A stretch of DNA of 64,000 nucleotides from Antechinus flavipes (Eukaryota): assembly GCF_016432865.1 (NCBI RefSeq), contig NC_067404.1:84630001-84694000 (forward strand), written 5' to 3'. Of the stretch, positions 1 through 64,000 are shown in pieces. The notes beneath the pieces were generated by a model that ran no database searches, was not told where the DNA came from, and saw only the letters and a list, made by a program, of their open reading frames with translations. Numbering within the stretch: the stretch's first letter is position 1; each line of letters opens with the position of its first letter. Made by a program: the position numbers and the translations under genes.

Positions 1-164
1 TCCCGGTGTGGGGTTGGCTGGAGTCCTCTGACATTTTCCCTTCTGTTCCCCTTAGTGGCAGAGATAAAAATATCTCCCACTAGCCTCCTTCTAAAGCGCT
101 TGTGAAATTGGATCCCTAACCTTTATCCTCCTTCATGTATCTAGGGAGGGGACGCCTCCTGACG

Positions 165-324
165 ATGGGAGGGAAAGCAAGACAAGGGAAGGGAAAAGGG
201 GAAGGGGAGGGGAAAGGGAAAGGGGAAAGGGAAGGGGAAGGGAAATGGGAAAAGGGAAAAGGAAAGGGGAAAAGAGGAAGGGGAAGAGGAAGGAGAAAGG
301 GGAAGGGGAAAGGGGAAGGGGAAA
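165..324. repeat. Polypurine (GGGAA/GGGGAA-type) tract running into an assembly gap
   Basis: Almost pure G/A sequence ending at the N run. Confidence 0.9.
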
Positions 325-530
325 NNNNNNNNNNNNNNNNNNNNNNNNNNNNNNNNNNNNNNNNNNNNNNNNNNNNNNNNNNNNNNNNNNNNNNNNNNNN
401 NNNNNNNNNNNNNNNNNNNNNNNNNNNNNNNNNNNNNNNNNNNNNNNNNNNNNNNNNNNNNNNNNNNNNNNNNNNNNNNNNNNNNNNNNNNNNNNNNNNN
501 NNNNNNNNNNNNNNNNNNNNNNNNNNNNNN
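325..530. other. Assembly gap (206 N)
   Basis: Run of N. Confidence 1.
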
Positions 531-706
531 GCCTGATACTGGCACTTTGTAGATGTCATCTGACTATTCCTATACGTATCTATTTACTGATGAGGCTTGT
601 ATTTTTCTAGTATAATTAGTACTACTCATTTCCAGTCATTAAGTTCTGGGTAAAACCAGAGAAAAATAATTAACCTAATTCTGATTCTGCCTGATCAACT
701 CTGCCC

Positions 707-915
707 TAGAAGGGAAGGGGAAAGGGGAAAGGAAAGGGAAAGGGGAAGGAAAGGGAAGGGAGGAAAGGGGAGGAAAGGGAAGGGAGGGGAGGGGAGGGGA
801 AGGGAGTGAAGGGAAAAGGGAAGGGGAAAGGAGAGAGAGGGGAGGGGAGGAAAGGGAAGACAAGGGAAAGGAAAGGGAGAGGAAGGGAGGAAGGGGAGTG
901 AAGAAGATGAAGAAA
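707..915. repeat. Second polypurine GA-rich tract
   Basis: Near-pure G/A low-complexity sequence. Confidence 0.9.
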
Positions 916-2949
916 GCGGGATATAGCTTTGCAAGTCTCCACCAGATGCTTGCAGCTATTTGCAAGGTCACTTGAAACCGAGCTCCTCTCTGGCTGTCCG
1001 GTGCCGAAGGCATCTAGGAGGGCCAGTAGCACTTGCATACCATGGCTGTTGATCCCACCGAAAGACTCCAGTTGGGCCCCCGCCCACCCACTAGCCCTAA
1101 CTTCCCTGCCAGGAATAACTTGGTGGAGGCCAGCTGGTCTGGCTGAGCCCCGCTTCTCCCTAACTGGTGGCATTTCCTGTCAAACTCTGGCTGACAGGGT
1201 CCCACAAGAAGTGAAGGGACCAGAGCCTCTTGGCAGGATTCAAGGCTCCGAGTCCTCATTCCGGGGCAAAATGCGTACATTGCCAAACTGGTAACGGAGT
1301 GCCGGCTGCTTTGGGCGGCCTTTGGGAAATCATACGTGGTTGCCATGGTCCATAGTCACAGCCGTCATGGGTACTGGGCCTTTCGATCTCAAGAGATTTC
1401 AAAAGTTTGATTCACTTCTCAAGAAGCAATGAAAGTTTGGTTCACCCCATCTTACTGATGAAAATACCGAGGCCTTCTTTTCCCATGTGTCACTAAAGGC
1501 TTCATGGAGAAGAGCAGAAACTGGAAACTTTACATCTGTCAGTCTTTCCCATAATGCCCTTGTGGGGTGGGTAATGTGGGTATTCTCAGCTCCATGACAG
1601 ATGAGGAAACTGCCGCTTGCCCAGAATTCACAGGATCACAGCTGGAGGGGTGTGACTTGACCAAGACCACACAGAGCCAAGATTCAACCTCAGGTCCTCT
1701 GATTCTTCTTTCTGCTAGCCCACGTTTGAGGTGCCCTCTGTGGTTAGAAAAGTGTTGGGGGGGACGCTACTGTTCAGAAAGAGCTGAGGCAACAAGAAGG
1801 GTCAGTCTGCTTGGCTGATAGCAGGAAGGTCAAGGAAAGGATGGGATGAAGAGAAGGGCAGGTTGAGGGAGGTTCCACAGAATTAGCTGCTTTACTTTTA
1901 TTCTTGTCTGGGAGAATGAGCTCTACCTGGAAAGGACAGAACAAAAAAGGGCGACAGCTTAGTACCAAGAGATGAGGAGAAGAGTCACATGATTAAAAAA
2001 TAGAAAAACACCAGATCAGTCGAAATGATATCTTTATATAGGCAAGGGACTTACTTAATCTTTAATAAACTTCATAATAATTAACCGGAAAAACATATGA
2101 AACCCAATAAACTAGAGTCATGGGACCATAGATACAGAGCTGGAAGGGGCCTTCAAGGCTCTCGAGTTCAACTCCCTCTTGTTATCAATGAGGAAACTGA
2201 GTCACAGAAAGGTTCTGTGACTTCTTCAGGGTCACAGAGCAGGACTGGAAGCCCAATCTTCTAGGCTTTCCGCTATCCTGCCTCCCATGTCCTCTCTTGT
2301 CCAAATTACCCAGTTTTCCTCCCTTTTTTCTACACATACTGTCACACCTGTTTTCTCTGCCAAGGAGAATGACCTCTAGACAAGAAAGAACTGAACAAAG
2401 ATCATGACTAAGAAACTCACAGTCACAGTAAGTGAGGAGAAAGTCACAGGAACCTCAACTTATGTAATGCCCAAAGGAACGACATCCTTCTTGGCCACGG
2501 CAGCTGCCCCGTTGGCAGAAATGAGAGAAGGGCCACCATAGGCCTAGAGGAAGAGGGATGGGGTTCAACTTGAAATTACAGGAAAGAAAGTTGAGTCTGC
2601 AAATTGGAGGCTAGTGAGCCTGACCTGGGTTCCTAAAAATATTCTAGAGTGGATGGTTCTAGAATACATTGGTGAACCTCTAGAAAAGGAAGCAGGGATC
2701 TCAAAGGGCTGGTCTGAATTCCTCAAGAACAGGTCAGGTGAAGGTAGCCTGGAAAATGAAAGGAAGGCAATGGTGACCTAGATTTCAGCAAAGCTTCGGA
2801 TACCTTATTTCTCAATATTCTTGCCAATGAAATGGAACGATGTGAACCAGAAGGGGGCAGACTAAAGAGGAGCAAGAAATGGCCCAGAAGTCTCTTGTGG
2901 AGTTAGACAGGGGTCTGGGCTCATTCACATTTGTCTCCATGGTTTGGAT

Positions 2950-3300
2950 AAAAGGCACTGATGGTTTGCTCATCGGATGTGCAAAAGGTACACAACCAGA
3001 AGAAACGGCCAACACCCAAGAGGACAAGATCAAGATCTAGAAAGATCTTGACAAGTTACACAGAATAAGATTGAATTCAATTAAGAGAAATTTAAAGTCT
3101 GATGCTTGGGTTCAAGAAATCAACTTCACAAGTCCAAGATGGGAAGAGCCAACCTAAAGGATAGCTAGAGCTTTTAGTGTACGGCATCCTCAATCTGAAT
3201 CAGTACTAGGACGTGGTGGAGGAGCTTCCTGAGCTCAGAGCATGATGGTTTCTTGGTCCTCTGTCCTGGTCAGACCACAGTGGAAGTATCACGCTCAAGC
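2950..3300 (+). mobile_element. CR1/L3 LINE ORF2 fragment (degenerate)
   Basis: gatcaagatctagaaagatcttgacaagtta...tttaaagtctgatgcttgggttcaagaaatcaacttcacaagtccaagatggg...ctggtcagaccacagtggaagtat follows the CR1 RT C-terminal pattern. Confidence 0.65.
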
Positions 3301-3425
3301 CTGGCTGCCTGCTCATTTGAGAGGACATTGCTAAACCGGAGGTCTTCTAGAGCAAAGCCTTTTAAACTGTGGGTTGCAACCCCAGATGGGATGGGGTAAC
3401 TGAAAAGTAAGAAATATTTTATCAT

Positions 3426-3494
3426 GGGGCAGCTAGATGGCGCAGTGGCTAGAGCATCAGCTCTGAAGTCAGGATGATCTGAGTTCAAATCTGA
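3426..3494 (+). mobile_element. WSINE1-type SINE 5' part, cut by gap
   Basis: ggggcagctagatggcgcagtggctagagcatcagctctgaagtcaggatgatctgagttcaaatctga, a tRNA-derived head with A/B boxes. Confidence 0.8.
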
Positions 3495-3622
3495 NNNNNN
3501 NNNNNNNNNNNNNNNNNNNNNNNNNNNNNNNNNNNNNNNNNNNNNNNNNNNNNNNNNNNNNNNNNNNNNNNNNNNNNNNNNNNNNNNNNNNNNNNNNNNN
3601 NNNNNNNNNNNNNNNNNNNNNN
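3495..3622. other. Assembly gap (128 N)
   Basis: Run of N. Confidence 1.
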
Positions 3623-5129
3623 CATTATGTAAAAATAAACAAGCCCATTGATCTCATTAGTATGTAAATTTGCTTTTGTCTTTAATAATTTTTTCTATTT
3701 TTCTATTTTAATAAATACATGTATACCAAAGAATTGTTCTAAGACAAATTTCTTTATGATTTACTCTCAGTAAATGTGTGGTTTGTATACCCATTTTATA
3801 TATTCATGTATCCAGGATTATGCCCAAATTTCCGAGGTGGCCGGTGGAAAAAGTTTAAGAAAACTGTTCTAGAGGAGGGCTAGCAGAACAATGGAGAACT
3901 CAACACCACCCCGCTTGAAGACAGATGGAAGGACTTGTCACCCTCATGGTTGTCTCCTCTGGAGAATTATCAAGGACAAGAGGGGTGAGATGGGCTGTCT
4001 GGTCCCAGAGAAAAAGGGAGGGGAGAAAAGAGGTGAACTTCCTACCGATTCCAGCTCTTTCTGAATGGGAAACCGAGGGCTTCCTGTCTTTGGAGGTCTC
4101 CAGACGAAGTTGGATGAGTCTTGGTCAGATACGGCAGGGCAGAATTCTTTTCTAGCTCTGAGCTCCCTTCTGTGTCTTTAATTCTAAGAACAGTGTCAGA
4201 GAATGGTAGGGACAGAACAGACTGTGGGTGTTGGGGCCAAAGGTATTTTACATATCAACTTTCCATCCGGGGATGTGAGAGATGACAGAAGGTATAGGAT
4301 AGAGTGTAAGTGTATGGGCAGAGGGGAGTCTGCAGGTCCACGAGAGAGAACAGGGAGTGGATCCAAAGGCACAGGCAGGATCTTAGAGGGGAGGGTCCCC
4401 CATTTAAAGTGTAATCACAACAGCAGGTAGCGTTCAGAAGGGAAGGAACAAAGCCAGCCTTGGACACTTGCTAGATGAGTGTAAGTAACGAATGAGGGCC
4501 GTGGTCAACATTGGAGGAGAGACCCTGGTGCATTGTTGGTGGAACTAACTTGCAATGGTGCAACTCAAGTGACTGAAAGGTCTCTCCCCTTTGACCCAGA
4601 GACTCTCTAGCCGCCACCTCAAGAAAACCACTGAGGAGCAGTCCGGAGACTCCAAAATATACATAGCAGCGCACAGCTTGCGCCTTTCACCTGTGCCGAT
4701 TTTCAGTTCCTCCTGGAGGTGGCAGGGCCCCCTCCCTTGACTCTTCAGGCTTTTGTGGACGCTCCAGTGGGTCTCTCTTTGGCCAGGTTTCCCATTTCAG
4801 GGCGCCTCTTTCCGATAAGTCTGATTCTACTCCACTGTGTGCCAGGCGCTGGACCCCTACCCCTGGCAAGAGGCAAAAGTCAGTCCCTGCCCCGGGGAAG
4901 CTCCCGGCCTGATGGGGGGCAAACAACTGCCCAGCGAGCTACATGCAGGAGAAAGAAGAGACACGGACATTGGAGGGAGTGGGCCAGGAAAGGAACTGAA
5001 CGCCAAGGAGAGCATCTCCTACTGGATCCTGGGGAGGGAGGGGGGAGTCACTGGGGTCTACTGAGTGTACGTGTGGAAGGAAGAAAAGGGGGGGGGGGGC
5101 TGCAGTGGAAATCGCATCGTATTGGACTC

Positions 5130-5480
5130 CGAAGTTAAGCACCCGGCCCTCCGGGGAGCCCTGAGTTAGACAGCGCCGGGACGCCGCGGGCAGCGTAGCC
5201 AAGGGCCCCGAAGGCCTTCTGGCCTGGCCTCCCGCCCCGCCTCCTCGGGCAGCGCGCGTGCGCGGCACACGCACAAGCACGCGGACACGTACACGCACAT
5301 GATGGCGGTTGCAGCGAAACGGCGTCAGACCTAACTAAACGATGCCAGAACGAAAGGCCGAGCAGCCAGCGTAAGCTTTGAGCGCCCTCCGGAGCAAGAA
5401 GAGGAAACAGCCGACAAAGGCCCTCGTTGGGCGGGACACCACCCTTCTTCCTCCTCCCCTCTTCCCCGCCAAGCCACCTA
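5130..5480. promoter_or_regulatory. CpG-island promoter, associated gene unidentified
   Basis: Dense CpG. GC boxes CCCGCCCCGCC at 5231-5241, NRF1-like CGCGCGTGCGCG at 5253-5264, YY1-like ATGGCGG at 5302-5308, CRE half-site CGTCA at 5323-5327, and a plus-strand donor AGC|GTAAGC at 5371. Confidence 0.7.
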
Positions 5481-5499
5481 CCTTTTCCAAGGCTTTTTC

Positions 5500-7179
5500 T
5501 TTTGTTCGGTTTTAGCCAAAATGAGTATTGTTCTTTTTTTTTTTTAACCTTTTTCTTTTTGAGTATTTGTCAAAGGCTTTTCCTGCATCTATTGGGACAA
5601 TCAAGGATTGGGGATTTGTTTTACTTTTTAATAAGATCAATGCTATTTTTTTTCCCAATGTGAACCATCCTTTCATCTCCACTCCACACACAGTGTTTCC
5701 AAGGAACATTTCAGGGATAAATCTCCATAATCTGTCGGACAGAATTTGGTGAAAATGTTTTGAATCAACATTCGTTCATGATATCGAGCTGTAGTTTTGT
5801 GTTTTCTTTCCTGCTGTGATAGGTTGCTTTCTTTCTCAGTTTTGGAGAATGATTAATGCAGTATGGGTACAAATTGTTCTTTAAAACTTTGATAGAATTC
5901 TCCTGTGACTCTATCAAGATTGAGTTTCTTTCTTTTTCTTTTTCTTTTTTTTTTTCTTTTTTCTTTTTTCTTTTTTTTTTTTACAGTTCTTTCTATATCC
6001 CTTTCGGAAAATGGATTGTTTCGGAGCTCTATTTGGTCATCTGTTAATTAAATAAAATATTTTATATATTATATTATATATTTGTATTTGGAAGGTTTTC
6101 CTTTCATTCTTTTGTGTCCTCAGTTTTGATAGCATAGAACTGTGTATGATGATTCTGCTTTTGATTGTTTTTTTCTGGTTCTGCTTTGCTCTCATCTAGC
6201 TCATTTGCTATTTTGTTCATTTGATTTGTGGTGACTGGCAAGTGCTGAGCCCCGTTGGGATATTTCTGCATTTCCCTGTGGCTACTCTGAAGCACGTGGT
6301 GGTCTGTAGCTGAAGGAAGCGTGCTTGCCTACCCAGAACCAAAGATCCCACAGGGCTGGCTGCCTACCCCGGGACTACACTGAAGCATGCGGTGGTTCCC
6401 CATACTGGCTCCCCTGGCTATGTAGAGGCACATAAGGAGTCCCAGTATTGATGTCCACCTGCTCCACCCCATTGGTGGCTTGCTGAGGTGGGGCTTGCCG
6501 CCGGTCAGTGGGAAGCTTCTTGTCCTAGACCAGGCCCCTCTCTTACCAGAATGAGACTGACACCTCCTGCTAATTCTCCAAGTTTTCTGGGCTAACGGGT
6601 TGTTTCACTCCATCTCCTTGCTCTAGGACCTGTCTTGTAGCATTATATTATGAGAAACTTTCAGTGATTCGCAGCTTGCTCCATCATCTTGGCTCCTGGA
6701 AGTAGATCTCTGGATTCTGCTTTCCGGTCTATTTTGTTCTTGTTTTATTTCCCTCTATTCTATTTTCTTCTGCTTCTCCTTCTTGCTCTCTTTTTATCCT
6801 GTCCCTCCACAAAAGTCTGTTTTTACTTCTGATCACTACCTCCCTTAATCTGCTCTCTTTTTATTATCCCCTCTTATCTCTTATCTGCTCCCCCTCCTTT
6901 TTTCCCTAATGGGCAAGATAAATTTCTATATGCAACTATATATAATGTATGTATATATGTGTGTAAATGTGTGTGTGTGTATGTGTATTTCCATCTTTGA
7001 TTCAGTTCCTGTGAAAGTGAGGTTCAGTCTCTTTGGCCATCTTCACCTCCACTGTAAAAGCTCTTCCATACATGACCCCTTTATGTGAGAAAATTTTCCT
7101 ATTCTCTCTCTCCCTTCCCCTTCTCCCAGTGCATCCCTCTCCTTCACCTCCCTTTTATGTGCTCTTTCATTCTTCACTT

Positions 7180-7213
<34 letters not shown>

Positions 7214-7450
7214 ATCACTGATTCACCTGGACGTAGGCTATTGTAGAGTTTAGTCCACGATGTTTCCAATCTGTTCCTTCACCATTACTCCTGCTTTCCC
7301 TCTTGTCTCCTTGTATCCTTTTAGAAATAATTATCTTAATGGTCATCCTTGTTATTTGATTGTTATCATCATTGTTGTTAACCCCATAAGGTCTTTCTCT
7401 TTCCCCCATTTTTGTCTACAGTAAAACATCCCTTTTGATATGATCTCATC
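5500..7450 (-). mobile_element. Old L1 mosaic (ORF2/ORF1/5' pieces), antisense
   Basis: T-rich antisense L1-like text (ccaatgtgaaccatcc, tttgatagaattctcc, ccatcatcttggctcc) with (AC)n at about 7181-7211; boundaries approximate. Confidence 0.55.
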
Positions 7451-10400
7451 CTCCACCGAACAACCTTGTACCTACTTTTATATGCCTCTAACCTGTTTCT
7501 GCCCAAGCCAGGGATCATTTTCCTCAGGGATAGCCCTCAAATGTGTAAGGGAATATGACTCTTGATTGATTAACAATGTTGGAGACACACTTTGAGAAAG
7601 GACAGAGAGAGAGAGAAAAGTAAAGAAAGACGGTTCACAGTGAGAGGGGAGGTGCAGACCCAATTCTCCCTTCAAAGAAAATTCTATCAACTGTTTTTAA
7701 AAGCAATTAATTACAATATTACATAAACTGGGAAAAAAATCAGAAAAGGGATCCTTCTAAAAGCATCCTTTGATACAAATATCGTCTTATTACATAGGGA
7801 GAGGCGAAGCACAGAAATAAAATGACACCGCTATCCTCAATGCAGCATTGTAGAAATTAATTAATTCATCTGATGTTAGCAAGTAGTTAACAACAACTTA
7901 TTTAAAATAAAATACTACACACTACCACTGATTTGGATTTCTGCCAGGACTTCAGGGCTGATTCAATGATAAACATAATAGACCATATTAATGTGAAAGT
8001 ATGTATCGCCCATTTAGGTTCCTTATAATACAAGAGTGTCTAAATGCAGCTCAGTGATAGGTATTTCTGCACTTTTACTCACCCGTCTCCACGGACAACT
8101 TGGACTACTGACCAGAGTAGAACAGAAGGGTCCTTGAGTCTGGCTACTTTAATCTCCTGTGAGAAAGAAGAGCATCATCAAATGAAAATTATATTTATCT
8201 GCTCCCTCCCAAATGTTGCTGGTCTAAATACGTGGTTTTTATTAGGTTCAAAGGAAATGAAGCAACTAGCTTCCCTGCTTGCCATCTCTTAATGATAAAG
8301 GAGAAAGACCAACTTACAGGCTTGATTCCTTCCCATCAAATAAATTCTAGTTATACCAAAAGCCATCCCAGCTAGGGAATATCGAGGGAACTCACCCAAA
8401 CACATATCGAAGAGAAATCGGAGAAGTCGAACTAGAAAATATAGAGAAATGAGGTCTCCAATTGGGAGCAAGATAATTCATGTCAACCAAAAGAGAGGCC
8501 CCGATACCACCCAAAGAAAAGTTCCTCCAATTCACTGGGAGATAAGGACTAGATCGCTTCCAGGTCCGCTGCTTCCCAAAGTCTTCTCTTTCTCTCCAAA
8601 AAGAGTTTGGAATGATGTCTCTCTCGAGGAAGGAACTAAGAATATCTGTCCTCTCCAAATCTCCCAATTCTTCAATAAATGTCCCTTCGTAAAGGCAAAT
8701 TGATGGTTAATGGCTATTGAGGAGAAATCAACAGGCCCATTTATATTGGAGTGCCAATCACTGGCCAGAAGACCCTGTAGATATAGTAACTAGGTAAATG
8801 ACATTGGGAAAACAACCATGAAGGGGCCTAATGAGTAATAGCTCTAAAGAGAAAGACCCCAGCCCCAGCCCCAAACTGGTTACTCATAGAATTCAAAGCA
8901 CGCTTTAGCCAGCTTTGCTCTGGGGACCTGGCTTCCAAAATCTGTTCAAAGACAGTACCAACCCTAATTCCAGAGGACTGATCCTCAATGAAGCAGGTTT
9001 CAGACAGGTGAAGCGCTGAGGTGCAGAATGAAACCTACCCGTATGGACACGGCCAATCTCAGGATTAGTTTGGCCAGATTAGTTAAAGGGGCTATGGTTT
9101 TCTTTCCTCCCCCCCCCCCGCAATTTACAATGGAGGGAGGTTGGAGAGAGAGAGACAGAGAGACAGAGAGAGAGAGCGCACAGGAATTGGACCCTCCCTG
9201 CTCCACCATTGCCCAAATGATAAGAAAATCAAACCAGAAGAAATCATGGATTAAGTGGGATAACTCTGAAAGTGCCATGTTGAGTTTATTATATATTTTA
9301 AAAGAAAAGCAAATGTCCACAATAGAGACTCACAATTTTGTGTCCAATTCTCTTTTTCTGTGGTACAGAGAATACAGAAAAGCTTTTATTTGGTGTTTGT
9401 TAAGTTCAGAAGAAAAAACAAAATGAAGTGAGAAAAAGGCTTCCCAAAACATAGCATCTTGGTACACACAGGTCGATATCCTCTATTGACTTTCGTTAAC
9501 TGTTATATCCATCTTTGCTAATTGTGATCTGGTTTTCCTTTTCTTGTTGTACTAAAACCACTCCACTAATTCCCAGATTTCCTGCTGTGTGAGGACCCTT
9601 GAAAACTCCTCAGCTGCAGCTGCATTCAGGCCTGGGATGGGGGTCTCTGCCTCAGAAGGTTTCTTCTCTCTGTGTGTCTCTGTGTTTGTGTCTGTGTCAT
9701 CTGTATCTGTGTCTGTCTCTCTCCGTCTCTCTGTGTGGGGAGCAGGTGGCGCCTGGGCCCTCATATCAGTGCCCCTTTAAGTAACCTCAGCTTTGGACTG
9801 GTTTCCCCTCAGCAGTGTCAGAGTGGAACAACAGGGACCAGTCTTCCCTGGGGGCTTCAGAAGGAGTCCCGTCAATGGTGCTTTCAGGGCCCTCTACTCC
9901 CCATGAACTCTCCACACATTGGTGATGGCTAGAGATTCCTGTAAGGAGGCTCAGAACCTTGCCTTCTGCAAGAGCGAAAATCCCAAAGGAGTTTCAGGAG
10001 AATCACATCGCTTTTGAATTGGTTTGTATTCGTGGGCAAACGGATGACATCACTCGCGTTCCTGCCATCGAGAGGGAGCACTTGAGAAACAAAGGGGAGC
10101 TGGAGGAGGGCACCTGGTACAGAGGAAAAACTTCTGAACCAGGCCCTTAGGATACTTAGTTCTCTATGACTTTGGGCCTATTATTTTTCTCTGGATCCCA
10201 CTTTCACTTTCTGTAAATAAAGGCGATTTAAGTCTGTGATCTCTAAGTTTCCTTTCTAGTCGAACATTCTAGGTCTTGGCAAGGGCAAGGACAGAGCAGG
10301 GTACAGAAGAATGAGGCAGGGCCACAAAGAAACTTGGTCAACTTGGCAATTTTATGGAGGACTGGCCTTAATGGGCAATAATCACTGGAGCTGGGGAAAA

Positions 10401-11422
10401 AAGCCGAGTTTAAAAATGTTTTTTGGTCCAGTCAGTATTCTGTCTTGTGCACAAATGCTAATGCTAGAAAAAATAAAAGAGAGATGATATAATGCAGGGT
10501 AAGGGAGGGCAAGGAGTCCAGAACAACAGCCAGATTACCAATCCAGCACAATGAGGGTAGTTGCCAGCTTGGCGGAACTCAGAGGAAGACATCGAGTTGG
10601 AAATGTTTCGCTAGGAGCTAGAAAGATTATTCCACTCCCATATAGGGCAGAGAGTAATGCCGATCCAGTCCCAGGTAGCACCAGGGCTCTCGAGGTGGTG
10701 AGGTCGTTCCTATTCTGTGATCTTTCTCTCTTTCCCTTGTTTCTTTTCTCTGTCACTTCTTTCCCAACCATCTCCCTTTGACCTCAAACCAGCATCCTCT
10801 GAGATAGCCGTATGGCTGTGTCACTCAGGGCACTGAAGTCTAGCCAGCAGCCAGCAAGATTCCTATGTGCCGGAAAGGCAGGTGAATTGAGGGAAACACC
10901 ATCTTCCCCACATCCCCTTGTTTAGTCAAACATACGGGCCACAGGTGCCCTCTCCTCTCCCCCCAGTTATTCTTTTCCCAAATCTCAATGGAGGCAAGAG
11001 AAGCAGGTTCAGAAGTAGAGGTGCAAGTGAGAAAGAAGAAAGCAGCTCATGAGTGGGACAGACAGACAGACAGCTTTCCTGTTTGGATATTTGGATAATA
11101 TTCCATGCCATTCCTTGGACTAACCAGACTCAGCCTTTAAGAGAGGGATTTCATGGCCTCACAAGCAAAGGCCCTGTGCAGATACCGTAGTCCTTCAGGG
11201 TGATTAATATACATGGTTGCCCACAGGAGGTTTAGGGAGGTAGCACTCACACCATAGCACCCAAGGCCCCCAGATGTGTCCTACACAGTATAATGATATG
11301 ATATAACCAATATGTTACATGAATATGGAATAATACAAACTATGAAATAATTGGGGAGGGGGGACTAGTAGAAGGAAGAAGGGGAAATGAAGGAGAAACT
11401 TTGCAAAGAGTGATGTTGGGAA

Positions 11423-11569
<147 letters not shown>

Positions 11570-11984
11570 TCATGAGGAGAGGAGATGAGTCATTCTCATG
11601 GATCGCTCACATTTGCGACAACATCAGAGGGAGCCGCATCTCAGGGAATATGGAAGCACAGGGAGTTCCTCAAAAGAGTTTCACAGCCTCACGTAACAGA
11701 ATTTCTAAAAGGGCCTCAAAGATCATCCGTCTAACTTAGCTCGCAGTGGAACAAGAATCCCGTTTATGCCTTTGTTGGTTGCATTTCCAGAGCGTCCCCC
11801 ACAACCTTCCTTCTCCCTCCCAAAGAGCCATCTCACAGAATAAAGACAAAAAGAAAAGAAGGGAAAAAACCGATCATATCCCACAGAAGCCTGTACCCTG
11901 CTTGAGGACCTCCCACCTCTGCATAATGCTGGGTAGAGGTCTCATTTCACAACTCTCCTCTCAGGCCAGAATTGTTCTTTGTCG

Positions 11985-12330
11985 TTTTGTATGTGCAGTT
12001 GTTCGAATGCCCTAGTACGCTTACCCAAAAAAGACTATTTTATGGCTAACTCACACAGGGCAAGTGTGTGGTGGTCAGAAAAAGTTATACAACGACAAAC
12101 ACGAGGATTTCAAGGTCTCTCTTAAGAATTTTGGAATTGATTTCATGACACGGGAGAGCCTGGCCCAGCGTAATATGCCCTCATCAAAGAAGACACCGTG
12201 CTCTATGAGCAAAGCGGAACTGAATTAGCTCCGAAGAAACGTGACATACACAAAATTCGCAAGTGCAAGTGTTCACACGGACTATTTATGCCTGACTTAT
12301 GCATTCCAAGCTCATATTCTCAATCAGCCA
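11985..12330 (+). mobile_element. RTE LINE 3' ORF fragment
   Basis: Degenerate translation VRMP..LPKRLFYG..TQGK..GGQKK..KVSLKNFGID..ALIKEDTVLYEQS, typical of the RTE C-terminus. Confidence 0.75.
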
Positions 12331-13948
12331 CCGTCAGACACACTGTAATTTGATTTTAAAATAAATTTTAAAAAAAACCTTGATTTTAAAATAAAATTTT
12401 TTAAAACTTGATTCTAAAATAAAATAGTGATGTCATTTTGGTCCTCTTTCAAAAGAAAGGACAACAACCGACCAACCAATGTTTTAGAGTTTATCAAACA
12501 CTAGGTTATTGAGTTTCATGATTTCTTATTCTCCCTTAGCTCATCTATTCCAATGATCTATTCTCTATTTTTAACCATACCAAATGCTTTTGATGTCTTC
12601 TGTTTTATAAAGTCTGAGGTCTTTCATTCCTACTTCCTTTCATTATTTCCCTCGATGTTCTTTTGTTTTTCCACATTATTTTTGTTCCTTTTTTATTATC
12701 AAGTTCAACGAGTCATCCCTTTGATAATTTTATAGGTATACCATTAAAACTGTACATCGACTCTGCTGGTGGTGTCATTTTCATGATATTGGCACAGCCC
12801 AGCCATGAGCACTGAATATTCCACCAGCTATTTAAATTACTCTCTCTCTTTTCAGGAAGTAGTTTCTATTTCAATCTATACCAGTACTTTGTGTATTTAT
12901 GTCCAACTATCTTTTGCATTTTACAGTTATTTGGAATGTCATTTCCTTTTCTATCATTGCTTCTTGCATTTTAAAACATAGTTGATTTTTGAGTGTTGAT
13001 CTTGAAACTGATGACTTGGTTGAAGCTATTTGTGTCTCAATTAGTATTTTGTTCATTCCTTAAGGAATGCTCATCCTGTGATTAGCAAATAGAGATTTTT
13101 AAAAATTTCCTATTTACCTATCTTTATACCTTTAACGGTTTTTCCTTATTACTATTCATTACATTTCTAGAAATGGATCAAATAATAGTGAGGAAAGTGG
13201 GTCTCCTTGCTTACTCTTATATCTCTTGAGAAAACTTCTAGTATATCTCTGTTGCATACGATCTTTAGTTTTGGTTTTAGATAGCTAATTTTCATGATAT
13301 TAAAAAGGTCCTTCTGTGCTTCCACTTTGTAGAGCTTTTAGCATAATAGAGGGTTAGACTTTTTCAGTGAAAAGGAACCCCCTACTTCTAAAGACAGTTC
13401 ACTTCACTTTTGAATTATAGTAATTATACAAATATATTCTCCAAATCAGTTAAGAAGGATTATATTGATTCTAAGTCTGCTATTTGATATTCTTTCAGAG
13501 TCTTCAATTGAATTTTCAAAATGTTCATCATGATTTAGCCTGCCATTTGAGGTTCTATTTGGAGTAATTTTAATGTTGTTGAATAACCAGGGCTTCTTTT
13601 CACAATTAATCAAGCAAAAAGCATTTCTTATTTACCATATGGCAGGAGCTATACAAAAGAAAGTAAAATTGGCATTCAAAATTGTTATTACTGCTGAATG
13701 TTTTAAAACCAAGATGGAGCACAGGAATGAGATAAGAAGGTAATCTAGAGAGAGAGGGATCTTGCGTCCTTTCTGGGACTATTCCAAGTCTGGGTTCCTA
13801 GCTGGCATTTAACAGAATCCTTGTTTCTCTCCTGCCCTTTCTGTCTTTACCCCCATTTCTTGCCGTAACCCCCTCTTCTCCTTCATACAAATCGGTTTGT
13901 CGGAGATGAGGTGATACCGCCCCGAATCTAGGATTTAATCCAGATTTA

Positions 13949-14158
<210 letters not shown>

Positions 14159-15060
14159 TCAAAGTCAGGAATAAGGGTTGAAAGAGTAATAGTGCAAGAG
14201 GAAAGAACTCCAGGGGAATGAGACCGCAAAATTCCCTCGGGCCTGAAACATTTCTCCTCCTTGGTACCTATCACCAACCCTCCAGTCCCATCTCCCTGCC
14301 CGATTGGGTTGGAAAACGAAGGATTATTGAGACATTTTCTGGGCCCATCCCAGTTCACTATGACCCAAGTTCTTCAGACCCAGAGGCCTCTGAGTAGTCT
14401 CAGACAAAAGGACACCAAGGAGCTGGCTTTCCATGTTCTGGGCAAGAGTGCTTAGACTCTCTGCTCCCCTGACACCATGAAAAATGCTGGCAGCCTCCCA
14501 GAGTAGCCAGGGCCTGGGTGAAAGCAAGATCATTTCCGGCAGGCCTTGCCTCATGTCAGCAAAGGGTAGCCGAGTCTCTCACCTCACCTCTCACTCATTC
14601 TAAAGCCACGTGTTAAAAGCTAGTCCCAATCCTCAGCTCAGAACAGAAGACAGAACTTCCCATAACCTAGTCCCATCCTGAGAAGGCAGATAGTAGAAGC
14701 CATCCAAATCGGAGCTTTGGTGAGCCCGCGTTAGCAATTGAACAAGGGGGCAAAGGATTTAGCAGCTCAAAGTAGCACAGAACTGCTTCACCAAGAACTC
14801 CAGATGGAGAAGGGCAGACGGTGATAGCCTGAGACGGTACTAAGAAGTGGAGGTTACAATGAGGATGAAGAGCAGGCTTTGGGGAAGACGTGGACTGATA
14901 CTAAAGCAATGTTGGAAGTCTGGAATGTGGAGCCGATGCATTTGTAGGTGATGATGAGATCTAGGGTCTGACCATCTTTGTGAGAGACTGAGGTGCCATC
15001 GAGAAGAAAGTCGTAGAAACGAGATTAAAAGCTGGGAAAAAAGCTTTACAGCCAGCGCCT

Positions 15061-15995
15061 CTCATAAAGGTCTCATTTCTAAGATGTATAAAGAATGGTA
15101 TCAAATGTATAAGAATCCAAGTCATTCCCCAATTGAGGAATGGTCAAAGAATATGAACGATTTTCAGATGATGAAATTAAACTATCTATAATTACATGAA
15201 AAAATGCTCGAAATCACTATTCATTAGAGAAATGTGAATTAAACAACTCTGAGGTACCACCGCATACTTCTCATATTGGCTGAGATGACAAGAAAAGATA
15301 ATGATAAATGTTGGAAGGGATGTGGGAAAATTGGGACACTGATGCATTGTTGGTGGAATTGTAAAATGATCCAACCATTCTGGAGAACAATCTGGAACTA
15401 TGCCCAAAGGGTTATCAAACTGTGCATGCCCTTTGACCCAGCAGTGCCATTACTGGGTCTGTATCCCAGGGAAATCCTAAAGGAGGGGAAAGGACCCACA
15501 TGTGCAAAGACGTTTGTAGCAGATCTTTTTTGTGGTGCCAAAGAATCGGAAACTGAGCGGATGCCCATCAGGTGGGGAACGGCTGAAGAAGCTGTGGTAC
15601 ATGAAGGCAATGGAATATTATTGTTCTATAAAAATGATGACCAAGCTGATTTCAGAAAAGCCTGGAAAGATTTAGATGAACTGATGCTGAAGGAAACAAG
15701 CAGAAGCAGGAATACGCTGTACGCAGTAACAGCAAGGTTGTGCCACGATCAACTATGAAAGACTCAATTCCTCTCAGGGGTTCAGTGATCCAAGGCAATC
15801 CCAATAGACTTGGGATAGAAAATGGCATCTGTGTCCAGAGAGAGAACTAAGGAGACTGAAGGTAAATCAAGACATGCTATGTTCACTTCCTTTTTCTGTT
15901 TTTTGTTTTTTAATGTCTTCTGTTGCTTTTCCTTTTTGCTCCGATTTTTCTCTCCCAATACGATTCATAAAGCAATATGTGTTCAAAATAAATAA
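15061..15995 (+). mobile_element. L1 3' fragment (end of ORF2 and 3' UTR)
   Basis: ORF 15276..15758 is the L1 ORF2 C-terminal Cys-rich region (CWKGCGKIGTLMHCWW), followed by an L1 3' UTR. Confidence 0.85.
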
Positions 15996-16540
15996 GCCTG
16001 CTAGAAAAAACGAAGTCAGTTATTGGTGTGGAGGAGCACGAGGCAGTTTAAGGAACATCAGTTGATCTTTGTGTAACTTTTAATTCTCCTACTTACCCTC
16101 CTCCAAACGCTTTCCCCTACATCCCTCTAAAAGACGGCCCTCATAACCAAGCGCCTGTTAGCAGGGAAGGTGGTCTTTCCCTGCCTGTGGAGGAATCTTG
16201 GTACCTAAATATTCCAGGTTATGAAAGAAACATAGTTTGTCCTCTATGATATCCATGAATATTCAGAATTTATCTCCCTCAAAATGCAGCCGTTGGCAAC
16301 TGGGTTCTGACCAAGGAAGCAGACTACTTCTAGCATGGTGCTAGGTGCTTAGAGATGGGCTGAGTGGGCCATCACCTGAACTTGAAACCAGATAAAATTC
16401 ACCCAGCTGTGCTGCTGTCCAGCATGGAAGTCACGCCAAATGCCCCTGAACTGATGCGAATGTATGCCCTCTCTGGAGAAGAGCAGGAGTCATTGAATGG
16501 CTCACCCAGAATCACAGCAATCATTTATTCATTTATTTGT

Positions 16541-16683
16541 TTGTTTTGCTGAGGCAATTGAGCTTAAGTGACTTGCCCAGGGTCACACAGAAAGTATTAA
16601 GTGTTTGAGGCCAGATTTTCAAATCTCAGGTCTTCCTGACTTCAGGGTTGGTGCTTTATCCACTTCACCAACTAGCTGCCCCC
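16541..16683 (-). mobile_element. WSINE1-type SINE
   Basis: gctgaggcaattgagcttaagtgacttgcccagggtcacacag...ccaactagctgccccc is the reverse complement of the SINE. Confidence 0.85.
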
Positions 16684-17342
16684 TCACAGCAATCATTTGC
16701 AATCATTTCTTACAAAACCAATCCCTCTGACATCTGGTCTCAGCTGGAAGACCTCCAAGGAAGGGGAACCTACCCGCACAGCTAGGGGGCGCCACAACAT
16801 CCAGAGCCCTGAGCCCGGAAGGCAGGAAGATCAGTTCAAACTTGGTTTCAGACACTTCCTAGCTGGGTGAGCCATGACAAATCATTTTACCTTTTCTTAC
16901 ATCAGGTCATTTAACCTTTTCCTGCATCTTACATCATCTATAAAATGGGGATAATAAGAGCACCTACCTCCCAAGATTGTGGTGAGCATAAGATAATACT
17001 GGTAAAAGCACTCCATAAACCTTAAAGCATTATAAAAACTGCTAGTTGTTACTACTACCACTACTTCTCCCAGTACTACCTCCACCACCCCTTTTCAACA
17101 CAGCCCTTTGCACTTGGGGCAGTTCTAATTGTTCAGCAATGAACTATTTTTAATTAAAGCTTTTTATTTTCAAAACACACTCATGGATAATTTTTCACCA
17201 TTGACGCTTGCAGAACCTTGTGTTCCAAATTTTCTCCCCTTCCTTCCACCCCCTCCCTTAAATGGCAAGTAATCCAATATATGTTAAACATGGTAAATAA
17301 ATAAATATATATGTATGTATACACACACACACACACACACAC

Positions 17343-17391
<49 letters not shown>

Positions 17392-17429
17392 TATTTGTAC
17401 AATTACGTCTGTCAATTAACTTGTCAGCA

Positions 17430-17640
17430 ATTAACGCAGCCCAAGATCACATTCTTTTTTGGCTCCCACACCCCATGCTGCCTTCCCTAGAGCTAGCAGT
17501 CCACTCAGATCCCAGAGCTTTTTCAGACAAGCTGCTGTGTAGCCCTGGCTCCCCCATCTTATCCTTGGGAAGTTGATTTTTTAGCCCAAGTGTAAAGCAT
17601 TACACTTATCCCTATTGAATATCATCTTATTATTTGAAAA
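17430..17640 (-). mobile_element. CR1/L3 fragment
   Basis: cccagagctttttcagacaagctgctg...cccccatcttatcc...cccaagtgtaaagcattacacttatccctattgaat. Confidence 0.6.
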
Positions 17641-18345
17641 ATCAGTTGACCATTTGGGATTTGATAAATAAATGTAGCACAGCTGGGCCACACTTGAGCC
17701 GTTAGTCCTTGTGGTTGCAGACCCGCCGTCTCTTTAGGGCTCGGTCCTTCAGCATTCGCTCAGGCGCCTGTGCACTGGCCGGTTCACAAAGAGATTTGGC
17801 CATACCACATTCCTTCAGCCAAACTTACACAGTGAGTAATATGAGTGCTCCTGTCTCCTGCGAGCAGAGCTAAGTCTGCCGGCCTCCCTGCAGATGTCTG
17901 GGCCAAGGGGCAGCTGGCACCCAATCGGGACTGCCGAGCCATCACAGAATAGACTTGAATGACTGAGGATGTTGGCCAGTGACCGGGACTAGCAGAGATC
18001 AGCACTGCGGAGGCGATCAAGATTCTGGAGAGGGGAAGGATGCGGGACACTGCACCCAGAGAGCAAGCTGAGGGCTGAGGCTGCCTGCTGTTTTGGCTCC
18101 CACCAGGACGAGGAACTAAGAAGAGGAAATGTTTTGTGTAACTTCACATGTGCCTTTTCAAGGAGGGGGATTAGAGAGGGAGGGAGGAAGTGAATTTGGA
18201 ACTCAAAGTTTTCAAAGCAAATGTCAAAAATTGTTTTTCATGTAACTGGGCAAAAAATAAAATATTCAATAATATAGAGAGCTAAGAAGAGGAGAATCAC
18301 TTCATTTCCCTGGTCTTAGTCTATGATCCTGAGAGGGATCCTGGA

Positions 18346-18390
<45 letters not shown>

Positions 18391-19193
18391 ATTTCTTTTC
18401 AGAAGCCAAAGATCAGGGATGTTAAGTGAAAGGAGATTTCCGAGATGACTGGAGGGGAATGGCTCCCAAGAGGAGTACATAACCCATTTCCTTTTTCTTT
18501 TTTGCTATGTTCAAAAAGCCCTGTAGCATACATAGTAGGGAGAATTGAGCCCCGGGAGAAGAGCGTACAGACCCCAGGGCCCTAGAACTGTTGATGGACT
18601 AGCCACCATGTTTTCATTTATTGAGTAATATTCTATTTGACCCTCTCCAGTAAATTCCAAATCTTCCCAGTGCCGGTATTGGAACGGTGGCCCTTGTGGG
18701 GATCTGTCTCATGGTAGACCGAATGCCCTCTTGTGACCAAAGGAGATGCTGCAGCTTATTCAGAAAGCTTTCCCAATTGTGCCTTAGAGAGGCTGAGGAG
18801 CTACCAGCCTGGGAGCTCCAATAGACACTCCGTTACTGGCCAATGAACACCATATTTGCCAGGTTTCTCAGGAAGAATAATAGCTAATATTTAGATAGCT
18901 CCTACTATGTGCTGAACTCTCGCTCGAACTGTTCCGATGCCCTCCCAACCATTCCCGCTCTGAAGCTGTATGGTGCTCTGGAGCCAGGCCAGCGGCCCGC
19001 CAGGCTTCAAGGCTCACTGACAAAGAGCTGGCATGGACCACGAAGTGATGGGTCAGGAAGGCACGGAGGGGTGGAAGTGCACATCGCAGTGGGGCTGGAG
19101 GCTGCAGTCACAGCAAGGAAATAAATCTCAGCTCCTGCCCTCCTGAAAAGCACACTCCAAGGAATCAGGGAATTTGTCTGAGAGGGAGATTAC

Positions 19194-19331
19194 CTTGAAG
19201 GTCACCACTTCCATGCCCAGTGCCCTTGAATAAAATGAGCTCGTTTCTTCAATACTCTTCACAGTCATCACCAGGTGGTCTAGTCCATGGACGAGACATG
19301 AGGGCAGCAGCTCACGGCAGCCACTTTTAGA
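19194..19331 (-). CDS. GLOD5: Glyoxalase domain-containing protein 5, exon 2
   Basis: ccttttcAG|...AAG|GTAATC; 138 nt encoding SKSGCRELLPSCLVHGLDHLVMTVKSIEETSSFYSRALGMEVVTFK, matching GLOD5 (LDHIVMTVKSI...LGMEVMTFK). Confidence 0.93.
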
Positions 19332-20989
19332 CTGAAAAGGAAGGATGTTCCATTTGTCTTTGATGGCTCCTCTCTCCTATTCCCACTCTCCCCACCTCCA
19401 ATTTTAGGGGAACATGTCTGAACGTTCTATATAGGGTCTTCTAACCATCTTGATTCTGAGGAGATAAATGATATCGTCCCTCCTGGGCTTCTTTTCTCTT
19501 TCTGACTAGCCTGGCTTTCTCTCAGTTCTTTCATTTCTCTCCTTCTTCCTTTCTGCCTTCTTTTATCACCTCTTCCCTACTCCCTACCTCTTGTCTGTCC
19601 CCCTCCATTTCAGTCTGCTGAGTGAGTAAAAATGCCAGGATAGAAACAGGGAATTGCCAGGATTCAAGGAAGGAGAGTGAGTGAAGGTCAAAGGGCTAAG
19701 TGCACAAGCTTGGGTGTGGCCAAGTTTTTATACACCCTCACTTCCTCCCCCTCCGCAGCATAGGGAATGTCAGAAACTCTTTAGAGGCAAAAGGTTATTT
19801 AAATGTCTGTCTTTTCCAGATCATTCCCTTCGCCAAGGCTGGTTCTGCTGTGCCTGGCTTGTGACCTTTCATTGAGAACAAGAGCAGTGTGGATCTTTCT
19901 CTTCTCCCCTGCTGCCGTCTTCCCTGGAGAGAGGAGTTTCAGTTTGGCTTCTTTCGGCCTTCTCTGGGCAATGACCTTTCTTCCAGCCAAGATGACCCAG
20001 GAGTAGCCCTGCCCAGTGCTGGCTCTGCCTCTGGCCAGTCCAGCCTCTTCCTGGAGGGGCTGGAGTCCACAGGTAGGAGGAGGAGCCTTTTGTACCCTTG
20101 ACTTCTCACTCCCATTCCTTTCAGGGAGCAGGATCTCTGCATGGATTCCCCTTTGGCTCCACTAGAGACTAGCTCAGCCAAGTCAGTCCCAGAGGTCAGA
20201 ATCAAGGTGGGGAAGAGTCTCAGGTGACCAGCTCTCACCTCCTTTTTCTGCCAGATGCAGAAGAGCTATGTGTATATCAAGTATACACAGATTGGTCTCT
20301 GCTTATAGTTCCTTCTTCTGATCTCAATTAATCCAAGATACCACTAAATTGGAAGCATGTTTCTGAAGCCCTGAGTTGGTGGGAGTTTGATTTCAAGTCT
20401 GGGAAGGAGACAGAGGAGTTCTAAGGTACAGAAAATCACTAGCCCCAACCCTAACCTGCAGTCAACTTCTGGAAGAACATGAAGAAAAGTTGCCCAGAAT
20501 ATATTCCCATCTCTGCTGTTGGAGGGTATACTCAAATAGTTGAGAACACAGATCCGGGAGATTACTTGAATATTATGAATGAACAACCCATTTTCATTGT
20601 TCAGGAGGAGGAGACTGGTGGTGGAGCTAATGACTTCTAAGGTCTCTCCCACTCCACATCTGCCATCAGCTGATAGTGTTATAAGAAGAGACCCAATTGT
20701 CTGACCAAAGGTAGTTACTTCATAAGGAAAGGATGTGGAACTTGCAACACTTGGACACTGATTGTATTTGAAGGGGGAAGAAGAAGGAAGAACCAAGAGT
20801 CCCCTGAGGTTGTAAACCTGAGGCAGTGGAAATATTGGTGGTTGTTAGATTTCAAAAAGTTCCCCCAAATGCATAGAAACTCTAAAAGATAGAAACGTTT
20901 AAAATGCACACAAAATCCCCATTTGTGAATATGTGACTGATCACATAGAGGAGAATGGTTTCAGTGAGGGAAACAGTGGTGGTATTAAT

Positions 20990-23900
20990 TCATTGTCTTT
21001 CAGCATTTCATTCATTTGCTTTCAGGGAAAAAAATTTACTTTTCCCATCTATTTCTTTTAATTAAGCCTATTTTTGCCATTGCTTTGTCTGAAATAATGA
21101 TTGCAACCCCTGACTTTTTTCCTTCAGCAAAAGCATAATATATTTCACTCCAGACCTTTATTTTAACTCTGTATATAACTTTCTGTTTTGAGTGTGTTTC
21201 TTGCAAACAACATATTGTTATGCTGTCTTCTAATCAATTCTGCTTTGGCTTCTTCCATTTTATGGGTGAATTCTTCCCACTCATTCACATTTATGGTGAC
21301 TAATTTTTTTTTATTCTCTTCCATCTTATTTTTTTATACTTTTCTTTCTTCTTGTTTCTGATTCTCTCTTTAAGAATTTGTTGCTTTAAACTAACCCATC
21401 CCTCAATCTCCTCTCCCTCTCATTCTCTCCCTTTTCCTTAAGCTCTTTCCCTCCTATTTCCCCATTGAATGAAATGGATTTCTTTAACTATCTTTGTGTT
21501 CTTATCTCTTTTGACAAGTTCAGATGAAAGTGAAATTCAAATGTCATCTATTCCCCTCATCCTTTCTTTCTTGTTTGTATAGACCTACTAGTGAAGCGTA
21601 GTTATGACATCATTTACCCTTCCTTCCTCTCCCTCCGACAAATGTAATCCTCTTCCTCTCCCGTTCTAGTCTTCTTCTAAGATAATCAAAATGAAACAGA
21701 AACACTCCCAGACCCACTGTTGAATTAAACTACCTCTGTAACTAAACTATAAACTAACTCTATGATGACAGAGTTCTGAGGGGACAAATGTGCCATCTCC
21801 CCATGTTAAAATGTAAACATTTTATCTATGTTTAGTTTGTTATGATTGTTTACTTAAATTTGTCTTTTTGTTTCTCTTGATTCTACATTTGCACTTCAAA
21901 GTTTCTGCTCAGCTCTGGTCTTTTATCAAGAATGCTTGGAAGTCTTCTATTTCATTAAAAATCCATTTCCCTCCCTGTAGGATCATACTTAGTTTTTGTG
22001 GGGTAAATTGTAATGGTTGTAGATCTCAACCTTTGGCTTTCTGTAATATCACAATCCCAAGATTTCTACTCCTTTATAGTAATGGCTGTTAAATCATATG
22101 TGATCACTACAGTGGATCCTCAATACTTGAATTCTTTCTTAATGACTACAACATTTCTTTCTTTGATCTAGAAGTTTTTGATTTTGACTACAATATTTCT
22201 GGGAGTCTTCCTTTTGAGGTTTCTTTCAGGACATAAACAGTGAATTCCTTGAATATAGAGATATATTTCACTTAATGGGGAAATAAGAGAGAAAAGGGAG
22301 AATGGAGAAGAGGAATTAAAGGGAAAGTCGATTAAGGGAGAGATTAGTCCAAAATAAAACTAATTAACTACAGATGTACAAGATTGCTTATATCTCTTTT
22401 TGCGATGACAAAGATTTGGAAATTAAAAGAGTGCTCATCAATTAAGGGATGGCTGGACAAGTTATGGGATATGAATATGATTGGAAAAAAGGTATAAAAC
22501 CTTACTCAAGAACAAAAAAACTTCCCTAAAATTAGAACTGATTCAATAGAAGCTAATTACACTTAAGAAATATGGAAAACAAAGTCAAAAGATTGAAAAA
22601 AAATTACAAGAAAATGAAAGGTATTTTATAGCAAAAGCAACTGACCTAGAAAACAAATTGAGAGGAGATAATTTAAGAATCCCTGGACTACCTGAAAGGC
22701 ATGATGGAAAAAAAAAACCTTCTTGAGCTCAGATAATGCTTTCTGTATGAATTTGGATGCTGTTATTTGGATCATATAAATTCATTACAGATATTGATTT
22801 GTCTGTGGTTCCTTTTAGCATAATGTAGTTTCTTCTTTATTCCTTTTTTCTCTTTTGAATGTTTGTTTTTGCTTTGTCTGATAGAATGATGGTAACTCTT
22901 ATTTTTAGGACTCACTTGATTCATGGTAAAAAGAAAAAATTCCTCCTCTCAGTTTTATTTTGTGTATGTTTTTGCTTTTTTAATGTGTTCTTGTGAGCTT
23001 GTAGGGTTTTGTTTTCTCATCCAATCCATCACACTTTTTTGTTTTACTGTCTAATCCATTCAATTTTAAAGTTATGAGAGTTAGGTTCATATTTTTCCCC
23101 ATTTGTCTCTAACAGTGGAGTTTTTCAAGTTATTTTTCCCCCTCTTCTACTATAAACACAGTAGTATGTTCCTTCAATTACTTTAATCTTTCTTAAAAAT
23201 GGTTCCATTCCTACTGACTTTCTTCCCCTCATCCCTGATCCCCTCTTCTCATTTGTTACCTCTTCCTCTTTATGGTTTTGTTCATTAGTTCATTTTTTCC
23301 TCCTGCTTTTATCTGGTTATATATTTCTTCCCCCTCTTTTTTTCCTATCAAGTACATTCTTCTACTCCTTCCCTTCAGCTAGTCCTATTCATTAATTTTT
23401 ACTTTCATTTTTTGTGCCTTTTTCCAAAAAAAGATTTCTTTCACTCTCTTCATTATCTACCTTCTCTTTTTATCTAGACCTTTATTCCCTAATTCACGAC
23501 TCCTATAACCATCTGGTTTCTCTCTTTTTTCTGTATTCTTCATGCAATCAAAGCTTCCAAGGTATCAGTTCAAGGTTCTCACGTCTAAGCATTTTCTGTC
23601 ACTGTCTTGTAAGACATACCCCATAAGATTCCCCTTTTCCATGTTCCCTAGTCCCAGAACAATGTCAATTAATTGCAAGTGTCAGAAAGGACACTGTCCC
23701 ATGATATGGACCCTTTCCCCTTCATCCCCGATTGTTCAGTCCACCACTAATCCATACCCTCTCCCTTTGACTTTTTTCCTACATTTGTCTGGAAATCTTC
23801 TCCCTATATCTGTGTTCCCACATTCTTCCAAGTGCTACTTGCTCCCTGGATTTGCATCACCACCACCTCCAGTGTAAGACATGTAGACTTTTTAAGTACC

Positions 23901-24676
23901 AGATCAGCCAAACTTTGTCTAATATAAGCTTCTCACCTCCCCTTACTGGCCATCTTTCTTCACCTATATGGTTCAATGGAACCTTCGCCCACCTCCAAAA
24001 TAAGGCTTCCTTCCTTCTTGCCTTTTTCAACACCCCCCTTTCCTTCTTACTCCATTTCCTGTAGGCTCTTCTCTTTATGAGGTTACAAAAGTCACCTTCT
24101 CCTCATAACTAGCCCTTTATTTAACTCCAGCACATCACACATCCCTCTATCCCTCCCTGCTTTCTTCCCCACCCCCCTTCACAAAGCCTCCCATGCCGTA
24201 ATCTAGTCCCACAAAAAAAAAGCATGGATTCACCTGTAGGAAAGTTCTATCCATAACATCACCTATCTTCACTGTTACCTCCACCAGATTTTTCCCTTCT
24301 TTCCTGTCTCCTTGTATACATTTAGAAAGAAGTTTCTTAGTCTCTGCTGGACTTACCTGTTATTCTTTATATTCTCCCTACATTTCTGTTGTGTGGAGTT
24401 TTCAAGAAGCAATCTTTTCATTTCTTTATTATTGAACACCCATCTTTTATGGTATATGGGTAGGTCAGGGTAGGTCCCCATGGACTGTATCCTGAGCTCT
24501 ATTACTCTCCAGAAGACATTATTCCATCCTCTCGTACATTTTCTAGTGGGTGCAAAATGTCTTGTATTATTCAAATGTCCTTTCCTTTGTATTTGAAAGT
24601 CTCTCTAGACTTCTCTGAATTGGAACTGTCAAATTTAACCATTATGTGCCTTGGACTTTGCAGGACTGAGAGGTTG

Positions 24677-24707
<31 letters not shown>

Positions 24708-25563
24708 CTGAAGGCAATCTGAATTCTTTCTCTTGGAATTTGGATTTTATGTTCAGTAGTTCCGGCCAATTTTCTTTCATTATCACATTACGGTTTTTTG
24801 TCCTGTCATGTCCTGCCAAATGACCTCTCATCATTAGGTTGTCTCTACATACCTTGTCTTTGAGTTTAATACATTTTGCTTGTGAGCATATTTTTAAAAT
24901 ATTACTGGGGTTTACTCTCTCTTCCCCTAGATTGTTACTTCCTTTTTTGTTCTCTCTTTTGTTTCTTTGGTAAGCCTTGCCATGGTAGATTCTGATTTTT
25001 CTATTCTGTTCATTGTTTTTGCGGTACAGAACAGAGTCTATTCTCATAATTCTCATCTCTTTTTTGAATCACTCAGGAACAGTTTATTGTGATTCCACAT
25101 TCTTCTAAAAATTTACAGGCTCCTCCGTCTCACCAAGTATTGGATTATTTTTCCTGTTTTGCAATATTTATTCATGGATGCCTGAATTTGTTTACTAAAT
25201 CTGGAGGTCATATTTCTATTGTGACTGTTTTTCCTGTTGATTTATTTAGATTCAAAGTCATTGAGTTTTTTCTTCCTGAAATCTATGATACTTTTCTTTT
25301 CTTCCTCCTTATTTTCCCTATCACTCATTTATTGACTCCTTCTCCTCTGGTTATGGTTTCCCTTGGGATTGGATCTCAAAGAAATCCCAAGACTGGATTT
25401 CTCAGCCTCTCCCCACTCTCGGCAATTCACAGCTCTTCACCCTATGTCTATATCCCAACTGACTTTCTGGTGGTCAGAACTGGGCAATCTGGATGCTAGA
25501 CTTTGCCCTCAGTGTCAGTGGAGTGCTACACAGGTAAACACACACACACATATACACGTGCCC

Positions 25564-25611
<48 letters not shown>

Positions 25612-25918
25612 CATTCTGTCTTAGTGATCCATCCCATTCCCACTGTCCCTCACTTCTCTGACCTGATACCGACAGTTCAGAGCCTGTTTCCCCTCCCCTT
25701 CCCCAGCAGCAGTTTTGAACTTTGTAGTGCTGGTGCTTTCAGGTTGCAGCCCCTGGCAGGCTTTTGCTCCTGATCAGCTGTGGCTAAGCTGGTTGTCAAG
25801 GCCCAAGCAACTTTCTGCAGCCTCGAGCCAAGATCTCCAGAGCACCAGAAAAAGGAGGGGAGATAAGGGTACAGAGGTAAATTTTGTGGTAAGCCTGTGT
25901 TGTGTCCTTGGATCTGCT
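20990..25918 (-). mobile_element. Fragmented old L1 region (ORF1/5' UTR-like and ORF2 pieces, partly inverted)
   Basis: ORF 24571..25056 (-) resembles L1 ORF1 (IMKENWPELL...PRHIMVKF). There is a plus-strand ORF1-like piece near 22550-22720; boundaries approximate. Confidence 0.6.
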
Positions 25919-26264
25919 AGGTTGGGGTTATGGAGATGCAGAAAGTGAGGATCTCTGAGGGGAAGGACACGGGTAATGATGCAGGAGAGAAAGCAGCCCA
26001 GGTCATCTGTCTATTGCTTTGTTGGGAAGTATTTCCCCAGTAGCAAATCTGAATGGCTTCTTCCCAACCTTCTCCACCATCCACCTCGCTCCTAGTTCAA
26101 TTCACCTTTTACGTGACAGCTCTCATCCCCTCCCAAAGCCTTCCCTTCTCCGGGTTAAGCATCTGCATTTCCTTCAACTGACCTAAGTTTGGCAGCAACT
26201 CTTGTTTGCCTGGACTCTTGCAGTGGCTGACCCTAATTCTAATCCAGCCCCCACTCAGCTGACA

Positions 26265-26590
26265 AGGTGATCTTCCTAAGAGTCTGACCTTGTCACCACC
26301 ACCACTGTCTCTACTCAGTAAATTCCATGAATTCTCTATTGCTTTTAGGATCAAATATTGGTTTCTTTCTTTGGCCTTTTGAGACCTTCACAGCCTCCTC
26401 AGGCTTATCAAGTACATTACTCGCTTTCACATAGTCTACCTTCCAGCCAAACTGGCATCCTCACTGTTCCCAACATACACAACTCTATGTCCCCTCTCCA
26501 TGTCTTAGCAAAGGCCATCCCTCATGCTTCTTAACCCTGCCTCCTCACATCTGCTTCTTGGAATCCCTGACTTTCTTCAAAGCTCAGCTC
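26265..26590 (+). mobile_element. L2 fragment
   Basis: gtgatcttcctaag..tctgaccttgtcac..ctcagtaaattcc..ttttaggatcaaat..ccagccaaactggc, typical of the L2 3' region. Confidence 0.6.
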
Positions 26591-27970
26591 AAGGGCCCTG
26601 GTTCTTGGGATCTGGAAACTTGTTTGTTTGCTTTTTTTCTTCCCCATTTCAATAAAATCCATTTTTTATTAAATAATTGATTAAAAGGACAGGTTTCAGA
26701 GAGATGTGAAAAAGACAAATTCTTCAAGATAATGCTTTTCTGGCATCCTCTTTCACCAATTGCTTCCCTCAAATCTCTGAGAAGGGGAAAACTGAAACAT
26801 CGCCAGCAATGAGTCTTTTTTTAAAAATAAAAATGGACTTCCTAGCTGTGTGACCCCGGACAAGTCACTTAACCCCAATTGCTCCCGCAAAAAATAAATA
26901 AATGAATGAATGAATAAATAAAAATGGAAAAGTGGTGAACCATCTTGAGTGCTGCCTGCCTTAGGAGATGTACTGGGACATGGTAGTCCCCCTCAAGCTG
27001 TATCTGGGGGACTTCTATAACGTGCCCAGATAAGTGACGATCCAACTTGAGCCACAGTGGCCCCTCTAATCCCTAGCCTCCTGAGAGCTCAGCTGGCCAT
27101 AAAGCATCATTAGGAGGCAGACACTCTGTGCTAGGGCTATTCCTTTCCCCTCTGGTGTGATGGTTAACTTCAAGTTAAGTCAACAAGGATTTATCCTGCA
27201 CTCTCAGAGGCCAGATCCCAAGCTAAGGTAAAACTAGTCCCAGCTCTCAAGAAGTTTACAACTGAACTTGTCCTGAAGCAATTATCGAGAGAACAGTTGC
27301 TGTTAAGAGGTCGGGAGGAACGGGCGGAAAAGCTGAATTGACATTCTCTCCGTTTCTCCTTCCACACCCCAAATCATTCTAATTCCAGGACGTCTGGTGC
27401 ACTCCCCGGCCCAGACAATGGGAAACACGTGCACCCCTCTCATTGCCTTTTTAATCCCCAGATCCCAGGATTGATTTATTCTGAGCCTGCAGCCACTAAA
27501 TCTCCCCAGAATTAGTCACGGGAATTCTCCTCCAGCCAGCCCTCCCCTATTCTGTACTTCTCACCTGTTGGGGCTCTTCTGACTGCTGAGTCAGCCAGCC
27601 ATTCTATCGAGTTTTCAGCTCTTCTCATCTTTGGATGATGACCCCGGGAAAACAGCTGCCAATTTCTCCATTCTTCAGGCCCATCCCCTCCCTCAGTTAC
27701 CTCCTCGAATACTTTCCTTCTATCCCCAGCGTCGGCTTCTGGAATTCCTTCTTTTCCTCCATGTGCCTGGCCCTCTCAGCCCTCCTCAGTCCCTTTGGTT
27801 CCGAAGTCACAAAAGCTCCTCCAACCTCTTCCTCGTAAGGCTTTTATTTCCACAGCTGAATATCTCTCTGACTCTCTCCTTTTCCCCCCACCGCTATCCC
27901 TACCACCATCATCACATACACACACAAACACATATTCAGGGCCTTGTCGAGCTCCACGTTCTTATCCTCT

Positions 27971-28351
27971 TCAGTGCTTCTCAGGAATCCAGGACAGGGA
28001 GTGCTGACAGGGAATCCAGGTCTCCAGGTTGTTTGGGGCTGGGGCATAGACTGGGGGTGGGGGTGGGAATTGGAATGGCTGTGGCAGTGGGAATTGGAGT
28101 GGGGGTGGGGGTGGGAATTGGAGTGGCTGTGGCCATGGGTCTGGGAAGAGACTCTCCTTAGAAAACAGGTTGGGGTTATGGAGATGCAGAAAGTGAGGAT
28201 CTCTGAGCTCAGAATTTGGGAAGAAATTGGGTCGGGCTATTTGGGGTTCAGGAAGGAAGCTGGTCAGGTTGTCAAAAGGCAACAGGTTCAGGTCCGGGAG
28301 CAGTGAACACTTCTGCTTCCTCTGCTTGGCCCGGCGGTTCTGGAACCATAT
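27971..28351 (-). CDS. PROP1-like: Homeobox gene exon 3 (recognition helix IWFQNRR and Pro-rich C-terminus)
   Basis: Acceptor tatctttcttatcctAG|ATATGGTTCCAGAACCGCCGG; 381 nt open frame to TGA. The distal part equals ORF 27971..28282. Confidence 0.92.
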
Positions 28352-29311
28352 CTAGGATAAGAAAGATACTGTTCCCTTGCCCCCACGGTCCCAAAGGGTG
28401 AGCCTAAACCTCCAGTTATTGGGAACATAACCATCAGGGTCCCAGAAAGTGAGAACATTCCCTGCAGGGGCAAGACACGATCTCCTTCCCTCCCTCCCAG
28501 GATTGACACAACCAAGGACCCTCCTCTCAAATTCAAGGGACTGCCTGGGAATGAGAACTCTAGCAGGGCTGTCACCTGAACACGGATCTCATCGAGCCCT
28601 AGGTCTCGGGCCAGAGCTTCCCGAAACCAGACATCAGGGTACTGGTTTCTTTCAAAGACTTCCTCAAGCTTTTCCAGTTGTTTGGAAGTAAACTTGGTCC
28701 GATGTCTCTTCGGCTTCCCGGCTGGGAGGGGAGCTGATCCTGGAGGGGCTTCCTCCCGGGGGGGAACATATCCTAGAGAGTTCAGGCCAAACACTTCCAG
28801 GGCCTGGCCGAAAAGTCCAGCACCTCCTGCTTCTGAGGGAAGAACAATTGAGGCTCCATCATACGTGGCTCAGCCCCACCCCAAGTCATTTCCAGCCCAA
28901 GTCAAATATAGCATGGCCATGGCTCCCATATACAGTTCAGACCCCCTTTTATAGCTCAGGTCAAATATCTAAGACCTTGGGCCCATACACAACCCAGACC
29001 CCTGAGAAATAGCCTGATTCACATAGTAGGCTCTTCAGAATTGGTTGTTTTAGTAGTAAATCCCAACCAGAGGAAATCCAGTTCCCTCCCTGGAGAGAGC
29101 TGCAGCCCTCTCCCGGTTCCTCTTGCCCCCTTCCTCAGACTCCTGAGAGTCTAGGGAAGCTGAGCTCATGGGAAACCTATGACCCCAGTCCCTGGAGCCT
29201 GACTAAGCCCCTAACTAATTAGTCCAAGTCCTTGGGAGGAAAGAAGGGCCAGGGAAAAGTCACCATCCCTCCCACCGCCCCCCAGGGACCCAGGAGTCCA
29301 GGCTCACCCAT
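27971..29311 (-). CDS. PROP1-like: PROP1-like paired-class (Q50) homeobox gene, 3 coding exons: 29308-29311, 28576-28832, 27971-28351 (642 nt, 213 aa)
   Basis: Spliced translation: [87 protein letters not shown]|[35 protein letters not shown]...WIPEKH*. All introns are GT-AG and in frame, with the phase-0 intron between homeodomain codons 46/47 typical of the PRD class. [25 protein letters not shown] and the downstream SLL...SFLPE motif match PROP1 as recalled. Kozak ACCATGG at 29311; AATAAA (minus) at 27843-27848. Confidence 0.9.
28576..28832 (-). CDS. PROP1-like: Homeobox gene exon 2 (N-terminal region and homeodomain residues 1-46)
   Basis: Acceptor ttgttcttccctcAG|AA and donor CAG|GTGACA; 257 nt = 2+85 codons. 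An alternative in-frame acceptor ctctctAG| would start the exon at 28772. Contained in ORF 28288..28794. Confidence 0.88.
29308..29311 (-). CDS. PROP1-like: Homeobox gene exon 1 coding part (ATG G only)
   Basis: ctaccATGG|GTGAGC: strong Kozak context and consensus donor. Phase 1 matches the exon 2 acceptor and gives M-E-A. Confidence 0.65.
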
Positions 29312-29624
29312 GGTAGACTTCGAAGCTCTTGGGGCTGAAGGACTGGGCAAGGGGAAACAGACAGAAAGGGTCTTCTCTTCCTCCCCTGAGCTCTGGCCCA
29401 ATCCCTGGAGGGCCAGGAGAGAGCAGAGATCAAAGCTCCTGTTGCTCCTCCCTCCACTTTCCAGTTTCTGCTCCTATCTCTCTGTCTGTGTCTCTGCCTT
29501 CTCTCTTGCCTGCTCTGTTGACCTTGATCTCTGTGTCTCTTTTTTCAGCTCTCTGTCACAGTGGCTCTCTGTGAGCCTGAATAACTCTCCCCAGTTGTTT
29601 TCTGGCTCTCTGTCTGTGTTTGTA

Positions 29625-29663
<39 letters not shown>

Positions 29664-31730
29664 CTGTGAGTGTGTGCCTAGAACTCTCTCTTTCTTTGGA
29701 TCTCTCCGTCTGCCTCTCTTTCCACCTCTCTGCCTCAACCCTGTCTCTATGTCCACCTGCAAATGCCTGAGTCCAGGGATGGGGCTTGGGGGAGAAGGTG
29801 GAGTGGAAAGGGGGAAGAAGCAACCTCCCTCCTCCCGTCCCCACCGAGGGCCAACTGCCAATCCTCGAGCTTTCTCCAGGATCGAGGACTGAGATGGGCA
29901 GGGCAGGGCTGGGAGGGGGCAAACCTATGGAAACTGTCACAAAACTTGGTTTCCCTATTCCGTCTGGACTTCTGTCTCTTCTCTTTCTTCTTCAGCTATC
30001 TTTCCAAATCTCCAAATGTCTCTAAATCAGCCTCTCCATTCTGTGCCTCTCTCTGTCTCTCTTCATCCAGGTATGGAACCAGAGCCAGCCCCTAGGCCAT
30101 AAGCTCAGAGTTGATGTGTCTCTGTGAATTGTGTCACTACCAGTCCCAGCAGGGGATGCCGAGGCCAAGAATCAAACCTGGACAGGGAGGTTCAGGTTCC
30201 CACAGAAAATGACAGGCTTTTGTATCATTAAATCCCCTTATGAGGTCAGAAAACAGTTGGGATGGGAAGAGGGAAAACAGTCCATACCCCCTCCCACCAC
30301 CACCAAGAGGATAAAGTTAGAGAGGGAGGGTAGAAACAGCAGGGATCGAAAGCTGGGCCTGGCTGGGACCCAGGAGTCATGGACCCCTGTGGAGGTCCCC
30401 CCCAAGACAGCAATGGGCCATGCCTCATGCAGTGATAGGAGGGGGAATAACTCCAGGGCTCTAAGCCCAGCCCCTCACCTGTTCTCCCAATTAGCAGTAA
30501 TGAAGGAGAGCAAGGATTCAATCCAAGGCCAGGCACACACAGCAGGGGTGAAAGAACTCCTGCCAGATGAACATAACAGTTCTGCTATTTGTTTTCCCAT
30601 CAGTGGCTCTCTCAGTTAGTCATCGATTATTTTCCCTTATTGATTGCTTACTCATTTCATTGTTCGTTCGGTAACTCATTTGATTGCCGCTTTGTTCGTT
30701 TTGTCTATTTGTTGGTTCGATCGTTTGCTCCTTGGCATATTGGTTCAGTCATTCACAGGGACCAGAAGGGAATGATGGACCTGGGATTTTGGGGTTTTCA
30801 GAACCACCAGGTGAGAAAGCTGTCACTCCCAAAGCAGGCTAGCACCTGCTCCACAGCTCAGTATCTTTGGAAGGTTGCCTAGACTACTGAGAGAGAAAGC
30901 CCAATATGAGGCAGATGTGGACTTGAACCATGATGCTTCGCTCACTCATTTATTCATTCACGTGTTTCTTCATTTATTGCTTTGTTGTCTGACTCCCAAA
31001 ACTGCCTCCGTTTGTTCCTTTCTTTATCGTTTTGTTTTTAATTCCTCAATTCACTCATCCATTCATTACTTTGCTCATTCACTTATCTGTTTATTTGATC
31101 ATTGGACCATTTGTTCGTCTGCTGCTTCATTCGTTCATTTTTGTTAACCCACAGTACGAAGCTTACTGCCTCCATTTTCCAGATGGAAAACTGAGGTCCA
31201 GAGAGGGGAGGTGACCTAGCCAGGTTCTCAGAGCAAGGATCCCATAAGGCTCAAAAGAAAAACTTTGGGTACTTATCCAGGAGCCCCCAGATGTGGCCGT
31301 CATCCTCAAGAGGCCTTTTTGCTTGGTCTCGTGTCTTCCAACCCCAATTTCTGATTGATGCCCAGTCTCTACAAAGAGTTGCTAGCCCATCCCTGCTTAA
31401 GGAGAGGTCAGTGGGTGAAGCACCCCCACCCCACAGTCACTTGTTCATGGCTGGTCCCAGAAGGCCATTGGGAGGATTGAATGAAAGTGATGGACCAACC
31501 TTTCCTGCCATCAAGCTCTATACCTGGAGCTGCTATGGGAGATGGGACATCCCCATCCCTGGAAGCCTCAGAAGGCTGAACCTTCTTGTTGGATATGTTA
31601 CCGAGAAGAGTTCCTACTTAGAAGTGTTTGGGACATGATGTCCTTTAAGATTTCCTTCCAGATTCAAGATACTTGAAACCTCTATAACCTAGCATTCCCT
31701 AGAATGAGTCTAGGAGCTAGGAGGGACCTT

Positions 31731-31860
31731 TCTTTGTTTTGCTGAGGCAATTGGGGTTAAGTGACTTGCCCAGGGTCACACAGCTAGGAAGTGTTAAGTG
31801 TCTGAGGCTAGATTTGAACTCAGGTCCTCCTGACTTTAGGGCTAGGGCTCTACCCACTGC
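31731..31860 (-). mobile_element. WSINE1-type SINE
   Basis: Near-consensus gctgaggcaattggggttaagtgacttgcccagggtcacacagctaggaagtgttaagtgtctgaggctagatttgaactcagg. Confidence 0.9.
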
Positions 31861-32541
31861 AAATGGTATTTTTTTTCCAATCTACTCTTTGGAACTCCCT
31901 GAATTTCTCTTTTTCTTCCTGTCGCATGGCCCGTCTTCACTGACTGAGGATGTTAGCTGGAGTGTAGTGGGGCCAGCTCCACAGCTTTACCATTTCCTGG
32001 CTATGTGGCCTCTTCTAAACCTCAGGTTTCTGTCAAATGGGGCTGAGAAGATATAAAAAAACCAGGTGAGTAAACAGAATGGAGCCAGACCAAGTCAAGT
32101 TGGACAAGGGAGAGGCCATTAATTGCCTGGAGGTGGGGCGAGCACTGAGAAGCAGGGAAGGTCCTCTGGAGGAGGTGGTCTAAGACTGGAACAATGGGTA
32201 TGGAGATGGAGGTGGTAGCCCAGGCATAGGGAAGAGCGTGGGCAAAGGGCTCAGAGCCAGGAAAGCACAGTGTGCGTCTGAACGGGGTTCAGCCAGAGCC
32301 TGGGACCGTGGAGAGAGAGAGAAGTGGGAGAGGGTTGGAGAGGCCGAGCAGCCCCGTGTTGCGGAAGGCCTCCCACGCCAAGCTGTTCTTGGGCTAAGGC
32401 TGTGGGCAATGCTGTGTGCCCCCGACACCTCTGGCCTCCCGAGTTTGGATTTCCAGTAAGTCTCCTGCCTGATTCCCAAGTTCTTTGAGAAGATGAAATC
32501 TTGTCTGCTTTCCAGCCCCACCTCACCCCCATAGACTTTCT

Positions 32542-33441
32542 TTTTTTTTTTTTTATTAAAGCTTTTTATTTTCAAAGCATATGTATGGGAAATTTTTTCA
32601 ACATTGTCCCTTGGAAAATTTCTGTTCCAAATTTTCCCTTCCTTCCCTCCACCCCCTCCCCTGGATGTCAGGTAGTCCAATACATGTTAAACATGGTAAG
32701 ATATATATTAAATCCAATATATGTAAACATATTTATGCAGTTATCGTGCCGCACAAGAAAAATCGAATCAAAAATGAAAAAAAAAATGAGAAAGAAAATA
32801 AAGTGCGAGCAAACAACAACAAAAAGAGTGAAAAAGCTTTGTTGTGGTCCATACTCAGTTCCCACAGGCCTCTCTCTGGGTGCGGATGGCTCTCTTCATC
32901 ACAAGATCATTGGAACTGGTTTGAATCACCTCACTGATGAGAAGAGCCACATCCACCAGAACCGATCAACACATAATCTTGTTGTAGCCGTGTAGAATGA
33001 TCTCCTGGACTTCCCTCTGCATCAGTTCCTGTAAATCTCTCCAGGCCTCTCTGAAATCTTCCTGCTGGTCATTTCTTACAGAACAATAATATTCCATCAC
33101 ATTCATAGACCACAATTTATTCAGCCATTCTCCAACTGCTGAGCATCCATTCATTTCCCAGTTCCTTGCCACTACAGAAAGGGCCGCCATAAACATTTTT
33201 GCACATGTGGGAGCCTTTTCCCTTTTTTATGATCTCTTTGAGATACAGGCCCAGTAGAAGCATCTCATTGCTAGATCAAAGAGAATGCAGTTTGATAGTC
33301 CTTTGATTATAGTTCCACATTGTTCTCCAGAATGGTTGGATCCGTTCACAACTCCACCAACAATGTAATAGTGTCCCGGTTTCCCCACATCCCTTCCAAC
33401 ATTCATCATTATTGTTTCCTGTCATCTTAGCCAAACTGTAG
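32542..33441 (-). mobile_element. 5'-truncated L1 with 15-bp TSD
   Basis: Poly-T at the left end; TSD CCCCATAGACTTTCT at 32527-32541 and 33442-33456. Confidence 0.9.
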
Positions 33442-36400
33442 CCCCATAGACTTTCTAGGTCTTGTCCATGGTTCTGTCATGGCCCTTTCATTGGGAGCTC
33501 AGGGATGGGATGGGACTTGCCCTCCCATACCTCAGAAGAAGAGGTCCATCTTATGCTTGGCCCTAGCTGTCACAACTGGAACTTAGAGGGCACAGGGATC
33601 TATTTGAATAAGATCGTCTCATAATCAAGGATCTCCACAAATGGTGAAGGCAGCCTCAAAAGCTACCAAAGACGCTCAAATTGAGGTTGCTAGAAATACA
33701 GAGCCAGAAATCACCAGCGACCACAGACTATCGGCGGTCTCCATTTTCTCCCCGAGCTGGAGAATCGGGGGCAATGATGGTCCTCCAAAATCATCAGTCC
33801 CATCCTACTGTAGGATAGGGACTCTATAGGAAAGGGAGCAAAGTCCACTCAGCACTCAGTGAGCATCGTGGCTGCTACTTTTACCTGTCACTGGCACTCT
33901 GGTGACCATGGGACCAGAACAGAGGGGAGCATCGAGGGCAAGGAAGCCTTCCCGAAGTCCTGCATAGATTGGCGCAATGCCCAAGGAGCCAAGAGAGCCC
34001 ACTGGCTCCCCTCCAAGGTTCAGTTCCCACACACAACCATGCCATTGCCACCACCCTGGGAGCGGTGCCCATGGGCAGACAGGAGCCCATTAATGAGCTC
34101 CCCAGACCAAAGAAGGCTCCTTCGAGGCTAGCTTGTGGAAGACCAGTAATTGGGCTTGGGCAGAGGCCTGGAAAAGCAGGAAGTCCCCGGCCAGCTCCTC
34201 GCTGGGGATTCACCCAGAGGAGAGAAAAGGAGGAAGGACAGGACAATGGAACATGCTCTGTGCCACTGCTTCATTTGAGATTCAGGTTCTCAACCAGAGG
34301 GAAGGAAGAGAGAAGGGGAGGAGACAACAGAGGTGAGGGATGGCTGGATATCCCCCTGCAGTCACCAGGACGGGACTCAGCCAGAAAGAAGCAGACCCCG
34401 GGGTCTCCAGCATTCATCTGGCAGAGTGGCCCTTCGGCCTCATGTAGCCGAGGACCTAGCGGGCACTGACCCCTCCCCCTCTCTAGAGCTCAGTTTACCC
34501 TTCTGGAAGGTGAAATCATTCCTCCCAACCCTTAGCTCCTCAAGGCTTTCCGAGCCCCTAAAGGCAGCTCCAGGTGCCAGTTTGGTTTCTTTGGGATTGA
34601 CAAGGGCATTGGATAGAGAAGGCCCTCTCTGCTGCAGACTGCCCCCCCTCCCCCCAAATAAGCTATACCTTCTAGTCTGAGAGTTGTCTGGAAGACACAG
34701 GGAAGTGTCAACCAGGGAGGGTCAGAGCCGGGACTTGAATTCAGTTTGAGGAAGAAAACTGAGACCCAGAGAGAGGAAGGTCCCATAAATAGCAGAAAGC
34801 AGAGAAAGATCTACAGAGCATGTCCTCGGCCTCCAGCCTCAGGGCTCTCCCTCCTCCTCCCCTCCCGCTCCCCGCCACCTGCCGCCTCTCGGATGATTAA
34901 ACACACCGATAGCTCCGACACTCGATGTGGCCGAGACGCCAGGCTAGAGGGGCAAGCGAGAGACTTCGAGGACCGAGTGATGGAATAAGCAAAGGCTGGG
35001 GGCCGCTTCTGGGTGCCGGGCCCCAGAGCAGAGATGGGGAAAGGGAGACTCACTCGGGGGCAGCCACCCACATCACTGGATGGAAGCTGAAGGGAAACGA
35101 CATCCTGCAGTTGAGCCTTCCACTCCAACACGTCTGTTGCTCCCCCCATTAGAACATGAGTTCCTAAGGGCCCCCTGCATCTGGCAGATGAGGAAACTGA
35201 GGACCACAGTGAAGTCAGTTGTTCAGGGTCACACGGGGAATGAATAAGAGAGGTCATGTTCCAACCCAGGGGTTCTGACCCAAAGCCCACTTTTCAAAAA
35301 CTTTTCTCACTAGCGGCACTCCAAGGACCCCGGGGTCCAAAGGGGCCCCAAGGCAGGGCTTGTGGGATTGAATCCAATCCGAGCCTCCTCCTTGGGCAGG
35401 CGGGAATCCCAAACAGGTCTGGGAGTTCTCCTTCCTCGAGGAGCAGCCTCTGGGAGCTAGAAGAGCTACCCCAACCCACCCCAGCAGGCCCAGAGAGGGA
35501 AAGGGACTCATCTGGAGTTACAGAGCCAGCTAGGAGGTGCCGGTGGGGGGAGATGGGACTGGAACGCAGGTCTCCTACCTCTTCCAAAACTTCCAGGAAT
35601 GAGGTCCTTGCCTTCCCACACCCTGGGCACACGCAGAGCAGACGGAGGAATGCCAGCTCTGGGGAAGCGAAACTTAGTTTGGCTGGAGAGGGCACCAAAT
35701 GACCCTTGAAAGGTCAACTGCAGCAGACTGGGAAGGAGCTACGGAAGCTTCTGGAGAAAGGGGAGGGCGCCATTAGTCTCGGCAAGCCCCTCACTAGCTG
35801 TTGGATCTCGGGGAGGCCACTTTACCGAGGCCGGAAAGCCTCGGAGACCATTGCCCAGGTGGATACGTGGATGGCTGCGGGAGTGAGTAATCAGTTGGGT
35901 ACGCTGGGCTTCCTCCATGGCTGTCTCCACGGCTCCTAGGTCCTTTCTTTCCCCTCAAAGGTTTTACTCTCCGCACTCTCCCCTGATCATTCCCGCAGTT
36001 CCTGGGCAGCTGAGGAGGCCAGGGCCAGTTCTCCTGGAGGTCTGAGGAGATGCCCCCAGTCTCTTCTGCTCCCTTCTCCCAGATTTAGGGATCCTCAGAG
36101 CCGAAGGGGACCCCAGAGGGCATTAAGAAGCAGAGTCTAAGGAGAGCAGGGATCCTCTCTACAATATCCCAAACTAAGGACCATTTAGCCTTCACTTGGA
36201 GCTCCATTGACAGGGATCTCACTCCCTCTGAAGACTGCTCATTTCCAACATCCCAGTCCAAGAGGGGCTTCGAGCCCGAATCTCTGAGCTAAAGATCGTT
36301 TAGACATGGCTAGGGAAAACCCAGGGCCGGACAGAGGAAGGTATATGCCCGGGGTCACACAGCAAATCGGGAAGGGAGATTGGGACTTCAAATTCAAGTG

Positions 36401-37430
36401 GGAGGCCCAGTCTGACACCTTCATTTTACACATGGGTAGGGAAGGCTCGGACCCAGGCCACACAGCAAATTATATCAGGAGTTAGGGTCCTCCTGGGGGG
36501 GGAAAAGGTTTGAAATTAGCTTGTGGAAAAAAAGTTCTCCTAGGAGTGGGGGAAGGTCCTGTTCCTTCTGGTGTTTAACTCAGTTAGTAACATGACTCCA
36601 CAGATGCCGGGAGAGGCCAGGGAAAGGGAGCTGGGACCAGCTGGCCGGCCTCATTGTCATTACTCACATTCACATGTCGCTGTCAAAGCTTTGCAAAGTT
36701 TGCCAGATCCACATATGATCTCATTGAATCCTCACAACAACCCTTCGACACAATTGCTCTTATTGAGCCCACTTTACAGATGAGGAAACTGAGGCTGAGA
36801 GCTATGAAGGGACTTGGCCGGGATCATATCAGTAGTAGGGATCTAAGGCAGTGTTGGACTCCCGTTCTTACTGACTCCAAGGCAAGATCTCCATCTACCT
36901 TGCTGCCAATCGCTTTGCTCATGTGTTTACTCATCCACCCAACACGCCTCCATTCCCCTGTCTATCACTCCATCCAGGAGGCAAGAGTGGGAAAAGTGAT
37001 GGAAGAGGTACACCGAAGGAGTGAGGGTGGGGGTGGGGAGGAAGAGTCGGGAAAAACTCGTTCTGAAGAGGAAGAAGAAGTTGGGGGATACTTCCAGAAG
37101 GAGGGAGCACCTGATCTGAGTGCTAAAACACAGAGATGGGGGAGTGCGAGTGCATGTGCGTGCGTGCGTGCGTGCGTGCGTGTGTGTGTGGGATCTCAGG
37201 AAAACTTCTCCCCTCAGGACCTCTGTTTCCACCTCCATAAAATGAATGAGTCGGGCTCTCTGGTACTTTAGGTACCTCCCAACTCCAACAGTCGAGGTCT
37301 CTAAGCCATCACAGCTCAATCAGCAAAGGCATCAAATTGTATTTGATATCTTTTTTTTAAAAAAAGGATTAATACCTTTTAAAACTGCTCTTAATTGTCT
37401 ATCACCCAGGAAGGGAATTCATCCACTGGG

Positions 37431-37740
37431 GAGGGAACCAGATTCCATGATCGCAGAGGGGACCAGATTCTGTGATGGTGGAGGGGACCAGATTCCATGA
37501 TCACGGAGGGGACCAGATTCCATGATCGCGGAGGGGACCAGATTCTGTGATGGATGGTGGAAGGGACCAGACTCCATGATCGCAGAGGGGACCAGATTCC
37601 ATGATCACGGAGGGGACCAGATTCCATGATCGCGGAGGGGACCAGATTCCATGATCGCGGAGGGAACCAGATTCTATGATGGATGGTGGAGGGGACCAGA
37701 CTCCATGATCGCGGAGGGGACCAGATTCCATGATCTCAGA
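37431..37740. repeat. 25-bp minisatellite (about 12 units, CCAGATTCCATGATCGCGGAGGGGA)
   Basis: Direct reading: 12 units, two carrying a GGAT expansion, the last one partial. Confidence 0.95.
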
Positions 37741-37775
37741 CTAGTCAGCGATTGCAGGATTCTCACGCCAGGCTC

Positions 37776-38726
37776 ATGGATGAAAGCAATCAAAGCCGCC
37801 TCTTTGAATTCGTCCTCCAGGGCTTCTCGGAGCAATCACCCCCTCAGTGGGTCTTGTTTTTGCTCTTCTTCTGGCTGTATGTGGTCGCTGTGATCGGCAA
37901 CTTGCTCATCTCCACGGCCATCCTGCTCGACGCCCACCTGCACAAGCCCATGTATTTCTTCCTCGCCCAGCTCTCCCTGGCCGACGGCTGCTTCGTCTCC
38001 ACCACGGTGCCCAATCTGCTGGCGAGCATCGGAACTCGCGACAGAAGCATCTCGTACCCCAGCTGCATGACCCAGCTCTACTTCTTCCTAACTTTCGGCG
38101 ACCTAGACATCTTCCTCCTGGCCGTGATGGCCTACGATCGCTACGTGGCCATCTGCCACCCACTCCACTATACCACGGTCCTGAGCCCCACCCGCTGCGC
38201 CTCGCTGGTGGCCCTCTGCTGGGTGCTCACCAGCTCGGTGGCCCTCACTCACACTCTGCTCATGAGCCGGCTCTCTTTCTGTACCACAAAAACCGTCCCG
38301 GGCTTTTTCTGTGACCTGGGCCCATTGATGCAGGTGGCCTGCTCCAGCACACAGGTGAACATGTGGGTGCTGCTCACCCTGGGGGGAGCCGTCATCCTCC
38401 TCCCCTTCACCCTCGTTCTGATCTCTTACGGCCACATCGCCAGGGCCATCTTCAGGACTCCGTCGGCCCAGGGGAGGCGCAAGGCCTTCTCCACCTGCGG
38501 CTCTCACCTCACCATGGTCTTCCTCTTCTTTGGGACAGTGATCCGGGCATACCTATGCCCCGGCAGTCCCGGATCGGCCGCCCCGGGGGACACGGCGGCC
38601 ATTGTCATGTACACAGTCATCACACCCACAATGAATCCCTTCATCTACAGTCTGAGGAACCGGGACATGCAAGCAGCCCTGGCCAGGCTTATCGGAGGGA
38701 ACATCCCGAGGAGAATAGCCAAGTAG
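37776..38726 (+). CDS. Olfactory receptor, family 1-like (class II), intact single-exon ORF, 316 aa
   Basis: ATG at 37776 (MDESNQS, N-glycosylation sequon). OR motifs LHKPMYFFL, SYPSCMTQLYFF, MAYDRYVAICHPLHY, FFCD, KAFSTCGSHL and NPFIYSLRN are present; no stops or frameshifts. Subfamily not determined. Confidence 0.96.
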   Translation: MDESNQSRLFEFVLQGFSEQSPPQWVLFLLFFWLYVVAVIGNLLISTAILLDAHLHKPMYFFLAQLSLADGCFVSTTVPNLLASIGTRDRSISYPSCMTQLYFFLTFGDLDIFLLAVMAYDRYVAICHPLHYTTVLSPTRCASLVALCWVLTSSVALTHTLLMSRLSFCTTKTVPGFFCDLGPLMQVACSSTQVNMWVLLTLGGAVILLPFTLVLISYGHIARAIFRTPSAQGRRKAFSTCGSHLTMVFLFFGTVIRAYLCPGSPGSAAPGDTAAIVMYTVITPTMNPFIYSLRNRDMQAALARLIGGNIPRRIAK

Positions 38727-39289
38727 TTCCATCCGGAGACAGTCTGGGAAGAAGGGAAGGCGTGGGGGAAGCTGGGGGACATCAGGAAAGGCTTCCCGCA
38801 GAAGGCAATGCCTGAGCTGCCTCTTAAGGAAGAGAGGGATTCCGGGAGGGGGAGGGAGGGCATGCTAGGCAGGGAGGATGGCCGCTGCAAAGGCAGGGAG
38901 GTGGGAGATGGAGGGGAGTGTGGATCAGAGAGAACAGGTCCATGAGGCTGCTGCACAGTGTGTGGGAGGGGAGAGTAGAAAGGGACGGAGCTTGGGGCCA
39001 GCTTGGGAAGGGCTTTGAGAACTAAACAGAGGAGTTCCCCTTTTAGCCTATGTGCAATTGAAAGTCATTGGAGTTGGTTGAATGGGGAAGTAACACGGAC
39101 AAGAAAGTTGTTTGGTGGTTAGAGTGTTGGGTTCGAGTCAAGAAGACCCGGGTTTGCACCTGAGGAAAATGACTTGGGCAGCAGTCAAAGCTAAGGCATT
39201 TATTAAGCACTTACTGTGTCCCAGGCACCACGTGCAACGTGGTGGATACAGAAAAGCAAAAATAGAAATACTAACGAGGAGACCGCAGC

Positions 39290-40847
39290 AATATATCACA
39301 AAGATCCAGCGGGATTCATGCCAGGAAAGCAGAGGCACTTCAATATTAGGAAAATTGAAGCATAATTGACCACATTAGTAACTAAAACAACAACAATTGT
39401 TTTAATAAATGCAAACTTTGACAAAATACAATACCCATTCGCGTTTTTTAAAAAACCACAAACACACTAAAAAGCACAGGAATAAGTGGAGCTTTTCCTT
39501 CAGTAGTAGGGGCAGCCGCCTAGCTGGATGGAGTGCAAGGAAGACCTGGTTCAAATTTAGCCACGGATACTTATTAGCTGTGTGACCCCAAGCAAATCAA
39601 TCCACTTCTGTTTGCCTCCATTTCCTCATCTATCAAACAGGGATCATAGCGGCACCCCCTGCCAGGGTTGTTGTGAAGGTCAAATAGGATATTCATTGTA
39701 AAGCACCTGGCACATAGTAAGCAGTTTTTGATAAACCTCAAGATCCCAGATATTGGGGCAGGAATTCACTATTTGGCAGGAACCCTTGGGAAAACTGGGT
39801 GGAGTCTCATAAGATACGCTAGGATGTGTTCAAAAGGAGCACGTGGTTCAGACAGAAAGCATGAGATAAGCACACTGGGGGAAGAAATTACTCAGCAGAT
39901 CTATGGATAAGGGCAGGATTTATGCCCAAACAAGAACTAGAGAGGCTCATGGGAAGTAAAATGGGTCATTTTGAGTACATAAAATTAAAAAGGTTTTACA
40001 CAAACAAACCAATAAAACTCAAATTAAAAGAAAAGCAAAAAACTGGTGAGGTGACAGCAAATTTCTCTGCTAAAAGTCTCATTTCTCAAGCATAAAGGGA
40101 ACTGAATCAAATTTACAAGAATCGGAGCCATTCTCCAATTGATAAATGGTCAAAGGATAGGAAGTGGAAGTTTTCAGAGGGAGCAGCCCGAGCCATCACT
40201 AATAATTAGAAAAATGCAAAGGGAAACAATTCTGAAGCCCCACCTCCCACTCATCAGATTGATTAAGATGAGCAAAAAAAAAAAAAAAAAGAAAACGACA
40301 AATGCTAAAGGGTCTGAGGGAAACAGGGACACTGAGGCACCATTGGTGGAACCGTGAACTAGTCCAGACATTCTAAAAAAGTAATTTGAAACCACGCCCA
40401 AAGGGATATTAAACTGGGCATAGCCTTTGATCAAACAATAGCACTACTAGATCCGTATCCCAAAGAGATCGAAGCGAGAAGAAAAGGACCTATTATGTAC
40501 AAAAATCTTAATAGCAACTCTTTTAGTGTTCACAAATAACTGGAAATTGAGGAGCGCATCAGTTAGGAGATGACCGAACAAGTTGGGGTATATGATTGTG
40601 ATGGAAAATTACCGTGCTACAAGAAATGATGAGCAGGAGGATTTATGAAAAACCTAGATAGACGCCTATGAACTGATGCTGAATGAAGCGACCACATCCA
40701 GGTAAGCAATTTCTAGAATGGCAGCAATCTTATAAAAATGATCAACTTTTCCCTGAAGTCAGGAGGACCTGAGTTCTAATCTGGTCTCAGACACTTAACA
40801 CTTCCTAGCTGTGTGACTCTGGGCAAGTCACTTAACCCCAAACGGCT

Positions 40848-40892
<45 letters not shown>

Positions 40893-41170
40893 AATCAACT
40901 TTGAAAGACTTAACTCTAATCAACACAATGATCTACCAAGATTCCAAAGGATTCATAATGAAACATGCTATTCACCGCCAGAAAGACAATTGATCAACTC
41001 AGGGCAAAATGAAACAGATTTTCTTCTCTTTTGTCTTTGTGGAACACAGTTAATGTAGAAATTTGCTTTTCATATCTGTACATATCTATAAAGGCTTCTA
41101 GTTTTCTCGCCTTCTCAGTCAGTGGGAGAGGGGAAGGGAGGAAAAGTATTTGGAACTAAAAACAAAATAA
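39290..41170 (+). mobile_element. Old L1 ORF2/3' remnants with embedded MIR-like and WSINE1 insertions
   Basis: L1 text (gggattcatgccaggaaagcagagg, gccattctccaattgataaatggtcaaaggat, catagcctttgatc); boundaries approximate. Confidence 0.7.
40750..40891 (+). mobile_element. 5'-truncated WSINE1 with uninterrupted 40-A tail and 9-bp TSD
   Basis: TSD ATCAACTTT at 40741-40749 and 40894-40902; A run 40852-40891. Confidence 0.85.
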
Positions 41171-41435
41171 AGTTATTTGTAAAAGTCCATTGGTAGCTTG
41201 TGGTTTGGGTTGAGTGATGATGTCTGAAGTCATACTGTGAATGACCAAAGATCAAGAGGAAGTTGAGGCAGCAAGTAGAATCATCTCGTTCGTGGAATTT
41301 GAGAAAGGGAGAAAAGATATGTGCCAATGGCATAATAGGGTGTGAAAGGATCCAGCAAAGTTTAAGGAGGGAGGAGAGGGTGTGAGCTTATTTGGAAGCA
41401 CTAAGGAAGAAATGAGTCGGTAAGAAGAGATTTAA

Positions 41436-41572
41436 GGGACAGCTAGTTGGGACAGTGGATAGAGCACCAGCCCTGAAGTCAGGAGGACCTGAATTCAAAT
41501 CTGATCTCAGACACTTAATTTTTCCTACCTGTGTGACCATGATTTCTCACCCCAATTGCCTCAGCCAAAAAA
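41436..41572 (+). mobile_element. WSINE1-type SINE
   Basis: gggacagctagttgggacagtggatagagcaccagccctgaagtcaggagg...cccaattgcctcagccaaaaaaa. Confidence 0.85.
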
Positions 41573-42984
41573 ATCGAGAGATTTGAAAGGAGGATTGAGG
41601 AAGCGATTTGTTAGCAAAGATGGGAGGGGCTGGGATCACCCCCACATGCCGTATGGGCCTTGGGATAGTGAAGAGTCAGAGAGAAGAACCAGAAGAAACT
41701 GGGAGAGGACAAGATGAAGTTCACAGTGAACGGTGTCAATTTTCTCAGTAAAGTAAGAAATACGACCCTCTCCTGGGGTGGGGTTGGGGGGTGAGGGAAA
41801 GCAGTGAGGAGATTAAGGAGGGAAGGGAAGGCTTACAATACTCTCTGGGAGGGGAGGGGATAGAGGCAATCCTTTCTGATGGCCCAGTCCAGATCCGTCT
41901 CAATCAACATGGTTGAGACATTCTCACTCTTACCCATAAGCCTCCAAATGGAACTGGAGAAAGAGACAAACGGGGGAGGCCTGAGGTTTGACAATATGAC
42001 AGGGGGACCGTGGACCCAAGATCAAAGGACGGCATCGGTTCAAATGGCCAACTACTGGTTTAAAGTTGGAGAGGGAGGGAAGTAAAGTCAAAGCAAGGGT
42101 ATTGGCCGGAGAAAGTCCTGAAGAGCTGACGGATACGAGGTGCAAATGAGGGCAAAAACCAGGTCTAGCAAACGAGCCATCAGAGAACATCAGAGTTTTT
42201 AATTAGGGAAGCAGAACACTTGGGGGTGATGGTGAGAAATCATGAGACCATCTGGGAGGAAGTGGGAGGTTAGAGAGCTTGGGGGAGCACTTGTGCAGAT
42301 AACAAAGGTTCCTAGCATATGGGAAGGAGCGAGAGAGGCAGATGATGAGCCAAGTACTAACCTCCTTGAGAGAAGAGGCCGGGGACAACCTGGGAGTCAT
42401 AATGTGACTTCAAAGAACAAAAGATTGGTGTTAAAACTGGAACCCAGTTCTTCCTGCCTCCAAGACTCATCTATTATGGATAAATGAAGGAAGCATTTAT
42501 TAAGCACCTACTGTATGTCTAGTATCCAAAGAGAAGATTCAGATGGTTCCTCTCCTGAAGAAGTTCCCATTCTAATAGGGGTGGGAAGGAGGAGTAGGGA
42601 CAACACTTAGGGAAGGTTCCAGCTTCCAGTCTTACGAAGTAAAGGTCCCACAGTCCTTAGGGTGGAGCAGCAAAGCAGGTGCTTAGGCCTCTCCTCCAAT
42701 GTCACTTAGAGGATGGCATCAGTCTCTGCTATTGAGCCACTGGACAACTGTGCAAAGGGCTTTGATGAGCAGGAATTTCCTTTCTGGGGCCTTCAGAGCT
42801 CTGGCTGTAGCTGCAGCGGGAGCAGAAAGTCCCCAGAATGCACTTCCACAGATTTTGCTCCCCAGGAAGATGTTGGAAGGCCCCCAGCTGGAAGCAGGGT
42901 TGGTGACGTGGGGCACACTGCTCTTCCTGAGGGTTCAGGGTTCTAAACTGTCCCATCAGGCTCTAAAGAAAGGTAATAGACAAC

Positions 42985-43278
42985 AGAGCATTCTCACTCT
43001 CTGTTATTGTCCACTTGCATTTGTTTTCCTTCTCAGGTTTTTTTTTTCTTTCTAAATCCGATTTTTCTTGTGCAGCAAGATAACTGTATAACTGTGTACA
43101 TATATTGGATTTAACATATACTTTAACATGTTTAACATGTATTAACATTCTACCTGCCATGTAGGGCAGGGGGTGAAGGGAAGGAGGGGAAAGTTGGAAC
43201 TGAAGGTTTTGCAGGAGTCAGTGTTGAAAAATTACCATGCATGTGTTTTGTATATAAAAAGCTATAATAATAAAAAGG
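42985..43278 (+). mobile_element. L1 3' UTR fragment
   Basis: ctgttattgtccacttgcatttgttttcc...aaaattaccatgcatg...aaaagctataataataaaaa. Confidence 0.75.
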
Positions 43279-44554
43279 TGGTAGTCCAGGGGATGAAGAT
43301 GATCTGACTGACCAGGCACGTGCTGCTTCCTGTGTCTCCCTGTGTCTTGGACCGGCTCAGCTTCCCTGACTATATATGGGGTCATCCCTTGTGACTTTTC
43401 TATGACCTTAAGTAGCAGATTTCTCTCAGCAATGGACTTCCTGACCCTAGGAAGAACACCAACTTCCATTGCCCCTGTAACTTGGGTCTCATAATCCATA
43501 TGGGAGCACTGCCTACCGCCGACCTCTGTGCTCCACTTGGAGCAGTGAGAAATGATATGGAATAAAGGCTCCCGGCCCCGATTCTGACCGAAGCCAGAGT
43601 GAGTCACAAGACCAGGCTGACAGAGCCCAGCGCCAGCTGGTGACCTTAAATCTCAGCTGGACCCTTACTGCTGTATGGAAACGTTTCCACTTATCCCTGA
43701 TCCACTCTCCCTCACACTCCTCCCGACGGCCACTCCCCGTAGCCATCAACAACCATGAATTAGGCAGCTATTTGTGGAGGGCCTTGGGTCTGACCTTAGC
43801 AATAGACATGAACACCATTCAGCTATTAGCTTGTAGTTTACAGTGATCCAGGTCAAGAAAAACAGGCTGCATTCAGTCATACAAATGGTAAACACCTATT
43901 GTGGCCAGGATCCTGGATTTAGCCATGTTTTTACTTTCCATTGGCTCATCGACTCATGGTCTCAGAGCTAGAAGCACCTTCTCTGACCAAGAACCCTCTC
44001 TTAAATGTCCCCAAGAAGTAGCCATCCAGCTTCTGCCTGAAAAACACCAGGGAGGGGGAGCCCACTACCTCTGCAGGTAACTCAGTCCATGTGTTCCTCC
44101 GTGAGGAACCTTCCCTGTACAGAACCTAAATACACCTCTGGAACTTCTGGACCCCACGGCTCCTCATCTGCCCTCTGGGGCCAAGCAAATGATCATTTCT
44201 TTACCAAAAAATATCTATTCGTTATTTTTTTCTATCATTGTCACTTCCCTTGGGTGGCCAGGGAAGGATGAGTATCATCCAGAAACCACTGGAGAAGTGT
44301 GCATGGTGGGTGAATCAGGCTGCTACATGAAACCTTCGGGGAAATATACAATTGGAAGAGAAGCGGGCAGTCTTAAAGAGAGGGAAAATGAGTACGTGGT
44401 GCCCCACGTTCCCCTGCTACCACCACCATGTCAGGAGATAGTGAAGAAGACCTCTCACATGGGGGCAGGCCTTCCTTGGCATTCCCAACAGCATCTATTC
44501 CAAGCCTTCTCTTCTTTCCTCAAAGTGTCTGCACCACACCGAGCCTCTGGCTCT

Positions 44555-44720
44555 CTCTGAGAGTCTCTCTCTCTCTCTCCCTCTCTGTCTTCCCGTCTCT
44601 CTCTCCCTCTCTGTCTCCCTGTCTCTCTTCCTCTCCCCATCTCTCTCTCCCCATCTCCCTCTCTGTCTCCCCGTCTCGCTCTCTCTCTCCCTCTCCATCT
44701 CCGTCTCCATCTCTCTCATC
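44555..44720. repeat. CT-rich polypyrimidine low-complexity tract
   Basis: Direct reading. Confidence 0.85.
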
Positions 44721-45561
44721 TTATCCCACTCCAATCAGAAGAGCAGAAGGAGAAGGCAAGGGAATTATCACTTGTATGGTGCCTCTTGGAAGAGTGTCCA
44801 GGATTTGGGGGGTTTGACCTTGGTTTTCGGGGAGTCTGATGAATCCTCAGTGTTTTCTTCTTGCTCTGTTTCCCAGGTCAGTTTGTTTAGAAAAGAAATG
44901 AGACACAGGAACAGACTCTGCCAGATCAGATTAGGCAAAACAGAAATCAATGATTTCGTGATATGAGCATTAGATGGCAAAGTAAGAATGAAATAAATCC
45001 ACCAATTGGCTCCTGAAAGGGATTCCAAAAGGAGCGACCACAATGAGTCATTTTCCCAACCCAGGTCAGCACAGGGAAAACAAATGGCCAAATGGCTTGA
45101 CAAGTTAATTTTTCCAAATGTCCAATGAATAGTCAGCTCCACAATCTATTCACAAAGATGGGGATCCAGAGAGTATATTAGATTCCTTCTATGATACAAA
45201 TATAGCCTTGCTACATAAATCGGGAGGAATCAAAACAGAGAAAGAAAATTATAGACCAATCTCTAATGAATATTGGGTCAAAATTTTCAAACAAAATATT
45301 AGCAAAGAGGCTACAGCAACATATCCAAAAACCCGTATGCCATAACCAGGTTGGCTCAGAGTATGAATGCAGAGTTAATGCAATATCAGGAAAGCTACAA
45401 ACATCATAGACCATATTAACAAGAAGAATAACAAAAAGCAAGTGATATCAAGGTACGGAAAAAGCTTTTCACAAAATGTAACACTCATTTCTGTTTTTTG
45501 AATGCTAGGAAACATAGGAATAGATGAACTTTTCCTTAATGTGTTAACTAGTATCTCTATA

Positions 45562-46043
45562 GACTTACATGAACTGATGCTGAGTGAAATGAGCAGAACC
45601 AGGAGATCATTATACACTTCGACAACGATATTGTATGAGGATGTATTCTGATGGAAGTGGATTTCTTTGACAAAGAGACCTAACTCAGTTTCAATTGATA
45701 AATGATGGACAGAAGCAGCTACACCCAAAGAAAGAACACTGGGAAACGAATGTGAACTATCTGCATTTTTGTTTTTCTTCCCGGGTTATTTTTCCCTTCT
45801 GAATCCAATTCTCCCTGTGCAACAAGAGAACTGCTCGGTTCTGCAAACATAGATTGTATCTAGGATATACTGCAACATATCTAACATATATAGGACTGCT
45901 GGCCATCGAGGGGAGGGGGTGGAGGAAGGGAGGGGAAAAATCGGAACAGAAAAGAGTGCAAGGGTAAATGTTGTAAAAAAAAAAAATTACCCTGGCATGG
46001 ATTCTGTCAATATAAAGTTATTATTAAATAAAATTTAAAAAAA
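45562..46043 (+). mobile_element. 5'-truncated L1 3' end with 16-bp TSD, nested in an older L1 ORF2 fragment
   Basis: TSD AACTAGTATCTCTATA at 45546-45561 and 46044-46059; ORF2-like text continues on both sides (about 45150-45545 and 46060-46330). Confidence 0.9.
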
Positions 46044-47497
46044 AACTAGTATCTCTATAAAACCAAAAGCCAGTATCCTATGGTAATGGGAATAGTTAGA
46101 GACCTTTTGAATAAGATCAGGAATAAAGGAAGGACATCTATTACCAGCGCTATTTGTTAGAGTTCTCCAAATGCCTAGCTATAGTAAGAAACCAAGAAAA
46201 AGAAACTGAAAAAATCAACAGGCAAAGAGGAGATTACATAGTGGGTTACTTAGAGTCAAGTAAACAATAATCACCAAAGTTTCAAGACAGAAAATAAACC
46301 ACATCTCAGCGCTGCATAATAATAATAGCAGCTAATGTTTAAATAGTGTTGGAAGATTTACAAAGTGCTTTACATCTACTATCTTAATTGTTCCTCACAA
46401 GAACCTGTTTTTATCCCCATTTTACAGATGAGGAAACTGAGGCTGAGGGAAGTTAAATGACATGCTCAGAGTCCTGCAAGTAGCAAATGACTAATTGGAT
46501 TTGAACTCAGGTCTTCCTAATTCCATTCTCCTCCTCTACTTCCCCTAGATGAATATCTCACACAACATAGGAAGATAAATCCCAAATTGACCTAGGTATA
46601 AAAGGTAGCTATCTAAAGAAAGTAAAGGAGCCTTTCAAACTACCAAGAGTGAACAAGGGACAGAGAAGGCTTTTGTGGTCATTCAGTCATTCTCAGCTGT
46701 GTCCGACTCTCCATGACCCCAGCGTGCCAGTGGCCAATGGTGGGTGATGTCTTGACTCACTCGCAAATCGGACTGAAGTGAGGCAGTTGCCTGAATTGAC
46801 TGGTCTCAGTCTCTCCTCCAGAGCCACCAGTCCTGACAAAAGTGAGGAAGACTGGCAATGGCCCAGGATGCAGGGGATGACCCCAGTCCCTTCGATGCCT
46901 GACCAAGCTCTTTACCCGCTTTAGCCACATTCAGCTGTTCTCATCCACCCATTTCTCCAGAAGTCTTCATGTACTTATGTTAGACAGCTCTGTAACTCAT
47001 CACTAGGTTCGAAGTCTCAACCTGGTTTAGGCAATCTGCCAAATGGTTTCCTAGGGTGTGGCCACTGTGCTCGCTACAGCTTTTTGGAGCCATAGGTGAG
47101 GTTGGGTGAATCAGATAGACACTATAGATGGAGAAGCAGACCTGAAAAGAACTTGGCAACCTTCCCAACAGAGACTAGTCTTTCCTGAATGCACTTGACC
47201 CCACCTATCTCATCTCCTGATAGAGATGATGAATATATATGTTGGGGGAAGGAGAGGAGATATGTATATATATGTTCTTACAAAGAAAGCTAATTGAATT
47301 GCCAAAAAGTATTGATGGCAATACAATAATAAAAACACTTGAATATTCCTCTTTCACACCTGCATTAATGGAGAGAATAATGAATGAGAAGGGAAACACA
47401 GATATGGCTAAAAGGAGTGTTGGAAAGAAATAAACTTAGAAGATCTATGTCGTATCTGGCCTGTTCATCGTGACAATTATTATTATTATTATTATTA

Positions 47498-47575
47498 TTT
47501 TTTTGCTGACTTGCCCAGGGTCACACAGCTAGGAAGTGTTAAATGTCTCAGGCCAGATTTGAACTCAGGTCTTCG
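47498..47575 (-). mobile_element. Partial WSINE1 with (ATT)n tail
   Basis: gctgacttgcccagggtcacacagctaggaagtgttaaatgtctcaggccagatttgaactcagg. Confidence 0.8.
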
Positions 47576-48294
47576 ACAGTTAGTTATTAAAAAAAAAAAA
47601 AAAACTATGGTGACTTCTCAATAAAGGAGTTATAAAGTATTAAATATTTCAAGACATTACCCAAAACCTCAACAAAAATTTGTTATATAGAAAGACAAAA
47701 AATTTCTGGATAAATGTAAAAAAACAATATTATTGAGGCATGGTTTACAGACCACAATACAATCAAAACAGTCCTCTATAAAGGAAGCAAGAACAAAAAG
47801 ATACACATATAAAAGAAAATTAGGTAATGGCATCCTAAATAATGAGTGGATCAAAGGAAAAATAGAAATAGTAACTATCATAAAGAGAATGATAGTAGTG
47901 AAACATGAAAAATTATATCTGGAAAAACCTACCTTAATGAGATAGAAATAAAGAAGATGAATGAACTGAGAATACAATTAAAAACTTAGAAAATCAACAA
48001 CACTCAAAAAAAGAAATTTTGAAAATCAGAGGAGAAATAGATAAAATTATAAACAAACAAACAAAAAAGATCATAAAGAGCTCTTTTGGAAAAGACAGGC
48101 AAAATCAACAAACAATTAGCTATTAACAGAAAAAAAAGAAATTATAGAAAATAACACAGTCTTGTTCCCTTTAGTGAGATCACACTTCTCAGCCCTGCCT
48201 TTTTATCTCAGCTTAAGCATATATGACACTTTTGATTACCTTAAATTTAAAAAGGCTTGGTAAAAACAAGAGCAATCCAGTCAAAAATCACTGC

Positions 48295-48600
48295 TGGCAA
48301 ATCATCTAACTTGAAAAGGCTAGAAGACAAGATTAAAATGAAAGGAGAATTGGTGCCCAAATTTTTTGTTCACTTATTATTGTGCACTCCATGCAGCCTC
48401 TGAGACTGAGATGCAACTAGATATGGATCGATTTTCTGCCACTTGTGCTAATTTTGGCCTGACAATACCAAGAAAACAGAAGTTCTCCATTCATCAGCAC
48501 CACATATATGGAACTACTGATTACAGCAAATGGAGAAATTTGGAATGCTTTGAATAATTTTACTTCTCTTGGCAGTACGCTTTCCAGATACATTAATGCA
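48295..48600 (+). mobile_element. RTE LINE RT-region fragment
   Basis: ORF 48366..48557: CALHAASETEMQLDMDRFSATCANFGLTI, an RTE reverse transcriptase segment. Confidence 0.75.
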
Positions 48601-49157
48601 CTATTGGTGGGGTTGTGAATTGGACCAAACATTCTGGAAAACAATTTAGAATGTAAATTTAGCTCGTTTATAGCTCGTTATAGCCAATGAGCTATAAAAC
48701 TGTGCATTCTACTATATGGCTATTCTTTCTCTTATGTCTTCGTTCATTGCTGTAATCAGTTATAGAGTTGTAACTAGGAATTTGGGAATTCAAAAATTAA
48801 AAAAAAACGTAAACACACTTACAAAACTCCATTTTATTGAATTAAATTTCATTAATTTATTCATAATTAAATCATAAATTTAATTCAATAAACAATTCAT
48901 TTATTTTGCCTTAGGAAGGCACATAGACAGCAGTTATCATTGAAGGAAAGAAGCCAGAGAAGAACTCCAAGTTGGAATCAGCCTGCCATGGTGTACATTT
49001 GGGACATTTTATCTTGGCTTATTGTTTTTGGCTCAATTGTTTAGATGGGATAAGAGAAACTACATTGTTTTGTAGAATTAATTTATTCTCTCTTTCTTCC
49101 ATGCAGCTCTTCCAGGATCAGCAGGATCCAGTACTTAAGGTTGAAAGTAGTCATTCT

Positions 49158-49707
49158 ACCAGCAGGAGGATTTCAGAAAGGCCTGGAGAGACTTACACGA
49201 ACTGATGCTGAGTGAAATGAGCAGGACCAGGAGATCATTATATACTTCCACAACAATACTATAGGATGATCCATTCTGATGGACCTGGCCCTCTTCAACA
49301 ATGAGATGAACCAAAGCAGCTCCAATAGAGCAGGAATGAATTGAACCAGCTACACCCAGTGAAAGAACTCTGGGAGATGACTAAGAACCACTACACAGAA
49401 TTCCCAATGCCTCTATTTTTGTCTGCCTGCATTTTTTATTTCCTTCACAGGCTAATTGTACACTATTTCAAAGTCCAACTCTTTTTGTATAGTAAAATAG
49501 CTATTAGGACATGTATGCTTATATTGTATTTAATTTATACTTTAATATACTTAACATGTATTGGTCAACCTGCCATCGGGGGAGCGGATGGGGGAAAGGA
49601 GGGGGAAAAGTGGAACAAAAGGTTTGGCAATTGTCAATGCTGAAAAATTACCCATGCATATAATTTGTAAATAAAAAGCTATAATAAAAAAATAAATTTA
49701 AAAAAAA
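49158..49707 (+). mobile_element. 5'-truncated L1 3' end with 15-bp TSD
   Basis: TSD GAAAGTAGTCATTCT at 49143-49157 and 49708-49722; A-rich tail. Confidence 0.9.
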
Positions 49708-51539
49708 GAAAGTAGTCATTCTGGGTTTTACAAGGGTCATTGTTGGAAAAATTACCCATGCATACACTTTGTAAATAAATGAATGAACAAACAAATAAAT
49801 AAATAAGATTAATGAATAATAAAAATAAATGAATAACTAGATGGATGGATGGATTAATAAACAAATAAATAATTTTTTTAAAAAGAAAGTAAACATTCTG
49901 CACAATGATACCTTAAGAAGGGCTCTCTGGCCTCCAAAACCGGTCAGGTCTGACTGAGGTCCCTCACTGGAATAGTCCAGACTAAGTTACGAATTTTTTT
50001 TTAAGTCAGATGCAAGATTGTCATTTTGTGGGTTTGCATTTTCATCACAAGAAGCAAGGACAGAATCAATGGAATGAAATGAAACCTTTGGTCTTTTGAA
50101 ATGGATTCTTGTACTACATTACTAAAACAAAACAAAACAAGGGGGGAAAAGTAGTTCTTGAGACCAAATGTTTAAGGCAATAAATTCAATTTAGTTCAGC
50201 CCAATAAAAAAATGTATAAAGTGTTTCCTATTTGTGAAGCATTACACAGGAAATAGCTATCCTCCAGAAATACATGAGGAGACAAAGACGGGTAATAACA
50301 GGTGGGCACTTCACATGCTGCACTTGGAACCCGAAAATATAAAAAGACTGAGAGCAGCTGTTCTAAGAGGAGACTGAACTTGCCTTGAGGGCTACAGTAT
50401 TATGGTAAGGGGATCTGCTAGAGAAAATACTTTACATGGTGATTATGGAAGCGTGCTTTCTGTAGACTAAATGAATGTCTTTCATCTATATTTCAAGTCT
50501 GTATTGCTGGTGATCTGATTAATAACTAGAAATTAATTTATAATAAATTATTTAATTAACTTTAATTTTTAAAAATGAAGAAAGAGATGGATTCGGAAAA
50601 AGCTGGGAAGACTTTTATGAACAAAGTGAGCAGAACCAGGAGAACATTGCACACAAACAATAACAGCAACATTGTTTGATGATCCCTTATGAAAGACTTA
50701 GCAACTCTGAATAATACAGTGTTCCACCACAGTTCTAAAAGATTCATGATGAAAAATGCACCCCATCTTTACAGAGAGAACTCTTGGACTTAGAGGACAG
50801 ATTGAAGTAGAATTTTTCCCTTTCTTTGTTTTTCTTGCTTTCAAAACCCCCCAACATGGCCAAATTTTTGCCATTACATTAAATGTAAATATACATTTAA
50901 TATGTATATTTGCCTTCTCAGTAGGTACGAGAAAAGTGGAGTGGGGAAGAGAATTTGGACCAGAAAAACAAAATTTTAAGAAGTAATTAGGGTTAAATAT
51001 AGCGTAGGGTTAGAAAACTTGAGTTCTAATCTTCTTTCTAAAGTAGGGTATTTTACATTTCACTCCAGAGGCTCATGGAGAGGTGACATAGTAAGACCTC
51101 GCTTTGGCAGCTGAGCGTTGTGTGGGGAGACTTGAATCAGGGCTCTGGGCAGCTATTACAATCTCCTGGGGTGACAGCAGTATTACAGGAGAGAAGTGGG
51201 CTTATTAGAGAGATGTTACAAAGATAGAAATAAAAGAAATAGGCAACTGATTATATATGTCAGGTGAGTGAGAGTGAGGAAAGAGGGAAAGGGAAGACAA
51301 CAAGCAATTATTAACTACCTACTATGTGCCAGGCACTGTGTTAAATGCTTTATAAATATTATCCCATTTGCTCCTTACAACAACCTGTAAGGTAGGTGCT
51401 ATTATTACCCCCACTTTACAGTTGAGGAAACCGAGGCAGATAGAGGTGAAGTGATTTGCTGAAATTCACCCAGTTAGGTAAAGTATTTGACTCTAAGCCC
51501 AATGCTCTATTCACTGCTCTACCTAGCTGTCTCTCAGTA

Positions 51540-52070
51540 AGGACTTAAGAACAGCACCTAAGGCTGCAAGCCTGGGTGACTAGTAGGATGGGGGTATTTT
51601 TCATAGTAATAGGAAAGTGAGGAAGAGGGGAGGTTCTAGGGAGAAAGAAAAGCTCAGCTTGGAACATGTTGAATTTGGGATGACTACAGGACACCCAGTT
51701 CAAGATGTCCAATAGGCCTTCGAGCTATGCAACTGGAGCTGGGCAACAAGATCCACAGAGGCGATTATTGAATCCGGGGGATATTTCAGAATTGAAATGG
51801 TATGAAGATAGATGAGAGGAAGGTGCACAAGAGATTCTTTGGGTTGACAGGTTAATGGTGCTGACGTGGATGAAGATCTAGCAAAGGGACCATGAATAAT
51901 TTGAGGGGAAAAAACCAAGAGGGGGTAATAGTGCTCAAGAAGGATGAGACTTGAGAAAAGGCCACTGGATTTGGTGATTAAGCAATCACTGGTCACTTTG
52001 GTAGAATGATCAGTCAGAAGCCAGGCTGCAGAGAGATGGAGAGTGAAAGCTATTTGCTGATTCTTAATCA
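51540..52070 (-). mobile_element. L2 fragment
   Basis: caagcctgggtgactagtaggatgg...gacacccagttcaagatgtccaataggc...gaaaaggccactggatttggtgattaag, an antisense L2 pattern. Confidence 0.65.
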
Positions 52071-53508
52071 TAATTTTATAACAAGTCTATCCATGACTGC
52101 CTCTCTCCCTCCTCACTCAGCTGAGAATCTCCCAGCATACTTTAGTTTTTCACTAAAAAAAAAACTTCAAATCATTCACTGAGAGCTTTCTCTTCTCTAC
52201 TTTCCTCCTCCTTTTTCTCCTCCTCATTTCCCAGCACTCAGGTGCCTTCTGCCATATTCCTTTCCTTAACCCTAATCCCCACCTTCTCTCTTCTCTTTTT
52301 CAATCTCTCCCTGACTTCTGGATGCTTCGCTCCTGCATCTGACCATGTTCACGTCTCCCTATCCATCTCCACTAATCATCACCCTATAGTTCTCCTCTCT
52401 TTCATGACTAAATTCATCTTCTTGGCTAATATTTAGATGTTAAACATTTTGAATTTAGATATTAAAACATTTGTAGCATACAAGTTTAATGCTGATAATG
52501 GTTTGCTACCCATGGTTCCTTTAATATGGTTTCCTCTTTGTGGTAGAAATGTTTGTCTAATAGTACAACTGTAACTCCTGCTTTTTTTGGATTCACCTGA
52601 TACATAGTTAATTTTGTTCCAGATTCTCATTTTTATTCTGTGTATATCTGGCCTTTTAGGTATGCTTCTTGTAAGCAATAGATTGTGTAGTTTTGTTTTC
52701 TTATCTAATTTATTACTCCTTTTCATTTTATTTAGTCAATTCACGTTTAAGTTATAAGAATTAGATTTTTCTTTCCCTCTGTATTGTTTTCAAAATTAGG
52801 ATTTTTTTTCTTCTTTCTCCTTAAAGATAGACCTTTTATCTCTTCCATTATTTTTAGCTTAATCTGCTTCATTTTTCCCCTCCATGAAGTTTTTCTTGTT
52901 AATATATTTTATTTATTTCAATGTAAAAACATTTTAACATTCTTTTTTTAATTTTTGAATTCCAAATTCTTTCCCTTCTATTTCTTCCCATTCCTTGAGA
53001 AGAAAAGCAGTATGATATCTTTTATATTTGTGAAGTCATAAAAATATATTTCCATATTAGCCATTTTGCAAAAGAAAACACATCAAAAAAACACAAGAAA
53101 AATAAACTTTTGAAAGTATGCTCCAACATGTACTCAGAATTCATAAGTTCACAATCTGGAAGTGAACTGCATTTTTCATCATGGGTCCTTTGGAATTGTC
53201 TTAGCGCACTGTATTGCTGAGAATAGCTAAGTCAATCATAGTTGATCACTGTACGATATTGCTTTTATTATATACAGCATTCTCCTAATTCTGCTGACTT
53301 CATTTTGCATCAGTTCATGTAAGTCTTTTCAGATTTTTCTGAAACTATCCCACTCATCATTTCTTACAGCACAACAATATTCCATCACAATCATATATCA
53401 CAATTTGTTCAGCTATTCCTCGATTATTGGACATCTTCTCAATTTCCAATTTTTTGCTACCACACAAAAAAAAGTTGTTGTGAAGATTTTTGTACAAACC
53501 GGGCCTTT

Positions 53509-56150
53509 TTATAGACCAATCTCCCTAATGAATATTGATGCCAAAATCTTAAATAAGATATTAGCAAAAAGACTACAGAAAATCATTCCCAGGATAATAT
53601 GCCATGATCAAGTAGGATTTATACCAGGAATGCAGGGCTGGTTCAATAATAGGAAAACTATCAGTATAATTGGCCATATTAATAACCAAAGTAACAAAAA
53701 CCATATGATCATCTCAATAGATGAAGAAAAGGCATTTGATAAAATACAACATCCATTCCTATTAAAAACTTTTGAAAGTATAGGAATAAATGGACTTTTC
53801 CTTAAAATAATCAGTAGCATCTATTTAAAACCAGCAGTAAGCATCATATGTAATGGTTGCAGTAACAAACTGCACCCATTCCCAATAAGATCAGGAGTGA
53901 AATAAGGTTGCCCACTATCACCGTTACTATTTAATATTGTATTAGAAATGCTAGCTTTGGCAATAAGAGTTGAGAAAGAGATTAAAGGAATAAGAATAGG
54001 CAATGAGGAAACCAAATTATCACTCTTTGACGATGATATGATGGTATACTTAGAGAACCTCAGAGACTCTACTAAAAAGTTATTAGAAACAATCCACACT
54101 GTTAGCAAAGTTGCAGGATACAAAATAAACCCACATAAGTCATCAGCATTCTTATATATCACTAACAAAACCCAACAGTTAGAGTTACAAAGAGACATTC
54201 CATTTAAAGTAACTACTGATTGTATAAAATATTTAGGAATCTATCTGCCAAGGGAAAGTCAGAAACTTTATGAGCAAAACTACAAAACACTTTTCACCCA
54301 AATTAAGTCTGATCTAACCAACTGGAAAAATATTAAATGCTCTTGGATTGGGCGAGCAAATATAATGAAGATGACAATACTACCTAAACTAATCTATTTA
54401 TTTAGTGCTATCCCAATCAGACTCCCAAAAAACTATTTCGATGAACTAGAAAAAATAACAACAAAGTTCATATGGAAAAACAAAAGGTCAAGAATTTCAA
54501 GGGAATTAATGAAAAAAAAAATCAAATGAAGGTGGCCTAGCTTTACCAAATCTAAAATTATATTATAAAGCAGCAGTTACTAAAACCATCTGGTATTGGC
54601 TAAGAAATAGACTAGTTGATCAATGGAATAGGTTAGGTTCAAAGGACAAAACAGCCAATAACTTTAATAATCTAGTGTTTGACAAACCCAAAGACCCCAG
54701 TTTTGGGGATAAGAACGCGTTATTTGACAAAAATTGCTGGGAAAATTGGAAATTAGTATGACAGAAACTAGGCATTGACCCACACTTAACACTGTACACC
54801 AAGATAAGGTCAAAATGGGTTCATGACCTAGGCATAAAGAATGAGTTTATAAATAAATTGGAAGAGCACAGGATAGTTTACCTCTCAGACCTGTGGAAGA
54901 GGAAGGAATTTATGACCAAAGAAGAACTAGAGATCACTATTGACCACAAAATAGAAAATTTTGATTATATCAAATTGAAAAGTTTTTGTACAAACAAACC
55001 TAATGCAGACAAGATTAGAAGGGAAACAATAAACTGGGAAAATATTTTTAGTCAAAGGTTCTGATAAAGGCCTCATTTCCAAAATATATAGAGAATTGAC
55101 TCTAATGTATAAGAAATCAAGCCATTCTCCAATTGATAAATGGTCAAAGGATATGAACAGACAATTCTCAGATGAAGAAATTAAAACTATTTATAGCCAT
55201 ATGAAAATATGCTCCAAATCATTATTAATCAGAGAAATGCAAATTAAGACAACTCTGAGATACCACTACACACCTGTCAGATTGGCTAGAATGACAGGCA
55301 AAGATAATGCGGAATGTTGAAGGGGATGTGGGAAAACAGGGACACTGATGCATTGTTGGTGGAATTGTGAACACATCCAGCCATTCTGGAGAGCAGTTTG
55401 GAACTAGGCTCAAAAAGTTATCAAACTGTGCATACCCTTTGATCCAGCAGTGTTTCTACTGGGCTTACACCCCAAAGAGATACTAAAGAAGGGAAAGGGA
55501 CCTGTATGTGCCAAAATGTTTGTGGCAGCCCTGTTTGTAGTGGCCAGAAACTGGAAAATGAATGGATGTCCATTAATTGGAGAATGGTTGAGTAAATTGT
55601 GGTATATGAATGTTATGGAATATTGTTCTATAAGAAATGACCAGCAGGATGAATACAGAGAAGACTGGTGAGATTTACATGAACTGATGCTAAGTGAAAT
55701 GAGCAGAACCAGGAGATCATTATATACCTCAACAACGATACTATATGAGGATGTATTCTGATGGAAGTGGATTTCTTCAACAAAGAGATCTAACTTAGTT
55801 TCAATTGATCAAAGATGGACAGAAACAGCTACACCCAAAGAAAGAACACTGGGAAATGAATATAAACTGCTTGCATTTTTGTTTTTCTTCCCGGGTTATT
55901 TTTACCTTCTGAATCCAATTCTCCCTATGCAACAAGAGAACTGTTCGGTTCTGCACACATAGATTGTATCTAGGATATACTGTAACCTATTTAACATGTA
56001 TAGGACTGCTTGCCATCTGGGGGAGGGGGTGAAGGGAGGGAAGGGAAAAATCGGAACAGAAGAGAGTGTAAGGGACAATGTTGTAAAAAATTATCCTGGC
56101 ATGGGTTCTGTCAATAAAAAATTATTTAAAAAAAAAAGAAAGAAAGAAAG
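53509..56150 (+). mobile_element. About 2.6 kb 5'-truncated L1 (RT and C-terminal ORF2, 3' UTR, A tail), disrupted, inserted into an older antisense L1
   Basis: ORFs 53405..53905, 53948..54529 and 55096..55320 are L1 ORF2 pieces ([31 protein letters not shown]) broken by stops. The flanking antisense L1 resumes at about 56155. Confidence 0.9.
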
Positions 56151-58377
56151 ATATATGGGCCTTTTCCATTTTCCCTAATCTCTTTGGGATAGAGACCTAG
56201 TAGTAATATTGTTAGGTCAAAGGATATTCATACATTTATAGTGTTTGGGGATCTATTTTCAAGTTTTTTCCAGAATGGTTGGACCACTTCACAAGTCCAC
56301 CAACAATGCATTAGCTACCAATTTTTCTACAACCTCATCAGCATGTATTTGCCTTTTCTGTCAACAATTAGGATAATTGTAGTATCCTAGAGTTGTTTTC
56401 ATTTGCATTTTAATAGTAATTTAGAATTTTTTCAGGTAATGATTAATAGCTATGATTTCTTCTGAAAACTGCCTGTTTATATCCCTTACCATTTATCAAC
56501 TGGTAAGTAGCTGAAATTTTTAGACATTTTCTCAGTTCCTTATATATTTGAGAAATGAGGCCTTTATCAGAAAAACTTGCTATAAAAGAATTTTCCCGGT
56601 TTCCTGTTTTCCTTCTAATTTTGGCTGCATTTGTTTCGTTTGTGGCTTAATCTGTTTTAACACAATCGTATTCTGATTGGATCTCTTCCTTTCATACTCA
56701 AGTCTCATCCTTTTCTTTGTTACTCTTTTACAGTACTAGAGTTTTGCCTAACTTCTTAGTTTCTTTTTCTTTCTTCCTTTTAATTAATTATCTAATTCTT
56801 TTACATAGTTATCTAATTCTTTCTTTTTTCCCCCCTTTCAGTTAGGTAAAATCTTCCATCCTCTCCTCTCCTCTCCCCCAGTTTTAATTTCTCCCTCTCA
56901 GTCTTTCTATTTTGATAGGGTCATTTTTTTTATTCCATGTGCTTTAAACAAGAATCTGAATGTTGAATATGGCAATAGCAGTTAAAAAATGTTTTTAAGC
57001 CTTCATGACTTGGACAATTGTGAGCCATGGTTCTCTGGGTATAATGATACCTTGATTCTAATACAGTTTAGGTATTGAATTTTTAAGGATATTTTTGGAT
57101 TATTTGTAGTCCACAGATTTTTCTCTGAGGTTTGAAAGGATAGCAAGCTTCTAGTCAATCATTCTAAACATTAAACAGTATATTTCTAGGTATCCAATAG
57201 GTACTCAATTTTTGTAATCTACAGTGGTATATTGCCCAATTTGGGGTACTTTGTTGCATAATCTCCATCTATCTATAAGTCTGGGTTATTTAGGACTAAT
57301 GATGTTGATGACCTACTCCTCAATCAGTATCATAATGTCCCAAAGACTTCATGCCTCAGCCATTTGTTTCACTTTTCTGTCTCAACTCATTGTTGTTTGC
57401 TTTTTATGTCAGGATCACCCATGGAGCACCTTTTGCTGTCATCCTAACTTGGATCTTTGTGTTTTCATAGGTTCTATCCAGAATTAAACTCCTGTCATTT
57501 ATATTCATCAAATCCAGTGGCGTATACCTGGTGTTAGACTTCCCTGTTGCTTTGGGAGGTGAGCTCTGTTTGTTTCAGAAGTATCTCTGTAAAGGGTTAA
57601 CCTGTTTCTTGTGTGATCTGAGAAATCTATCCATCTGTTTCCTTTTTTACAGGGAAGTGTTAATCTCTCTAGAGCTGCCTCATGGTAATGAGTCCTGGGT
57701 TTTGTTAACATTAAGAAATTATCATTGCTATCGTTTTTGTTCTCTTTTTTTTTTCAAAAGAAGTTTCAGATAGAAACAATTCTGGGACAAGTCATTCACC
57801 TGCTATTACTCTTTTACATTGAATGTTTTCTAGATTATAGTACAGGTGGATAGAGTAATGGCTTTTTCTAGGTGAATCAAAGAGTTGAGGTGTAAGCTTG
57901 TGCTCTCTTGGCTTAGTATAGTGCCTGTAACTGACAGAACCATCCCCCTCCTCCTTTTCCTAGACCATTCTGCTCTCCTCTGCTATGGACCTGTGTATTT
58001 CAAAAACTTTTCATTCATGTAATGTAAAGTTTATTGGTACTGAGGAGGGTTTGTGATTTCCCAGACATATTATTGATCTATAAAAATTAGAGAGCAAGGT
58101 TTGTAATTAGATCAATAATATGTCTGGGAAATTATGAGTAACAATTTAATCTGTGACAATAGTCCACTTCCAGTACTGGATTCATTATCAGTTTATGAAA
58201 AGCAGTGAGGTTCTGATGGATAATCCTAGCAACCAAATCTTTTTTGCTCATATTCTCTATCTATTCAGTAGGTGTTAAATGCTTATGGCCATCAGCATAA
58301 TAATTTGCCAAGTTACCATGTCCTTGTGGAATCAGCATCAGCGACTGAATCGGGTTCCTTTAAGATAATCTTTGTAT

Positions 58378-58777
58378 GGACCACAGCATAGCATTTCCAC
58401 TCCTGTTATTGTCCGCTTGCATTTTTGTTTTCCTTCTCAGGTTACTTTTACCTTCTTCCTAAACCTATTTTTCTTATGCAGCAAGATAACTATAACTGTG
58501 TATACATATATTGTATTTAACATATACTTTAACATATTTAACATGTATTAGACTACCTGCCATCTAGGGGAGGGGGTGGGTAGAAAGAAGGGAAAAGTTG
58601 GAACAGAAGATTTTGCAAGGTCAGTGTTGTAAAAATTACCCATGCATATGTCTTGTAAATAAAAAGCTATAATTTAAAAAAAAGAAAGAAAGAAAATTAC
58701 CAAGCACTCTGCAAATGCCAAAAAAAACAAAAAAAAAGGATGTTAACAAAAATAAAAATTAATTTTAAATGAAAAAA
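58378..58777 (+). mobile_element. L1 3' UTR insertion with 16-bp TSD and extended composite tail
   Basis: TSD AAGATAATCTTTGTAT at 58362-58377 and 58778-58793. Confidence 0.85.
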
Positions 58778-59499
58778 AAGATAATCTTTGTATTTCTAGT
58801 GTTGATAACCCAGTCCTGAACTGTTATTATAAATTCTTACATTTCCACAATCTGCATGATTCAGGCAATTGTTGAGCTTTCCTTATTGACATACCACCCA
58901 AATGTCACATATGAAATGCCCTTTCAAGTCAGGAAGCATTTACGAAGTATCTATTCCATGGAAGGCACTCCGCTAAGCCCTGAGGGATGCAAATAACATT
59001 GAGGGTGACTCCATCACCAGCATTCTCTTGGCTCAGGTTCAATGGTTTATGAGACCCAATGAGCCCTGGCTTCTCAGGATATGGTGAAAGACATGAAGAC
59101 TCATATGGTCAAGTTAGAAGGACCTTAATAACACAGAGCCATAGATGACCAGAAAACTTTGTGAAAGAAACAGGAGCCCATGAAGTCCTGACACTGCTTT
59201 GTCTCCTTTTAGGGAAAAGGCATCACAGCATGGGGGAGGGGGCAGAAAAGAGTTGGCTTAACCCACATTCTGGGGTAACACTGGTAGATATTAGTCCCAT
59301 CACATAAGCAAAAGGACAAGAGGCTCTGCCCTCAACAATCTTACATTCTGTACCAGTAACTACTTTGTACTCTCTACATATTAGGTGCCCTCATAACCCT
59401 ATGCACATTTTCCCCCTCCCTCGGGATTTTCCAGTACCCTTAAGAGTTTGGTTTCTTCCATTGGCTCAAGCCAATGTTCCCCTCAATTTTTAGGTGTTC

Positions 59500-60478
59500 G
59501 ACAATTTTCAGATGATGAAATTGAAACTATTACCACTCATATGAAAGAGTGTTCCACTATTGATCAGAGAAATGCAAATTAAGACAACTCTGAGATACCA
59601 CTATACACCTGTCAGATTGGCTAAGATGACAGGAAAAAATAATGATAAATGTTGGAGGGAATGCGGGGAAAACTGGGACACTGATGCATTGTTGGTGGAG
59701 TTGTGAATGAATGCAACCATTCTGGAGAGCAATCTGGAATTATGCCTAAAAAGTTATCAAACTGTACATCCCCTTTGATCCAGCAGTGCTACTACTGGGC
59801 TTATACCCCAAAGAGATACTAAAGAAGGGCCTGTATATGCCAAAATATTTGTGGTAGCCCTCTTTGTAGTGGCCAGAAACTGGAAAATGAATGGATGCCC
59901 ATCAATTGGAGAATGGTTGAGTAAATTGTGGTATATGAATGTTATGAAATATTATTGTTCTGTAAGAAATGACCAGCAGAATGAATACAGAGAGGACTGG
60001 CGAGACTTACATGAACTGATGCTGAGTGAAATGAGCAGAACCAGGAGATCATTATATACCTCAACAACGATACTGTTTGAGGATGTACTCTGATGGAAGT
60101 GGATCTCTTTGATAAAGAGAGCTAATTCAGTTTCAATTGATCAAGGATGGACAGAAGCAGCTATACCCAAAGAAAGAACACTGGGAAATGAATATAAACT
60201 GTTTGCATTTTTGTTTTTCTTCTCGGGTTATTTATACCTTCTGAATCCAATTCTCCCAGTGCAACAAGAAAACTGTTCAGTTCTGCACACATATATTGTA
60301 TCTAGGATATACTGTAACCTATTCAACATGTAAAGGACTGCTTGCCATCTGGGGGAGGGGGTGGAGGGAGGGAGGGGGAAAATCAGAACAGAAGTGAGTG
60401 CAAGGGATAATGCTGTAAAAAATTACCCAGGCATGGGTTCTATCAATAAAAAGTTATTTAAAAAAAAAAAAGAAAGAA
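59500..60478 (+). mobile_element. 5'-truncated L1, copy 1 of tandem unit
   Basis: Begins gacaattttcagatgatgaaattg and ends in an A/GAAA tail. Confidence 0.9.
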
Positions 60479-60736
60479 AGAAAAGAGTTGGCTTAACCCA
60501 CATTCTAGGGAAACACTGGTAGATATTAGTCCCATTACATAAGCAAAAGGACAACAGAGGCTCTGCCCTCAACAATCTTACATTCTGTACCAGTAACTAC
60601 TTTGTACTCCCTACATATTAGGTGCCCTCATAACCCTAGGCACATTTTCCCCCTCCCTCGGGATTTTCCAGTACCCTTAAGGGTTTGGTTTCTTCCATTG
60701 GCTCAAGCCAATGTTCCCCTCAAATTTTAGGTATTC

Positions 60737-61718
60737 GACAATTTTCAGATGATGAAATTGAAACTATTACCACTCATATGAAATCACTATTGATCAAAGA
60801 AATGCAAATGAAGACAACTCTGAGCTACCACTACACACCTGTCAGATTGGCTAAGATGACAGGAAAAAATAATGATGAATGTTGGAGGGGATGCGGGAAA
60901 ACTGGGACACTGATGCATTGTTGGTGGAGTTGTGAACGAATCCAACCATTCTGGAGAGCAATCTGGAATTATGCCTAAAAACTGTGCATACCCTTTGATC
61001 CAGCAGTGCTACTACTGGGCTTATACCCCAAAGAGATACTAAAGAAGGGAACGGGACCTGTATGTGCCAAAATGTTTATGGCAGCCCTGTTTGTAGTGGC
61101 TAGAAACTGGAAAATGAATGGATGCCCATCAATTAGAGAATGGCTGGGTAAATTGTGGTATGTGGATGTTATGGAATATTATTGTTCTGTAAGAAATGAC
61201 CAGCAGAATGAATACAGATTGGCCTGGAGAGACTTACAGGAACTGATGCTAAGTGAAATGAGCAGAACCAGGAGATCATTATATACTTCAGCCATTGTAT
61301 GATACTGTATGAAGTTGTATTCTGATGGAAGTGGATTTCTTTGACAAAGAGACCTAACTCAATTTCAATTGATCAATGATGGACAGAAGCAGCTACACCC
61401 AAAGAAAGAACACTGGGAAATGAATGTAAACTGTTTGCATTTCTGTTTTTCTTCCTGGGTTATTTCTATCTTCTGAATCCAATTCTCCCTGTGCAACAAG
61501 AGAACTGTTCGGTTCTGTACACATATATTGTATCTAGGATATGCTGTGACATATTTAACATATATAGAACTGCTTGCCATCTAGGGGAGGGGGTGGAGGG
61601 AGAGAGGGGAAAAATCAAAACAGAAGTGAGTGCAAGGGATAATGTTGTAAAAAAAATTACCCTGGCATGGGTTCTGTCAATAAAAAGTTATAATAATAAA
61701 AAAATTAATTTAAAAAAA
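60737..61718 (+). mobile_element. 5'-truncated L1, copy 2 of tandem unit
   Basis: Same 5' truncation point as copy 1; followed by TTTAGGTGTTC (61719-61729), matching the sequence just 5' of the L1s. Confidence 0.9.
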
Positions 61719-61989
61719 TTTAGGTGTTCAATCACCTTAGGTACATTTTAACTACTTAACAGTCAGATGATCTTTTACAGAGGAATATTTATTTCAGAGT
61801 ACAGCACCAAGAAACACACAAACATTCCCCTTCCCCAACACCTGTGAAAGGTGGAGTCAGGAAAACCTGACTTCAAATTTGATCTTAGACACTTTCCTGG
61901 CTATGTGACCCTGAGCATTTAATCTCTGCTTCAATTTTCTAAACTGTAAAATGGAGATAAGAATAGCACCTACTACATCAATAACAACC

Positions 61990-63090
61990 AACAGAAATCA
62001 TGCTATAATCTCAATAGATGCAGAAAAAAAGTTTTTGATAAAATGTAGCACCCATTCCAATTAAAAACATTAGAGAGCATAGGGATAAAGGAAGCTTTCC
62101 TTAAAATAATAAGCAGAATCAATCTAAAACCAACAGCAAGCATTATCTGTAATGGAGAAAAGCTGGATGCATTACCAGTAAGATCAGGGGTGAAACAAGG
62201 ATGCCCAATATCATCACTATTATTCAGTATTATACTAGAAATGCTGGCTTTAGCAATAAGAAAAGAAAAAGAAATGAGAGGCATTAGAATAGGCAATGAG
62301 GAAATACAATGATCACTCTCTGCAGATGATGTGATGATATACTTAAAGAATCCTAGAAAATCATCCAGAAACCTACTGGAAACAATTCACAGCTGTAGCA
62401 AAGTTGCAGGATACAAAGTAAACCCATACAAATCATCAGCATTTCTATATATTACTGACAAAGCCCATCAGCAAGAGATAGAAAGAAATGCCATTTAAAA
62501 TTACCGTAGACAAAATAAAATACTCGGGGGTCTACCTGCCAAGACAAACCCAAGAACTATATGAACACAATTAAAAAACATTTCTCACAGAAATAAAATC
62601 AGATCTAACCAATTGGAAAAATAGCTATTGTTCATGGCTAGATTGAGCTAATATAATAAAAATGACAATTCTGCCTAAATTGGTCTACTTGTTCAATGCC
62701 ATACCAAACTGCCAGAACATGATTTTATAGAACTAGAAAAAATAATGACAAAATTCATCTAGAAGCACAAAAGGTCATCAAGGGAATTAATGGGAAAAAA
62801 ATACCAAGAATAATGGCTTAGCAGTACCAGATCTAAAACTGTATTTATAAAGCAGCAGTCATCAAAACCATTTGGTACTGGCTAAGAAATAGAGTGATGG
62901 ATCAGTGGAATAGATTAGCTACACAAGGCACAATAGTCAAGGCCTATAGCAATCTAATATTTGATAAACCCCCAAACTCCAGCTTCTGGAATAAGACAAA
63001 AATTGTTGGGAAAACTGGAAAATAATGTCAGAAACTTGGCACAGACCTACATCTCAGACCCCATACCAAAATAAGGTTAAAATGGGATTT
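61990..63090 (+). mobile_element. L1 ORF2 internal fragment (degenerate RT region)
   Basis: atctcaatagatgcagaaaaaaagtttttgataaaat...agatcaggggtgaaacaaggatgccc...gcagatgatgtgatgatatac. Confidence 0.85.
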
Positions 63091-64000
63091 TTTTAAAAAG
63101 TGTTTCTAGAATTCCAAGTGAAAGTTAAGCTTGTCGGCCTCTTACTTGTTAGTGACAGTATCCCCTTTTTTTTGAAAGTTGGGACCTCTGCCCTTCTGTC
63201 TATCTATTCTACCTGCTCTTTCAAAGATCAGTGCCAGAGACTGAGGAATCACATTGGCTCAGGACAGATGGCCCCCGAGATGTAAGGCGTCTGTGCCAAA
63301 CAACTTGATTTTATCCAAGGCATCTTGACACCTTGAGTGTCCACTCCAGATTAGCTCATTTAACCCATGAAAAAGGAAGGAATAAGCAAATCAATTGAGG
63401 AAACAAAGCCTTAATGAAGGGAGAACAGAGAGAAGAAGAAGAGAAGGGCTAAATGCCACTAGGATCTATCAGAACATGGGGAGAGAATGGCAGGGCCCTG
63501 CACATTGCAGGACAGACTGTGAGGGGCAAGTGGACCTAATTCAGGCAAAGGGATCAGACATGGGAGTGAATCAGAGGCCCAGGCCCTGGGCTTGCCCTTG
63601 GGAGCCATTTTCAAGTTTTCACTAATGAGCTCTCCCGGCACCTCCTTACAGAGAAGCCACCTCTTCCCCTCGGCCTCATTACCCAACAATCCAAGGGGAG
63701 AGTGTTCAAAGTTACCTGGGGACTTGTTAGACAGATCCCATTAGTTAAGGATCATTAGGATGATGAGCCAAGAGCCCTATTCCCAGGGCAGAGCCTCCCC
63801 ATCCACTCCTGGGCCCTATCCCTATGCACCAGACCTCAGAATTAATAGTGAAACAAAACTTTTCCAGTCTTTGGGGAGACTGTTCCCTGTTGCCTGAATC
63901 AATCATCTTTCAGTCAAGGAAGCTGATGGGTCAGCTTCAGTCTCCATCTCAGCCCCTAGCTTATGTAATGACCCCAGCAAAGTCCCTTCTGTACCATCTT

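Follow-up and report, generated by a model that had tools for sequence, protein, structure and literature searches.

A probable X-linked PROP1 orthologue with a fast-evolving homeodomain in Antechinus flavipes

Introduction

The eutherian PROP1 protein acts as a cooperative dimer on palindromic TAAT (P3/PRDQ9) sites. Expressed in progenitors of Rathke's pouch, it promotes the POU1F1 lineage of the embryonic pituitary, and without it both humans and mice develop combined pituitary hormone deficiency. It is regarded as a master regulator of the pituitary, and its homeodomain is nearly invariant among eutherians. On P3 sites, few paired-like homeodomains are as cooperative as that of PROP1; cooperativity depends critically on positions 42, 43, 44 and 46, with a contribution from R2, and the A43V replacement in ALX4 and ARX lowers it several-fold with monomer affinity unchanged, while residues 19 and 30 form a packing contact between helices 1 and 2 (PMC13530268). 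Rapid change of PRD-class homeodomains is known from the ETCHbox, Rhox and DUX genes, which are duplicates whose parent genes persist (PMC8208926).

The gene considered here lies on the minus strand of the 64-kb stretch of A. flavipes DNA that we analysed (the window). Like eutherian PROP1 (5q35.3 in humans), it has a paired-like Q50 homeodomain with no paired box or OAR domain and three coding exons, the first intron being in phase 1 and the second one separating homeodomain codons 46 and 47. Furthermore, the two have in common a set of motifs (18 residues), as well as SLL and FLPE downstream of the homeodomain, and they are sisters in the gene tree. Different from eutherian PROP1, however, the antechinus protein has a short, unalignable N terminus and a homeodomain that is identical at only 41 of 60 positions, the coding part of exon 1 measures 4 nt instead of 109 nt, a dasyurid-specific 24-nt repeat is present, and the SWN end is replaced. 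Moreover, the antechinus gene is X-linked beside GLOD5, whereas the eutherian one is autosomal, and the dN/dS of the homeodomain is 5 to 10 times higher in dasyurids than in eutherian PROP1.

The other marsupial PROP1 proteins (Monodelphis A0A5F8G6Q2, Petaurus XP_068964203.1, Sarcophilus XP_031800609.1 and Sminthopsis XP_074133740.1) fall in the same clade (support, 100/100) and share its C-terminal motifs, and the order olfactory receptor-PROP1-glyoxalase gene is the same in Petaurus and Sminthopsis as in antechinus. Compared with the catarrhine homeodomain, those of Monodelphis (49/60 identical) and Petaurus (42/54) are nearer to the standard than those of dasyurids. In particular, both retain Ala43 and Thr38, and Monodelphis also retains Thr7 (the Petaurus model is truncated before position 7), whereas dasyurids add T7K, A19V, A30F, T38L, A43I and I45V. 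With ETCHbox, Rhox and DUX the gene shares a PRD-class homeodomain and rapid amino acid change, and with Rhox its X-linkage; unlike them, it has no parent copy among annotated proteins and is probably orthologous, by position and phylogeny, to a conserved developmental gene.

Gene structure and annotation status

Read directly from the window, the PROP1 gene comprises three exons on the minus strand (27971 to 29311), with a coding sequence (CDS) of 642 nt that encodes 213 amino acids; all features of the gene given below are on this strand. The coding part of exon 1 (29308 to 29311) consists of the start codon, an ATG at 29311, and of the first base of codon 2 (ATG G), in the Kozak context ACCATGG and with the phase-1 donor G/GTGAGC. 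At the position where Sarcophilus and Sminthopsis use an upstream in-frame ATG, Antechinus has AAG. Intron 1 (28833 to 29307; 475 nt, GT..AG) is followed by exon 2 (28576 to 28832; 257 nt), which extends from the acceptor CCCTCAG/ to the donor CAG/GTGACA and encodes the N-terminal region and homeodomain residues 1 to 46 (28576 to 28713). Intron 2 (28352 to 28575; 224 nt, GT..AG) interrupts the homeodomain after codon 46, the position at which eutherian PROP1 has an intron too, and the coding part of exon 3 (27971 to 28351), which begins after the acceptor TCCTAG/, encodes homeodomain residues 47 to 60 (28310 to 28351) and a proline-rich C-terminal region up to the TGA stop (27971 to 27973). 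The first AATAAA past the stop, a polyadenylation signal, is found 123 nt beyond it (27843 to 27848). An in-frame 24-nt tandem repeat of 3.2 copies (28057 to 28132) encodes a PLQFPPPP-type repeat, which is present in the dasyurid proteins and absent from Monodelphis and Petaurus PROP1.

The position of the second intron is also apparent from the Pfam matches: the Homeodomain profile matches exon 2 over its positions 1 to 45 (E = 3.5e-13), and the remaining 12 positions match the start of exon 3, so that the intron falls between homeodomain codons 46 and 47. This intron and the phase-1 first intron are the same in Sarcophilus, Sminthopsis, mouse and mole PROP1, and the annotation of the Sarcophilus and Sminthopsis loci shows three matching exons. 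No second homeobox was found within the 64-kb window.

The first-pass annotation had proposed a 213-aa gene model with a Kozak start, GT-AG introns, the 46/47 intron and a polyadenylation signal, and our reading of the minus strand reproduces it exactly. That annotation had also described the gene as easy to miss and potentially novel, while taking existing annotation as an argument against novelty. Both claims fail, since RefSeq already contains this very model for A. flavipes: the 213-aa translation corresponds residue for residue to XP_051824374.1 (A. flavipes "prophet of Pit-1-like isoform X2"), and the window is 100% identical to A. flavipes CM028223.1 over all shared bases. Furthermore, the UniRef cluster of the Sarcophilus protein includes two Antechinus flavipes RefSeq proteins, and the orthologues in Sarcophilus, Sminthopsis, Petaurus and Monodelphis are already named PROP1 or PROP1-like. 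The PROP1 gene described here is real, intact and catalogued before, and it is not a new gene; ordinary as a gene, it is moderately interesting as an evolutionary case. Our literature search found no paper on the divergence of marsupial PROP1, and the PRD-class survey that it returned does not mention PROP1.

In RefSeq isoform X1, the first exon is a different one with 109 coding nt, located about 21.8 kb past the window end, and hence not within the 64-kb window, and 57 kb upstream of the stop. It lies between the window and a region with a further olfactory receptor gene, and it is joined by splicing to the exon 2 that isoform X2 also has. Both its length of 109 nt and its phase 1 match exon 1 of eutherian PROP1, the encoded peptide being unrelated. 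As regards transcript data, 5 to 16% of the sampled words were present in the RNA runs, with about 13 of 82 in the gene body versus about 16 of 140 in the flanks; their distribution was patchy, with no clear enrichment in the gene body.

Family membership and phylogeny

The homeodomain is of the paired-like type with Gln50, and Homeodomain is the only domain that Pfam finds in both coding pieces, with neither a paired box nor an OAR domain. The residues that contact bases and the minor groove or that form the hydrophobic core (R3, R5, F20, W48, F49, Q50, N51 and R53) are kept. Outside the homeodomain, SLL, FLPE and a W-x-P/S-x-x-H block are retained, while the C-terminal SWN end, kept in Monodelphis, is replaced by SWIPEKH in dasyurids.

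A word-indexed protein search, whose sensitivity is limited, recovered only two dasyurid proteins, both of 216 aa and 92% identical over exon 2, namely, the Sminthopsis "prophet of Pit-1-like" and the Sarcophilus "CHOX-7-like" protein (the latter named "Homeobox protein prophet of Pit-1" in UniRef). An exhaustive HMMER search that took the Sarcophilus protein as the query gave only PROP1 proteins as the best single-homeodomain matches (Petaurus, 143.7 bits; sheep, 101; golden mole, 83.8; platypus, 83.6), once the higher-ranked multi-homeodomain proteins with summed scores had been set aside; the next families after PROP1 were Rx, unc-42-like and OTP. The reciprocal search with eutherian PROP1 recovered PROP1 from many eutherians, platypus (165 bits), reptiles, fishes and sharks, and, among its best 120 matches (down to 99 bits), one protein per marsupial, i.e., Monodelphis (118 bits), Petaurus (106 bits) and Sminthopsis (103 bits). 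No conventional or second marsupial PROP1 occurs among these best 120 matches in annotated proteins.

The maximum-likelihood tree, with OTP and Rx as outgroups, places the gene in the vertebrate PROP1 clade at the position expected from the species tree. Within it, marsupial and eutherian PROP1 form sister groups and platypus falls outside the therians; support values are 99/99 for mammals, 95/83 for therians, 100/100 for marsupials and 98/91 for eutherians. In addition, Monodelphis PROP1 bridges the gap between dasyurid and eutherian sequences, as it combines a homeodomain close to the catarrhine one (49/60) with the C-terminal motifs of the dasyurid proteins and with the SWN end.

These results bear directly on the possibility that the gene is a marsupial- or dasyurid-specific PROP1 paralogue with a new role, for instance, in the germline or early embryo like the ETCHbox and Rhox genes, the true PROP1 being elsewhere or lost. 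A paralogue of this kind would agree with the high dN/dS, with the alternative first exon of isoform X1 57 kb upstream and with the dasyurid proteins' lack of the conserved C-terminal end. However, the gene tree agrees with the species tree, the sequence gap is closed by Monodelphis PROP1, which retains SWN, and the search that detected platypus PROP1 at 165 bits and the marsupial proteins at 103 to 118 bits returned no second marsupial PROP1 among its best 120 matches.

Chromosomal location and neighbouring genes

PROP1 is located on the A. flavipes X chromosome, as CM028223.1 measures 86,570,782 bp and the X, which is chromosome 7 and corresponds to the devil X, measures about 86.5 Mb in the genome paper (PMC9290055). 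Its upstream neighbour is an intact olfactory receptor gene (37776 to 38726, plus strand), divergent from PROP1 and 96% identical to its counterpart at this site in Sarcophilus. Another olfactory receptor is present in the A. flavipes locus beyond the window end. The downstream neighbour is GLOD5 (11426 to 19376, minus strand), with exon-bearing frames at 19131 to 19376, 13949 to 14158 and 11426 to 11569, the middle one of which matches human GLOD5 (3ZW5) with E = 2.9e-24. GLO1 was considered for this downstream gene and discarded after a negative motif search.

An olfactory receptor upstream of PROP1 and a glyoxalase-domain gene downstream of it are common to Sminthopsis, Petaurus and Antechinus; in the Sarcophilus locus, the olfactory receptor alone is visible within the 10-kb flank. 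In platypus, an olfactory receptor lies 2 kb upstream of PROP1, and about 7 kb downstream there is a 151-aa RRM gene that scores higher with human RBM3 (111 bits) than with CIRBP (84 bits). Similarly, in the gecko Paroedura the gene about 7 kb downstream of PROP1 is RBM3-like (62 versus 49 bits). The gene upstream of gecko PROP1 is c-type lysozyme-like and contains the motif DGSSEYGIFQ, which resembles SPACA5, another Xp11.23 gene. Neither RBM3 nor GLOD5 was found within 10 kb of mouse and mole PROP1. An olfactory receptor fragment is located upstream of PROP1 in Mus pahari, and the receptors beside PROP1 in Antechinus, platypus and mouse are 52 to 54% identical, a value too low to prove that the receptor and PROP1 moved as a shared block.

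Human RBM3, GLOD5, ARAF and SYN1 map to Xp11.23-p11.3 and human PROP1 to 5q35.3; the marsupial neighbourhood of PROP1 corresponds to human Xp11.23. Because PROP1 adjoins RBM3 in both platypus and gecko, a block of the Xp11.23 type is probably the ancestral amniote site of PROP1, and the eutherian gene at 5q35.3 probably moved there in the eutherian stem. In marsupials, PROP1 would have stayed in the block, which is X-linked in this lineage; such a history would make PROP1 a clear example of departure from the proto-X in one of two therian lineages and persistence there in the other.

With regard to the putative paralogue, X-linkage and the lack of synteny with eutherian 5q35.3 would be in its favour; against it, Diprotodontia and Dasyuromorphia have the gene at the same locus, and PROP1 of platypus and gecko also adjoins an Xp11.23-type gene, RBM3. 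We regard a paralogue with a new role as very improbable. The first-pass annotation had left the choice between a lineage-specific duplicate of the ETCHbox kind and a marsupial PROP1 orthologue under accelerated evolution. The former loses ground, since no second PROP1 appears among annotated marsupial proteins and the locus is common to marsupials and compatible with those of platypus and gecko, while the latter is backed by the gene tree, synteny, relative-rate tests and dN/dS. We conclude, with a probability of roughly 85%, that the gene is the marsupial PROP1 orthologue, X-linked and fast evolving, with extra change in dasyurids and with its frame and splice sites maintained.

A further point concerns the first coding exon annotated for the Sminthopsis glyoxalase gene, 273 nt past the PROP1 stop. 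As a conserved coding exon it was rejected, because the equivalent region of the window (27400 to 27700, minus strand) contains two stops; an erroneous annotation or an untranslated leader probably accounts for it, and GLOD5 transcripts may start directly behind PROP1.

Rate of evolution

The homeodomain encoded in the window is identical to that of catarrhine PROP1 at 41 of 60 positions, i.e., with the 19 differences from human PROP1 counted in the first-pass annotation, and to those of platypus and elephant shark at 39 and 34 positions, respectively; platypus and catarrhine agree at 52 of 60. In Tajima relative-rate tests with platypus or gecko as the outgroup, dasyurid homeodomains showed 9 to 15 unique changes versus 0 to 2 in eutherians (p, 0.0002 to 0.02; 12 to 15 changes going with p of 0.0002 to 0.007), and those of Monodelphis and Petaurus 3 to 8 versus 0 to 2, mostly without significance. 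Stem branch lengths are 0.93 for marsupials, 0.54 for dasyurids and 0.26 for eutherians, and the path from the therian node measures about 1.56 to the window gene versus about 0.3 to 0.5 to most eutherians. Over the time since the therian ancestor, marsupial PROP1 has evolved three to four times faster than eutherian PROP1, with another burst along the stem of the dasyurids. Of the observations that were to deprive the gene of novelty, prior annotation is confirmed, but a similar divergence of all marsupial orthologues is not, as dasyurids carry the extra burst.

Among Antechinus, Sarcophilus and Sminthopsis, dN/dS is 0.61 to 0.79 overall, 0.35 to 0.73 in the homeodomain and 0.65 to 1.6 in the C-terminal part, compared with 0.27 overall and 0.07 in the homeodomain between mouse and mole PROP1. 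The homeodomain differs at 4 to 8 positions among the three dasyurids, and their divergence in the CDS (5.5 to 9.8%) is about that of the introns (5.4 to 9.9%). By a rough binomial test on counts, omega for the three dasyurids does not fall significantly below 1; it follows that the case for constraint rests on the integrity of the frame and on the deeper conservation across marsupials.

Among eutherians, shrew PROP1 (Suncus and Sorex) is 49 to 51% identical to mole PROP1, compared with 65 to 80% for the other eutherians, and Sorex PROP1 has a branch of 0.67 and eight homeodomain changes from the catarrhine sequence. The divergence of the shrews indicates that fast evolution of PROP1 is not limited to marsupials.

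Frame integrity and constraint

On the three-species tree, no frame-breaking indel has occurred in the CDS, versus 5.7 expected at intron rates (P = 0.0035), and the two indels that are present among the three dasyurids are each of a single codon. Likewise, no premature stop has arisen from about 75 substitutions (P about 0.066), and the joint probability of an open frame under neutrality is about 2e-4. All four splice sites are identical in Antechinus, Sarcophilus and Sminthopsis, and the marks of a pseudogene (frame disruption and lost splice sites) are absent in these three dasyurids. By these comparisons, dasyurid PROP1 evolves close to the neutral rate, under weak constraint and with its frame preserved. 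It may still act as a DNA-binding pituitary factor. A pituitary master regulator, nearly invariant in eutherians in its homeodomain, is thus X-linked and close to neutral in its evolution in dasyurids. That the gene is instead drifting to loss, open by chance and non-functional in dasyurids, would fit the equal divergence of CDS and introns, the omega of 0.6 to 0.8 that is not significantly below 1, the 4 to 8 homeodomain differences and the absence of the upstream ATG in Antechinus, but we consider it very improbable in view of three lineages with no stop or frameshift, of the four identical splice sites, of the retained R3, R5, F20, W48, F49, Q50, N51 and R53 and of C-terminal motifs common to Monodelphis and Petaurus and thus kept across the marsupial radiation.

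Dimer interface

Within the orthologue reading, some of the dasyurid replacements fall at positions with a known role in dimerization. A43I occurs in all four dasyurids, whereas all other PROP1 sequences in the comparison have Ala43, those of the other marsupials as well as those ranging from shark to human. R2K is present in two of the four dasyurids, Antechinus and Sarcophilus, and positions 19 and 30, occupied by small residues in other PROP1 proteins, are Val and Phe in dasyurids. On the other hand, R3, P26, E42, R44 and Q46 are retained in dasyurid PROP1. Changes of residue 43 weaken cooperative DNA binding in ALX4, ARX and PHOX2B, and dasyurid PROP1 is substituted at this very residue. 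We infer that dasyurid PROP1 may have kept its binding to DNA as a monomer, while A43I, together with R2K in the two species that carry it, would weaken cooperative binding to P3 sites.

One could go further and imagine a course of events in which PROP1 was ancestrally part of the proto-X block, the eutherian gene escaped to an autosome and remained strongly constrained, the marsupial gene remained on the X with a less constrained homeodomain, and A43I, R2K and the helix-packing pair A19V/A30F in dasyurids reduced or abolished cooperative binding to P3 sites. We advance this sequence of steps tentatively, with the odds somewhat against it as a whole. If it were true, pituitary lineage specification in dasyurids would run on a biochemically altered PROP1. 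The dasyurid gene provides a natural test of how far a developmental homeodomain tolerates an altered chemistry of its dimer interface.

Other features of the window

An exact 41-nt copy of part of exon 3 (28167 to 28207) is found 2.2 kb downstream, at 25919 to 25959, in the same orientation. It sits exactly at the point where the alignment with Sarcophilus and Sminthopsis breaks, Sarcophilus having about 1.5 kb there instead, and it resembles templated filler at the junction of a deletion.

Finally, copies of a repeated element occur at about 15.0 to 15.7, 32.9 to 33.4, 40.0 to 40.7, 43.0, 45.6 to 46.0, 49.2 to 49.7, 54.0 to 56.1 and 58.4 to 63.1 kb of the window. They are 70 to 90% identical to one another and to pieces of the Sarcophilus and Sminthopsis loci, and are probably LINE fragments.
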